DNA of 64,000 nucleotides from Ramazzottius varieornatus. Its lineage: Eukaryota > Animalia > Tardigrada. Positions within the stretch are counted from its first letter, which is position 1, and every line of letters begins with the position of its first letter. Below, piece after piece: positions 1 to 64,000 of this stretch. A model generated the notes under the pieces. The model searched no databases and was not told where the DNA came from. It saw nothing but the letters and a program-made list of their open reading frames with translations. The stretch spans positions 1,497,773-1,561,772 of the forward strand of contig BDGG01000010.1 of assembly GCA_001949185.1 (NCBI GenBank). The letters are read 5' to 3'. The position numbers and the translations under genes are program-made.

Positions 1-302
1 CTGGTGTCCGCGACGCTGCCCAGTAGCTGCACCGTGTCTGGATCAAAATTCTCGTCCGGATAGAGTCGAAGGAATTTCCGGACAAAGTCATCGAGTGTCA
101 TGAACTTGTCGCCTTGACGGGTGACGGAGACATACTTTTCAAAGATCTGGCGGAGCTTCTCGGACTCCGCACGTTTGACGGTATGGACAGGAACAACAAC
201 GACCTTCGTTTCGCAGTGCGCTGTCTTCCAATGCAACAAGCCGCTGCAGATTTCCTTCAGCGAACGGAATCCTGGTTGCTCCATGCTTCGTACGGTGTCC
301 AT
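1..302 (-). CDS. SLC25A12: Calcium-binding mitochondrial aspartate/glutamate carrier (aralar/citrin), 5' partial; continues off the window edge
   Basis: The minus-strand frame (not in the ORF track) reads MDTVRSMEQPG...KRAESEKLRQIFEKYVSVTRQGDKFMTLDDFVRKFLRLYPDENFDPDTVQLLGSVADT, matching the aralar/citrin N-terminal EF-hand region (KRADP..LR.IF.KYAS...GE.FM...DFV..YL......N..TV.LL..V.D.T). Start is ATG at 302 or 284. Confidence 0.85.
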   Translation of the reverse strand, partial: MDTVRSMEQPGFRSLKEICSGLLHWKTAHCETKVVVVPVHTVKRAESEKLRQIFEKYVSVTRQGDKFMTLDDFVRKFLRLYPDENFDPDTVQLLGSVADT

Positions 303-762
303 GATGATCCGGCAGCTGGAGATGCACCTGGAAGCAAGGGAACAACCACGAAGAAGCTGCGGAGAACGGCAGATGTTTTGCTCCCTTTATGCGATGCTGA
401 TTAAAAGACTTTGAACTAAAAAAACACAGCTGATTTCGAGTGAATACTTGCTCAAAGTCAAAGTAATCATAAGTATTAAGTACGAGTATTGCGGCAACAT
501 CGGACGATAAAGGCCGTGCCAGCCACAGTGGCCACAACACAAGGACACGCCCAACACTTGACCCACTGGGAGAATCGATTCGATTGTCAAGGAAAAGAAC
601 GGAAAAAATCCTCGAGGACACTCTAGAATCAACATGACTGCTTTCAATACTGTAGCAGCCAGCGGCAAAGCATGCGCAAGTATGGACAGTTCCCAGCTTA
701 GGAAAGGACGTGCTATAATTTAACTTAGCATCACTTTTGAGCCGTTTTCAAATCTGGGTAGT

Positions 763-1876
763 ATGTCTTCCCGGCGAAAGCTATCGGAGGATATCCATGA
801 TGACTGTACGGTACCGAAAAAGTCAAGACCATCCCTAGAAAATACACCAGAGGATCTTGAGGCCGCTGGAAATGCAGCTGGTGAGTTGGTCGACGTCCAC
901 GTTGCCCCAAAATGCTCGCGCACAACTGTGTCCATCCACGACCTTCACGAAAATATACTGGTGGAGATCCTCCAGCACTTGGACATTGTGAAGCAACTTG
1001 CTCTTCAAAGGTACAGTTAATGGTTATTCGTTGTTGCCTGAATAGCTACTAATACTATGTCTTCACCTAGTCAGAGTGTCGTCCCAATGGAATACTATCT
1101 TGACATCGCCTTCGGTTCTTCGAGCTCGCGGAGTGGATCAGGTCTTCTACATGAACCACGACCTGACCACTCGCTACATCGAATTCGACTCACTGGTCGA
1201 CAGGGCTGCTTGTATAGAGCTGGTGCATCTGTTCCTAGGAAGACAGATAAGGAGCAACTGGCCGGAACATGGCTACCATTACCACGCTTTCTTGCTCAGT
1301 AGCACATGCGACTTACTCGCCAAGAAGAGTCCTCGACTGAAGACCATCGTACTATCCCAGGGATACATCGACAAAGCTGTCCTGGACCACTGTCTCCCTT
1401 TATCTGTAAAGCGAGTGCTTTTCGACAGGGTGACAGTATGCGGATTTGGAACCTTTCCCTTCTACAAACACAACATTACAATCAAGAGGGACGTTCTACG
1501 GACAGGGAACGCCATCGCCGACACGGAAGATAGAATGTGGCAACTAGGAGCAATCCACTGTGCACAGTTAACTCCTGACGACCTGGAAGCCACATTTTTT
1601 CGAATTAGAAAAGCGAAGGAACTCGGGAAACTCAAATACGAGCTGCTGACGGACATTGTAGAAAGGTCTGCATATTTGAATATCATCATTCATCCATCTG
1701 CCACAATAAAAAGTATACTAACTTTGCTTCTGTTCAGTCGACAGCCAACAGCGCTGAAAGATGGTCGTTGGAGCGCGGACACTAGCGATCTAAACAAATT
1801 GGGCAACCTGACGCTCATGGAGCTCTTCACCTTTACCAGCTGCACTATCTACTCAGCCATGAGTGACAGCGTGTGA
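763..1876 (+). CDS. F-box domain protein with divergent, lineage-specific C-terminus; 2 exons (763-1010, 1075-1876)
   Basis: Removing intron 1011-1074 (GT..AG) gives IHDLHENILVEILQHLDIVKQLALQRVSSQWNTIL, an F-box consensus. The N-terminus is basic (RRK, PKKSR). Confidence 0.75.
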
Positions 1877-2258
1877 TCAGAAGACTTCATCGTCCACTTC
1901 CCAGGGTAATGAACATTGTACTGCACGAAGATAAGCACGAGCTAATAACAATACAAAGTCACGAAAGTGTATTCGACGAAGAAACTTGAATGGAACTTGC
2001 AAGTTTGGGAATTTTGTTGTTACATTATTTGGGCCAGCGGCAAAGTCAGTAATGCGTGGCCAGCTGGCGTCATAGAGAACAGGCTACAAGAGGAAATGGC
2101 AGCCAATTCCCATCCAATCAGCTGACCTTACCGTAGTAAACCCGCTCTTTTGAGTGCTTGGCAGTGTTTCTTTCCGACTCGATCCCCGTTCCATACTTCA
2201 GAATTAGGCTCCGCCTTACTGACTTACTCTGCCGCTTGCCCATTGTCGTTTTTTCACG

Positions 2259-5200
2259 CTATGAGGGTTCTCCGTTTCCTTCTCCATTTTCTTCGTCCTC
2301 GTTGGCGGGCTCCTCATCGCCGTAATCATCTTCTTCGTACATACGTCTGAGCTCTTCGATTTCCTCGTTATCTATTAACAAAGCAACGAAAGCTGTTTAG
2401 TGATGGTTTGTTTTGTGGTCAGTAATGTGCAGAATGCCTTGACAGTGACTAGCGGTTACCTAATTCGCCCCATAGCCAGTAGGTCTTCAAAGCGCCCTTC
2501 CCTTTCACGAACACCTCTCCGCGTTCTTCCACGTCGAACTGTCCCGTTGCGTCAAGGAAGCGCTTGCTTGTCAGGCTCATTTGAATTTTCATGTCTACAA
2601 GAACGAAATAATCGCACGCAAAAAGTCGAAGAACCGAAGGAAGAGCTAATCGAACCTTCTCCGCCCGTCAGCATTTGGAGTGAGACACTCATTGTATCAC
2701 CGAACAGAAGATACCGTGGAATCTGGTCTCCGACGACGCCGGCCATAACAGGACCTAGAATGACACCAATGCGTTAGTGCTGCAGGCTTTCAATGCTAGA
2801 AATACGACGTTTCTGTGACCACACCAATGACACGATCATACCTGCGTGGATTCCCATACGGATACCAAGCCGCGCTTCGGGTCGATGCTTTACTCGGAAC
2901 ATTGGAATACTATAGACCAGCTTGAGCGCAACTCGTGCAATTTCCCCGGCATGCTGACTCCCATTACGGTGAGGCAATCCCGAGACAACCTACAGAAATA
3001 TATGTTTAGCTTATGGAACGAAGGTAGGTTAAATTGCGAGACAAAAGCATAAGGAAGGCTATACACAAGTCCACCACATGGCAAGGAAAGCGTACCAGTG
3101 TGTTTTCCTTGTAGGTATCCACCTTGTAGGCATCGTGCTGTGCAATAATATCGTCGTAGAAGTCGCTAATATCATTCAAAAGTTCCACCATTTGGATCGG
3201 CGTGCTCTCCGCAGCAATATCGGCATACTGTTTGATATCACAGTGCATCACGCTGACCAGTTCATAGTTTTCGGGCCTTGGTTTCTCGCCAATCTTCATT
3301 GTTTCCGCAATCTTCCTAAAAGCCATGTTGTGTCACCTCCCTCCTTTTATCCAGGTCACAGCAATCAGAAAAACACTTACTTGGGTAAAACACTATACAA
3401 CAGCTGATCGCTCTTATTCTTTTCGTCGAGCAATGCCTGTCCTTTGTCTTCGACAATCTGATTAATGTTGAGCTCCATATCCTCCATCTGCTGAAGGAGG
3501 GTATCCAGGATATTACTTCGTTCTCCCATACCTCTGAAAACAGTCAAAAAGGTCAGTTCATCTCACCAACAAATGCGCTTGTATGAAAAGCCGCGAAAAG
3601 ATTCTTTACAGCTGTTTCCCCAGTTCTTTCATATTAGCTCGGACTTGCACCATGTTCGGTCTCTTCGTTGGGTCCACGGCCCAACATCGATCGCAAAGCT
3701 CGATGAGCTCCGCCGGACAAGCTGTTTCGTCGATTTTTGGTACAAACCGAGGTTGGGTCTCGTTCGCGCTGACTCTGATGTGCTCCAGTATTTCTATAAG
3801 AAAAGAAGAGTGAGCACAGACGGTAAACGATATCACAGACACAGACCTCCCCTACCGCACCTTCTTGTGGGATGGCGTACATCGAAAACGGTTTTGACCG
3901 CAACACCAGTTCCTGAATAATTATTCCGAAACTGTACACATCACCCTTCTGGCTGACAGAACTGATAACCTCGTATCGCGACAGCGCTTCGGCTCGAAGG
4001 TGTTCCGGTGCTTTCCACAGTTGCATAGTCATGTACTCTGGCTCTCTTTTCACCGCCCACAGCTCAGCTAGCGAAAGCTCGAAGAAGGCGTGCAGACCAT
4101 AGTCGCCAACCTTCAGCACGAACCTCGAGTCGATGTAGCAGCACAATGACGTGAGTCTTCCGTGAACATGCAGGACACTCTTGTGCAGGTAGGAAGTGCC
4201 TTTCATGCAGTCGCTGATTAAGGAGAAACGCATAGTCCATTCCAGCTTTGTGTTGGGATCGGCTATCAAGTCCTGAAAAACAGACAACACAGTAGAAAAT
4301 CGTTTGGGTCGTTGGTGAATGCTGAATGGAAAATCTCACCGTCAAGCAGCCTTTTGAGCAGTTTTCGTAGATGATGACGATGCGGTCATCATCCAGACAT
4401 GCTCCTTTGAAGGCCATAAGGTTGTCGTGTGACAATGTCCGGACTTCCCGTGCTTGCTTCAAAAGGGTCTTATTAACCACGATCCTTCGCTTCTTGCACC
4501 ATCGAACAGTGACCGCTTGCTTCTTCCACAAGCCCGTGTTCTCGGTTATCCGAATGGCCGCACTTTGCCGCGAGGCAGCTGTCAAGAAGCGGGCCACATG
4601 TAACCGATGTGCAAAATCGCTGAGTAGAGGTAAAAAAAGCTACTGAAGAATCATTCGGTGGGAAGGCTTTCAGTTTCAGTGCACTAGAAACTCAAAAACT
4701 ACCTTCTTGTAGCTTAATTTCGGAGACCATTTTTAATTCCTGGATTCTCTCCATCTCTTCATCGTCAGTGCCGGCACCTTCTCGTTTCTCGCCGCTCTCA
4801 TCTGTGTACGAGGTCCCGCCAGGTCGCACAAGGTCCATATCCTCCCACTTCGCTATCCAAGCCTTGTCTTCTCTTTCAAGCTTCTTCATGTGCTGGTACT
4901 TGAAGATCAGTATGATGATCAGAATCAGACCCAAAGGTACTGCCACACCAGCCGCAATCGACGCGATCGGCAACTTGTAAACTAAAAATGGTGTGAAAAT
5001 CTGATGAGATTACTGTACTGGTAAACTCGCATACCGGAAGTATGCAAAAGTTTGTTCACGTACCTACCTTCAGGCACACAAGGCCCTTCAATCCCACTGT
5101 ATCCACAAACGGGAGTGTTGACAGGAGGAGAAACACCGTTCGGCCATACTATGTTCGGTAGCTCAGCGTATGTGCTGTTCGTGCCATAGAAGACTGCAAC

Positions 5201-6994
5201 TCTCTGTAACCCGGAAGTGGAATCAAAGCTATTGAGCCGTGCTTGCTTCAGAAATCAACCTTTGTTAAGAAGTAAGTATGCGGGTTACACTACGTACCGC
5301 AAAGATTCCTGCTACTTTATCCGTCATCGCGAAAAGCAAAAAATCTTCTTCGCGGTCCCCGTTCGCTTTTAGATACATGGTACCGGAAGCGCCTTTGAAA
5401 GAGAGGATACACAGTAATTTTCTTCCATTATTTTGTAAGAACGAGTTAGATTGAAGGCTGAGCCATACCGGTGGATGTGGTTCCAGCGATGTACCGTCGA
5501 GATATGTTCCCGACAGTAGTTGCTTTCTGGAGGAAGGGTGGTTTGTACGTAGCGCCTTCTTTCTCGAAAGCCGCCCTAATACCCCGCGCCACAGCCATGA
5601 CGCAGTCGTAAGAAGTACGTACGAAGTAATCGTTCGAGAAAACCGTTTTGTCCATAGAGTCGTCCAGAATAGAAGGGCTGCCGTCCGTAGGGAAGATTAG
5701 CTTCCTTCCAGCATCATAGACAGCTTGAGCCGTAGTGGTGTTCGTCGTGTCGTTTACCACGAAGATGTACAATGACTGATAGGCCACCAACGACGCACTA
5801 TCATCGGAGTCTCCTGCAATGCTCATGGCATAAAACGAAACACACAAAATCTCGCTTACACACTACGTCTTGCGGAGCTTTTGCCGCACCTTGCTTCCAG
5901 TACGCTGGGTTTGTCGCCGTTAGAATCCCGTTTCTGTAGGGAAACTGGTCCATGACCAGATACATGTAAGAACCTTCGGTCATGTTCAAAGAGTAGGCGG
6001 TGACCATGAATTCACGAAGTCGGGCGTTATTCAAAACGATCATAACTAGCTCAAAATATGAACGGTCAGTCATCCATGCTGTGGCAAAAAGAATAGAAAG
6101 GCAAAGAATAAGGATGAGCCACTCACCTACTTCTGGACAACTTCCTTGCGTGATTCAACATGGTGGAAAGATCCATCGCGTTCGCCGTCAGGGAAAACTG
6201 CGTATAGCTCACATTGCGTGAGTTACATCGAGTCATTAGACTGTTTGCCCACACTGAGATAGACGCCGTCGAATCATCGTAAAAGATGGCGATGCTGGTC
6301 CAGTTATAGGTGGCAGTCATTCTCATGAAAAGCGACCACCTAAAAAACCTCAATGAGTATTACATTGCTGTCGTCTATCATTCCAACTTTGTCAAACGTA
6401 GACTTACTGAGTAAATGTGCTATAGCTACATCGGACCATGTTGACGAAAGGTTCCAGCGTATCGGCCAGAGTGACACTTCCGCTAGCCACAAGGACGGGG
6501 TAGCTCATGGTGATTATCCCAGCTTGAAGTGCGTCGGTGAAGCAGGGTGGTCCGAAGAAGACATCGTACCTCTTGCCGTTCTGCGGACTGGGTCTCCGGG
6601 AGGCCAACGTCAACTGCTTGAGAGAGTACCACCCAACCTTGGCCACACACGGCAGGTACAGGTAGTAGTCCACGGTGAACTTGATGTTGATGGCCGGATC
6701 AGCCAACGCTGCACGGAAGGCCACTTCGTGTGCAGGTTTGAGGTTGTCAATGAAGAACTTGTTTCTGACTGACGACGCATCTATCGGGAAATCAGAGCTT
6801 TCACCGTTATAGCTCGTCGCATCGATCGGGGTGTTGAAATATCGTTTCGCGCTCAAATCGGGAAGCTTTGAGCCGTTCTTTACTGGCAAGAAGACAGCCG
6901 TCGTCACTTCAAGCTGTGTCTGGCCGACCACATTACGGAAGTTTATCACAGACAACGCAATCAACACTCCAAAGACCTTCAACCATTCAGTCAT
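2259..6994 (-). CDS. Receptor-type (natriuretic-peptide-receptor-like) guanylyl cyclase, multi-exon, with degenerate catalytic residues
   Basis: Signal peptide MTEWLKVFGVLIALSVINF; ANF-receptor-like ectodomain (VFFGPPC, YNWTSIAIFYDD); TM helix IAAGVAVPLGLILIIILIF; kinase-homology domain (VHGRLTSLCCYIDSRFVLKVGDYGL, LWKAPEHLR, SQKGDVYSFGII); cyclase domain (ESTPIQMVELLND, VVSGLPHRNG, GVVGDQIPRY, KGKGALKTYWL); acidic tail ending TAG at 2259-2261. Confidence 0.9.
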
Positions 6995-7173
6995 ATCACC
7001 ATTACAAGAGAGCAGAACCCTAGAAAATAAATACAAAACTATAAACAATTAAATGACATCAAGGTCCGATTTAGTCCGGGACTCGTCCACCATAATACAA
7101 GACCCAAACGATGATGCTCACCATTATACAGGTTCAGCAGGTATCTTAGGAACACCAAGAGCAATTTTTCCTA

Positions 7174-8995
7174 TCAGTCCTTGGTCGCTTTGATCTCCAG
7201 CTTCTTCTCCATGATCCCTTTGGTGAGCTTCATATTGGCCAGATCCTTACTCAAAGTCTTCACTTTGGCCATGAGGGCGTTGAAAGCCTTCATCCTCCCG
7301 GCTTTTATCGCTTCCAGGCTTTCGCTGTCTTCTGCTATCACCCGATCACAAAGCGCTCCCAGCTCTGCTTCATCATTGATCTGGTACCACTTGTTATCCT
7401 CAATCACCTTCGCCACATCTGTGGACCCACTTCCGTCTTTCACAAGGTCTTGTAGAATGTTCAGAACTATCGAACGAGGAACTTTCTCTTCGGACAGCAT
7501 ATCGGTCAACAAGGCGAAATCTTTCGGCTTCACTGGAATCTCTTCGGCAGACTCGGAAAGATTCGCGGTGTTCAGGATACCCACCAACCCATTCATGATG
7601 AGTGTGGAAACGTTCTGTGGTGTGGAATTTTTCGCCATAGGGACAGCGGCATCGAACAGAGATGACAGACGTTCATCCGCGACAATCATAGCCGCATGAA
7701 TGGGGAAGAGTTTGAACTCTTCCAAGTATCTCGTTCGTTTCACTGAAGGCAGCTCGGGGAGTTCTTTCTTCACCACAGCGATATCAACCTGGCCTTGCGG
7801 GACTATTTGAGAGTTTTCAGAGTTGAATAAGCGTAAGGGAGGAAGGTTGGGTTCAGGCATGTATCGATAATCTTGCAGGATCTCCTTGTCCCTCATCGGG
7901 TACGTCCTCCCCGTCTTCAGGTCAAAGCCTCTGGTCTCATTCACAACTTTCTCACCCTTTTCCAGTATCTTAACCTGGCGGGATATCTCGTAGTCTATGG
8001 CTTTCGAAATGAACTTCATACTAGCCAAGTTCTTCACTTCGCTCCGTACGCCTAATGGTTCGCCCTTCCGATGCACAGAGATGTTCGCATCAACCCGCAA
8101 CGACCCTTCGAACATCCGTACATCACAGACGTGAAGAACTTTGAGGATCAGAACGAGTTCGCGAACGAACGCGGCTGCTTGCTCGCCCGAAGTGAAGTCA
8201 GGCTTGGTAATGATCTCCATTAAGCCGATGCCAGCACGGTTCAGGTCTATGAGGCTGTTGTTATCTTGTGGATTGTGAATGCTCTTACCGCTGTCTTGCT
8301 CCAGCTGGATTTGTTCAATGTTGACAATGTGCTTGTGCGGTTGTTTGTTAACAACTTGAACGTACTCCATCCATCCGCTCGCGGCAATAGGCTTGTAGCG
8401 CTGAGTAATTTGGTATCCGGTAGGAAGATCGGCGTAGAAGTAATGCTTACGATCGAACAGCGAGACTGGGTTAATCGTACAATTCAGAGCGAACGCAGTT
8501 TTCACGGCAGCTTCCACACAGCGTCTGTTCAGCACCTGGAATAAGCACATAGCGTCGTACCGATGGTAACCCATCCAGTAAATTCATTTCCGGTGGCTGC
8601 TTACTGGTAATGTCCCAGGTGTAGCGCAGTCGAACAAGGACACTTGCGTGTTACTGGGTGCAGAAAACTCCGTTCCGCTTCCGGAGAATAGCTTGCTTTT
8701 TGACTTGATCTGAGCATGGATTTCCAACCCGATAACGCCACTCCATCCATCAGTCTGCTGCTTCGGCTCTGCTTGCGCGTCGCTTTTCTGGCCTTTGGGT
8801 GGCCTGTTCCGTGTACCTTGGAGCAGAGGATAGGTGTGCAGGTATCGCCTGCACTGTCTGGCTATCTGCAAACAGAGAATCATCGTCCAAATACTGGAGG
8901 CCGGAAAATCTCAGCGTCCACCGGAAAAAAAGAACCAAGTCAAACGAAATTAACGAACTGAATTACGCGTACTGAATTCTGAAATCTAATACCAT
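7174..8995 (-). CDS. GATB: Glutamyl-tRNA(Gln) amidotransferase subunit B, mitochondrial (GatB/PET112)
   Basis: [23 protein letters not shown](V)[66 protein letters not shown]. The first coding exon is probably ATG only (8993-8995, followed by GT), spliced to the presequence-like [15 protein letters not shown]. Confidence 0.95.
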
Positions 8996-9510
8996 CCGGT
9001 AATCAAGATGCTGAATCAAGTGCAAGGACGCTCTGTCGTCATCGCGAAGCCTGACGTCATAGGTTCGTTTGGGATCATGTCACGCCATATAGCTGACGCT
9101 GTTATGTCTACTAATCTTATTCCTCCACTGTTAACTTAATTCCGGTGGACATCTGCCCGCTCGTTTCATTCATCCTTGTCCGACCATCATCCTTGTTCCA
9201 GAGTAGCGCAGAGCGGAACTTAACTTGCGCCTGTATGATCGAGCTGCTGACGAGGGCAAGACCCGTATGGACTTGTAGGATGTAATATCTTGTTTGTTGA
9301 CGTTGCCGCGAGACAGCCTCTCAAAGATCGAACGCTACGCGCACGAGCCATCTTCTTTCTCATCTTCAATCCGAAGATTCCTCTCGATCGTCTGCTCGCA
9401 AGCAAAACTACTGTGTCGCAGGGTGGTGGTGTTCCGGGATCCGATACGGACAGATTCGGGCGGATTATATCTCCAAGTTTCTTGACCCACAGCGGAAAGG
9501 GACTTTTAAA

Positions 9511-11239
9511 ATGGCCATGGTACGTAGCTAGATATCACGCCCGTCCTGCGGTATAACCAGATCGTTTTTGCAGAACGAGAACGAGGAATACTACTGTTTC
9601 GAGGTTGTTTGGGACTACGAGGGAAATATTCGACAGTTTGTCCTCCGTTTCTTCCCTCTGCAAGAAAGTTCGGAACTGGTATATTCGTAAAATGCACTAT
9701 CGTTCGGGTGCTACGCGTACTATTGTTACAGTACTGTATAACGTCTCTCTGTCATGCTAGTACGATGTTATGAAGCACAAGACCTTCATGAAGAGGACAA
9801 GAACGTCCAACCTCAAGTTATCCCACCTGAACATCGGCAAAACTGTCTCTGTTCTCAACCGCCAGCTCCTCGTGATGAACTACGCTGATGTCAAAACCCG
9901 CGTGACTATGGAGAAGCTCTTCCAAAGGTACAGAATATATGCCTTGATTAGCTGCTGGGGGGGGGGGGGTNNNNNNNNNNNNNNNNNNNNNNNNNNNNNN
10001 NNNNNNNNNNNNNNNNNNNNGGGGGGGGGGGGGTTTTGCGACGACATCATGCATCCTGATATCTTTCTTTTTCTCTTAGAACAGCTGTCGTGTTCAAGGT
10101 CAATGAGAACATGGGCGATGTCCTGGACTCCCTAACCGGTCACTGGCTCACTACAAACTCCTCCAATATGGTCATCACCCGGGTGAAAATGACCATCCTG
10201 GACCGGGAAGACATCCTGAAGCTCGGACTTGTTGGTCAATGTGGTTTCAGGTAGCCACAGCCTCTAATGGGTCACTGATAAGCTAATCGCCGCTTTTGAT
10301 ATATACGTTTCTTCGACCGGTAGTGATCCGTGCATTGCAGCGGAAGTTACGGGCGAAGATGCGGTGAAGCATTGCCAAGACATCCTGGCTATGGTTAGCG
10401 CCAAGTTCATGATCCACGACTTCTGCTACGCCTCACCCGATCCTCAAACAGCCAAATGGACACTCAGCTTACTTTTTGACAAGCCAAGGAGGAACACTTC
10501 GGTTTGTGGTAATGGGATACTGTGCCTAATAAAACCACACTCAGTGCGCGAAGGTTCGAGTTCAAATGTTATCGTGGTTTGGTCGTACCAGGAAGTTTTA
10601 AGTTAGTGGGTATAACGTTCGCTGCGGTTGCAGGAGCTACTCCGAAGATCATTCAGCACATCTTACGATATGGGTTCAAGATCTTAGCCATCGAAACGCT
10701 CGTATTGGAGCGTCACATTGCAGAAGGGTTCTTGGAGCTGTACAGAGGAGTTGTTCCCGAATATTTGGTAACCTCGTTATACTGATTGCGTTCGCTGACT
10801 TGTGCTGACTACTCTGTCGCTGTAGCCATGGGTCGACGACTTCGCGTCAGGACCCTGTGTGGCTCTTGAGGTGGAGGAATTTTGCCCTTTGGGTCCACGT
10901 GAGATTCCGAGAGAGCCGTGTCAAGATCCACCGCCAGCCCCTGCCTGTAACCAGACTTATGACAAGTTCCGTAGTTTCGCTGGTCCAGCCGATCCAGTAA
11001 GTTTCCAGCTTCACATGATCGAATTGCAGAAAGTATCCAAACTTCGACCTTGTGGGATTAGGTAGTTTCCTTTTCAGAATATTGCTCGAACAATTCGACC
11101 AAGTTCGCTACGTGCTTTGTTCGGGAGAGATAAGGTTTTCAACGGTGTTCACTGCACTGATCTTCAGAGGGACTGTCAGAGCGATTTAGAGTTTATTTTT
11201 CGATACATTGCTCGTCCCGAAATAATTGCTACTAGATAA
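9511..11239 (+). CDS. NME7: Nucleoside diphosphate kinase 7 (DM10 domain + two NDK-like domains), multi-exon
   Basis: DM10: YCFEVVWD...FVLRFFP...YDVMKHKTFMKRT...LNIGKTVSVLNRQLLVMNYAD. NDK domain B: LCLIKPHSVREG, AEGFLELYRGVVPEY, SGPCVALEV, FRSFAGPADP, RPSSLRALFG, NGVHCTDL. Stop TAA at 11237-11239. Confidence 0.9.
9971..10020. other. Assembly gap (50 N) flanked by poly-G runs, inside an NME7 intron
   Basis: Run of n with G homopolymers on both sides. Confidence 0.98.
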
Positions 11240-11536
11240 CATAAAGCTTCACGAGTAAATCTTGATGCAGCTCGGCGTCGTATAATGGTTCTCGAGGTAG
11301 CCGTTTTGCTGGTTGTCCGGACAGATTATTTTTCGTAAACTCTTAGAGCATCGAAGCTGAGGAAATTTCGGTGGTAAAAAAGCACTTGTTAAAGTTTAAA
11401 ACAGTAAAATACTAAAAGTGTGTGAGCAAAAGAGAAAGAAACTGCACGCACAATGCGTTTAACAACGAGGTTTTATCCTGAGGGCAAGGCATGGAACTGT
11501 CTGGTTCTGCATCTTTAGCAAACCATTGCGCAGTGT

Positions 11537-14097
11537 TTAGTCCATCTTCACGCAGATGGTTCGCGATTCGGTGAAGAAGTCCAGCGACTCTTTTGCTCCT
11601 TCGCGTCCCACTCCGGACGCCTTACTTCCGCCAAACGGCATATTCAGGTCTAACCAACGAATATGGTTAGTTTCGTACAAGCAGATTTAGACACGGTAGA
11701 CAAGCCACTACAGTACGTACCTCGTAACAGCCAGCAATTTGCCCACACAGTTCCCACCTGCAGACGCTGGGCTAGCCGATGAGTTCGTGACAAATCTCGC
11801 GTCCAAACGACGGCGCACAGACCATACTTCACGTTGTTTGCTCGTGCGATTGCTTCTTCTTCGTCGCAAAAAGGAACGACGCAAGTGACTGGTCCGAAGA
11901 TCTCGTCCTGCATGCAGGAAGACCTACGACAGTACCACATGTCATCAGGACTACACTCAATGTTACCAAATATCATTAAGAAAAATCTTCCTTACGTGTC
12001 TGAGACGTTGGTGATGATGGTCGGTGGAAGGTAATAGCCCTGTAAAATACAATCTGGCTTCGTCGGGAAACCAAGCTTGCGTATTCTAAAGGTAAACAAT
12101 TCAGCCCGAGTTCGCTTACATTTCTGTGAGACTCTGGAATATGGTCCGGCGTTTCAGCACCGCCGCATTCAATCACTGCGCCTTCCGATTCCGCGAGCAT
12201 CACAAAGCCGCGGACCTTGTCTCTGTGTTGCTCACTAATCAAGGCCCCCATGTTGACACTTGCATCCGTGGGAACTCCGACCTTGTACTGCCTACGAAAG
12301 AAGAATCATAAGGCTGCTATAAGGTACTTGAAATCGTTAGGTTTTTTTATAACGACTGCTTGAGCCCGTACTTGGTGGCTTCCCGGAAGCGCTGAAGGAA
12401 CTCGTCGTATATTCCACGCTGCACGAATATGCGGCTGCTGCACAGGCAGACTTCCCCCTGATTCAAGAAGCTGGATTTCACGCAGCCAGGGATGACTTTA
12501 TCCAGGTCGGCGTCGTCGAAAATGATGGCAGCATTCTTTCCTCCCAGCTGCAAACCCGGACCACATACAGTAATAAGCCGAAATTCACAAGCATTTCATT
12601 TCTAACCTCGAGTGACAGTTTTTTGCAGTGTGGTGCGGAGACCTGGCCGATTCTCTGACCAACTGCGGTACTTCCGGTGAAGGAAATTAGAGGGACATCT
12701 GGGTGCTTCACTAAAGCTTCTCCCACTTTCCACCCATAGCCAAAGACAACTGTAATAATACTGTGTAATAATACTGTATCCGTAATAGTACTGTGCAGTT
12801 TCCTACCGTTCACGACGCCGGCTGGAAGTCCTATAAATTAGCATCACCTTTAACAGCGCAAGTCCGAATTCAAGACTAGTCTTGCATGTACTCACCCGCA
12901 TCTTGGAATACTTTGCATAACATCCATGTGGTAACGGACGTCATCTCGCTTGGCTTTGCGACGACAGTACAACCTACGAGAAGAACCCTGTGAGCTCCAC
13001 GTATTTTCAGTTATCAGCTTCGCAGTAATCAGATTCGTCAACGTCTGCTACCATGGACCTTGACCGCAGAAGCACAAATCTCCTCGTCGGATGCGAAAAC
13101 GCAGCACCAGGCTTACCTGCTGCTAATGCCGGGGCAATCTTGAATGTCAGGAGATACAGAGGAAGGTTCCAGGGGCTGCGAAAATCAAGAAAGATGTCAA
13201 TACAAGGACACTCGAGATGGCCGAACGGACGTCGTGTTACTGTTATTCTCGGGTTTCAAGAGCCGATCCATCTTCTAGTTCTCTACTATCGGCATACTAA
13301 TAACTTTGACCTACCTAATTAGCCCGGCCACGCCTACTGGCGAACGGTGGACATAATTCAAGGCTCCCAACTGTTCGTTGTAGCTCGAGCTGTAAAGGTT
13401 AACGTAATAAAATAAAATTATATCATACTTGGATCGATGTGTTCAAAAAGATAAGGGGTACTTACGTAGACAGATAGTGTTGAACAGCAGAAGCAAAAAA
13501 TCGGAAGTTATGAATGGCCCGTGGGATATCCAAAGCTTTAGCTAACGCAACAGGTTTCCCGGAGTCTCGTGATTCTGCTATTGCAAAATCTTCCAGTCTC
13601 TCTTCCAGCAAGTCTGCGATCTTGGTTAAGTAACTTGCTCGTTCTTGAGGTGATTTAGAAGACCACCTATGGGAACACAAATATAAATCACATACGTAAG
13701 TCACCGTGCTCGCAGGTGACAAGAGAGAGCCTTACCTTGGAAATTCATTATTGGCAGCCAGCACAGCTCTGTCCACTTCCACTTCGCCAGAATCCGGGAC
13801 TTTCGCCCACACTTCTCCAGTCGACGGATCATAGCTATACGAGTCACAGAAGCAGTAACTTGAAATGCATAGCAGAGTGTAGTGGAACAAGAGTCTTTCC
13901 ACTGGTCAGTATGAAAAGTATACGCGTACATCCGAATAACCGACCAAATGGTTATATTACAGGTGCGAAGTTTGCAATGCCAAAGCTTCCAGTTCTAGAT
14001 TAGAAGTTTACCTGTCGATAAAACCCAGTCCTTCATTCGGCACAAAACTTCCGCGAATAAAGTTCTCCAGTATCAGCATGGAACTCTCCACAGGCAT
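11537..14097 (-). CDS. ALDH8A1: 2-aminomuconic semialdehyde dehydrogenase (aldehyde dehydrogenase 8A1), multi-exon
   Basis: MLILENFIRG, YDPSTGEVWAKVPDSG, ESRDSGKP...DIPRAIHNFRFFA, PWNLPLYLLTFKIAPALAAG, KPSEMTSVT, FTGSTAVG, SLELGGKN, SSFLNQGEVCLCSSRI (catalytic Cys), EIFGPV, GTVWANCWL, PFGG.K.SGVGREG. Confidence 0.92.
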
Positions 14098-14892
14098 TGA
14101 GATTAGTGAACTCTCAATGATTATACGGTAGGAATATGTTATAGACAGTTGTACCTAACAAATTTTCTCCAAAAGTCCTCGTCACTAGCCTTGTCGCAGT
14201 AACAGTGTTTGTGTCGCAGAACGAAGTAAAGCAATGGAGCTTTCTTTACATTTTCAATAGCTTATCTAACTTTACCACCACTCGATGATAAACATCGACG
14301 ACACAACGAAATTACAAGTCAATCGACCGTAGATGCAGTGAGCAGATAATGGGTTACCCTGATTGACTGATTGTCTGCATGGTGTGATGGGTCGACTAGG
14401 TGGAGCTACAAGCAAAACTCCAAGGAACAACTGAGAAAGTGGGTTCTTTCATGGTTCTAAACACGAGTACTCTTCCATTTTCGGGACAATGAGGACCAAA
14501 GCCTAAAGCGGTCCCAATGGATGCGACCACTACCAGATGGTCCGGTGCATTACATTATAAAAAAGGCCCCGAGCTTCAGTGCGATGATATTGTCAGAGAG
14601 TAAGGGACTCTGAATTACATGAGAAACTAGTTCTTCGGATGAGTAAATAATATAATAGATATAGGAGATTGATCATTCATTATTTTACTTCCAGCAGAAG
14701 TCAAAGCGTCTGTTTGGAGCGAAGAAACGGAACAACAAGCACCAGCCTTTGGTATGACGGATCAACATTAACATAACAACAGCGTCAACGTGCCGTCGAA
14801 CAGCGTCGAACATGCTGAAGGTATATACGTAGTACCGTACGTTCTTGGATATAAATCATGAAAATAGTTTCGTGTAGAGTCCTGAGAAATAT

Positions 14893-15728
14893 TCAAGCCT
14901 TCTCGACAGATCCCTGATCGTGTTTCTCAGCTTCGACCTTAGCTTTGCCACTGTACCTGACCACGCCCAGTTCGATGACTTGCGCTTTCACAATGTCGTC
15001 GGACCGTACTTCAGATCTTCCTGAACCCGACACCACCGTGCTGACCGTCCCGGCATTTAGATCTCTTCCATGAAAGACACCCGAGCCACTCACCTGCAAG
15101 ATATAAATACATGGCCTTAAACCAGAGCTTTGTCCCTAATTGTAATATTTCGAGAGCAACAAGATAAACAACTTGCCACGACATTCGCGTTGGTGACGGT
15201 CCCTGACAGTGTGAGGACCCCAGAATCGCTGATCACCGCGTTCAGGTTTTTGCTGTTGATATCGCTGATGAAGCCAGCACTTCCGCTAACGACGGCATTG
15301 AGGAACTCAGTGTTAATATTCTTGCTTGTGACTTGCGCTGAACCACCCACCACCACACGAAGACTTTGCGGATTCAATGGGGACTGGATGTTCACTTGAG
15401 AAGAGCCGTCGGCTATCAATGTAATGATGGACTTCACGGTAATCTGCACTTGGAAGATGCCGGTAAAGCGGACATTCCAGTCGATGAAACGAATCTTCAG
15501 TGTGCCGTTCTCCACTGGTGTTTCGATGTTGTTGATCACATCCTTGTTTCCCAGCAGCTTCAAGCTCTCCGTTGTGCCTGTGGTTAACGTTACAGAAAAT
15601 GGTCCCGCTACCGCAATTCCTGTAAAGTCAGATACATTCCGAGTTTCAGTAGCTTGTGGGACTACTACACCGATATTACAGATAAAGAAAATCCCCGCGA
15701 TACAAATCAGTGTTGCGAAAGATACCAT
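14893..15728 (-). CDS. Secreted DUF2807 (putative auto-transporter adhesin head GIN domain) beta-solenoid protein, bacterial-type; 2 exons (15728-15177, 15093-14893)
   Basis: Signal peptide MVSFATLICIAGIFFICNIG, then ETRNVSDFTGIAVAGPFSVTLT, GNKDVINNIETPVENGTLKI, repeated (V/I)SGS(G/A) units and C-terminal VRYSGKAKV...GSVEK, typical of Bacteroidetes DUF2807 proteins. An 83-bp intron (GCAAGT...TTGCAG) restores one continuous frame. Confidence 0.85.
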
Positions 15729-16498
15729 TTTCAATAATGTACAGTAACAATGTTCATAATAGCGAAGTGGAGAAAAGTAAAAGCGAGCAAGTTTCGTACC
15801 ACACTGTTTTCTTTAATAACGAAGCGTGTGATGAGTGTCTATGTGCAACTTCATTACTTCATGACCCCAAGGCGTATTCGAAAACTGGAAAAATCGTGTC
15901 TTTATTACATCAATGGCAATTCTTGCGTAAGAGAAGCGCTACTGAAAGGAAATTCCCCCTGAGGGACCTAGACGTGACCGACATCGACTTTTACAGGAAA
16001 CCTTATTTCGAAAGGTCTGTTTTGAATGTACGTGTGGAATAGAGTAGGTCAGGTCTACTTTCTTGGGCTTCGAGTTCTTGGCAACGTCTGTACGATTACA
16101 CCAGTTTAGCAGAGAGGCTGATTTAAGTGAACGAAAGTCGGCGATCCACGATCAAGTCAACAAAATTGGTTGTTGGACAATTGTAGTAGTTACTAGCTAG
16201 CAAGAAATTGAAATCTCAACGATATGCCAACAGATCGCTGAGATTATCACGGAAAGGTTAGCGCATTCAGTTTAGGCCGTCGAAGACCTAGGACTCCCAG
16301 GAGTAGCTGTCTTCGCGGGGAACCTGGAACCGTTGCAGTAGGTAAGGATGAAATGTAGTGCATTACGTGACATGACTTACTAGTGCTCTGTTCGAGAAAC
16401 TGCGACGTTGCGTTACCTTAACGCATGACTTACACAGCCAGATCGGTACAGTATAACCAAACTTACCAAAGCGTTTGGTATATACTGTATCTATGACC

Positions 16499-16506
16499 TA
16501 TAAATA
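16499..16506 (+). promoter_or_regulatory. Probable TATA box of the PLAAT-like gene
   Basis: TATAAATA upstream of a putative non-coding exon ending GAG|GTATGT (~16647), preceded by an inverted repeat at 16447-16490. Confidence 0.4.
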
Positions 16507-16747
16507 CAGCACAATTTTATTCAAGTTCAATTTTAGCTTCCTTCTGTCCTCGACATTTCCGCATCCTTGCTCTCGGACTTCTTACTGAACCGTGAGGGAG
16601 AGAAGGGAGAGGACCACCGAGAGGACGGTGCGACTACCTGAGGCGAGGTATGTTCACATACTAGTCTGAATTACGTTATCTAATCATCTGTCTCAACGTA
16701 CCTTGTCATCTTCTCAGACGGCACAGAATTCAGTGTCACGGTCGTTC

Positions 16748-17920
16748 ATGTGGAATCGAGCGGTAGTTGCCGTGGCAAATCTAGCAGCGCGCTTTCTCGT
16801 GACCGAGCTCAGGACCAGTGCTCCCTCTCAAGGATTTTGTCGATCCTCCTCCACCGAAGCTTGCAGAATGGCTGACAACATTCCAGGCTCCACATCGGAC
16901 GAGCGTCCTCGAGCTGACGCTCAAGGCCGACCTCGTCACTCTTCCCATCTCGTCACTCCATTCACGGATTCCGCACACCTGAAACCTCTACCTGGCGATC
17001 TGATAGAGTTCAAACGAGATCTCTACTCCCACTGGGTAATTACCGTAACTTCGAGAAACATGGAATTACCGTAACTTCGTTGTCATGTCATGTCACACCA
17101 TGTCATTATCTTGGAAGTTCACTCTGCTTGCCGATAGGCTCTATACATCGGGGATGGAAAAGTTATCAACGTGAGGGGTGCTCAGCCTGGTAAAAGCAGC
17201 GACATTTCAATGACGGGAAGCGCCACAGTTCGGATGGAAGACTTGACGACAGTTGCTGGATTCAGCCAAGTTCGGATCAACAACCAGGAAGCAGAGGTCG
17301 GTACTCGTACTCTTTGTCGGTCATTCTAACCAAAGACTTTTTTCCAATGACCTAATCCTTTCTCGTCTATGACTCCATGATGAGAAGTAGCCAAATCGGA
17401 TTTGCTTTTCATCCAGCAATGGAAAGGGCAAGGGTGATGAGTAATCCTTTGGCGGGAAGCGAAACTTTCTGAGGGTTGTGGGGTGAAGATTTCAGAAAAT
17501 AGCAGGGAACCCTCGTGAAGTTTCCGTGTTCTCCGTCGCGCAATTTCTGGAGTGTTGTGTTTTAGGCTACATCTCGCGGTCTGCAAGCCATACCGGTTGA
17601 CGAGCTGATGGAGAAGGCCAAGAAGCTGGTTGGCACCGCCGTTCCTTACGATGTCTTGAGCCGTAACTGCGAGCACTATGTAACCGAATGGCGGTACGGC
17701 GAGCCGTGGAGCGAACAGGTACGGGAGATTGACGTATATTTACCGACCGATGCACTTACATCAATTTTCATGGTGACTGTCTCCGGATTATCAACTGTTT
17801 TTCTGTGAACAGGTTGAGTCTGGCATGAAGCAGTTCGGTGACGTCCGGAAGCTAGCGCAACAGAAAGACTTGCCCGAGCTGATCGGAATGCTGGGAAACT
17901 TTATGAATCAGCGCCGATGA
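16748..17920 (+). CDS. PLAAT/HRASLS/LRAT-family (NlpC/P60 NC-domain) phospholipase A/acyltransferase, 4 coding exons
   Basis: PLPGDLIEFKRDLYSHW|ALYIGDGKVINV, VRINN, KAKKLVG...YDVLSRNCEHYVTEWRYGEPWSEQV (NCEHF-type catalytic motif). Start is ATG 16748 or 16868. Confidence 0.88.
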
Positions 17921-18465
17921 ATGTTGTATTCGGATTCCTCCGTTTTTCATTTCGATAGTCGTTGAGCGTAGCAGCTTTTTGTGATTTTATTTCCAGAATT
18001 TATGTTTTAGTGATCGTAGCACGATGTATCGTGTCTGTAGTATTGTGTGCACGGTTGAGGATGATAGTTGTTCTGTGTCCCTCGATATCTCTCTTACTGT
18101 TTCCTACATAACTTTCACCGGGTTTTCCCTCTATTCCAGTTCCACTGGACCACTTTGACCCTTTTGGTTTCTTTTTATTGCAAATTCCCTGTTGATAGAA
18201 TACTTCAGAATGAACTCAAAATTTCGTGGTCGGCTGGCCAACAACATAACTTAATTCTTTTAGTCGAAAAATATCATCTTTCGTCAACAGGATAAATTGG
18301 GCAAAGAGAGAGACAGGATAAATTAGAGGAAGAGAGAAAGAGAGGGGTTGGATAAAAAAGAGTTTCGAAATTCTGGGTAAAAGTTCAAAGTTAATACGCT
18401 CGTTCATAAAATCGTTCACATGGAGGATATCGCTCGCTTCCGAGTTAAAATATATTCAAAAATCA

Positions 18466-20991
18466 CTAATTTGTATCATCACCAGTACTCTTTTCAACAG
18501 AAGGGAACCGCGGCTTGGAAAAGCTTTCATCAATTTCAGGCGTTTCCGGCTCTTGAATAGGACAGAATTCCGTCGTGTGTTGTTCCTCAGGTCCGTCAAC
18601 TCGGCCTTCCTTTTCGAAACCGTCAACCATCCCTTGCTGTACAGCCTGAACCAAGGACAGGTCCAGCATGGTGTCGCGGGAGAACCGCTTGGCCGGACCG
18701 GAAGTGATGTCGGAATGCGAGTCTTCGTCGGTACTATTCTCAGCCGTCCACTCGGAGATGGAGATATTGGACGCATCTTCCTCGGATATGATAGAACCTA
18801 CTGTGGAGGAGTGAGTCAGTAAGACTTGACTCTCGGAAAGACTGAGGTATTGCATGTCTGTCAACAATTGATCGCCTTCGGCACTGCTGCCAACGACTGT
18901 GCTATCGTCACTTCCCCGATTGTCTCTCGCTTCTGGGTTCTCCGCGATGTCGCTCAAGACAGCGGAGTCTACAGTATCACCAAACGAGACAACGACACTC
19001 GTGCTTGGAACGGACGCTTCAGGAGGTGCGACCGAATCGCCAAGGGAATGGGCTTGATTCTCATCTTCGGGAGAGACCTTGGGGGTTAGGGAAGCGAACT
19101 TGGCTACAGTCTTCCTTTCTAGCTCGAGCTGCAATCAATATTCATTTGTTCATTTTCTCAGATATCTACATCAGAAGATCCTAAGGATCTACTGTACCTT
19201 CTTAGCTCTCAGTTCGTCAATGGTAGACTGCACTGCGTTCACATTGGCAGGAGGTATTAAGTCTAGCGACACAAACTGCTGTACGACAGCAGCGCTGTGG
19301 GCGATGGACTTGATCTGAAGGACAAGTTATGTTTTATGAATTTACCGTACTCTTCGTCAGGGAAAAGTACCAGTACTTTACCTTCTTTTTCTTTTCCTTC
19401 TTGAAGCGAACAGGAGCTTGGACCGTAACTCCCACAGTCGACAGCTTCCTTGGCAGGAAGAAACCCGGGATGGCACCACCGTGCTCCAAGGAAGGGGAAG
19501 GAGAGGCACTGGATGGTTCGGAAGGGACGGAAGCGGACGGGGAGGACGGTAACGAACTGTCGCCAGAAATACTTTCTTCGGGCTTTACGTATTGCTGCAG
19601 GTATGTCAGCAGGCTACTGACGACTTGCTTTGCACCGGCGTAAGGGTCCTTGACCACTGGTACAACCCTAAAATCCCAGGAACGTTCCGAACTGGCACGA
19701 AACATAACACACTGAACAGATTACTAAGACGGAAGCGGGCTTACATGGTGCCATCACTGCGAGCGTTGGATCGTGCTTGTTGGTCTTGGAGGTATTTCAG
19801 TCGACGTCCCTGGGCCACGTGAGCTTCCCACGCAGAGACGGTGTATTCGAAGTCATGGACGACTTGCTTGCGTCGAAGTGTCAGGTAGTGGATATCCTTC
19901 ATCAGGATATCAACACTCTCCTTATGCTGCCGTTCGGCCTCTTTCAGTCCGCGATCTTCCGAGACCAGCCTCTGGACTCCCATGTAACGTGCCTATCATA
20001 TCAACCCCATGTTATATAACATCCGGCTACATAAAATGTTCAAATAGTTCAGTGACATTAGGCATACCTGTCGCGCATCCCGCAGCTCTTTCAGGGATCC
20101 ATCCAATTTTCGCTTATCAGTTTCCAGGTTATTGTAGGCCCTTAGAGAAGAAAACAAGTCGAGCATGGAGACCTTATAGCTCGTCAAGACTTTGAGACAC
20201 CAACCGTAGTTCGTTCTTCGATCGACGAAGTTTGTCGATTTCTCGGATGATCTTTTGTTCCTCGGGAAGACTAAAGTGGGCAGTGGTACGCTGATGTTCC
20301 AGGCGGTTGATGGTTTGGTCGATCTGCGTTTCGGAACGGTAAGTCATCCGTGGTCGCAGTCGGTTGATTTCATCGTGCTGCGAAGAGAGGTTGTGAAGGT
20401 TAATCCAACCATGTCAAATCTGTCAACTTTGCTCGCACTCACCTTTTTTTGGATGTCATCGTTTGCTTTCTTGACAGCATCACTCGCAAAAGCCAGCTGG
20501 CGATTGGCTTCTTGGATCTGTTCATTAAGGGTTTTGCGTTGGGCATTTACAGTGTCGGTGTTATATTGCTGTCTTCTTGCAGCCTAAAAACGGAAGACAT
20601 AAGAATTATGGAGTTCTTGATCCTACTAATCGCAGCAAACTGCGTGTGCGGAAAGCAGAAGCGTACAATCTCTCGTTCTTTTGCAGCAATCTTGTCCGCT
20701 ATATCCTTCAGATCCAATTCATGCTGCTTCCTATTGGGTGGGTGAGGCTTCTTTGGAGCTAACGAAACGTGAGAACGAAAAATGCCAAACGTGTATTACT
20801 GAACTGCATTAATCTACAAACTTCGATCGACTGGACCGAGGTGGTCAAGCCATACCTGCAGCAGCCTGATCTCCTGCATCCAACGAGATAGATGATACCA
20901 AAACATCTACAGCATCCGGAACGGCAGGATCGCTTGGATCGTGAAGGCTCGCTGGTCTCCGTGGGGCACTTGGACGGAAGGGATTAGCCAT
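18466..20991 (-). CDS. BFR1 / proton-pump-interactor (PPI)-like coiled-coil protein with acidic disordered C-terminus, multi-exon
   Basis: Spliced product contains KPHPPNRKQHELDLKDIADKIAAKEREI, YRSETQIDQTINRLEHQRTTAHFSLPEEQKIIREIDKLRRSK, DPYAGAKQVVSSLLTYLQ, KKEKKKK and IAHSAAVVQQFVSLDLIPPANVNAVQSTIDELRAK, resembling the conserved blocks of fungal Bfr1 and plant PPI. Confidence 0.65.
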
Positions 20992-22133
20992 GAAGCTAGT
21001 TGAGAACGAGTACAGCTCAAAGCGAAAGTTGACTTCCTGAGGTCCGGAAATGCGGTCGCACAAGCACGAGAGATTTCCACCTTATATATCTTGGTGGCTT
21101 CCGACTGCGTTGCAGCCTTCGGCAATGCCTGGAACCGCAAGGAGTCGCCTGTGGAAAGACACCTGTGAACAGCGCCTGTGGAAAGAGAATTACAGGTACA
21201 TTCAAACATATAATTATCTACATAAACTCCTTCAGAGTTCCAACACGTCAAATTCCAACCAGCGTATCTTCATGCTTACCAAAGAGGAGTGTAACTTTGA
21301 GAGATGCGGACAGCTTTACATGGTAAACGGAAACCAGACGTTCCTGCTGGAGATCACTAATCGCCTTCCCCTTTTCACGAACTACCATCACAGTATGGCA
21401 TCTTAGTGCACGAAAGCCCAATGGTTCCGTCAGCCCGGAACGGCAGTCCACATGGTTACATCACCTGCAACATCTAACCCAAAAGTGTTATCACAGAGTA
21501 ATCAAGATAAGATCACAAGATGCTGGGATGCAAATGATCCGATCCGACTTCAGAAAAATACGAATGATCCGGAAGCGGAAGAGCGATGTCTTTTGCCAAA
21601 ATGGGCAATGTTTACAGAACCCCGGGCAGCTGTTCAAAACTGACCTGATTTCCGGGGTTGCCCGCTTTGAGCGCTCCGTCAAGTAGTAAGGTACAAAGTG
21701 AGCGTTGTTGTCAATTACGGCCACATCGCGCTACACACCGCCTTTCCGCTTCTGTCCCCTTCCTTTTTGGGTCACTTTCTCAAACTAGGCTGGACCACCT
21801 TGGGAATGCCCCTCACCAGTTTCAACGTCAGCTGGCTTTGTGCCGTAAGCCCGTAACTGCCGTTTCAAAATGGGACCGTTTTCCTTTAGAAGAAACGACG
21901 GTTTCCGCTTGAGGCTTGAGCATCCATCTTGATCAGCAATGACATCTGGGAGGTGTCAGCGCTTCATCCGTATCGTTTAGTCCTCCATGTTGATGCAACA
22001 GACAGGTGTATGACGCTGACTTGTGCTTTTACTGCAGATGGATTTGACGTCCGGGACGGCTTGATCATCCAGCGTTGCGCCTTTTTGTCTGGAGTCCGGA
22101 CTGACCAAGCTCTTTGAAGTTTGAACCACCACC

Positions 22134-24330
22134 ATGTTCTACGCGCACTTCGTTCTAAGCAAGAAGGGACCACTAGCAAAGGTCTGGCTAGCTGCTCATT
22201 GGGAACGGAAGCTGACTAAAGCCCATGTCTTCGAAACCAACATCGAGCAGACCGTTGAAGGGATTATGCATCCTCGAGGAGTAAGCGCTTTCTTTCTGTT
22301 CGGATCTGCTGACAGTTAATCATATGGTTTTGAACAGGTGAAGCTTGCCCTGCGGACGTCAGGGCACTTGCTTCTCGGAGTCGTCAGGATTTACTCCCGA
22401 AAAGCAAAGTACCTCCTTCAAGACTGCAATGAAGCCCTTGGTAAAATCAAGATGGCATTCCGACCTGTAATGATCGATCTGCCTGCGGAACATCGCGTTG
22501 CAAGCAAGGCCGCATTGACGTTGGCTGTACAGGAGAAAGACATCGTACCAAGAGAGTATGTGGTGGCCGAAATCGACTTTGATCTGGATTTTGAGGAGCT
22601 CAGGTAATATCTAATCTTTTCTTGATCCTGTACTCTGTTTATACGGTTTAATTAGCCGCTTTCTTTGCAGTGATGCTGAGTTGAAAGCTCGTTTCGCTTC
22701 GAACCAAGCGCGGGAAGAAGATATCACGATGAAAGAAACGGTTTACGGAGCAACCAGCATTTCCAGACCGGACGACAATGATCTACTGGACGAATTCGGT
22801 AAGACGTTGCTTCCGTTTCCGTAAAAGTTGAAAATTAGCCTGGTGATACTTTTTTCTTGTTTTAGGCGAGTACGTCGAAGATGATTTTGTCGGAATCGGG
22901 GCGCCGCAAATGGAGGAAGGCGTGGCACAGGACAATGTGGAAGACTTTGCTGCTGGGATGATGGACGATGATAACATGGACAACATGGCACCGGAGTTCC
23001 AAGTGATCGCTGCCGATCAGTCAGGTAGGCTTTTTTCTTTGACAGTGTTGAGCTGGAACGCTTCGCAACTGAGAAAGAAAGACTGGAAAGAGATTGTTGT
23101 AGTTCCAGGACCTGCTAAGGAAGCGGGACTTTTGTCGGACGACTTGCCTCTTCGTTCTCCCGCTGCGGTCCTTCATGTGCTCGACGCGGGTAGGTTGATG
23201 CGCCCTCTGACAGAATAATTTGATACATAGAATTGGAATTGAAATCTGGATCTCGTATGGGTAAAAGAAGGTTAACTTATGTGTTCGGATGTCGTTTTTA
23301 GGGGATGTCGAGCAGATGCGGGGCAATCAAAGCGACATCACACTGCCTCCTCCTGGAACGGACAACGTTGCTAACGACACTGCCAACGTTAGTGCAGCTG
23401 AAGAGCCTAACGCAACAGCCAATCAGTCTGCTCTGTCGACTGTGCTGCGACCCAGAGCTGGACTGTCCATCGTCAAGCAGGTCCAACAGGAACAGAAGTT
23501 TAGCGAGCGAGCACGGCCCATCAAGCGCAAGAGGAAGCTGATTATCGACGACCAGAAAGTCATTCCAAGTGACCAAATGCGGCAGCAGCTGCAAGATACC
23601 AGCGACATCACGCGCAAACCGGAAATGGCCCCCAAGAACGATGCCACGATGATGATCAAGGAGAACAGCTCGATCGATAAGCTCTGGCATATGCCCGGCA
23701 TGTTCTTTGAAGAAGCCCCTGGCATGTCCAACAAACTCCTGGCGGTAAGTCTGCCCTACTCGCTAAGTTCCGACTCACGGTCTTTCCGCAACGCACGATA
23801 CGCTTATTTGATCTTACAGATCTTCGCGGATCAGGTTCTGCCAGCCATTGCAGATAACAGCGAAGGCGAGGACTTCTTCCCTGCCAGCTTCGACGTAGAC
23901 GTTCTAAGACATTCCGTCAACATGCGCAGTATGCAAGGTAAGCAATTCTGGTATTTGGTACATAAGTTACTCTGAATACTATCGTTATAATTGAAGACTT
24001 AAAGTAACTTTGTGTGTTGTAGATCTGGATTTCGGGCCTGTCGACAACGACATCCCAGTCGTTCCCGAGCAGCAGTTTCCTGAGGAGGCCGAAGCACCGA
24101 TGCTAGGTCCTTCAGGGCGCTCCAAGCGAGCTAAGGTGGTCTCGACCGACGCAGATGATAGTACGCTGAACCAGACAGGCACGCTGGGGCAGCCAGACAT
24201 TCCTAATCCCGATATGCCGGTACCGGAGCTCGAGCAACCAGCAGAAGCGGGAAGCAGGGGAAAGGAAGTCTCGGAGCAAACTAACGCTGAAGAAGAGGAG
24301 GAAGAGGACGCTGAAGGCGAAGAATCGGTA

Positions 24331-24366
<36 letters not shown>

Positions 24367-24711
24367 GGTGTCTTTACTGACAAACTCAGCCTCGATTGAA
24401 AATTTTCGGTTTGATTGTAGCATCCGGAAGATCGGGGAAAGATGTCGAAGAAGACCTACTTGGTCTTTGAGAGGTTCGCCGGGCTGTTGAACCGACGACA
24501 TACGCCTCGCCACAGCAAGCCCGACAGTACAGAGCAGTCGGTCAACTTCAAGGACCTCATTCGTGGACATCAGACTCGCAAGGAAGTAGCCCAACAGTTC
24601 TACAGCATCTTGGTCTTGAAGAAACTCCGAGCACTCGACGTGGAACAGTCGGAACCATATGCTGACATCTGGCTGCAGAAAGGAGATCGTTTTGACAAGT
24701 TCAAGATCTAA
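22134..24711 (+). CDS. RAD21: Cohesin kleisin subunit RAD21/Scc1, multi-exon
   Basis: [62 protein letters not shown], separase-type ExxR (DVEQMR), [14 protein letters not shown]-binding region, C-terminal winged helix [17 protein letters not shown]...QSEPYADI. Confidence 0.95.
24329..24366. repeat. (GT)n microsatellite in a RAD21 intron
   Basis: tgtgtgtgtgtgtgtgtgtgtgtgtg run directly after a splice donor. Confidence 0.9.
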
Positions 24712-25338
24712 GTTCGTAATCAATAAGTTCATTAATAGTTCATAGAAATGTGTCGCGTTTTGCACCGTTAACAAGAAGTGGTCTGTAACAGTTCGAGACG
24801 AGCTTGCTGCTTTTTACAGTATACGGATCCACTTCAGATTAGTCTTGTTGCTTTGCTTCCGTCGTCTGCTTGTGTACTCTTTTATCTCGGAACATTTCAT
24901 CTCTTTAAGCATCCTGAAGGCGATCTCGAATAATCCGCGGCAGTTTGTCCTGTATTGTGACTTTTTCCCTTTAAGCCTGAAGGTTCATTTCCTTCTGAAC
25001 AGCTTTTTGTTCTGCTCGTTACGAATAAACGATCTGTGTTTTCTACCAGTTTTTTGCCCAAAGAACAAAACAATTATATACTTCAAAGTGCCGATCATTT
25101 GACTCGGGCAATCAACGGACGTGTCGCTTAGTTGGCACTCGACTCATTAAATTTTGATTACCCGAGCCAAACGATAGGCACTTACGCTTTAGAGTTCAAG
25201 AATGAATGACACGAGATTCCACCAGTCTACAGATGACCATTGAGCAAGGAACGACCAGCAATAGAAATATGAGAGAACCGAGAGATATTGAAGCAATCCC
25301 CTAAAATTTGTTAGTAGAAACAAAAAAGCATTACCAAT

Positions 25339-27015
25339 TCACAAAGGACCATCTCCAGCACCAGCAGAGAATTTAGTACGAGCCCACTCAATATAATCAG
25401 GCTTAGCCGCTGCTTTATATTCCTGAATCAGATTATTCACTACCTCGCGAGATTCATCCATGTCTTCCAACCCGTTAGCGAACTTCGGCTCTCTTTTGAA
25501 CGCATCCAGGAACGCGCCCTTCTTCTTCAGCTTGTCATACTGCTTTAGCATCGAGTCGAAAAGTACATGGACGCCAGTGTGGTTCGTCATCATCAAGCCG
25601 CTGACGCGATGGTTGGTAGACACGAAGGGGGACTTACGCGAATGAGCCACATGCAGACTGGCGGGTCCCCATTCAATGAAACGAGCGAGCTTCCGCTCTC
25701 GAATACGCTGTAGACTCTTCTGTACCTGTAAGGCAGAATACGGCCGAAGTCAGGTTCGACCCGGAAGTGAACTATACCGGCAGAGTGGCTTACCTCGCCC
25801 GATTCCACCTCGCCCTGAAGAATGTTCAGAATGGAAATGAATGCGTTTTCTGCTTCATTGTACTTCCCCAGTGATGCCATCATGTTCTTAGTTTGAAGGA
25901 GACGACGCATCACATCGAAGACTGTAGTTTTCTGGATGCCACCGGTGCCCTGATCGAGCGATGTCAAGGGCGTATAGCCTATGACATGACATGACATAAC
26001 ATAGAGAGACGTGTCAAGAACACAATGATGAAGAAAAAGTGAAAAACAGATGGAAAACAATATTTTCCCATGGTTTTCAAGAAAGTTCGTACCGGTCATG
26101 ATGAAATGGAGGTTGGGTGTGGGAATGAGCGGAGAGATCAGCGAAATGAGATCGTTGTGCATGTAGCTTGGATAGCGAAGAGTGGAAGTGCTGGCGGACA
26201 TGACGGTGGAGACGATGTTGTTGATTTCGTCGTTTGTGGGCTTCTCGATGCGTAGACGTTCCGCGGCGATGTTATGCAGAGCGGTGTTGTCCATCACCAC
26301 AACACAGTCAGCATGCTCGGCCAGACGACGGAGGGTCAGCATGGAGTTGTACGGACCGACGACGACGTCGCTGTTCTCGTCTTGATTAGGAAAGATGGAG
26401 TACGTCTGAATGATCTTTTTGGGGAAGCGATCGTGAATGTTTTCCAGGACGTAGGAACCCATACCCGAACCTGTACCTCCAGCGATCGAATGGCACAGAC
26501 AAAATCCTTCCAAGCCATCACTCCCGTCTGCTTCTCGATTGATGATATCGAATACTTTCTCCTGCAGGAAAACAAATCATTCAGTAATCAGTATCTCTTA
26601 CTCTATCTTACTTCCTACCGTTTTTCAATTCGGAAATGCGAAAAGCGATGCAGCTTACGGAATGCTGCTCTCCCAGGCGATATCCAGCAGCCCAGTTGTT
26701 TCCTGCTCCTCCACCTTGGTTGTCCATGTAGAGATTCTCGGGGTTATACAGCTTGGCATATTCGGAATTGCGGATGGTATTGATGACTCGGGGCTCCAGA
26801 TCCATAAGAACAGCTCGAGGAATGTAGTGGTCGTCGTCAGCTTGGTAGAAGAAGACATCCTTCCGATCATAGTTTCCTCCTGCTGCTGTCAAAGCTCCGT
26901 TGATCAACCTTCCGTCTGTGTCGATGCCATGCTCCTTGCACAGCTTCTTCCAGAACTCATTCCCGATCTGGTTACCGCACTGGCCTAGCTGCAAAGTAAT
27001 GATCTCACGAGGCAT
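25339..27015 (-). CDS. TUBG1: Gamma-tubulin, multi-exon
   Basis: [87 protein letters not shown]. Confidence 0.97.
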
Positions 27016-27226
27016 TTTCCGTCCTCACGCGTGGCAGACGTAACAGAAGAGATCCAGACGTACCTAAATTGGCGGTGAAAATCCCCTTGCGGAGATAAAC
27101 AAAGGTTGATCAGCTGATTGTTGATTATCGGTCGTCACCACCTGGCTCTTACATGACATGACAGACTATCCACATAACGTCATGCCTTACAACATAGTGA
27201 CTTACTTAGTAAACGACCAGCTAACT

Positions 27227-30200
27227 TAGTGCTGGCAAAAATACGATACAATTCGATACGATATTTTTCGATACAATATCGGCCGATATTTTATCGCGGT
27301 CTTCGATATTCATTCAGTATCGATATTTCGATACGATATTTTTCCGTTACCGTATTTTTGATATATCTTATCATATGGCAGCGATATACCGATATTTCTG
27401 CTATTTTAATTTTTCGGAATTCCACTGGTTTAAGCCCAAGTATAAGTAAGATCAAAAGCTTCGGATTGAGCAAAGACGTGACCATACCAAGACTTTAAAC
27501 ACATGGAAACGTGGACAGAATTAGTTCCAAGACTACATCGCGACTTCGTGATCAGTCTTCCACTTTGAGAAAACCAGCGCTCGGACTCAGACGAAGAAGC
27601 ACAGACAGCAAAAACATCCATCACTGGTTTGCACAAAGTTGGAAATATCTCCCGCCGTTCTTTCCACCACTGCAATGGCTTGCAATCCAGTTCCGGCGCC
27701 GTACCTGAATTGAAAAAGAGATCCTATTTAGCGCGCAGACTGTAAGGCAATTATTCTATCTTTGATGAACCAAGAATATTGCCTAGGTATTTGTCCACTT
27801 CGCTCTGGTCAACACTCGCATTCTTGTTCAGCAGTTTGAGGAACCCACTTCGGATGATGCTGGTAGGCACGGAACTAATTGCTGTCGACTTCGAAATTTG
27901 GTCACTTTCGTTTTTGTAGAGCGCACAGAACTTCTTTAGCAGATCCGATGCTGCAAGCTTGCCCGCCGTGTCTGGCACCAGGCTTGTCTTGATGCAAGGA
28001 TCTAAAAGCTGCGCAACCTTGACCACGTCTTGCTGCCAGGAGTCAGGACTGATACGCGTCAGCTTGTCTTCCATGGATTCTGCAGTCTTTCTCACAATAT
28101 TGGCCTGTAAATAAGTCAAGGAAAAACTACGAACGTGGATAAATACCAAGTACAGAGAAAATTTACATAACTTAAAGCAACCAGATTTACGAAACCTACC
28201 GCCGTTGGAAGTTCTTGGCTTTGTCTAAGGTGAAGAGCCAGACGTGTCAGACAAAGCTTTCCGACATGGAATGTGGGCTCTGCTGCAGCAGAGCAGAGGA
28301 CCGTAATCTGCTTCATAGGCGTCAGGCACTCAATCAGTTCTCTTATTTCGTCCTATTCCTTCTCCAGTAGAAGAGTTTTCTTCATGTCCGTGCTGCCGTG
28401 CAGAGTGAAGTACCTCTTTGAATCGTGACGCATCTCAAAGGCTCCTTCCACTATGTGTAACGTGCTGTTCTAACGGGTCGAACAGTCCAGCGGAAGGCCG
28501 AGCTTCTTCTGTTTGTCGTCAGTGAGCAGACTTCGGAAGATCGTTTTGGGTTTTGGTCTTTTCACGACTTTGATCAACTCGCGCACTCGACCGATCGAGT
28601 TCTTCTCATCTACCACGCCAACCTGACACACTGTATTCACCACATGACTAATACATCGTACTTTGAACTCAGAAACTGTAAGCAGGAAAACGCAACGTCA
28701 ACGTATGTTATTTCCTAGAGAAATGATACCAAGTAATTATAAAGGGAGAAATCGACCATCGTTTCTCACACCGTGGCTTTCTCTCCACTCGCAGTTCAGG
28801 CAAGATGTCTTTAAACAAGGCTGTCATATTTGCTGCACCGTCCACTGTGTGGCCTAGAGTCTTATGAGCAATGTCGTAATCTCTCAAAACTGTCAGAACT
28901 GATTCTCGGCGCTATGTTCGGCAGGTAGATCGACGAAGTCAAGCAGGACTCGGCGCAGCTCAAACTCTTTGGTCACCCAGTGCGCTGTGATAGCCATGTA
29001 TCCTTCTTGCGCTAGTGACGTCCATGGATCCATGGTGAGGGATATCCTTCCAGGTACTTCTGCCAGCTCCTTCGTTATCTACAAATACAACCCAATCGTG
29101 ATCAGATTCTTCTGAATTGATTCTTCAGATTCTTCTGCTACTGGTTCAGACCGTAGCTGTACGAAAAATGTACCAGATTGCGGGAGTTGGGCAAACAAAA
29201 CTATAAAGATCGTTTTCCGGAGTAACGCAGCATTCCAGTCAATGGTAACCATAGCGTGCGTCACTTGGGAAAACAATTCTGTCAAGCTTCTTTCCACGTG
29301 GCGCGCTTTTTACATACTATCATCACGGAGCCTGCGCCGCTTGAGGAATGAACGTACCTTCTCTTTGTATTTTTCGATGTCATCGAACAGCCGAGACTTC
29401 AGAGTGTTTCTGGACGGTACAACATACGAATGGTTCAGAGCCTTAACAAATTCGACAAACTCTTTGTAATCGACCATCGAGAATGGTAAAGAGCAGTTCA
29501 CGATCAGCCGCTTCAGCTTGTCGTCTATTCCTCTGTGGGCTTTCTTTCTTATTGTCGTAATTCCGCAGCCTGCTTCCCCCATCTTTTCACGACACCAGTC
29601 TGGAACTCGTTCCTTCGCACTTTTGCCTTCCAGGACGTTAAGATGAGCCTTCTTCGTATGTTCCGACAGGGGAGCGTTTGGGTTACTGTCAGCGTATTCC
29701 TTCTTACAGTACTTACAACAGTACTTCTTTCTTACGGTATCATGGGTCCAGTGTTGAAAGATAGGCGCTCGCCGCTCAATGTCCTCGGCAGCTTTCCGCT
29801 TCTTCGAAGTCGTGGTTGGAGCTGTGGAGATTTAAGACGCAGCAGGTGATGGTGCTTGAACATACAACTCATCCCTGTCTCGCTCCCGCTCGGCGTCTTC
29901 TTCTTCATGTCGACGAAGATCAGCTTCCAGAGACGTCCGTCGCCCGAACATCCTTTCAATAGTCTTCCTACGAGTATATGATGAGAGGTTTCGAATTCCG
30001 CTAAAGACCGCCGAACAAACTTCCAAGGCTGACAATCGGGAAACTGTAGTATGAAAAATTCGCTATCGATATCCAGCAGAAATGAGATGATCGTGCACGC
30101 ACGCTCCAGCACATGAATACATACGGCCGTAAGATTAGGCTAGGGCAATGAGATCGGTGCTGACGGCACATTCGGCCCAGGACCGAATGGGCGAAGTATG

Positions 30201-30463
30201 TTCGGTCCACCATGGCCAGAATCAAGGCTCTGAAATCAACCATAGTCTTTCGTGAACGTGTATCATTGTCGAGTTTGCTATTCACCAAAATACCGATATA
30301 TCGAAAATATATCGATATGGCGCGATACGATACCGCCGAATGATTTATTGCGTTATTCGATATGAGCTTCATATCGATATCTTCGATACGATATTTGCTG
30401 CATATTATATCGCAAATATTCGATATATTACGATATCGGTATACCGTATCGTTGCCAGCATCA
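27227..30463 (-). mobile_element. Full-length, decayed hAT-superfamily DNA transposon
   Basis: Imperfect TIRs TAGTGCTGGCAA (27227-27238) and TTGCCAGCATCA (30452-30463); flanking 8-bp direct repeat CGACCAGC (27214-27221 and 30464-30471); dense CGATA/TATCG subterminal repeats at both ends; internal transposase remnants. Confidence 0.92.
27430..29953 (-). pseudogene. hAT transposase pseudogene (BED finger, DDE core, hATC dimerisation domain), intron-containing
   Basis: BED-like CKYCKKEY...HTKKAH; LPFSMVDYKEFVEFVKALNHSYVVPSRNTL; ISLTMDPWTS...YMAITAHW; RCISHVVN (CxxH); DCSTR*NST (TRWNS Trp to TAG); EKE*DEI; WWKERREIFPTL...ASSSESERWFS...SMCLKSW. Stops and frameshifts present. Confidence 0.9.
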
Positions 30464-32001
30464 CGACCAGCGGAAGTTCTTCTTGTCACTAATAACAATA
30501 AGGGCCTTCAAAGACAGACCTGGTTCTGGTGGTGTAATTATCCTGTCTGCTCTGGTGGATACACCCATAAATCAAACAGACCAACCAATGAGCCCCTAAT
30601 CTCCTGACTTTGAACGCCCCGTATTGCCACCGCAAAGCGAGCAGATGTAGTTTTATGCAACTGCTCGATTTCTGTTTTTAGTATTATGTATATGTATCTG
30701 CCCCTCTTTTTATCTTGTTCGACACCATGCCACAAACAAAACCCCTACCCTTCTCTTAAAAATATGGATCGCAGGATGGAGTTGTCTCGTGTCGGTTTCA
30801 GTTTATCGGCAAGTGGACGAACCCTTAAGTGTGTATTTAGCAGTTAACTAGAACATAAAACGAAAAGCATTTTTGAACAAGTAGATAACGTCTTTTATAA
30901 GAGACAGAAGCCTCGTTGAAAGTGAAGGGCAATCATACCCGAACTGGTTTTGATAAAGACAGATCTGAAATCTTCAGCCGCGTCACAACCATCTTCTTCC
31001 CGATGTCGGTGCTAAACTTGGCATCGATGTCCGTCCACTTCCTATTATCAGTCTAAATGGTTAGAAGTAATGGACGTTTCTGAAAGGGACATGTCCATCC
31101 ACATTAACTGGAAAAAAGACACATTAACTGGAAACGAACCAAGGCACACAAGAATATTCTAGACAGGTGAAGGGGAAGTAATGAAACTTGGATTTTTAAA
31201 GGACGTGAGTCTAGAAGTGATGGAAAAATCTAACTTTCATAACGTGACATTACCTACCAACAAACCAACAATCAACAACGAACAACCCTTTTTCAGTAGA
31301 CAAGTTGATTGTGTGATGACACTGACCAGGCCTTCCTCTGGTCAGTGCCGCTTGGTTAGCTTGCTTACCATGGTATTCAACGATCCTCCGCAACACTGTC
31401 ATCTTGGTGTCTTGGGCACCTCTGAATTTGCTGGTTCAGACCGAATAGGCACTGAAGTAGAGATCACTATTCGGGCATCAGAAAGGAAAGATAAGACAGA
31501 AGTAAAGAAGGGAAGATTTAGCAAGGGACGAGATTCACCGAGATGACTCCGGCAAAGCGAAATAGAAACTGAAAATTTCGTCAGCTGGTGGGATTACGAG
31601 TCGGTCCCGAGTAGGTCGTAATTACACCAAAAAACGGTGAAATTTCGTGTTCGGTGGAACGAGTAGCCCAATCGTGTCGTGAGGGTGAAGCCAATTACGT
31701 CAGCGCTGTAATTCCACCAGCGGTGTAATCAGTCTTTGGAGGCCCTTAATAATTCTATGTTCTTGTTCAAAAAGAGTTCCTGCAACAGCTATCTGCTGTG
31801 ATGCAGTATAGCAGCAACATCTTGCCGATGAAAAAAAAGCTCTGCAGGATATTGGGAAGCAAAAGCCTATGAAGGTTCAGATTAGAATGACATCTTTGGT
31901 TGAATACAACAAAAGTTGGCCACAGAAAGAAAGACGAGGAGAAACTAGGAAAAAATCCCTACGCTCTAAGACAGTCTGATACATCGACAGCACTTCCAGC
32001 C

Positions 32002-33187
32002 TTATTTGTGGTGCATCTTGAAATACTCTCGAGAGTCGTCGGGGCTGGGCATGATCGTGGGTTTGCCGACATTCCAGTCAGCCGGACAGACATCTCCGTA
32101 TTCGCTTTGGTACTGAAGAGCTTCGAGGACTCGCTTGGTTTCATCGACAGAGCGTCCTACACCTAGGTCGTGAACAGCAGCATGGCGGACGATACCCTTC
32201 GGATCGATGACGAACAGGGCACTGTAACAAATGTTGCCTTAGAGATGACTGCGAGTTTGATAGTACAGAACGAATTACCGAGCGGAATGTCCCGAGCTCT
32301 CGTCAAAGACTCCATAATCCTTCGATATGTTATGAGTGACATCAGATAACAAGGGAATCCGAACATTTCCAAGTCCACCTTTATCTCGAGACACGTTTGT
32401 CCTGTAAAACAGAAAACATTTCGATCAGTCACAGACAACTTCCGGTTGGCAATACGGTAACGTTATAGCTGTTGGCGGCGAATTACCAGGCCAAGTGGGA
32501 GTATTTCGAGTCGACAGAGATGGCAAGGATTTCTGTGACCAAGTCCCTAAACTCGGCTGCACGCTCCGAGAAGGCAATAATCTCGGTGGGTTCAACCTGG
32601 GAAACAGACAGCCGTGTGGGCAATTAAGCCCTCACTCGATTACAGAACGATCTGGAATCTGGAGCCGTTAAATACAGCGCTGAAGTTAGGAAAGAGAAAC
32701 TTACAAATGTGAAGTCTTGTGGATAGAACAATAGAATAACGTATTTTCCATAATACGTTTTGAGGCTGACATCTCTGGAGAAATTTTCAGTCAGGGAACA
32801 CACAAAGAAAGTTCGAGACACATCAGGGACTGTCTTACTTGAAAACTCCGTTCACGACCGCAGGAACGTCGTCGAAGGCCGGGGCTGGTTTGCCAACTAA
32901 AACACAGATCGCGCATCTCTGGATGAGTGAACCGGACAGAAGAGCGAACAGTCAGCCCGTCACGACCATGATCTCATGAGCCGCATTTTACCGTACCTTG
33001 AGCAGCCGATGTGTAAATGCGATGATCACCAGCGCACTCTGATCGTGGACGTCCGTCGCCGTGGCCGTTAGTGGCTCCTGTACTCGTGCCCGGCTGTGGA
33101 GAATCCGCACCTGCACATATCAAAAGTCACCCTAAGCAACTATGTTGCAGAAGGAAGAGACTTACGCTTTCGCTTGAAGCTCGACAT
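32002..33187 (-). CDS. Typical 2-Cys (AhpC/Prx1) peroxiredoxin-like protein with peroxidatic Cys replaced by Glu; 7 exons
   Basis: Spliced: [104 protein letters not shown]...SVDSKYSHLAWTNVSRDKGGLG...GRSVDETKRVLEALQY...GDVCPADW...SREYFKMHHK*. All introns are GT-AG and the frame is open. Confidence 0.93.
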
Positions 33188-33902
33188 CGTGAGGATAGGG
33201 AATATCGGATTACGTGTAGACTGCAGAGGCGCTAGCGGAGACAGATGTGCTCCCAGGAAAAGCACCACTCTAACACCGATCACATTAATCCTCTGCCGGC
33301 CTACACACCTCGTCCGACGATGAGATACAAGGTAGTGAAACGGGAGGACAATGGTGAGTATTCGTCCTGCGCCGACGATTATGATACAACGACGATGGCT
33401 GCTCCACGTCATCAAAAACGGGAGGAGAGTGCCTCTATTGTAATCGTATTGCTATCGTATGACGATACTTTGCCAAAGTGTCGTCATGCACTTCGAGTGC
33501 TCATCGATCCTCTTCCAGATCACCCACATGGTCAAGCTTGGTATCAAAATGTAGGGAAATCATCCCTCTACATCTTGATACCTTCCGGGAACGAGTGAAC
33601 TGCGTCCCAGCTGACCAGACTTGAATTTAGCGAGAGGGGGCGAAAATGGATGAAATCAGCCATTTTTTGCCATTCCGCAGCTAATCATTCCGCAGGGTGT
33701 GACATCACTCTGCGTATGCCAGTGCTTCCAGCGGCGGTGACGGAGCGAATCCTATCGTTTCGAAGTCGTCTCGGGATCGCCGAATACCCAAAGCTCTTTG
33801 CGATGCGAAGTCGATACGACTTCTATTGCGGTTGAATGACTTGTATCGTAATCGTGGTCGTTGGCAGAGGACGAATACTCTCTAATGTCAATGGGTAAGT
33901 TT

Positions 33903-34188
33903 TAGTGATGTTGGCATATATCTATATCATATTAAAATAGGCAATATTAGATACTTTTGTCATCTAATATATTACATTAGATGACTCCTGAGAAAAAATT
34001 ATTAAATCAACATTAAATTAGGTGCAAAATCACTTTGGCTAATATACCATATTAAAATCAGCTTATTAGGTGCAAAAACGACTTAATATAATAAATATTA
34101 TTAAATCATATTATATTGATTCGACCGGGACGGTCGATATCATATTAAAATTATATTAGGTTCGGATTTGCTTATGCCAACATCACTA
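33903..34188. mobile_element. AT-rich non-autonomous hAT-type MITE (286 bp)
   Basis: Perfect 16-bp TIR TAGTGATGTTGGCATA / TATGCCAACATCACTA; 8-bp TSD GTAAGTTT / CTAAGTTT (1 mismatch). Confidence 0.9.
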
Positions 34189-34808
34189 CTAAGTTTCCTC
34201 AGCACGAAGGCAACGAGACATGAAAAACTGAAAATGGATAACCAAAATAAAAGGAAGTGCCCTCGGGGGGAATTTTGATCGCCTGGCTACAGTTTTCCAT
34301 GTATACCGCGAGGCCTGCGCAGGCGCCGAAATTATCCAAACGTTGGCAGGGCAAACGGTGAACGCACACGAGATCTTGCGCTTGAAAAGAACGATATTCC
34401 CCGCAGGCCTTCCCGCTTGGGCAGTTTTGTTATTTTCGAGGTTCCAACTTCTCGAATTCCTCCATCAGCTTGCTGATCATCAAACTATCTGTCACCCCAC
34501 AAAATCCGATTTGCCACCATATTGACGTTTTTGCGAGAGCTATAGGAAGACTCATTAGAGCACAGCACGTCTTTAATCGCGTCCCATTTGGCAGGAGTTT
34601 CCGACTAGATACCGAGTTCGGAACTCGCTTGTTTCCGATACCGGTTCAGTATGGTCATCGTTACTACGGAACATCCAAGCTCACGTGCAAAAGAGCTAGT
34701 GTCGCGCAAAACAAAACATGGAGATGGTGGAGCTTCTTAGAAGGCGAAAAAGCCAATGCTTTAGCATCGTGTTAGCATCTCAATGCGCAGTTGACCGTGG
34801 ACCTGGTG

Positions 34809-36215
34809 ATGAAGCGACATTTTATACATTTGACAAACCGCGGTGATCAGCCATGCGCCGGAGATGACCTTGTGCAGCCGAATCGACCTCGTAGAATTCA
34901 GTTTCAGGAGCCGGTAAAAGATGGTGTACAGCCAGACAAGGCTAATGACAAGAGCCTTCAGCCTCCGGGGGCGGAAAATTCCGAACAAGCGCTATTAACA
35001 GACTGGCCCCACGTGCCGGAACTCACTGTTCTACACGCCGATGGAGAAGACCCTTTCCCGTTATTTCAGCCATCACTCTGCCGATACTTTGACGAGGATG
35101 ACCACCATGTGGTTCATCACAAAGAGTATGACGCACCTGCTGGTGATCAGAAACACACGGAAGTCGACATATCGTATAATCAAAGCGCCGCTCTCGTCGA
35201 CAAAAAGTACGCGTACACCTATAAGGGTTTCATAAAAGACATGTATTACTTCTTCCGTCCAGCTGCAGACTCTGGCGATGATGAGCAGGATGACATAGAG
35301 TTGGCGGACGAGGTGAACAAGCAAATCTTATCGGCAATGGTCGGCGGCGGTGACGCGCCGGAGATGATCAATGGCGCTTTAGGCGAACCCGATGGATGGG
35401 ATGAGGACGACCATTCGCCGACCTTCTGGAGTTACAGGATGCGGGAAATTGATTACTTTATCAAACATAATGTATGGTCAGTCGATCCAGTCGGAGACTG
35501 GTCTTACTTGAACTACAACAAGGTACCACCGGATTTTTTACGAAAAGTACGCCGGTACTTCGAGATCCGACCGCTGGAGTACCTTTACGATACTGGTTCG
35601 TACCGGATCTATCACGTGCTGAATCAGTATAAAGACTTGCACCGAATCGTCGATGACTCAAGGACTTCAGTTACTCGCACACTGATCGGATGTCAACAGT
35701 GCGTAGCGGGTTGGGCTGTCGGGAATGATACCGTGGAAGCTGCTCGCAAGATGGAACTTGTATGGCTATAAGGTCAGAATGCGTTACGAAGGTTTAATAC
35801 TGCTGTTGAATTGTAGGATTACCTGGCTATGATATGGTTGTCCATATGGGATCCCAGACTCAAAGCCAACATTTTCCAGCTGAAAGAGATGTCAATGAGC
35901 GACTGGTTCTTCACGCGCGTTGGGTGGGGATCCGCCGTTGGAGTGCGAGACCTACTGATCAAGTCGGAAGTTCACGGTAGCTTCGACTTCTGGGAACACC
36001 GAGCAGCAGCGGAGGATGAAGACGAGGAAGCCGAGTTCGAAGAGCTGAAAGACTGGATAACCGGTGAAGATGAAGAGCCGCAGTCCGGGTTTTTCCAGAC
36101 GCCAAGTACCCAGACCGGTCAACTGGGTCCTTCGTCCTTACAGAATCTCGGAAGTCAGACAGGGAATAAGAGTGTTAGTTCGATCGTCAACGAGCAAAAC
36201 GAAACTGCGGTTTAG
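34809..36215 (+). CDS. Orphan/uncharacterised acidic protein (~450 aa), 2 exons (34809-35759, 35817-36215)
   Basis: Long open frame; a 57-bp phase-0 GT-AG intron (35760-35816) joins KMEL|DYLAMIW in frame. No family recognised. Extra upstream exons are possible. Confidence 0.7.
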
Positions 36216-37225
36216 ACTTTAGCCTTTCAAGGAACTGAAAATAAAGATCATCACAACAATTTACGCATGTTGAAGCGTAGCCGTAACAAGTATTGCAGTA
36301 GCTTTGAGGTATTGCAAAATAAGAATACCTGGCCGAGAACTTAAGTTCGTTGCTTTTGGTCAGACCGGAAGACATAAACCTGGTCAAAGTCAGTATCCTT
36401 GGTAAATACCGGACTCCAGTTGTATATGAGAGCTTCGTTTTCTTCCTCCTGACTCGAAAAGCGGTGGTTATTTCTCCTCGCTAAAAAAACACAGTCTCTT
36501 TTTACGGACAACGATAAGACGACTGTCGATTCACATTCAAGATGGATTTTATGTCACCTTCAGAAATAAAGAAATCAGCGAAGAACTGCGAGATGAGGAC
36601 AGCGTCGGCGGAGTGAACGATGCCTTTTCGGTGTTGCCATTCGAAGTTGTTCTTTTCCGGGTGGAACTGTACTCCGTAAATTGGGTATTCTCTCCGTAGA
36701 CAAGACACTATTCAAGTCTTTTATGATAATTTGAGAGCGAGCCACAGCATGAGTCGCGTTTGCGCTCACCTTCCATGGTAGACACGAAGACCTTTCCAGA
36801 TGGGTCTTTGGACGTAGAAAGGATTCAAAAGCGTTCAGCCATGCCATATCTTTCAAAGTCAGTGGTGTTCACGCAGTAATGATGTGAGTTTGACGTCACG
36901 TCTTTGCTTTGCAGGATTTCTATTATTTCCGGACAGGCAGTTCCGAATAGCCGGGAATTTCTATAGTCTGGAAAGTAATCAGTTGCTTACAGAGTACTAG
37001 AATACGAGGTGGTCTCATTTGGGAGGTCGACGCATGACTTGAACATGGCCTTTTTCCCAACTAGCGCACACTTTCGAAGAGTAACAGTAGGACGTTGCGC
37101 CACTTGAGATAAAAATGACGTTCAATCCATATGCCGACATATTTATAATATGTATGTCAAGATCCTTACCCGGTGACATGTCCAGCGAGAGACTCATGCC
37201 TTCAGCATCACACTTTGATATTATC

Positions 37226-37298
37226 TTCGAATCCGAAGCCATGATCTCGCTGATGAGTTCGAATCCGAAGCCATGATCTCGCTGATGAGTTCGAATCC
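37226..37298. repeat. 32-bp tandem duplication inside a GGH exon
   Basis: TTCGAATCCGAAGCCATGATCTCGCTGATGAG x2, followed by TTCGAATCC. Confidence 0.95.
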
Positions 37299-37464
37299 CA
37301 AGCAGGTTCCCCATACGGGGAAGTACCCTCCAGATTCTGCATCCTGCAAAACCGTTGACCTCATACACAACGAAACGCTTAGAAGATGTGGTTCGATTTG
37401 GCACATACTTTGACTGCGAGCTTGAGGATAAGCCTTCCTATACGGGCGAACTCAGAATTTTCCA

Positions 37465-37520
37465 GGGAAACATCCCCACCGGGAAACATCCCCACCGGGA
37501 AACATCCCCACCGGGAAACA
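37465..37520. repeat. 16-bp tandem repeat (3.5 copies) inside a GGH exon
   Basis: GGGAAACATCCCCACC x3, followed by GGGAAACA. Confidence 0.95.
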
Positions 37521-38984
37521 GCAAACTACGAACAAGCAGACATCAGAGGCGGAAATACAGCTCAGATATGTATAACTCAAAATTATAAGGATGGATAATT
37601 GTGATGCTTATTACCCGTTCACGGACTGAAACATCTTCTCATAATAATTGTCATTCTGGTTGATCCTAAAAGAGTAAATTTCCACGAGCGCACCTCGGAC
37701 CTCGGGTGGTAGTACGGAACGAAATCCCATATCGTCTTTATAAAACCGTGGGCTGGTTGACCACCGGTGAACTTACAGAATAGGTACCACCCGTGCTCCC
37801 GCGCTTTCTACCCATTTCACATAGGAAGCCGGAAGGGATCATGCGTGTCCGGACTACTGGACCCACCCAGCGAATCTTTGTCCAGGCGTTCCGTAACGAC
37901 ACCTGCAAATTATATTCTATATCATATTATCATGTACGGAGTGTTTGGACCACGGAAGGCACCACGGCCTGCTAAAAAGGAGTTCTCACCAATTATCGGT
38001 CTTGAGTTGATAACAGGATGAGAAGCATCTAGATCCACTGTGGTCAAATGAGCATCTTTAGCTGCACTGGCTTTCTGGTGGGATTTTTCCTTAGTCGAAG
38101 TAAAGTTAGTAGACGATCGAACTAGGAGACGGATACACGCGACACTCAAGAAACAAACTCCAAACGACATAAGCCAAAGTAAGATATCTATCTTTTCTTC
38201 GGAAAATTGTCCGAGATACTGGAACGTAAAGAAAAAACCCGGATGACAATATCAGAGCGGGAATAAAACTTTCTAGATGAAGCGTTTCTGAAATCAACTG
38301 AGATTTTGATACTGCTGCCGAGTGCCGAGTACTGCCGACTTCATCATCATAGCAGGGATCTATATTAGCTACAGTAGAGCTTATGTAACAAGTTAACAAT
38401 ACATGCTTACAGTACATATATATTACATAAGCGCAAGGATAGGATTCCCGTAGTTGACTGTGTGAAGACTCTAAGAGTCTGAGGAGTACGTTCGGCGGTC
38501 GACAACGATGCAGTGTGGCGTGAAAGTTGTTAACTATCGTCGAATGGGACTCGACCTTCTGGTATGGATGTCAATCATGTCATAACACCGCTCGAGCCGA
38601 CAAGTCAGGAAATTTTGATTTCCGGGAGCACCGGGCGACGGGCGAATGCGGACGAAGGAAGATAACTTTGAGGAACCGGAAGGGCAATACGAAAGGAAAA
38701 AGAAACCCTTCTCCGCTTGTTGGGGTTCTTAGTGCTTCGCAGAGATCTGATCAAAAACGATCCCCTCAAAGCCCCGATCAAAGGACCTCGAGAATAAATT
38801 AACAATGAAGGTTGACGAGCAAACCGAAAACTCCAGCACTGCAGTGTAACATTATGATAAAATTTATAAAACTTACTATATCCAGCTTTAGCAACAACCA
38901 AAATATTTCGCGGAAAATACTGTTCGATTTTGGTAGAAAATCTTGAACGAAAGATCAGTTTGAAAATTCTGAACCACTTCTCTA

Positions 38985-41476
38985 TTAAAACGGGAAGACG
39001 TAAATTTGGTCGTACACTGTATTCTTGGAGAAGACGGGGTTCCAGTTATATATAAGAGCATCGTCCTCTTGCTCCTGGCTTGGAAAGCGGTGGTTGTTCT
39101 TTCGAGCTGAAGTAGCAGACAAAACTTCAACGTGACCGACATCACTTCAAAGGGAAGCCGTTTAATTACCTTCCGATACGAAGAAATTAGCGAAGAACTG
39201 TGAGACGAGGACAGCTTCGGCGGAATGCGATACAGCGCTAGGATGTCGCCATTCAAAATTGCTCTTTTCAGGGTGGAACTGAACGCCGTATATTGGATAG
39301 GTCTTTCCTAGATGAAAAGTCATCAGTACAGTATGTGTATAGAAGAGAATACAACCTGAACACATGCAAACTGTCGTGGCATGTTATGGGAGCTGGACAA
39401 GACGCTGGACAAACTCCTGTTGGACAGCTGTACTGGACAATAAGACTGGACAAACCGAGTATAAATCGCGCGTAAAGGCAACGGAAATACCAGAACATTT
39501 TTTTATGTTTTCAGAAAAGAAGCAAAAGTGATACAGCAAACGTCAAAAATTCCGATAGCACTATCCATAATCTGAAAAGTTTATCGACCCGTTATAATTC
39601 CAGTAAAATAATCAAATAATCTGCAAATCTGATGCCGTATCTAGTTTGGATAATTTGGTACATTATCGTTACGCCTTGCGATTTTCGGGAGGCCGACAAA
39701 CGAAACGGAAAGGTCGTTCTCGCGAGAGGCGCACGTGTGTATTATTATCGGCTGAAAGCGTGCGCCACTGGACAGAGCGATTTTGTAAGTTTTTTGTGCC
39801 GGCCTCCCGAAAACCGCAAGGCGTAAAGATAATGTACCAGATTAATGCACCAACCAAAGACGCACAGATAATGTATCAAATCATCAAAACTAGATACGAC
39901 ATCGGATTCGCAATGATTTGATCTATTCTACTGGAATTTCAACGGATCGATAAATTTTCTAAATTTTGGATGGTGCTATCGGACTTCTTGACGTTTGCTG
40001 TATCACTTTTGCTTCTTTTCCGAGAAGTGAGAACCTTAAAAAATATGTTCGTGTTACTGTTGTGTTCACGCGCAATTTAAACTCAGTTTGTCCATTACAG
40101 CTGTCCAACAGGAATTTGTTCAAACTCCAGTGTCTTGTGGAGCTTTTACGACATGCAAACTGTCGACCAACCTTCCATGGCGGAAACGAAGGTTTCTCCG
40201 GAAGGGGTCGTGGATGTGGACAGGAGCCGATAGTGATCCGTCATATGGTACTTTTCGAAGTTCGAAGTCGTGACGCAGAAATGGTGAGAATTCGCCGTTA
40301 GGTTTTTGCCCTGGAGAATATCTGTGATTTCAGGTGAGGAACTCCCGAAGAGCCGGGAAGACTTGAAGTCTGCAAACCTCAGAATTGATCAGTAACCGCT
40401 GTAGCGGTCACCCGTATGAAGTGAAAGAACGCTCATGGCGGAATTTTACCTGGTGAGAGATCAATCGAAAGGCTAATGTTTTCTGCACTGCATTTCGATA
40501 TTATCCTCGGATCGGAGGCCATGATCTCGCTGATGAGTTCGAATCCCAAGCAGGTACCCCAAACAGGGAAGTACCCTCCAGATGCAGCTTCCTGTAAATT
40601 TCACTATCAGTGCCACTAACTTTCAAACAAACAAAAAATAGGACGGGCAATGATTACTTCACCATACATTGATAGCGAGTTTGAGCAGAAATCGTCCCGC
40701 ACGCGCGTAGCCTGAATGGTTCAGCGAGACAGCCCCACCGGGAAACATCACACTAAAAGATAAGCCGTGTTTCCTCCGAACATTTCAACAGCAACGGGAA
40801 TGGTTATGTCACAGCTGCAGATACACGTGCCCGTTCACGGAGTGGAACATCTTGGCGTAGTAGTCTTCATGCTTGTCCATCCTGAAACGAAGAATGGATG
40901 CATTAGAATCGTACTTCCGGTCGCACTTCCGGTCATTGCACAACGGAGGTTTTACATGTTTACACTTTATATACTGTAAATATTCGCTGCGTCCGCGCAT
41001 TACGTCATCGTACCAGTGAAGTACAGCCCCAGTCCAGTTTCACGGATTGCGCAACCCCCTACGGGGGTGCATCGTTGCGTACGAATAGGTACTGCGCGGA
41101 TGCAGCGAATATTTACAGTACTCAGCATGCTATGATACCCACATTACTTACAGTATAGGAACTACACGAGCTCCCCCACTTTCTATCCATTTCACGTACG
41201 ACGCAGCGATGAATGAAGACTTGGTATCCGTATGATTGGATCCATCAGGGGATGGTGCATACAGCCGCTCCGTGACGATCCCTGTACCACGGAAGCTGGT
41301 TGGACTACTATTCGACGACCATAACAATAACAGTGTCCCAGCTCACCAATGATTGGGCGCGTGTTGACACCGTTCGCGTTGGCATCCTTGATAGTGGAGT
41401 CGAGCGAACCGATAGAACGAAAAATGAACATCCCCCAAAGTGACAAGAATATTCCTAACCAACACTCGAAATACAT
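38985..41476 (-). CDS. GGH: Gamma-glutamyl hydrolase (folylpolyglutamate hydrolase, peptidase C26), apparently intact, multi-exon
   Basis: Signal peptide MYFECWLGIFLSLWGMFIF; NTRPIIG; FIAASYVKWIESGGARVVPI; SVNGVMFPGG; YFPVWGTCLGFE (catalytic Cys); ANSHHFC; YPIYGVQFHPEK (His); ARKNNHRF...ALIYNW...QIYVF. Confidence 0.92.
39379..40156. mobile_element. Foldback / Mutator-like non-autonomous element in a GGH intron
   Basis: ~300-bp imperfect inverted arms (e.g. AAAAGAAGCAAAAGTGATACAGCAAACGTCAA vs TTGACGTTTGCTGTATCACTTTTGCTTCTTTT; CCTGTTGGACAGCTGTA vs TACAGCTGTCCAACAGG); 9-bp direct repeat AAACTGTCG at 39368-39376 and 40157-40165. Confidence 0.85.
40974..41118. mobile_element. Tc1/mariner-type MITE (145 bp) in a GGH intron
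   Basis: 26-bp TIR CTGTAAATATTCGCTGCGTCCGCGCA / TGCGCGGATGCAGCGAATATTTACAG (1 mismatch), flanked by TA on both sides. Confidence 0.85.
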
Positions 41477-42531
41477 GGTATATTGTGGTATAGATAAAAG
41501 AGCTGGGCTCGCGGCGACGGCGGACAGAATACCTATGTCCCTGAATTCGCAGATGAAGAAGGAATCAAGGAAAGAATGATCGATTTCTGTATAGACCGTA
41601 AACTTTACCTACTTACACATGCCAATGACGTCGTGACGTCAAGTTTAACCTTGCCCATTTAGCCTGGAGTCGTGTTTTGATTTGGAAGTGAGTTTTACCG
41701 GTATTATGGTACACGTCGAGGTATACGGAAACCACGTACACGTGTAGCCACTTTAGATCGGAAGAAAGACAAACAGGTGTTGCTGAAACCTGCAGCCAGA
41801 ATGACCACTTCCATTGATAATGATCGAAGGCGGTGGCTGCCCGCTGCGGAAAGTCTGCAAAGCTGTCCGTGGCTCATGCGGTAGGCGTCTTGTGGAGTGC
41901 AAACATATCTTCGAGGGGCATGGGGTAATCGTTGATGTACTCGTACGGAAAAGCACATAGCCGGTTCAATAAAAAAGTTAGTTAATATTTTGGTTATGCG
42001 ATATTCATGATCGCCATTGTCGTGAAACGATATTGTCAGTAGGTTCGGCCGAAAAGATACACTAGTACACTCGTGCAGTAATGTGTCTCAAGCCATACTA
42101 TTGATACAGTAGAACAATAAGCACAACACAGCCGGGCGCAACAGATTGATCCCGTTGATCCAAATGAGATAAACTTCGCGCTCGGATTCCTTCATATACC
42201 CAAGTGTTATATGGATTTTTCTAAAGTAGCACAGGTTTTCTCCAAATGTTATGACAGGATCGAGTTCAAAACGCAGAGGCAAGTAAGGGAAATTAGGCAA
42301 TATAAAAACTGTTGTGAAGCCGGAACAGAGATGCGCTCAGCATCGGCATCGAAACAACCCGCAATTCAAACGAGGAACGTGGACGTACCGGACGTACCAG
42401 ACGTACAGAAAAATAACCCCTTTATTTTTACAGAATATAATTAGAGCGGAAGCAAGCTGCTGTCTGATGTCGGTCAGAACGACGTCCTTAGACAATCAAT
42501 TCATTCATTTCGTGGAGATGCCACCATCTTT

Positions 42532-45163
42532 TCAGTCCTTGTGCTCTTGGATAGCGATAGTCACATGCCCCGGGTTCTGTGATGCAGGTTCGGAAATAGC
42601 AACTTCGCCCTTAGCAGGAACCAGGCTCTTTATTCGAGACCACAACGACTGAAATTTCTCCGGAGCAGTTTGCCGTAAGTTTTTGATAAAACCGAAGGAA
42701 ACCCGGTCGGCGAATACTAGGACCAGAAAGCCACACGCGATCATCACAGTTCCGATTATTTCCACCGGCAGGAAATCCTTATTCACGAGGTCGTAATCGA
42801 AAACTGAAAGTAGGAGATGACCATTTAACCCTAAAGCAAACGAAGAACGGAACAGAATCGGAATCTTACAGTGAGCAAGAGGAACTGCCAGCAGAAATCC
42901 CAGCGAGGTGAAGACTGGGTTTGTCCAGGCTACGCCAAGATTGACTAGCCAGTTGAACGCTGCACGAGAAGAAACAGTTTGCCATTAGGCTCGAAAGATT
43001 CTACGGAGACTGTAAGAGTTGTCCATACCGAACGAGGCCGAAGAGTTCTTGCAGACGATGTCCCATGGAATACTCTCCCACTGCCAGCGCTCGGCCTTGG
43101 TCAAGTACAGTATAAGAACAATAGGCCACATGGTGAAAAGTGTGAAGGTGGCAATGGCGGACACTGAGAAAGAAATTCGCCCAAGATCCGTGGTGGCACC
43201 GATTCTCTTCTTATACAATACCTGCAGGCACATGATGTGACATATAGCGTTCGAATTCTAAGTAAACTTCCCGTCATGTCAGGGTGGTATTATTTGGGTC
43301 ATGATCCTACCTGATACACCGCAGTGGCCATCGCCCCGCAGATCATCATTACCGCGGACTCCCAATCTGGATTCGAAAAACCTTCATGGTACGCCAGGAG
43401 CACAACGCCCACCAAGGAACATAAGACTGCCAGGATCTGCAACAGGGAACTACTGGTCAGAAAACTGTGATTTGTTACTATTCGAATATTGCCCTTTTAA
43501 TATTCACTTTTAGTTTAGTTGTTTCATTCAAAAAATTTGCAGGTGGCGAGAAAGGTCATCACAAGTAGACGATCACATGATGGCTTTGTGACTGTATGTT
43601 TATAATTTGTCGACGTGCATAGTTATTTCCGGCAGACCAAGAATCACTAAAGATACCAACACGATATAAATCATCGTATGCGGCACTCCTTCCAAATATT
43701 GCTTCATTATGTATTCCTGACGTGACAGTTTGATCGTTGTGTCAGCAAGCACCACCGGTTAGAGAACACTTGGAAAGCCCAAGATCGTCATATCGTATTT
43801 TGATAAATTTTAGCTCTTATTGCCTATGAGTCTGTTATTGTCTCAAGTTCCTGGAAGTGCGGGTAAAAAGCAAGAGAAGTGATTTTCTAACTGTTCAAGA
43901 CGTGCAAATACTGTACCTTAACGGGCATAATGTCCACGCCCAGGACGATGACGGACAGAATGTAGACCCAGGCCACATTGGACGCGTTCAACGCGGTGGC
44001 GTTTCCGGCCGACACGAAATGAAATGGAGCGAAGGTCAAATACTGCACAGCAATGCTAATGCTGGACAGCGCGCCGATGTCCACAAAGAAGACCTTGGGA
44101 GAGATTCTCCGATCTCCGTAGATCTTTGTACCATCCCTGGCTAGGTGTCGGATGGGATAAGTCTTGACCCATCTCCCGAAGAGCAGCTGGTAGATCCAGC
44201 GAAGAAACAGGTAAATGGGGTAGGCCGCTATCCGCCAGTTACTGCGGAACCAAATGAGCCACAGCGGGGCATGAAAGTAGGTAGTTGAAGTGTTTTTGGC
44301 ATAATAATTGAGCAAGGCAGAAGAGACGGCGATGCCGGCAATGGCCAAGCATCCTAAGACGTAGAGCTTTAGGTCCTTCAGACGTAGACGCTTGAGATCC
44401 TCGTCGACCGGTTGTTCCTCCTCAGAGTCGTCCTCTGCAAATATGGCAAAATATTAAGAGGGTGCATGTAACAGTCTCAATCATCTTTGAACATTAGCAC
44501 ATTAGCGATGCTTGTCCAACAAAGTGGGCAAAGAGCTACCATCAGCCGAGAAAAGACGCTTGACATCCTTTGGAGCAATTCAAAAAGACGTGCGCGACTT
44601 CGGCCAGGTTATCACAGAAAACAGGACTTTGACAGGCGAATTCGACAAGGTTGTTTCTTCAAGTGGCGCACGCTCTCGTCTAATACAGTAACAAAGAAAG
44701 CGTGTGTCGCTCGGTAAACAATCTTGACAGGATTGTTTGCCGAGCTCCCAAATGTTGCGCAAAGGTGGTTCTTCGGAAAAACGCCCAATCTTATGTACAC
44801 AAATCAGTACGAGTCTGTTAATAATCATGCAGAAAAACAGAAAACTGAAAATAGCACCCGTTGTAATTGAATATTTTCTGTACGAACGTTTCCGCTTGCG
44901 GCTAGCAACTTTGACCAGAAAAAGCAAACAAAATATGTTGGCGGTAGCTTTTGTCCGCTATTCTTACCTGATATAGATTCGGCGGGTTCATAGGGAGGTT
45001 TCGTAAAGTCATGAGAGTGTGGTGCTGATGATGCATGCGACAGTTTCCTCCAGGCTTCCTTGATGTCGTTGAAGGATCGACTGGCAAAGGTCGCTGGAAT
45101 GCTGGACGCAGTGGCCACTGGAATAGTGGACTCTTTGTCATCTTGTTCTTGCAGTTGCGTCAT
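42532..45163 (-). CDS. SLC35F3/F4-like DMT (EamA) transporter, copy A
   Basis: FHAPLWLIWFRSNWRIAAYPIY, ATALNASNVAWVYILSVIVLG, AMATAVYQVLYKKRIG, MWPIVLILYLTKAERW...IPW, FNWLVNLGVAWTNPVFTSLGFLLAVP; ~10 TM helices. Confidence 0.85.
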
Positions 45164-46728
45164 GGCTGCTGAGGGACCAAGAGTTTCGAATAGTCCAGAA
45201 AAGAGCTGATGGTCCCAAGGAACGGAGAGCTTAGCCTGCTGTCATTTTGGCCCAGGGTCGCTCACCGTTAACTAGCGTCGCAGCTGGATATGGATATCCG
45301 CCTTACAGTCAGCCGCTAAGGTCGTTGAGGCTTTCGTTAAGGAGAAAGTTGTAGGGAGCCCACATGAACCAGGGTACATCAAATTTGATAAGAGTAATAA
45401 CTGATTAAATTTCCGGAGATGAAACACTTAAATATCGTGGATAGCTGATAACAGCGAGAAAGTGAAGGACTCGGCAGTAAGCGGAATACTAGAGAAGGGC
45501 GTGGCACTCTTAGAAAGACTGGATATAGTTTTGCTATACTGGATAACTTTTTGCGGGCATGCTCTGCGTAGACTACAGAACGCAACTCTGCGGAGCTTAG
45601 AGCAACAGAACATAAATGGCTTCTGGAAACGATTGCCCAGCTAGTACAAAACGATTGGTGGACTCGGTAGGTTATGTGTCGGTTAGAGTGGGCGTTCAAA
45701 GCACATTACCTCAAAAGCATCGAACATCTGCGCGAGTCTACTTATGTACGTTGTTTGATAATCAAGGTAGTACTATACAGGGTTGTTGCCTGTGCAAAAT
45801 GATAAGCCAAAGTTCCTTGTTTGAAGCCTAAGTTTCGAGTTTGTTGTTTGAATAGAACAATACTGTATACCTCCTTGGTTGAAAAAGCAGACTGTGTGGG
45901 CGGTGCCTGCACCGACAAGCAGGTCACAACCTATGCATCTTTGTAGACTCGGAGTCTGAGGGACCTCGAAAGTTTGACCATCGTGCATTCTTTGCTTTTT
46001 GAAAGAGCAAAGGTATGTTCTTGAACCGTGTTGTCAGAATGGTGAGAATACATAAGTACAGTGAGCGCGCACTCGTGATGATGAGAACTGGTTGCGTATA
46101 TGCAAGAAAATAGATTCTTCGTCGAAAACGATTCTGAGAAGTGTTTTGCAGCACTACTATTGTACGTCGCCCGTAACAGCTGTCTTTTGGATTTCTTGAC
46201 ACAAAGGAATAATAACTCACATAATTATGCAGAATTCAAGCCACTTCAGAGCCATGCATTAAATTGACCGTAACCGTGATTAGGTTGTGCGCTCATGGCG
46301 GTCTCTCTGATAATCATAGCGGCCCACACAGCGAAAACGTGCCAAGTAACGCTCCAGGAAACCGAATAGACTGCACCCACACAAGATTCAACACGTCAAA
46401 GTCTCGAGACCGTCTGATTATGAATCTCAAGAATAATTTAATCTCCTGACTGCGAATGGCAATTAACCTGCAAAACTAAAACCGTCTACCGGGAAATACC
46501 GCTCGATCTGTCGGCTTGCGTCCATACATGGTTGCGCAAACATCTCTTGGATCGGAGACGCACTCATGCAATATCCGACTCTCACATCGGCTGAAAGTTC
46601 TCGTATGGAGCTTGTCGTCGGAAAACTCAAAATCGAATGCGAGGATTTTGAACGGAACTTTTATCAGTTCAGCCTCAAGTTTTTTGGTCTTTAAGAGATT
46701 CACAAACAAACGACAATCTTCGAGAACA

Positions 46729-48803
46729 CTACGAGCTACTTCCGGTTCTAACTTGTAAACCATTCACATTAGGCGCTACCGCAGTGGAAGTGACTCTGCG
46801 GAATTTTCCTGGTACCGGTAGCTGTGAGAAGTTTTCTCTTGGTGAGTCCGGGACGCGTCGCGTTGCTAGTTCGAATATACTTTGTCGCGGTCGATTGTCG
46901 CTGGACTCTGCAACTTTAAACTCCCGGACGACTTGTCGGTCCGCGACATGTTCGGCCTTCTTCCATATCCACTTAGTGTTTCCTCTTATCTGTTTCCACT
47001 CGTACTTGAAATGCTCCCAGTCCAGAACGTCTCCGAAGACCAGTATCAGGTAACCCAAAGCCAACAGAGAGGATCCAGTCAGCTCGATGGCTCCGTAGGG
47101 CTGTCGATCATTCCAAATATCATTGAACACTGCAACGATCATTCATATTATATCTGCCAGCAGGCGCTTTGCTTGGTAAGAGGTTGTTAGCAGAGCGTGG
47201 CGCCACCTACTGTAGCTGAGCGGGATAACACACAGAAAGCCGATGGAAGTAAACACGGGGTTCGTCCACGATACTCCCAAGTTGACCAGGAACACGAGAG
47301 CTGAAGCGCAAAAGGACATAATATCAAGTACGTGGATCAGATGTTTTTACAAAGGGTCTTTAAGTACGAAAGGAGATGATGGTGAGACAGAATACCGACC
47401 CCATGCCGCCGCGGAAGTTTTGCCTAGCATTTCCAGGGGCAAGTTGTAGATGTCCCATCGCTCTATCCCCACCAGTTTTAATCCAAGAGCTGCTGGCCAC
47501 AGAAGTACCATTGACACCATAGCTAGCAAAGATACCGAGAAACTAATGCGTCCGAGGTTGGTAGTGCCACCTAGGTTGAATATAGTACCGGTTAGCCATT
47601 TAATTTACAGCTCGCGCTTATCCGTTTATAACAAAGCTTCTTTATATCACGTTACCTACGCGCCTTTTGAAAGTTATCTGAAAAGCAGAAACTTCTTCCG
47701 GTGCACTTCCGGGGTGTTTACTGCAATCGAAATAATGTAAATAAAGTACCTGATAGACTGCCGTTGTGATTGCTCCAGCGGAGACAAGAACCGACTGTTG
47801 CCACTTCTCCGTATTGTAGATGACCTCAACCAGAAGTAGTAATGTACCGGCAGACAAGAACAACACCGCACCGAAAATCTGCGAAATGCGAGAGTGATTT
47901 CAAAAATGCGAGTCTTCTCGTGATCCGCAGCTTTGATACCTTGATACTGGTGACCTCGCCTTGGAGGAAAAAGGCGGAGAGAAAGAACACAAATACGATG
48001 CTCATGGCTCCTAGCGATGCGTAGCTTCCTATAGAATACATTGTGAAGAGGGGCAGGAACATCAGGATGTTGTTCAGTGCAGTCAGAGAGCCCAGAAGAC
48101 AAATGTCGACGAGAAACTTGGTTATTGTAATCGGTCGTCCATACATGTAAGCGCCATCTCTAAAACGAAAGAGAATAGTTTTGAAAAACAATTTTCGCGT
48201 TCCATTTGGGAGCCGGCGAACACTGTGAGGAAGATCTTTAGATCAATTGCGCACGTTTTCGACCAAGAGAAGATGATCATCCCAAGGTCATTTGTCTCCT
48301 CCCATTTATACTTTTTAACATAAAGTACCTGATTATTGCGGTTAGAGATCTTCTTCTGAGTTTCCCGAACATTCCGAACACGAGTTCGTAGAGCCAACGG
48401 AGTGCAACGAAGATCGGGAACGTGAAGATCCTGTAGAAGGCTCGTATGGTGAGCATCAGAGTTGGTCCGTAAAACGTGGGACTTTCGGTCCTGTGTGTAA
48501 CGTTGTAAAGCATCCCCGTGCAGGTCGATATGGAGCAAATGAAAACGATTCCGACGGCGAAGGATCGAACATCCCGAATTTTCAAGTGCGTGAACTCATC
48601 CGGGAGTCGTTCGACAGGAGGCTCTACAACAACCAACGTTTGAAAATTTCCATCAACGCGATGATGATATAGGATTCCCCAACAAAAGATTCTCCCGTAC
48701 CTTCTGTGGTATCCTGCATGGTCCCAACAGAAATCATCCGCCTGATTTTCTGAACGATAACCTGGCTCGACGCAGTACGGAAAATTTCCTTCTTCCGTGC
48801 CAT
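46729..48803 (-). CDS. SLC35F3/F4-like DMT transporter, copy B
   Basis: FYGPTLMLTIRAFYRIFTFPIF, ASLGAMSIVFVFFLSAFFL, GAITTAVYQ, LLWPAALGLKLVGIERW, LVNLGVSWTNPVFTSIG; same exon pattern as copies A and C. Confidence 0.82.
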
Positions 48804-49307
48804 TCCTCCAGGAGTCTACACCTTCCAGACGATTATACTCTTGTTGTCAAAAGTCTATCTTGTATCAAAAAATATTTCCTACTCGCAACACGAATTGAAA
48901 AAATACAGTATCACATGGAGCAGAACCACTTGCTTCTAGCTCTACAGAATGCTCAATCTTTCGGACTTTATCGAACACCTGGTTGAGTGGTAGCGAACTA
49001 CTAGAGTATAAAGTGAACTATGGTTGATAACTGATGCTTTGAAACCTCTAAATGGGAAACTTCCACGCTTTCTTCCTTATCAGGTAAGAAAGCGCGGTAA
49101 GTTTTTATCGCCAAAAGGGTTATCGTCTTATGTACAGCATGCTGTCTGCCGACGATCGTAAAGCAAAGGTAAAACTAGACGGCTAGAGTTGAATGATCAT
49201 GCGACGAATGTCCGCGCAAGGACTCTCAGGTCTACATATTTCAAAAGTAGATATTCAACTTGCGAACTTATTCTACAATCTAGAGGAGTTATGAAGGTCC
49301 TTCGGCT

Positions 49308-51352
49308 TCAGGTCCTCCGAGAAGGTAGCGCACTGGAATCTGTGCGCCGATAGACTCCAGTCTTGGACAAGTCTGTCACTTCCAATACAGGGTCGACGCT
49401 TTGCAGGCGGGTCAGGTGTGGAACCGGAAGTGCGAGGTTTCCATTGGAGGAGATGGGCATAATCTTTGTTTCGAGCTTGGCTTCCAGGCGGCGTTCCGTC
49501 GCTTTTTTCAGGAACCGAGCTGTCTTGATGGTGTGGTTCCATTCTTTCCGGATCAGCGACCTCGTACTGACGTCAGCCAGCACCAGAATCAATGCTCCTG
49601 CGAAGGCTACTGAAGCGCCGGCGAACTCCACGTCGTATACCTGTCGGTTACTCAGTATCTGATCAACACCTGTAATAGAAATACAGATCGTACTGGCGTT
49701 GTACGAACTTCCGGCTTGGGTTTTGATCATTAATGAACAGGAGTCGATATCCTGGCCGTTGTACAATACGAGTACTCACCATATGTAAATGGTGTGGTCA
49801 GGAGGAAACTGATGGACGTGAAGAAAGGATGGATGTAGGCTACTCCGGCATTGAGTACGAGAACCAGTGCTAGCACAGCACCGCTGGGAGTCACTGTACA
49901 AGAACGAAAGCAGACGTTTTCATTAGTTTTCCATCAGCCAAAGTCTTGTCACAAGTCGGAGGACCGTACGCACCTAACACGACCCACGGAATATCGACGA
50001 CCTCCCAGCGCTCGATGTCGGTGAACCGCAAGTACATGACCAACGGCCACATTAGGACCACCATCCACATGCCCAAAAAGGAAGCAAAGTAGTTGATGCG
50101 AGCCAAGTTGGTGGTGCCACCTATCCGAACCTTGAAAGCCACCTGCACGAATAAAGCCCTCAGAAATTAACGCTCGTCTCCTAATCCGATTCTCCAAGCT
50201 GTCCAAAGTTGAAGCTTGTATTAACCTGGAACGCAGCAGTGAAGAAGGCCCCGGGTAGAATAAGAAGGGATTCGTGCCATCTCGGATTGGACACGATTTC
50301 CACCAAGGTCAGTATGATGACGCCGGACAGGTTCAAGGCTACTCCAAATAACTACAAAATAATACTCTGTACCGTGAAACTCTCCGTTTTATTGACCACA
50401 ATAATATCACCTTTGCGCTCATTACGCTGATCTTCAAGAATACAATACAAAGAACGAACACAACCGACAGGTTAATGGTAGCCATCGACGCCATATTTCC
50501 GGGTCCGCGCACGGCGAAAAGCGGAGCGTAGTTCAGCCTGTAAAACGTGCACAAGATTACATCCGCACGCCGGCACGGAGAAAAGAAGAGAGAAGAAGGA
50601 ACTACTGAAGACCAAACTAATACTTGCCACTGCGACAGAATGCTCAGGATCGTGAGAAAGAGCATGTCACTAACGAACTTCCGTAATGTAACCGGCTTGT
50701 CACCGTAAATCTTCCCGCCATCCCTGCAGAAGGCAAAAGATTTTAGTCTGTCTAATATAGGTTCACTTTTGAAAACGCCATCAGACAGACAAGGACCAGC
50801 ACGTTACATACCGTACAATCGCGGACAGAGTATCTTCTGGGCGGTGGGTTCTTCTTGCTTTGCAATATGCCCACCGGATGAGAGCGTAGATCGGGAAAGC
50901 AAATATGCGAAATAGAGAACGAAACCAAATGACGAAAGACGGGGCATCAAAATTGGGTCTAGCGGTCTGCTTGATGATGTTGTACAGGAGGGAGTTGGTG
51001 ATAGCAGTGAAGATTCCATAGGCGCATCCAATAACAAAGTGCTTTACATCTTGGACGTTGAGATGCTCGAACTCGTCCTCAACCGGTCGCTCCTGATCTA
51101 CAGTCACATACAAACTGCGAACATGAGTATTCTCTGTAACGGTACTAAATATTATTCAACAATATTGATATTATTTTACTGTATTTGATGTATTAATAGT
51201 TTCAATAGTATGTAGTATTTAATGATTAAAGTCAAGTACGTACCTGGTGCAGTAGGACATGAAATACCAGGAACTATCTTCCGCAGCTGAGTTAGTACGA
51301 TCAGTCCAGAGCTGGATATCGTGCGGGAAATCGAAGAACTCGGCTTCATCAT
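49308..51352 (-). CDS. SLC35F3/F4-like DMT transporter, copy C
   Basis: NFDAPSFVIWFRSLFRIFAFPIY, GNMASMATINLSVVFVLCIVFL, VAFKVRIGGTTNLARI, MWPLVMYLRFTDIERWEVVDIPW, NAGVAYIHPFFTSISFLLTTP. Confidence 0.85.
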
Positions 51353-52653
51353 AATTAACTTGAACGCATAATTCGAAAAAAGAGGGACTGAGGAGCTGGT
51401 AAAACCCGTGGTTTGATGCGAAAAGTGGAGAAAATTTTCGACACCTTTGACATTGTAATGAACTTTATGTGGTATTGCTGTGTCATGTTATGAGTTCACA
51501 CTTCCATCTCTCGAGCGGAAATTTACGATGTTCCTGATAGCATTGCTATCTTGTACCTGAAAATACGACTGTGTACGATGATGATCGGGCTCCACGGAGA
51601 CATCATTAAGTTGCGCCGACTCAAGGAAGTCCGTCCACCTTAGGCAAGTTTGTTTCTTCTGGTGAACCTTCAAAGAAACAAAAGATGTAATCAAAAACGG
51701 TTTCTCGTGTGGTAGTCCGTACTCACTATGGACAACTCACGATGGCCATTTCCGGCCCAGTGTGATAAGAAAGTGGGGGTCTTCTCAATCATTGTTGGAT
51801 GCCAAATAAAACCTTCGGGCGACGTGAGACAGTAATCACTCTGAGAAGCTGGACAAGAACGGGCGGAAACGTCGAAGAAAGACCAGATCTTCCAGCTAAC
51901 AATATTTTGCAGTGTAACAAGGTCCCATGGGCAGATCTTTCCGCTACTGTATCTTTAGTCTATCTTTCGGAATGGAGCCTGCTCGAACTGCTCAGAACGA
52001 CTCTACGGGCTAAACCATCGTCACTGATGGGATATTCGAGAGGGACGATACGAACGTCCAGCGAAACCAGTCAATATACAGCAAGCAGTCCTGGCAGAAG
52101 GCTGTCAAAGATGTTCCGGAAGAAGAACGTGGAAATGTGCGATATGCTGGTCGGAGACCCAGGTGAGAAACATATTTGCGCGGCAATAGAGAGCAGCCAA
52201 GCCGCACTACACGAGAGACACCTTCTTTTAGAATTTGAAGGAATATGATTCAACACCGACCGTGAGTCAGTTGACTCCTCAGATGAAGAATTAGATGATG
52301 GACCCAGATACTCGCCGCGGCATTCCGTTGATACCGAACTGACAGAGAATCCCGTTGCCTTACAAGCGCGCACCGGTTTGCAAGCCCGTTCTTCGACCAA
52401 AAATCACTTTTCGGGAGTGGCTTTAATTACCCTTCACTGTTTTACCCTTATGTCGATGGATCAACATGCTCAAAATTCACTCAAGTGTACGTGTACTCCG
52501 GCAAGTACTTGAACAAATCCATCGTTCAAGTCCTCTTCTACATAGAGACAGCCTTCTGCTACATACGGTCAGTAATCGTTCTAAAGACTACGGTATTTTA
52601 TGTAAAGGTATGCCGTGCTTAGCACCTACATACTAACGTACCTTTCGCCAGAT

Positions 52654-53478
52654 TTTCGATTACAAGAAGAGTTCTGTAGGTAGGGACTGATATCGTTGCT
52701 CTGGGAGGGGCCATTGTGATGGCGTATTCCCACGTCAAGGACAGTTCATTGCGGTGGGAAGGAATCGTTATCTGCGTGGTCGGTGCGATGGGAGGTGCCT
52801 CCTATACGGTAGAACGAAGTTAAAACTCTGTAAAAGTACCGCAAGAGAAATCTATCACGAGAAGACTAGCCTTTGCTAGTGTCCGAGCAGGTTGCACTGA
52901 AAAGGACAACCGGATTATATAGCAAAGGCCTTGTCTTGGGATCCATGACGTCAGTCGTCGCCATTGTATTTCTCTGGCCTGTTGTGCTGGTTCTTTATTT
53001 CACGGGGAGTGGAGTACTGGATCATGCAGACCTTCCCTTGGACGCAGGTCAGCATCAGTACAGCCCTCGCCGTATGTAATTGCATTTGATTATTGGAACG
53101 GTACTTCCGTGTTGGGCTTCCGGTGCTGACAAGAATCCTGTAACATACCGCATTTCAGGTACAGTATATCCAGTACCGTGTTTCCGTACAGTGGCTTCTT
53201 CCATCTTCAATCTCTGTTTGGCGTTGACCAGCCCGTCACTGGCAACTTTTAGCAAGCTGCTCGGAATCCCCCTGAATTATAGAACGATGTCACGCTAAAT
53301 GGCGATCTCTGCCCTGGTCTCCTGTCGAATAGTTCTCTAAAACAACAGAGACATAAGGTTTCGTTCGGTGGTGGGTATGGACTAGATGTTCTGAGACCAT
53401 CAGCTTGATGGCTTACAACTAGCCGGGGTGGTCCTGATCCTAAATGAATTCGTCTTCATTGTCCTGTCCGATCGCTAG
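52654..53478 (+). pseudogene. Decayed SLC35F-like transporter fragment (C-terminal half), opposite orientation to copies A-C
   Basis: ALGGAIVMAYSH...WEGIVICVVGAMGGASYT|VALKRTTG...FLWPVVLVLYFTG, FNLCLALTSPSLATFSKLLGIPLN, GMD*MF*DHQLDGLQLAGVVLIL; in-frame stops. Confidence 0.7.
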
Positions 53479-54167
53479 GTCTCCGTGAAGATTGTCCGGA
53501 ACAATCGACGGCGCAGCACGCTCCCAGTTTCCATTGAACAGGATTCTCACGTTCCTCATACGAAATACATATTTCCACCGTATCCGCTAGCCCAGTGTCT
53601 GAAATAGCAAAGCATATGGTATCGGTACAGTCAATCCAGAGCCCTGTTTAGTGGAATCAAGTATACTCCGTTGGAGTAGCTATTTCGAAAGATTACATAC
53701 GCAGCTTCCTCCCTGTCGTGCCCTAAATGGACCGTGTAGCCGTATAGTCTCGCAGTACCGTAATACAGTAATCCCTTCTGCTGCCTCTCCAAATGAATAA
53801 TCGTGGGGATTATTCAATTCTGTGGAAGGATGCTCAATGAAACTTTCTCGGCTGAGCCAAGGATCATTTTTGAATCCGAAGTCGAGGTGGGCGGACTGAC
53901 CAAACAAACAAACGCCCGGGAGCGGCAGGGCAGGCTGAGGGTGACTTTGGGCCCGAGGGTGGCAGTGTGATCAGCTGACGTCTCACGATAATTCGTCGCT
54001 AACTACTAGTACGAGTAATCGAAGCGGGGAAGTGATCTTCTTCCCCAGACGGCCAGACTTTTCCATGGACCATGGTTGTTGCGTACGGTTAATATAGTCA
54101 TTCTAGCTGGGTATTCACTGCAGTCTGGGAGTAAGACCGGAGCATCGAAGCCTACGGAGTCGGGAAG

Positions 54168-55788
54168 ATGGATTTGGAAGAAAACTTCCCCGTATCAGAA
54201 GGTGAGAGAATGCTGGAGCTGCAAATGTTCCGTGAAAGATGGAAAGAAGAATTGTCAAGCGGAGCAATCAAGGACCAATCGGACCACAATGCGCGAGGAG
54301 GAACGGCAACAACTTTTCGGGGTCTTTCGAAGAAGACGCGAGCTGAAGAGAAAGAAGCTGCTACATCGCGGTCCAAGTTTGAAATAGTACGTATAATTTT
54401 ATACTGTGAATGACATTGTCATAGTTTCTGTTAGTGCGTCTAATAGCGATGATCCAACTTTGCTTGCAGGCTGCAGAAATATTCCAGGAGGGCATCAAAG
54501 AAGAGCGCAGTGGTCGTTTATACGAAGCAATCAGTCTGTACAAGCGAGCTATGCAACTTGATCCAGATATAGAATTCAAGTTCGAGAAGCAGATCGACAA
54601 GCGGAAGAAAAACCTCCGCCCAGATGACACACCGGAAGTCGAGAAGAAAAATGTACCTGCATCCCCCGAGGACATTCTGAAAAGTCTAAAGAAGTACAGC
54701 CCATACGAGAATGGTGTGTGCGAGCGGGATCTCGATATCGAAGCCGCGCATATCGGCGACCTGCCTTACGAGGTCGTCCAGTACCTGACTCAATGGATCG
54801 TTTCTTCCGAGCTAGACCTCCTGTCTTTAGAGAGGTTCGCCATGGTCTGTCGAGGGTTCTACAGAACAGCGCGCGAGAACAACATATGGCGACTGGCATG
54901 CCTGAGGATATGGTCCGAGTTGTGTGGAACGCCCAAAGAGCTGCATTATGACTCTTGGAGGGAAATGTTCATCCATCGTCCGCAGGTGCGCTTTAACGGA
55001 CTTTACATTAGCAGATACACCTACATCCGTCGCGGAGAAGCTTCTTTCATCGATAACTCCGTCGAATACCAAGCTTACTACACAGTGCAGTACTTTCGCT
55101 TCTTCCGGTTCTTCGCGGATGGAACAGTCTTATATGCGAATACGCCTGGTAAGATTGTTGGTTCATTAGTTCATTTTCCTACTTAGTATGCTAACAAGTT
55201 TTTTTTTCTTGCAGAGGAACCAGCGGCGATAGTACCTCGGCTGCGTGACATGGAAATTGCCCAGAGCAAAGATGGTGGGGTGGTCCAAATTCTTCGTGGT
55301 AACTACGAGTTCTCCAACGGTGGAACAAGCGTAGTCGTGTACCTGAGAAGGGAAAAGCCGGAAGAGTTCACCGGACGAACATACAAAAGACGTACGAAGA
55401 AAAAGATAGAATTCGATATACTGACAATGGTAAGGGCGAACTCAGCAATATACTAACTGAAAAAATACTATCCATCTCCCCTCGGTCGGTTCCATAACGT
55501 GACCTTCGTTCATCAGGAGCTGAACATTCGCGACAGCAGAGAACGTCTCCACGGACGGCTGGACTGGCGGAAGTACTCCATCACACGGGTTACTGGGTAA
55601 GATAAGAAACTACTTTTCATGTTGAAATGAGGTCTCGATTGTATTCTTTCATTATGGTAATACGCATCATTCATACTTTCAGGCATGTGAAAACAACTTC
55701 CGCCGTCGATGTTCATCAACACTTTCCACCGCTGTATTACTCGCGTGTGAAAAGTTACTCAGCACAGTCTGAGCAACCGCTGCTGTAA
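54168..55788 (+). CDS. FBXO9: F-box only protein 9
   Basis: FRERWKEEL; TPR-like AAEIFQEGIKEERSGRLYEAISLYKRAMQLDPDIE; F-box HIGDLPYEVV...LERFAMVCRGFY; SWREMFIHRPQVRFNGLYIS, VQYFRFFRFFADG; C-terminal LYYSRVKSY. Confidence 0.92.
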
Positions 55789-56095
55789 GGAAAGCCGAGA
55801 ACACAATTTCTCGGAATAATGTTACAGTTTTCACGTCTCATCCAGTCTTTGATTCAGTTGACTTTGTACAATTTACTTCCGGTGCAGTGCTAATTCTTCA
55901 AGTTTTTATGCGAGCATCAAATCTGTTCTATTAAAACATGGTACGATTCCGGAAAAGACGGACCAGTCATTCGGCAAAACGCTCAAATCACAATTATTCC
56001 ACGAGGAAATAAATTAACTCAGTTTGTGAAATACTTCTCTCAAAAGCGACAGCAAATGTACCGTTAAACAGCAGAAATTAATCAACAAACTGAAC

Positions 56096-57646
56096 TCAGC
56101 GGTGAACTACGACTACAAAAAACAGGGAAATGCTGGAATGCGTGGTAGTTTTTTCGTTCGAAGCTCGAATGATTCGGTCTTCCACCGAGGTGACACAGAC
56201 CGTCGACGCTGTGTTGCCGAAGAAAGGTTCGGTAGTGGAAACACCCGACAATTTCACTCTTGGAAACAGCTGTCGAAACACCGCGGCTTCTTCGAGGTAA
56301 AGGTAGTTCAGCAAGGTTGTACGGTTCGTCAGGCATATTGCGAACATGTCCACTGCATTCTCCTTCAGCAAGCACGGCTTAATTTTCTCCATCTCGGCGA
56401 GTATCAGGTCGCGCTTGCCGTGGTGCACATTGTGGTCGAGGAAAACGCTGCCTGCGCGGACTTTCGGACCACAAAACACGAAACAGTTATCTGAGGAATC
56501 GTGACCAACTCTTTGGCTGATCCCACAAAAGGGAAAGTCGAATGCTAAAGGTTCGGGCAGCCCGAGAACCCGGGCGCTAGTCACTACTACATACGCGCGG
56601 TTCGCCACTTTGTGGAGATCCTTTGATGCGATATCGTCCATGCAATTCTGCATCCATGTGAAGTGTCCGAAGCGTAGAGCGTGGTCGAAATTCATCTGAT
56701 ATAGACACCTTAGTAATAAACCTGCAGAAACACTAAAATATCAAAACCAAAAAATGCAAGGCAGAAAGAGAGGTTCGGCCAAGACAGGCAAGTCTGTCAC
56801 CCAACGGGGTTCGAGCTCATGAGTCGTCAGGCTGTAGCATAGGTGGCCGACTTGCCCACCTTATCTCGATGTAGACTAACCAAAATGAACAATTACTGGG
56901 TGGATTTCTGACTTACCTTCTATACTTGGGATCAGCATGGCGCAAAAGCTATCTCCAAACTTGGTAGAATTTGAGGAACCCGAAACCACAGTATCTCCGA
57001 TGACGACTTGATGTTTGATCAAGTGGGAACTGCACGTTTTACGGGCTTCGTCCACATCGTTCTCAAGCAGGCTGGTCATTCTGTAATAGACGTCGCCTCG
57101 GTAGCCCGGTGGATGAAGAATTCTCATCTTGAACACAAATATCATCTTGGCTTCACACAGCACTTCGTCGTACTGTGAGTGGCATAACTTTGCCAGGAAG
57201 TCAGCAGCGTCCGGAGGCTCCATCCTTCCGGCCAAGAGGAATGATACATGCCGTCGCTTCTCTTCGGAAACTGCATAATTTCGAAAACCACTACAAACAT
57301 CCATGCATGCTTCCAGATCGCGGATAGGCAGGTACTGAAATACTCTGCGCGAAATCTCTTCCAGGTTGAGGAGGACGTCTGCGGCGTTACACGACACGCA
57401 GGTTCGAAGATCAACGCCATTACTATCCATTGATGAGGACAAGTCCGACTGTTCAACCGACGTGTCCAACATCCGCGCGTCTTGGTCGTCCACTACTGCT
57501 CTATCAACTTTCTCGGTTTTCTTAGGGGATTTTCTCGGCGGCGATGGCTGTTTGGACGTTCTTTCTTCCATTAGTACCCATGAGCGATGATGCTGGCTGT
57601 ATCCATGATCCGGGTTTACTTGCACATGAGAGTATCCTATATCCAT
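56096..57646 (-). CDS. F-box + FIST-C domain protein (FBXO22-like, divergent)
   Basis: F-box LLNLEEISRRVFQYLPIRDLEACMDVCSGFR; FIST-C-like FCGPKVRAGSVFL...MFAICL...EAAVFRQLFPRVKLSG...THSSISLFFVV. Start is 57646 or 57571. Confidence 0.7.
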
Positions 57647-58766
57647 CCCTGTCTTGTCCGTAGCTCAGTAGCCCAATATCCTCACATCGGCTCCCACTGC
57701 CTGCTAATAGAACAAAGACTGCGGAAACTAGGAATCCAGACCTGGAAGAAGATCCAGGAGATAAGTGTGATAAGAAATGTTTCGAAAGAATCCAACCAGC
57801 AGTGGACGGGTGATTTATTCAGTGAATTATCCAAAACACGGAACGGCTTCGCAACCTCAAGTGCAGCCCAACTTTGGAACGGCCTGTTCATCAGTCAATC
57901 AATACTTTTTATATGGAAAATACCGTTTCGAATGTCTTTCGAACACCGGGATTTCTGTTCAAAAGGTAGGATTTGCGCACTGATAACAAAGTTTCCCTGT
58001 TGTACCGGTCTTCGACAGGTTGTAGGTGGCAGTTCCATGATTTTATATATTAGGCTGAATAAATCACCCGTCCACCGCTAAATCCAACTGCTCAAGTGCA
58101 AGCCACACTGGTTATCGAACCGGACATGCGCATGACGTCACAAAAACATAAGACACATTGCGATATTCAGCTGTCAGCTCATATTGACACACCTGGAGAA
58201 CATGTCAACCTGTTCATGAGTCATCCACCTTTCCTTCAACGAACTTCACTTTCACGTAATCGAGGACGAGCTTTACAAAGCAGCAGCATCCTGATTCCTG
58301 ATCCTGAATTACGGTACCACTGTCTATAGCGCCTCATTTCCTGTGGGAGAACCTCCGCTGTCAGACTCAACTTTCGGAGTCGATTGGATCATTTGGACGG
58401 TAAAGCAGATGCGGAATCCGACGAAGATCGCTTGTTGCAACTCGCTTTGCTGCTCATGGGCCTGAGATTCGAGGCCGTATGAGATTATGGATTACAGTAT
58501 ACCATGTATGTCCCGTTGAAAATGAGCTGAAGATTTTTTCCAGAGTTTGTTTCAGAATCCAGATCGTCGGAAAAGTCCCGTGGTGAGTTGTCGAATCATC
58601 TGGGGTGTCTTTCGTATCTACAGCAGTAAGCTGTTATGTGGTAATTTCGTTCTCATTACAGGGGCTGCTAAATTTACACGCAAGACGAATGAACAACTTA
58701 GCCTACCGATCTCCATACCGCACTAAGTCCACAGTACAACAATAGCTCTTCATTCGGAGAAACGAG

Positions 58767-62409
<3,643 letters not shown>

Positions 62410-62893
62410 TGAAAATCTTTTAACGGCTTTTTTTATAACTAAGAAGGATTATTTTTGGATCTGTTGGGCAGTAGCAAGGTTTAGCCTGTTGGACTGTAGG
62501 AAGGATCTTCGGTTGATCTTTTCGTCCCTTTTTGTTTTTTATCATGACTTGTAAGCATTCACAGCAGCAGAACAGCACTAGATATTTTTTTGCTCGAAGC
62601 AGTCCGCTTTTCCTCCCTGTGATGTCAATACGAATCTGCTTTCTCGGTACTACGATGAATGCGCAAAGCCTGCAGCTATTATTCGAGCCAAAAACCTCGA
62701 AGGACCGTACTCAAAACACACGTTTTCAACTATTACTGTACACCTAAATGATTCGCACAAGTTCAAAACGGGAAGTTCGAACATTGATGAAGTAACTGTA
62801 CCACCAAAGAAATCACACAAAGTAAATATACAGCCACTCCATATAACCTCCTCTTGCTTCCTGACATTCTTATCCGTTTCGGAGCATCTCGTT

Positions 62894-63629
62894 CTATCGC
62901 TTGTCCCATTCCGCTCGCTCGGCCAGTTCCTTCTGGACTTCTTTTATGTAGGGTTCCAGGTAATGTTGCATGGGCTGCAGCAGAACGCATTATGTATGGA
63001 TTTCAGCCACAGCGCAAATCCCAAAACTTGCTAAGGCTAAAACAGAAACAAAAACTGACCCACCTCATCTTCTTTGGGCCACATGGATTCTGGAAGAATA
63101 ATCTTGTTGCGGCTGAGTTGCATTGCTCGATGCATCCTATGTACTCTCGCTTCATAAACATGCTCGGGCAAGCGTCGAACTGCTTCGGCTACCACCGCGT
63201 TGTCGTCGTTATACAGGTCACTGTGGTACAGTCCTAGGAGAAAACCATCAGACATATGACACGATGTAAATGCATGATATATGTGAGAGAATCTGAAGTT
63301 GAGAATCTTTGTTCATCAGGGTGGACCGACCTGGGTGGTAACATAATTATAGGGCGATCAGCAGAGTGGCTGTATATGGAACGTACCATATTCTCGATAT
63401 CCTGCGCTCTTGAATTTCCAGCTGTCGTATGCGTTTTTGACGATCCCTATAAACACGCAGCTCTAGTCTATCGAGTCTTGAATCCGCCATGATGTTCATT
63501 TCCCAATTCGCGCAGTGACGCTACAGTAGAAAGGTATTAGAAACGGAGTACTATAACATTCGACTTACGTATATTGTCCCAAAGTTTCTGGACCGCCGTC
63601 TTGTTGGGGATCATAATATTGGTCGACAT
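62894..63629 (-). CDS. UQCRB: Cytochrome b-c1 complex subunit 7, 4 coding exons
   Basis: Spliced MSTNIMIPNKTAVQKLWDNIRIVKNAYDSWKFKSAGYREYGLYHSDLYNDDNAVVAEAVRRLPEHVYEARVHRMHRAMQLSRNKIILPESMWPKEDEPMQHYLEPYIKEVQKELAERAEWDKR*. Confidence 0.92.
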
Positions 63630-64000
63630 CTTGCCTAGTGGAGTTGCGTACTTCCCGCTGCAAACAAACCAGTGCTAGCACAAGCAACTGTAGACAGACG
63701 GTGAATCCTTCGGCTGCTCCGAAAATCTGGTGAGATTTTTCCCAAAAGTTTACTTTGTAGAAAATCTGGAAAAAGAAATTGCGAAAAAACTGGTCGAAAC
63801 CCTGTTGTAAAGATCCAGTACTTCGAATCGTTGATTGACCAACTGGGTTGATTGATTCGTAAAGAGGAACGAAAGGCACTCAAGGCAGTGCAAAAGTCGC
63901 GGTTAAATTACGGAGATTTCGACATCGATTAACTTCGGCAATTTTGTTTAGGAAGTTAGCTCTTGTCTTCATCATCTCACCGTCTCACGGGTTGTTCCAG

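What the first reader, a model, noticed from the sequence alone, without database searches (positions are those of the whole stretch)
14893..15728. Bacterial-type DUF2807/GIN-domain gene domesticated in an animal genome, with a GC-AG intron
Seen: signal peptide plus a DUF2807-like beta-solenoid with repeated VSGSG units. It is split by an 83-bp intron with a non-canonical GC donor (GTG|GCAAGT ... TTGCAG|GTG, 15176-15094) and lies between unambiguous metazoan genes (ALDH8A1, PLAAT), which argues against contamination. Known: this family is mainly bacterial (especially Bacteroidetes) and its function is unknown. Inference: horizontally acquired, intron-gained, secreted beta-solenoid. Possible roles include adhesion, cuticle/egg coat, or ice/carbohydrate surface binding.
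Basis: partly seen in the sequence, partly recalled or inferred. Interest (0 to 1): 0.75.

Follow-up and report, generated by a model that had tools for sequence, protein, structure and literature searches.

The report
Bacteria-derived secreted solenoid family in tardigrades
This is a real, spliced tardigrade gene already listed as acquired from bacteria, and it belongs to a small family of likely secreted beta-solenoid proteins, probably from one old transfer, whose reshaped water-repelling face likely binds surfaces and may help protect them during drying.

Summary
Window 15728-14893 (-) encodes a 250-aa DUF2807/GIN beta-helix identical to Ramazzottius varieornatus RvY_14593. Contigs from 7 of 7 RNA-like runs skip exactly 83 nt, and GC-AG is the only spliceosomal reading. 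Orthologs in Hypsibius and Paramacrobiotus rule out contamination. The transfer is not new: Yoshida 2017 (S4 Data) puts the Hypsibius ortholog in its highest HGT class and names RvY_14593 as its homolog. I found no paper describing the family: at least 3-6 paralogs per species, one clade (94/94 to 98/97) with Sphingobacteriaceae as best bacterial hits. This gene's subfamily has one extra solenoid rung. The family shares an outward Val/Asn face (V165 in 19 of 19, against 9 of 71 other homologs). Two Hypsibius paralogs rise 88- and 27-fold in the dried state, but this gene's ortholog is not on that list. No catalytic residues are conserved. Best reading, inferred: a secreted, non-enzymatic surface-binding protein, with some paralogs recruited to desiccation. 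The ligand is unknown. The intron is ordinary and likely a Ramazzottius-lineage gain.

The parts
15177..15728 (-). Exon 1 coding part, 184 codons: leader, N-terminal subdomain and first solenoid rungs, including the extra rung (about aa 136-154)
15657..15728 (-). Hydrophobic leader, likely signal peptide (about aa 1-24; inferred)
   Evidence: hydropathy; low-confidence helix 4-16; solved homologs align from about aa 22-25
15094..15176 (-). 83-nt phase-0 GC-AG intron
   Evidence: skipped in contigs of 7 of 7 RNA-like runs; placement test; donor scores 3.63 against -3.79 and -9.41 for the GT alternatives
14893..15093 (-). Exon 2 coding part, 66 codons plus stop: last solenoid rungs
15183..15293 (-). 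Codons for the Val/Asn outward face typical of the tardigrade clade (V146, N163, V165, N180, N182)
   Evidence: outward orientation inferred from strand alternation and from an Asp at the same place in 3LYC
14579..14892 (-). 3' untranslated region covered by RNA-like contigs (furthest end 14579)
15729..15828 (-). 5' untranslated region covered by RNA-like contigs (furthest end 15828)
11179..14262 (-). Downstream neighbour: spliced aldehyde dehydrogenase, 490 aa, 12 introns (outer ends approximate)
15927..18328 (+). Upstream, divergent neighbour: spliced LRAT/PLAAT-family gene (ends approximate)

Best explanation
The gene encodes a DUF2807 beta-helix, likely secreted and likely non-enzymatic, that probably entered an early eutardigrade once from a Bacteroidota bacterium, multiplied, and likely works as a surface-binding coat that sticks through a flat valine/asparagine face to extracellular hydrophobic surfaces or to copies of itself. 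SHOWN here: gene structure and splicing, family membership, predicted fold, paralogs in three named genera, one clade, the extra rung and the Val/Asn enrichment. FROM PUBLISHED TABLES: HGT status and paralog expression. INFERRED: Sphingobacteriaceae-like donor, secretion, outward orientation of the stripe, and the binding role. I put the steps at about 0.95 for bacterial origin, 0.8 for a single transfer, 0.85 for secretion and 0.4 for the surface-coating role. Short paralogs appear recruited to the drying response, where they would shield membranes or the cuticle interface as water leaves. The long form in this window is more likely a constitutive member doing the same kind of job.
For: Fold: AlphaFold pLDDT 93.6; Z 31.7, rmsd 1.6 over 229 residues to 3LJY, and TM 0.87 to 4OPW. 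Origin: after the tardigrade-like hits the score drops from 273 to 139 bits; named neighbours are Sphingobacteriaceae; Yoshida's best non-metazoan hit scores 107 bits against 39 for the best metazoan hit. One clade of 19, 14 or 13 rows at 97/91, 98/97 (C20 model) and 94/94. Joining the long subfamily to a long Pedobacter form is rejected, p-AU 2e-5. Extra rung in 10 of 10 long-subfamily rows, 0 of 9 other clade rows, 5 of 71 other rows. Face A position 5 is hydrophobic in 65% and 59% of clade cells against 19%; position 3 is Asn in 38% and 43% against 14%; V165 19 of 19 against 9 of 71. Columns invariant across 62 rows are only L77, G176 and G233. Expression in Hypsibius tuns: bHd17075 from 3-4 to 278-378 TPM (88-fold), bHd17574 from 2-9 to 122-212 TPM (27-fold). 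Ramazzottius RvY_01030 is steady at 85-103 FPKM in adults, the induced-versus-constitutive pattern Yoshida reports for CAHS/SAHS. A Porphyromonas DUF2807 knockout loses adhesion and biofilm, and solved homologs are described as dimers to tetramers (PMC10949514 abstract and discussion).
Against: No ligand, location or phenotype is known for any tardigrade member. The ortholog of this very gene (bHd07466 = BV898_00800, matched by scaffold and homolog) is absent from the list of 1,422 desiccation-induced genes and falls about 2-fold after irradiation and bleomycin. Induction of 2 genes among 1,422 is a weak filter. The Val/Asn counts come from related sequences, so they are not independent events. 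The Sphingobacteriaceae grouping is weak in the trees (86/42, 82/40, unresolved). Three clade members (P0166, P0277, P0306) form a subgroup with no named organism and could be non-tardigrade. Ravi et al. regard the wider Toastrack fold as an intracellular protein-docking platform.
Confidence: 0.4

Rival explanations
1. Structural adhesive: the protein is a glue or building block of cuticle, eggshell or gut lining, unrelated to stress, keeping the adhesin-like role of its bacterial relatives.
For: Adhesion phenotype of the Porphyromonas homolog. This gene's ortholog is not desiccation-induced. RvY_01030 is higher in adults than in embryos, 85-103 against 15-25 FPKM, which fits cuticle or gut better than eggshell.
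Against: Two paralogs rise 27- and 88-fold in tuns. No chitin-binding or anchoring domain passes the cut-off in Pfam.
Confidence: 0.22
2. Microbe-facing binder: a secreted lectin-like or decoy protein that binds bacterial or fungal surfaces, glycans or membrane-active peptides.
For: Toastrack-fold proteins sit in envelope-stress operons tied to resistance against membrane-permeabilising agents. Paralog expansion and 25-55% divergence are typical of recognition families (inference).
Against: The remodelled face is aliphatic and amide-rich, without a conserved aromatic row as expected for glycan stacking. Neighbours of Sphingobacteriaceae homologs showed no psp/lia genes among 31 of 50 scanned.
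Confidence: 0.18
3. Ice-binding protein: the flat Val/Asn/Ser rows order water and bind ice, helping control extracellular freezing.
For: A flat beta-helix face with small-residue ladders and fewer charges than in bacteria. Thr/Asx rows bind ice in other solenoids, and Val can stand in for Thr (recalled).
Against: No regular TxT arrays: 0-4 per protein. The bacterial antifreeze solenoid 3P4G matches only at generic level, Z 10.6, rmsd 5.8. The patch covers only 3-5 rungs. No cold-induction data were seen.
Confidence: 0.12
4. Secreted polysaccharide lyase or pectinase for feeding on algae or moss, as the title of structure 3LYC suggests.
For: Best PDB sequence hit is titled 'putative pectinase'; true lyases appear lower in the fold list.
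Against: Lyases score Z 10 or less against 30 for DUF2807 structures. No invariant Asp, Glu, Lys or His. The 3LYC title is a depositor's guess.
Confidence: 0.04
5. Not a transfer: either bacterial contamination or an ancient vertically inherited animal gene.
For: The Toastrack fold occurs sporadically in eukaryotes, for example human FAM185A and an Entamoeba DUF2807 annotation. Most database hits are unnamed, and only the best 120-150 of thousands were listed.
Against: Spliced transcripts in 5 studies; orthologs in three named genera; GC3 0.56 against 0.55 for the neighbour. No human, fly or nematode homolog in Anoud's table. Every named non-tardigrade hit was bacterial.
Confidence: 0.04

Closest known systems
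DUF2807 / PF10988 proteins of Bacteroidota (PDB 3LJY, 3JX8, 3LYC, 4OPW; Porphyromonas PGN_1547)
   Same: Whole domain, same fold (Z 30-32), stand-alone about 240-250 aa with an N-terminal leader.
   Different: Animal nuclear gene with an intron; Val/Asn face; one more rung than the nearest Sphingobacteriaceae forms; more acidic mature chain in the proteins tabulated.
Tardigrade HGT catalogue of Yoshida 2017 (S4 Data) and Hashimoto 2016 (Supplementary Data 2)
   Same: The same genes: RvY_14593, RvY_12128 and RvY_01030 with their Hypsibius orthologs, already flagged as DUF2807 and bacterial.
   Different: Table rows only, with single-gene trees. DUF2807 does not occur in Yoshida's main text; no family tree, structure or function is given in what I saw.
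Toastrack superfamily (DUF2154/DUF4097/DUF2807; LiaG, LiaF, human FAM185A)
   Same: Same beta-helix fold with an intertwined N-terminal region; the two flat sheets are proposed as docking surfaces.
   Different: Described as intracellular and fused or linked to PspC/LiaI and regulators; this protein has a leader and no fusion.
SAHS secreted heat-soluble proteins of tardigrades
   Same: Secreted family; induced on drying in Hypsibius and constitutive in Ramazzottius, as seen for some paralogs here.
   Different: Unrelated FABP-like barrel (search listing), tardigrade-born, much higher expression (CAHS/SAHS median 1,917 TPM against 120-380).

Membership tests
DUF2807 (PF10988) | Score above the Pfam gathering threshold over the whole profile | tested here: met
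   118.5 bits against 24.2, profile 1-181 of 181
DUF2807 (PF10988) | Beta-helix fold with N-terminal subdomain as in 3LJY/4OPW | tested here: met
   Predicted model: Z 31.7, rmsd 1.6, 229 aligned; TM 0.87
Trimeric autotransporter adhesin | Stalk and C-terminal membrane anchor in the same chain | tested here: not met
   250 aa, domain ends at aa 235, no other Pfam domain above cut-off; best 19-residue hydropathy in the mature chain 1.47
Trimeric autotransporter adhesin | Trimer formation | not tested
   No complex prediction was obtained
Toastrack partner of the PSP/Lia system | Intracellular, fused or linked to PspC/LiaI-TM or regulators | tested here: not met
   Leader present, no fusion; eukaryotic spliced neighbours
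High-confidence tardigrade HGT gene | Bacterial best hits and tree placement, expression, persistence across species, host-genome context | tested here: met
   published class 'Phylogeny_and_expression_and_perdurance' for the ortholog
Beta-helix polysaccharide lyase | Conserved calcium-binding acids and catalytic base | tested here: not met
   Invariant columns are structural only
Beta-solenoid ice-binding protein | Regular Thr-x-Thr or Thr/Asx rows on a flat face | tested here: inconclusive
   No regular TxT arrays, but Val and Asn rows are present
Beta-solenoid ice-binding protein | Thermal hysteresis or ice shaping | not testable with these tools
   Needs purified protein
Anhydrobiosis protectant (CAHS/SAHS-like behaviour) | Induced on drying in Hypsibius, constitutive in Ramazzottius | tested here: inconclusive
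   Fits bHd17574/RvY_01030, and bHd17075 on the Hypsibius side; the ortholog of this gene is not on the induced list; the RvY_14593 row was beyond the cut of the table

The most novel reading that the evidence does not exclude
Eutardigrades took one bacterial Toastrack gene and rebuilt it into an unrecognised family of folded, secreted desiccation protectants: beta-solenoids whose Val/Asn face coats membranes or assembles into an extracellular scaffold (or binds ice) as the animal dries, alongside the CAHS/SAHS proteins.
Probability: 0.25. Interest if true: 0.75.

Novelty: new variant of a known kind. Interest (0 to 1): 0.42.

Why it matters
The transfer itself is one row among 133 high-confidence tardigrade HGT genes and would not surprise a specialist. 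The family view adds a concrete, testable candidate. It is a bacteria-derived, well-folded, likely secreted family kept in four tardigrade genera (Ramazzottius, Hypsibius, Paramacrobiotus, and Acutuncus by best-hit tables). It has a conserved new surface, and two members are strongly induced on drying. If these protect extracellular surfaces, horizontal transfer contributed a structural protectant to anhydrobiosis, not only enzymes such as catalase and trehalose synthase. It would also give a first ligand handle on DUF2807, a large bacterial family of unknown biochemistry.

Tried and rejected
No whole genome was held, so Ramazzottius paralogs were counted from published tables, not searched. 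No run is on record as RNA; the label is a guess, though these contigs also skip the neighbours' GT-AG introns. Homodimer prediction was not obtained because the queue was full; self-association stays open. The metagenome scan kept 80 of 121 loci, all at 24-36% identity, none tardigrade-like, so intron positions in other species could not be read from DNA. The first genome scan found nothing; the second gave 29 Bacteroidota loci by design of the query. Their neighbours (31 of 50 ORFs from 10 loci scanned) were M1/S15 peptidases, 2-oxoglutarate dehydrogenase, FloA and SusD, with no clear functional hint. NCBIfam gave no match for the protein. The ESM Atlas returned only bacterial or unrecorded clusters, which says nothing on small eukaryotic clusters. 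Which rung was duplicated could not be settled; the extra rung is closest to the preceding one, 16.7 against 13.9. The Acutuncus gene rb_377 rises about 20-fold after irradiation and 24-fold after bleomycin and hits this gene, but it also hits unrelated genes (RvY_12021, Pi3K21B), so I did not count it. Alternative GT donors were rejected. Paper searches with no hit: DUF2807+tardigrade (13), four-term adhesin search (27), gene ids (28), tardigrade/adhesin/anhydrobiosis/GIN domain (82), head GIN domain+HGT+eukaryote (83). Earlier scan findings: none. AvP supplements: no hit, 2 of 3 files unreadable.

Full report
Observation. The minus strand holds a 184-codon exon (15728-15177), an 83-nt intron (15176-15094) and a 66-codon exon with stop (15093-14893). 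Exon 1 matches Pfam DUF2807 positions 1-129 and exon 2 positions 132-181. The joined frame equals database protein P0003, named RvY_14593 of the tardigrade Ramazzottius varieornatus. So the gene model, GC donor included, is already in GenBank.

Splicing. I laid 8 of the 24 listed runs. All 7 RNA-like runs (5 studies) have one contig that skips exactly 83 nt; the DNA run covers 14300-16300 unspliced in one 14,341-nt contig but may be the source assembly. Of three equivalent placements only one gives spliceosomal ends, GC..AG; the GT sites 3 and 6 nt upstream would give 86 or 89 nt. On a small matrix from the 15 neighbouring GT donors, with the first two intron bases ignored, the GC donor scores 3.63, inside their range of 1.8-7.5, against -3.8 and -9.4 for the GT alternatives. 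The flanking dehydrogenase and PLAAT genes are spliced in the same runs. GC3 is 0.56 against 0.55 for the dehydrogenase.

Distribution. A search with exon 1 gave 4 hits among 213 candidates: Ramazzottius, Hypsibius, Paramacrobiotus and one unnamed. The profile search gave 163 hits among 7,992 scored, 120 listed; seven tardigrade-like proteins score 273 bits or more and the next 139. The full HMMER search found 19,841 hits, 150 listed, and added a further Paramacrobiotus paralog and unnamed relatives. Four hits with animal-style leaders led to a second subfamily with named Hypsibius and Paramacrobiotus members (1,051 hits among 7,988 scored, 120 listed). Published tables give at least 3 members in Ramazzottius, 6 in Hypsibius by best hit (file cut) and 3 in Acutuncus (file cut, one model mixed). 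I found 4 in Paramacrobiotus.

Tree. A first FastTree of 260 rows (length 200-330, redundant cluster members dropped) grouped the 10 long-form proteins at 100. From a 90-row alignment I built trees of 60, 40 and 38 rows, dropping mostly unnamed bacterial-type rows for time, plus 5 and 6 clade rows in the two smaller trees. The long subfamily, the short subfamily and an unnamed subgroup of three form one clade at 97/91 (bootstrap not fully settled), 98/97 under the C20 model, and 94/94. Nesting among Sphingobacteriaceae is weak (86/42, 82/40, unresolved in the third), so the donor family rests on similarity ranks. The long subfamily has an extra rung of about 19 residues in 10 of 10 rows, against 0 of 9 and 5 of 71. 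Long bacterial forms are scattered, and joining the long subfamily with the long Pedobacter protein is rejected (p-AU 2e-5); I tested only that one. One transfer followed by duplication and an internal rung gain is the simplest reading (inference).

Prior knowledge. Yoshida 2017 (PMC5531438; I saw passages, part 1 of section 9 and supplement rows) lists bHd07466.1 with homolog RvY_14593.1, DUF2807, HGT index 67.8, highest class, intron count 0, and two more DUF2807 pairs. DUF2807 does not occur in its main text. Hashimoto 2016 (PMC5034306; passages and supplement rows) flags RvY_01030 as putative HGT, index 96.1, 2 exons; the table is cut at 8,991 rows, before this gene, and its PDF supplement could not be read. 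Five paper searches found no description of the tardigrade family; subscription journals are mostly missing from the library. Since the Hypsibius ortholog has no intron, the GC-AG intron is likely a later gain, though loss in Hypsibius is not excluded.

Structure. The model has mean pLDDT 93.6 and matches Parabacteroides DUF2807 structures at Z 30-32 over 229 residues; lyases and an antifreeze solenoid fall near Z 10. Across 62 rows only L77, G176 and G233 are invariant, which argues against an enzyme. The clade differs from the 71 other rows on one face: V165 in 19 of 19 against 9 of 71, N182 in 17 of 19 against 11 of 71, N163 in 14 against 10, N180 in 14 against 17. Position 5 of the strand is hydrophobic in 59-65% of clade cells against 19%. 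These positions alternate with the core residues and one aligns with an Asp in 3LYC, so they likely point outward. The rows are related, so the counts are not independent, but the valine is kept across proteins only 25-55% identical.

Expression. In Hypsibius tuns bHd17075 rises 88-fold and bHd17574 27-fold. By scaffold and homolog these are BV898_04013 and BV898_04518, the latter a short form in my tree. RvY_01030 is steady at 85-103 FPKM in active, dried and rehydrated Ramazzottius. Against this, the ortholog of the window gene is not among the 1,422 induced genes, and in Anoud 2024 (PMC11233135; passages and supplement rows) it falls about 2-fold after irradiation and bleomycin, while its protein is detected by one peptide and barely changes. 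Other Hypsibius paralogs move under 2.3-fold either way after irradiation.

Mechanism. I commit to a secreted, non-enzymatic surface binder that uses the Val/Asn face on extracellular hydrophobic surfaces or on itself (0.4), with short paralogs recruited to drying. Rivals are a structural glue (0.22), a microbe or glycan binder (0.18), an ice binder (0.12), a lyase (0.04) and no transfer (0.04). Supporting context: a Porphyromonas DUF2807 mutant loses adhesion (PMC10949514, abstract and discussion), and the Toastrack sheets are proposed as docking surfaces (10.1101/2020.09.24.301986, passages). The oligomer state stays open because no complex prediction was obtained.

Verdict. The residual value is an undescribed family with a remodelled surface and a desiccation lead in paralogs. 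Interest 0.42.

Noticed in passing
window 15828-15927: RNA-like contigs of this gene (-) and one on the PLAAT side end only about 100 nt apart in run X4, which may mean a shared bidirectional promoter.
   Followed up: no
window 15093-15088 (-): Exon 2 starts with GTGAGT directly after the acceptor AG, a donor-like word. After splicing it scores only 0.58 and no contig shows its use.
   Followed up: partly
P0152 (48-kb contig): A 133-aa tardigrade-like fragment stops near residue 134 of this protein, which may mark an intron at a different site in another species; DNA not seen.
   Followed up: no
P0154 and P0168; P0008 and P0151: Each pair has the same longest-contig length (5,898 and 3,541,892 nt), so each pair likely lies on one contig, suggesting local duplication.
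   Followed up: no
P0166, P0277, P0306: A third subgroup inside the clade with no named organism; P0166 is a whole ORF on a 21.5-kb contig. It could be tardigrade, another animal or the donor's kin.
   Followed up: partly
window 7177-8910 (-): GatB (Glu-tRNA amidotransferase B) gene with one 469-codon open stretch, long for this intron-rich region.
   Followed up: no
window 3009-4639 (-), 25342-27024 (-), 54425-55183 (+): Kinase-homology plus guanylate cyclase exons, a tubulin gene and an F-box gene: ordinary eukaryotic content (8 other ORFs plus the two GatB ORFs hit Pfam among 102 of 124 scanned).
   Followed up: no
window 9971-10020: A 50-N assembly gap between G-rich runs, about 5 kb from the gene.
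   Followed up: no
L008, L010, L016, L023, L024, L028: In several Bacteroidota loci an ORF on the same strand lies just upstream of the DUF2807 gene; the 4 scanned (L010, L016, L023, L028) are M1 peptidases.
   Followed up: partly

What the first reader, a model, noticed from the sequence alone, without database searches (positions are those of the whole stretch)
32002..33187. Intact peroxiredoxin with the peroxidatic Cys replaced by Glu, plus an NLS-like disordered N-terminal tail
Seen: the invariant Prx1/AhpC motif PxDFTFVCPTE reads [11 protein letters not shown] (GAA at 32591-32593, three nucleotide changes away from TGY, so not a single sequencing error). The gene is otherwise intact over 7 GT-AG exons and keeps the catalytic Arg region, GGLG, the resolving Cys (DVCPADW) and the C-terminal YF motif. 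It also has a ~45-aa low-complexity N-terminal extension starting MSSFKRKR. Known: hyperoxidation of the peroxidatic Cys to sulfinic/sulfonic acid switches 2-Cys Prx from peroxidase to high-molecular-weight chaperone, and acidic substitutions are used to mimic this state. Inference: a genetically locked, possibly nuclear, holdase or non-canonical antioxidant Prx, which would suit a desiccation/radiation-tolerant animal. I recall a Cys-to-Glu Prx-like protein being reported from a tardigrade, so it may not be entirely new; I cannot verify that here.
Basis: partly seen in the sequence, partly recalled or inferred. Interest (0 to 1): 0.9.

Follow-up and report, generated by a model that had tools for sequence, protein, structure and literature searches.

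The report
Known tardigrade dead peroxiredoxin RvPrxL

Summary
On the minus strand at 32002-33187 lies an intact 7-exon, all GT-AG gene for a 238-aa typical 2-Cys peroxiredoxin. Glu90 (GAA, 32591-32593) replaces the peroxidatic Cys in FTF|VEPTE. Pro83, Thr87, Arg166, GGLG, the resolving Cys211 and the YF motif are kept. The tail starts MSSFKRKR.

Spliced transcript contigs from four runs of four studies show all six joints and no base differences.

The gene is not new. It is RvPrxL (RvY_14602, GAV04299.1) of Ramazzottius varieornatus, described in bioRxiv 10.64898/2026.04.10.717662. The preprint's cloning primers, NLS peptides, residue numbers and protein size match my model exactly.

That preprint reports:
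- no peroxidase and no holdase activity;
- a stacked 20-mer of two decamer rings;
- KRKR-dependent nuclear localisation;
- KRKR-dependent binding of DNA and RNA.

- five other 2-Cys Prx paralogues in the genome keep VCPTE;
- RvPrxL shares two intron positions with the KADL-ended Prx4 paralogue;
- its core is only about 57% identical to Prx4 proteins that are about 81% identical to each other, yet it keeps 59 of 68 near-invariant columns.

The scan has a note on that Prx4 paralogue elsewhere in this genome, but none on this gene.

The parts
33166..33187 (-). Exon 1: start codon (33187-33185) and MSSFKRK plus the first base of Arg8; carries most of the KRKR nuclear localisation and nucleic-acid-binding motif.
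   Evidence: The preprint's forward primer spans this exon and exon 2. Joint 33166/33110 stands in 4 runs.
32997..33110 (-). Exon 2: rest of Arg8 and the basic, low-complexity N-terminal tail (residues 8-45), including Cys33.
   Evidence: joints. No significant Pfam match (best E 0.039, below cut-off).
32839..32896 (-). Exon 3: start of the Prx core ([20 protein letters not shown]).
32705..32774 (-). Exon 4: [23 protein letters not shown], with Pro83 and Thr87 of the PxxxTxxC active-site motif.
   Evidence: Pfam AhpC-TSA E 1.2e-4; joint 32705/32596 in 4 runs.
32487..32596 (-). Exon 5: [16 protein letters not shown]...HLA(W); holds the substituted peroxidatic position.
   Evidence: Pfam AhpC-TSA E 6.8e-5.
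32591..32593 (-). Codon 90, GAA = Glu, at the place of the peroxidatic Cys.
   Evidence: No other letters in contigs of 4 runs. 120 of 125 aligned Prx4-like proteins have Cys here; the 5 others are broken gene models.
32279..32401 (-). Exon 6: TNVSRDKGGLGNVRIPLLSD...; GGLG motif at 32368-32379; first two bases of Arg166.
32002..32221 (-). Exon 7: the third base of the Arg166 codon, VGRSVDE, resolving Cys211 (32086-32088), YF motif (32020-32025), stop TAA (32002-32004).
   Evidence: Pfam 1-cysPrx_C E 8.7e-9. Best solved-structure match is human Prx2, E 2.2e-22. The preprint's reverse primer equals 32002-32031.
32597..32704 (-). Intron 4 (108 nt), between FTF and VEPTE; retained in low-depth contigs of two runs. 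Read through, it hits a stop (TAA).
   Evidence: records 2 and 5, colinear over 32567-32732.
33188..33300 (-). 5' leader covered by transcript contigs, which run on beyond 33300.
   Evidence: records 3, 6, 14 run over the end by 52, 110 and 190 letters.
31900..32001 (-). 3' untranslated region covered by transcript contigs, which run on beyond 31900.
   Evidence: record 14 has 177 further letters.

Best explanation
The gene is RvPrxL (RvY_14602, GAV04299.1) of the tardigrade Ramazzottius varieornatus. It is a duplicate of a Prx4-type typical 2-Cys peroxiredoxin that has lost catalysis, with Glu90 in place of the peroxidatic Cys, and has gained a basic N-terminal tail carrying KRKR.

Reported in the preprint (not tested here): the protein keeps the Prx fold and decamer ring, and stacks two rings into a 20-mer under ambient conditions. 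The authors suggest this may be because Glu90 naturally mimics the hyperoxidised Cys-SO2H state. It has no peroxidase and no holdase activity. The KRKR motif takes it into the nucleus in HEK293T cells and is needed for binding dsDNA, tRNA and U3 and U6 RNAs. Nucleic acid sits either on the ring or inside its central cavity, and DNA is partly protected from DNase.

Inferred: in the animal it acts as an oxidation-resistant nuclear scaffold or cage for nucleic acids. The preprint cites transcriptome data showing it is most abundant in embryos.
For: Identity with RvPrxL:
- The preprint's forward primer equals spliced CDS 1-40 and is absent from the genomic window, so it spans the exon 1/2 joint. 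Its reverse primer equals window 32002-32031.
- The preprint's NLS peptides [10 protein letters not shown] and [13 protein letters not shown] sit at residues 2-11 and 3-15 of my model.
- Length 238 aa, Glu90, Ala102, exactly two Cys and 26.2 kDa all match.
- The assembly has 55.84 Mb in 200 contigs.

Gene intact and expressed:
- six joints in four studies, with no differing letters.

Constraint:
- 59 of 68 columns that are at least 95% conserved in 125 Prx4-like proteins are kept. The only radical catalytic change is C90E.

Divergence:
- Core identity to a 12-protein Prx4-like panel drawn from a range of animal groups is about 57%, against a median of 81% within the panel.

Origin:
- Five other 2-Cys paralogues in the genome keep VCPTE.
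- The KADL-ended Prx4 paralogue shares the FTF|V and Trp (tg|g) intron positions.

Function:
-, all from bioRxiv 10.64898/2026.04.10.717662.
Against: All functional evidence comes from one preprint that is not peer reviewed. It uses recombinant protein, human cells and E. coli lysate; nothing was done in tardigrades.

Nucleic-acid binding through a basic tail may be non-specific, and DNase protection was only partial.

Holdase activity was tested with a single client, reduced lysozyme.

I could not retrieve orthologues. I therefore could not test whether the Glu is limited to this species or measure dN/dS.
Confidence: 0.87

Rival explanations
1. One reading: a genetically locked high-molecular-weight chaperone (holdase) or non-canonical antioxidant, in which Glu90 freezes the protein in the hyperoxidised chaperone form.
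For: The preprint notes that substituting CysP with a carboxyl-containing residue is used to mimic the hyperoxidised state. It also notes that a CysP-to-Asp mutation enhances ring stacking in S. mansoni Prx1. RvPrxL stacks at pH 8 without stress. GGLG and YF are retained.
Against: RvPrxL did not suppress aggregation of reduced lysozyme at 10-20 uM. Its H2O2 consumption was about twice that of free cysteine. The stacking geometry also differs from that of known chaperone-form Prx filaments.
Confidence: 0.07
2. A non-catalytic subunit or regulator that acts on other proteins. It might co-assemble with active Prx paralogues, or use Cys211 and Cys33 as a redox relay or sensor in the nucleus. Nucleic-acid binding would then be incidental.
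For: Resolving Cys211, Arg166, Thr87 and Pro83 are still conserved although catalysis is gone. The genome holds at least five active-looking 2-Cys paralogues. The oligomer without its N-terminal tail falls to dimers in H2O2.
Against: There is no evidence for hetero-oligomers. The recombinant protein forms homomeric 20-mers on its own. None of the paralogue stretches matched aligned to the KRKR tail, though their N-termini were not examined. The conserved residues may simply be kept for the fold.
Confidence: 0.04
3. A decaying duplicate: a transcribed gene on its way to becoming a pseudogene, with no selected function.
For: Catalysis is lost. Divergence is much faster than in Prx4 orthologues (57% against 81%). 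Redundant paralogues exist.
Against: The 238-codon frame is intact across 7 exons with canonical splice sites. Spliced transcripts occur in four studies. 87% of near-invariant columns are kept, and most other changes are conservative. The protein forms an ordered 20-mer solved at 2.65 A.
Confidence: 0.02

Closest known systems
RvPrxL (RvY_14602, GAV04299.1), Ramazzottius varieornatus; bioRxiv 10.64898/2026.04.10.717662
   Same: It is the same gene. Primers, NLS peptides, length, Glu90, Ala102, Cys count and mass all match.
   Different: Nothing differs in the sequence features I could compare.
Peroxiredoxin-4 type typical 2-Cys Prx (for example Priapulus caudatus peroxiredoxin-4-like P0216, human PRDX4, and the KADL-ended R. 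varieornatus paralogue on contig C1)
   Same: AhpC-TSA plus 1-cysPrx_C domains; PxxxTxx- motif, Arg, GGLG, resolving VCP Cys and YF. Best full-length matches are 52-58% identical. The C1 paralogue has the same two intron positions.
   Different: Glu replaces the peroxidatic Cys. A basic KRKR tail replaces the secretory signal peptide. There is no ER-retention tail. The preprint reports nuclear location and no peroxidase activity. It has diverged much faster.
Engineered hyperoxidation mimics (peroxidatic Cys to Asp or Glu, for example Schistosoma mansoni Prx1 C48D) and hyperoxidised 2-Cys Prx chaperone stacks
   Same: A carboxylate sits at the peroxidatic position, and decamer rings stack readily.
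   Different: The substitution is natural, not engineered. The stacking interface differs: alpha6 tail-to-tail contact with a 41 degree ring rotation. The preprint found no holdase activity.
Human PRDX1 as an RNA- and DNA-binding protein (snoRNA binding, nuclease protection), as cited by the preprint
   Same: A Prx scaffold that binds nucleic acids, including U3 snoRNA.
   Different: PRDX1 remains an active peroxidase and has no KRKR tail. In RvPrxL, binding depends on the added tail and catalysis is gone.

Membership tests
Typical 2-Cys peroxiredoxin (Prx1/AhpC subfamily), as a homology family | AhpC-TSA thioredoxin-fold domain followed by the 1-cysPrx_C C-terminal domain | tested here: met
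   Exon-wise Pfam: PF00578 on exons 4, 5 and 6 in consecutive profile ranges 17-39, 42-74 and 82-105; PF10417 on exon 7 above its cut-off. Exon 7 matches human Prx2 in solved structures at E 2.2e-22.
Typical 2-Cys peroxiredoxin, as an enzyme | Peroxidatic Cys in the PxxxTxxC motif | tested here: not met
   The motif reads P83-Q-D-F-T87-F-V-E90, with GAA at 32591-32593, unchanged in RNA-derived contigs.
Typical 2-Cys peroxiredoxin, as an enzyme | Conserved active-site Arg and resolving Cys in the C-terminal VCP motif | tested here: met
   Arg166 (SARALFVID) and Cys211 (GDVCPADW).
Typical 2-Cys peroxiredoxin, as an enzyme | Thiol-dependent peroxidase activity | not testable with these tools
   The preprint reports none in FOX and A240 assays.
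Eukaryotic hyperoxidation-sensitive 2-Cys Prx | GGLG and C-terminal YF motifs | tested here: met
   G133-G-L-G136 and Y232-F233.
Typical 2-Cys peroxiredoxin | Decameric (alpha2)5 ring assembly | not testable with these tools
   The preprint reports two stacked decamers by cryo-EM at 2.65 A. The joined protein could not be sent to the structure tools.
Peroxiredoxin-4 subtype | N-terminal secretory signal peptide and ER residence | tested here: not met
   The N-terminus is [15 protein letters not shown]..., polar and basic (pI 10.0) with no hydrophobic core, judged by eye. No signal-peptide predictor was available. The canonical paralogue on C1 ends in KADL.
RvPrxL (the published protein) | Sequence landmarks given in the preprint: cloning primers, NLS peptides, 238 aa, Glu90, Ala102, two Cys, 26 kDa | tested here: met

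The most novel reading that the evidence does not exclude
Transcript contigs run well upstream of the annotated start (52-190 letters beyond 33300). An in-frame ATG lies at 33412, and the frame stays open over the 75 codons from that ATG to the annotated ATG. If the contigs are colinear there and this ATG is used, a 313-aa isoform would carry a hydrophobic 75-aa extension in front of KRKR. That could change targeting, away from the nucleus. Alternatively the upstream ATGs (33487, 33412, 33285) could act as uORF-type translational control of RvPrxL. Neither possibility is addressed in the preprint, which cloned from the annotated ATG.
Probability: 0.07. Interest if true: 0.45.

Novelty: already known. 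Interest (0 to 1): 0.25.

Why it matters
RvPrxL is a clear natural case of an antioxidant enzyme scaffold repurposed after loss of its catalytic residue. It shows that the "expanded antioxidant gene families" of anhydrobiotic tardigrades are not all detoxifying enzymes. That point has already been made, with cryo-EM structures and biochemistry, in the 2026 preprint, so the scan's finding adds no new biology.

What is still open:
- its role in the animal;
- its RNA or DNA partners in embryonic nuclei;
- whether Glu is specific to Ramazzottius;
- where its transcripts start.

Tried and rejected
- **Joined protein.** The 238-aa joined protein was never typed or sent to any database, fold or complex tool. 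Searches were done exon by exon by reference. The joined model existed only inside local scripts built from window.fa. Structure prediction of the whole protein was therefore left out.
- **Orthologues.** A representative search with exon 7 gave only generic Prx at 63% identity or less.
- A word search with exon 7 gave three short fragments. One of them, P0153, is 77% identical over 61% of the query and is probably the C-terminal half of a tardigrade orthologue, but it lacks the peroxidatic region.
- A profile of the exon pieces laid on a Hydractinia Prx4-like scaffold returned only relatives of the scaffold in its top 120.
- The open frame containing exon 5 found one generic VCPTE fragment. 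A first try at 37 aa was under the size limit.
- The metagenome scan gave only generic Prx at 53% or less.
- As a result there was no dN/dS and no direct check of Cys against Glu in H. exemplaris or P. metropolitanus. The preprint's Fig. 1B legend implies these have Cys.
- **Solved structures.** The preprint's entries (23PU, 23PV, 23TW) are not in the copy searched. The best match was human Prx2.
- **Alternative VCP exon, editing or polymorphism at codon 90.** Rejected: four runs show no differing letters and only the one joint.
- **Pfam on the upstream in-frame ORF and the opposite-strand ORF** (33188-33412 minus, 33245-33595 plus): no family.

Full report
**What is in the sequence.**
The minus strand of 32002-33187 carries a seven-exon gene: 33187-33166, 33110-32997, 32896-32839, 32774-32705, 32596-32487, 32401-32279 and 32221-32002. 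Every intron begins GT and ends AG. The exons sum to 717 nt, giving 238 codons plus TAA.

Exon 4 ends ...YPQDFTF and exon 5 begins VEPTE. Codon 90 is GAA at 32593-32591, three base changes from TGT or TGC. Pro83, Thr87, Arg166, GGLG (133-136), the resolving Cys211 in DVCPADW and Y232-F233 are all present. The only Cys residues are 33 and 211.

The first 33 residues ([15 protein letters not shown]...) are basic, with pI 10.0; the rest has pI 5.7. Scanned exon by exon, Pfam places AhpC-TSA on exons 4-6 in consecutive profile ranges and 1-cysPrx_C on exon 7. Exon 7 matches human Prx2 among solved structures at E 2.2e-22.

**RNA support.**
Contigs of four public runs from four different studies were laid on 31900-33300. 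They show all six joints at exactly the modelled positions (CT..AC on the plus strand). No differing letters, insertions or deletions were seen.

One 1299-letter contig (X6) carries the whole spliced message. The runs are only guessed to be RNA, but the intron-less joined forms are transcript-derived. Two runs also hold a low-depth 166-letter contig that is colinear across intron 4 (32567-32732). This is unspliced RNA or DNA carry-over, and read through it meets a stop. No alternative exon offering VCP was seen.

**What it is.**
A paper search for "tardigrade" and "peroxiredoxin" returned bioRxiv 10.64898/2026.04.10.717662 (Yamato, Fukuda, Obana, Fujio, Inoue; first posted April 2026) on RvPrxL. 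This is gene RvY_14602, GenBank GAV04299.1, of Ramazzottius varieornatus YOKOZUNA-1.

The identity is exact:
- The preprint's forward cloning primer equals positions 1-40 of my spliced CDS. It does not occur in the genomic window, so it spans the exon 1/2 joint.
- Its reverse primer equals window 32002-32031.
- Its predicted NLS peptides [10 protein letters not shown] and [13 protein letters not shown] sit at residues 2-11 and 3-15.
- Length 238 aa, Glu90, Ala102, "two cysteine residues" and a 26 kDa monomer all agree.
- The assembly has 55.84 Mb in 200 contigs.

**How it works, according to the preprint (not tested here).**
- RvPrxL consumes H2O2 only about twice as fast as free cysteine and does not suppress aggregation of reduced lysozyme. 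It is therefore neither a peroxidase nor a holdase.
- Cryo-EM at 2.65 A shows two stacked decamer rings with a new stacking geometry. Glu90 sits where the peroxidatic Cys sits in other Prx. The authors suggest that it mimics the hyperoxidised state and favours stacking.
- The N-terminal 33 residues keep the assembly intact in 100 mM H2O2.
- They drive nuclear localisation in HEK293T cells through KRKR.
- They are required for binding dsDNA, tRNA, and U3 and U6 RNAs.
- Nucleic acid is seen either on the ring or inside it, and DNA is partly protected from DNase.
- The physiological role is left open. The authors cite transcriptome data showing highest abundance in embryos.

- The genome holds at least five other typical 2-Cys Prx loci (two on C2, and one each on C6, C18 and C1). 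All read VCPTE at the peroxidatic site.
- The C1 paralogue ends in ...TKADL. This agrees with an earlier scan note, s1-795953. It shares with RvPrxL the phase-0 intron between FTF and V, and the intron that splits the Trp codon of HLAW.
- Together with best full-length matches to Prx4-like proteins, this points to a Prx4-type origin.
- In an alignment with 125 Prx4-like proteins, 68 columns are at least 95% conserved. RvPrxL keeps 59 of them. Of its nine deviations, six are conservative (V78I, G167A, I170V, L197V, E209D, N183H). The other three are C90E, P186G and P217V. C90E is the only catalytic residue among the nine.
- The Prx core is nevertheless only about 57% identical to a 12-protein Prx4-like panel drawn from a range of animal groups. 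Members of that panel are a median 81% identical to each other.
- The protein has therefore evolved fast while keeping the fold-defining positions. That fits change of function better than decay.

**Limits.**
The joined protein was not sent to any search, fold or complex tool; only exon references were used.

Orthologues from other tardigrades could not be retrieved. I could not verify that H. exemplaris and P. metropolitanus keep Cys, which the preprint's Fig. 1B legend implies, and I could not compute dN/dS.

**Verdict.**
The finding is already known, so the interest score is low despite the appealing biology.

Noticed in passing
window 33188-33490, minus strand: The RvPrxL 5' leader holds upstream ATGs. 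The one at 33412 is in frame, and the frame stays open over the 75 codons from it to the annotated start. Its context is weak (T at -3), against A at -3 for the annotated ATG. The ATG at 33487 is in frame but has an 11-codon ORF, and the one at 33285 is an ATG-stop mini-uORF. Transcript contigs run 52, 110 and 190 letters beyond 33300, but I could not check that they stay colinear. A 117-codon ORF lies on the opposite strand (33245-33598). Neither ORF has a Pfam match.
   Followed up: partly
window 32597-32704 (intron 4): Two runs (X1, X3) hold a 166-letter contig colinear across intron 4, at about a quarter to a third of the depth of the spliced contigs. This is retained intron or DNA carry-over. 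Read through, it ends in a stop after FTFVSFSF...RVRA.
   Followed up: partly
window 27430-27672 (minus), with neighbouring ORFs up to about 30100: Remnant of a hAT-family transposon about 4.3 kb downstream of RvPrxL. The hAT C-terminal dimerisation domain matches at E 1.6e-14. Adjacent ORFs at 27751-28149 and 29310-29582 have no Pfam match.
   Followed up: partly
window 25593-27015 (minus): Tubulin gene in at least two exons: Tubulin GTPase domain at E 5.7e-26 and Tubulin_C. The N-terminus [18 protein letters not shown] looks like gamma-tubulin by eye; the subtype was not tested.
   Followed up: partly
L008 (G000:C1:2720620-2723775): Canonical Prx4-type paralogue with VCPTE and a charged C-terminal extension ending in KADL. 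It shares two intron positions with RvPrxL. It is the same gene as earlier scan note s1-795953.
   Followed up: partly
P0153 (77 aa, from a 104.7-kb ENA contig): Fragment 77% identical to RvPrxL exons 6-7, without the intron between them, ending GDVW. It is probably the orthologue in another tardigrade assembly with a different exon structure.
   Followed up: no
window 34791-36215 (plus): Two long ORFs (326 and 128 aa) rich in acidic residues, with no Pfam match. Probably exons of an unannotated or lineage-specific gene upstream of RvPrxL.
   Followed up: no
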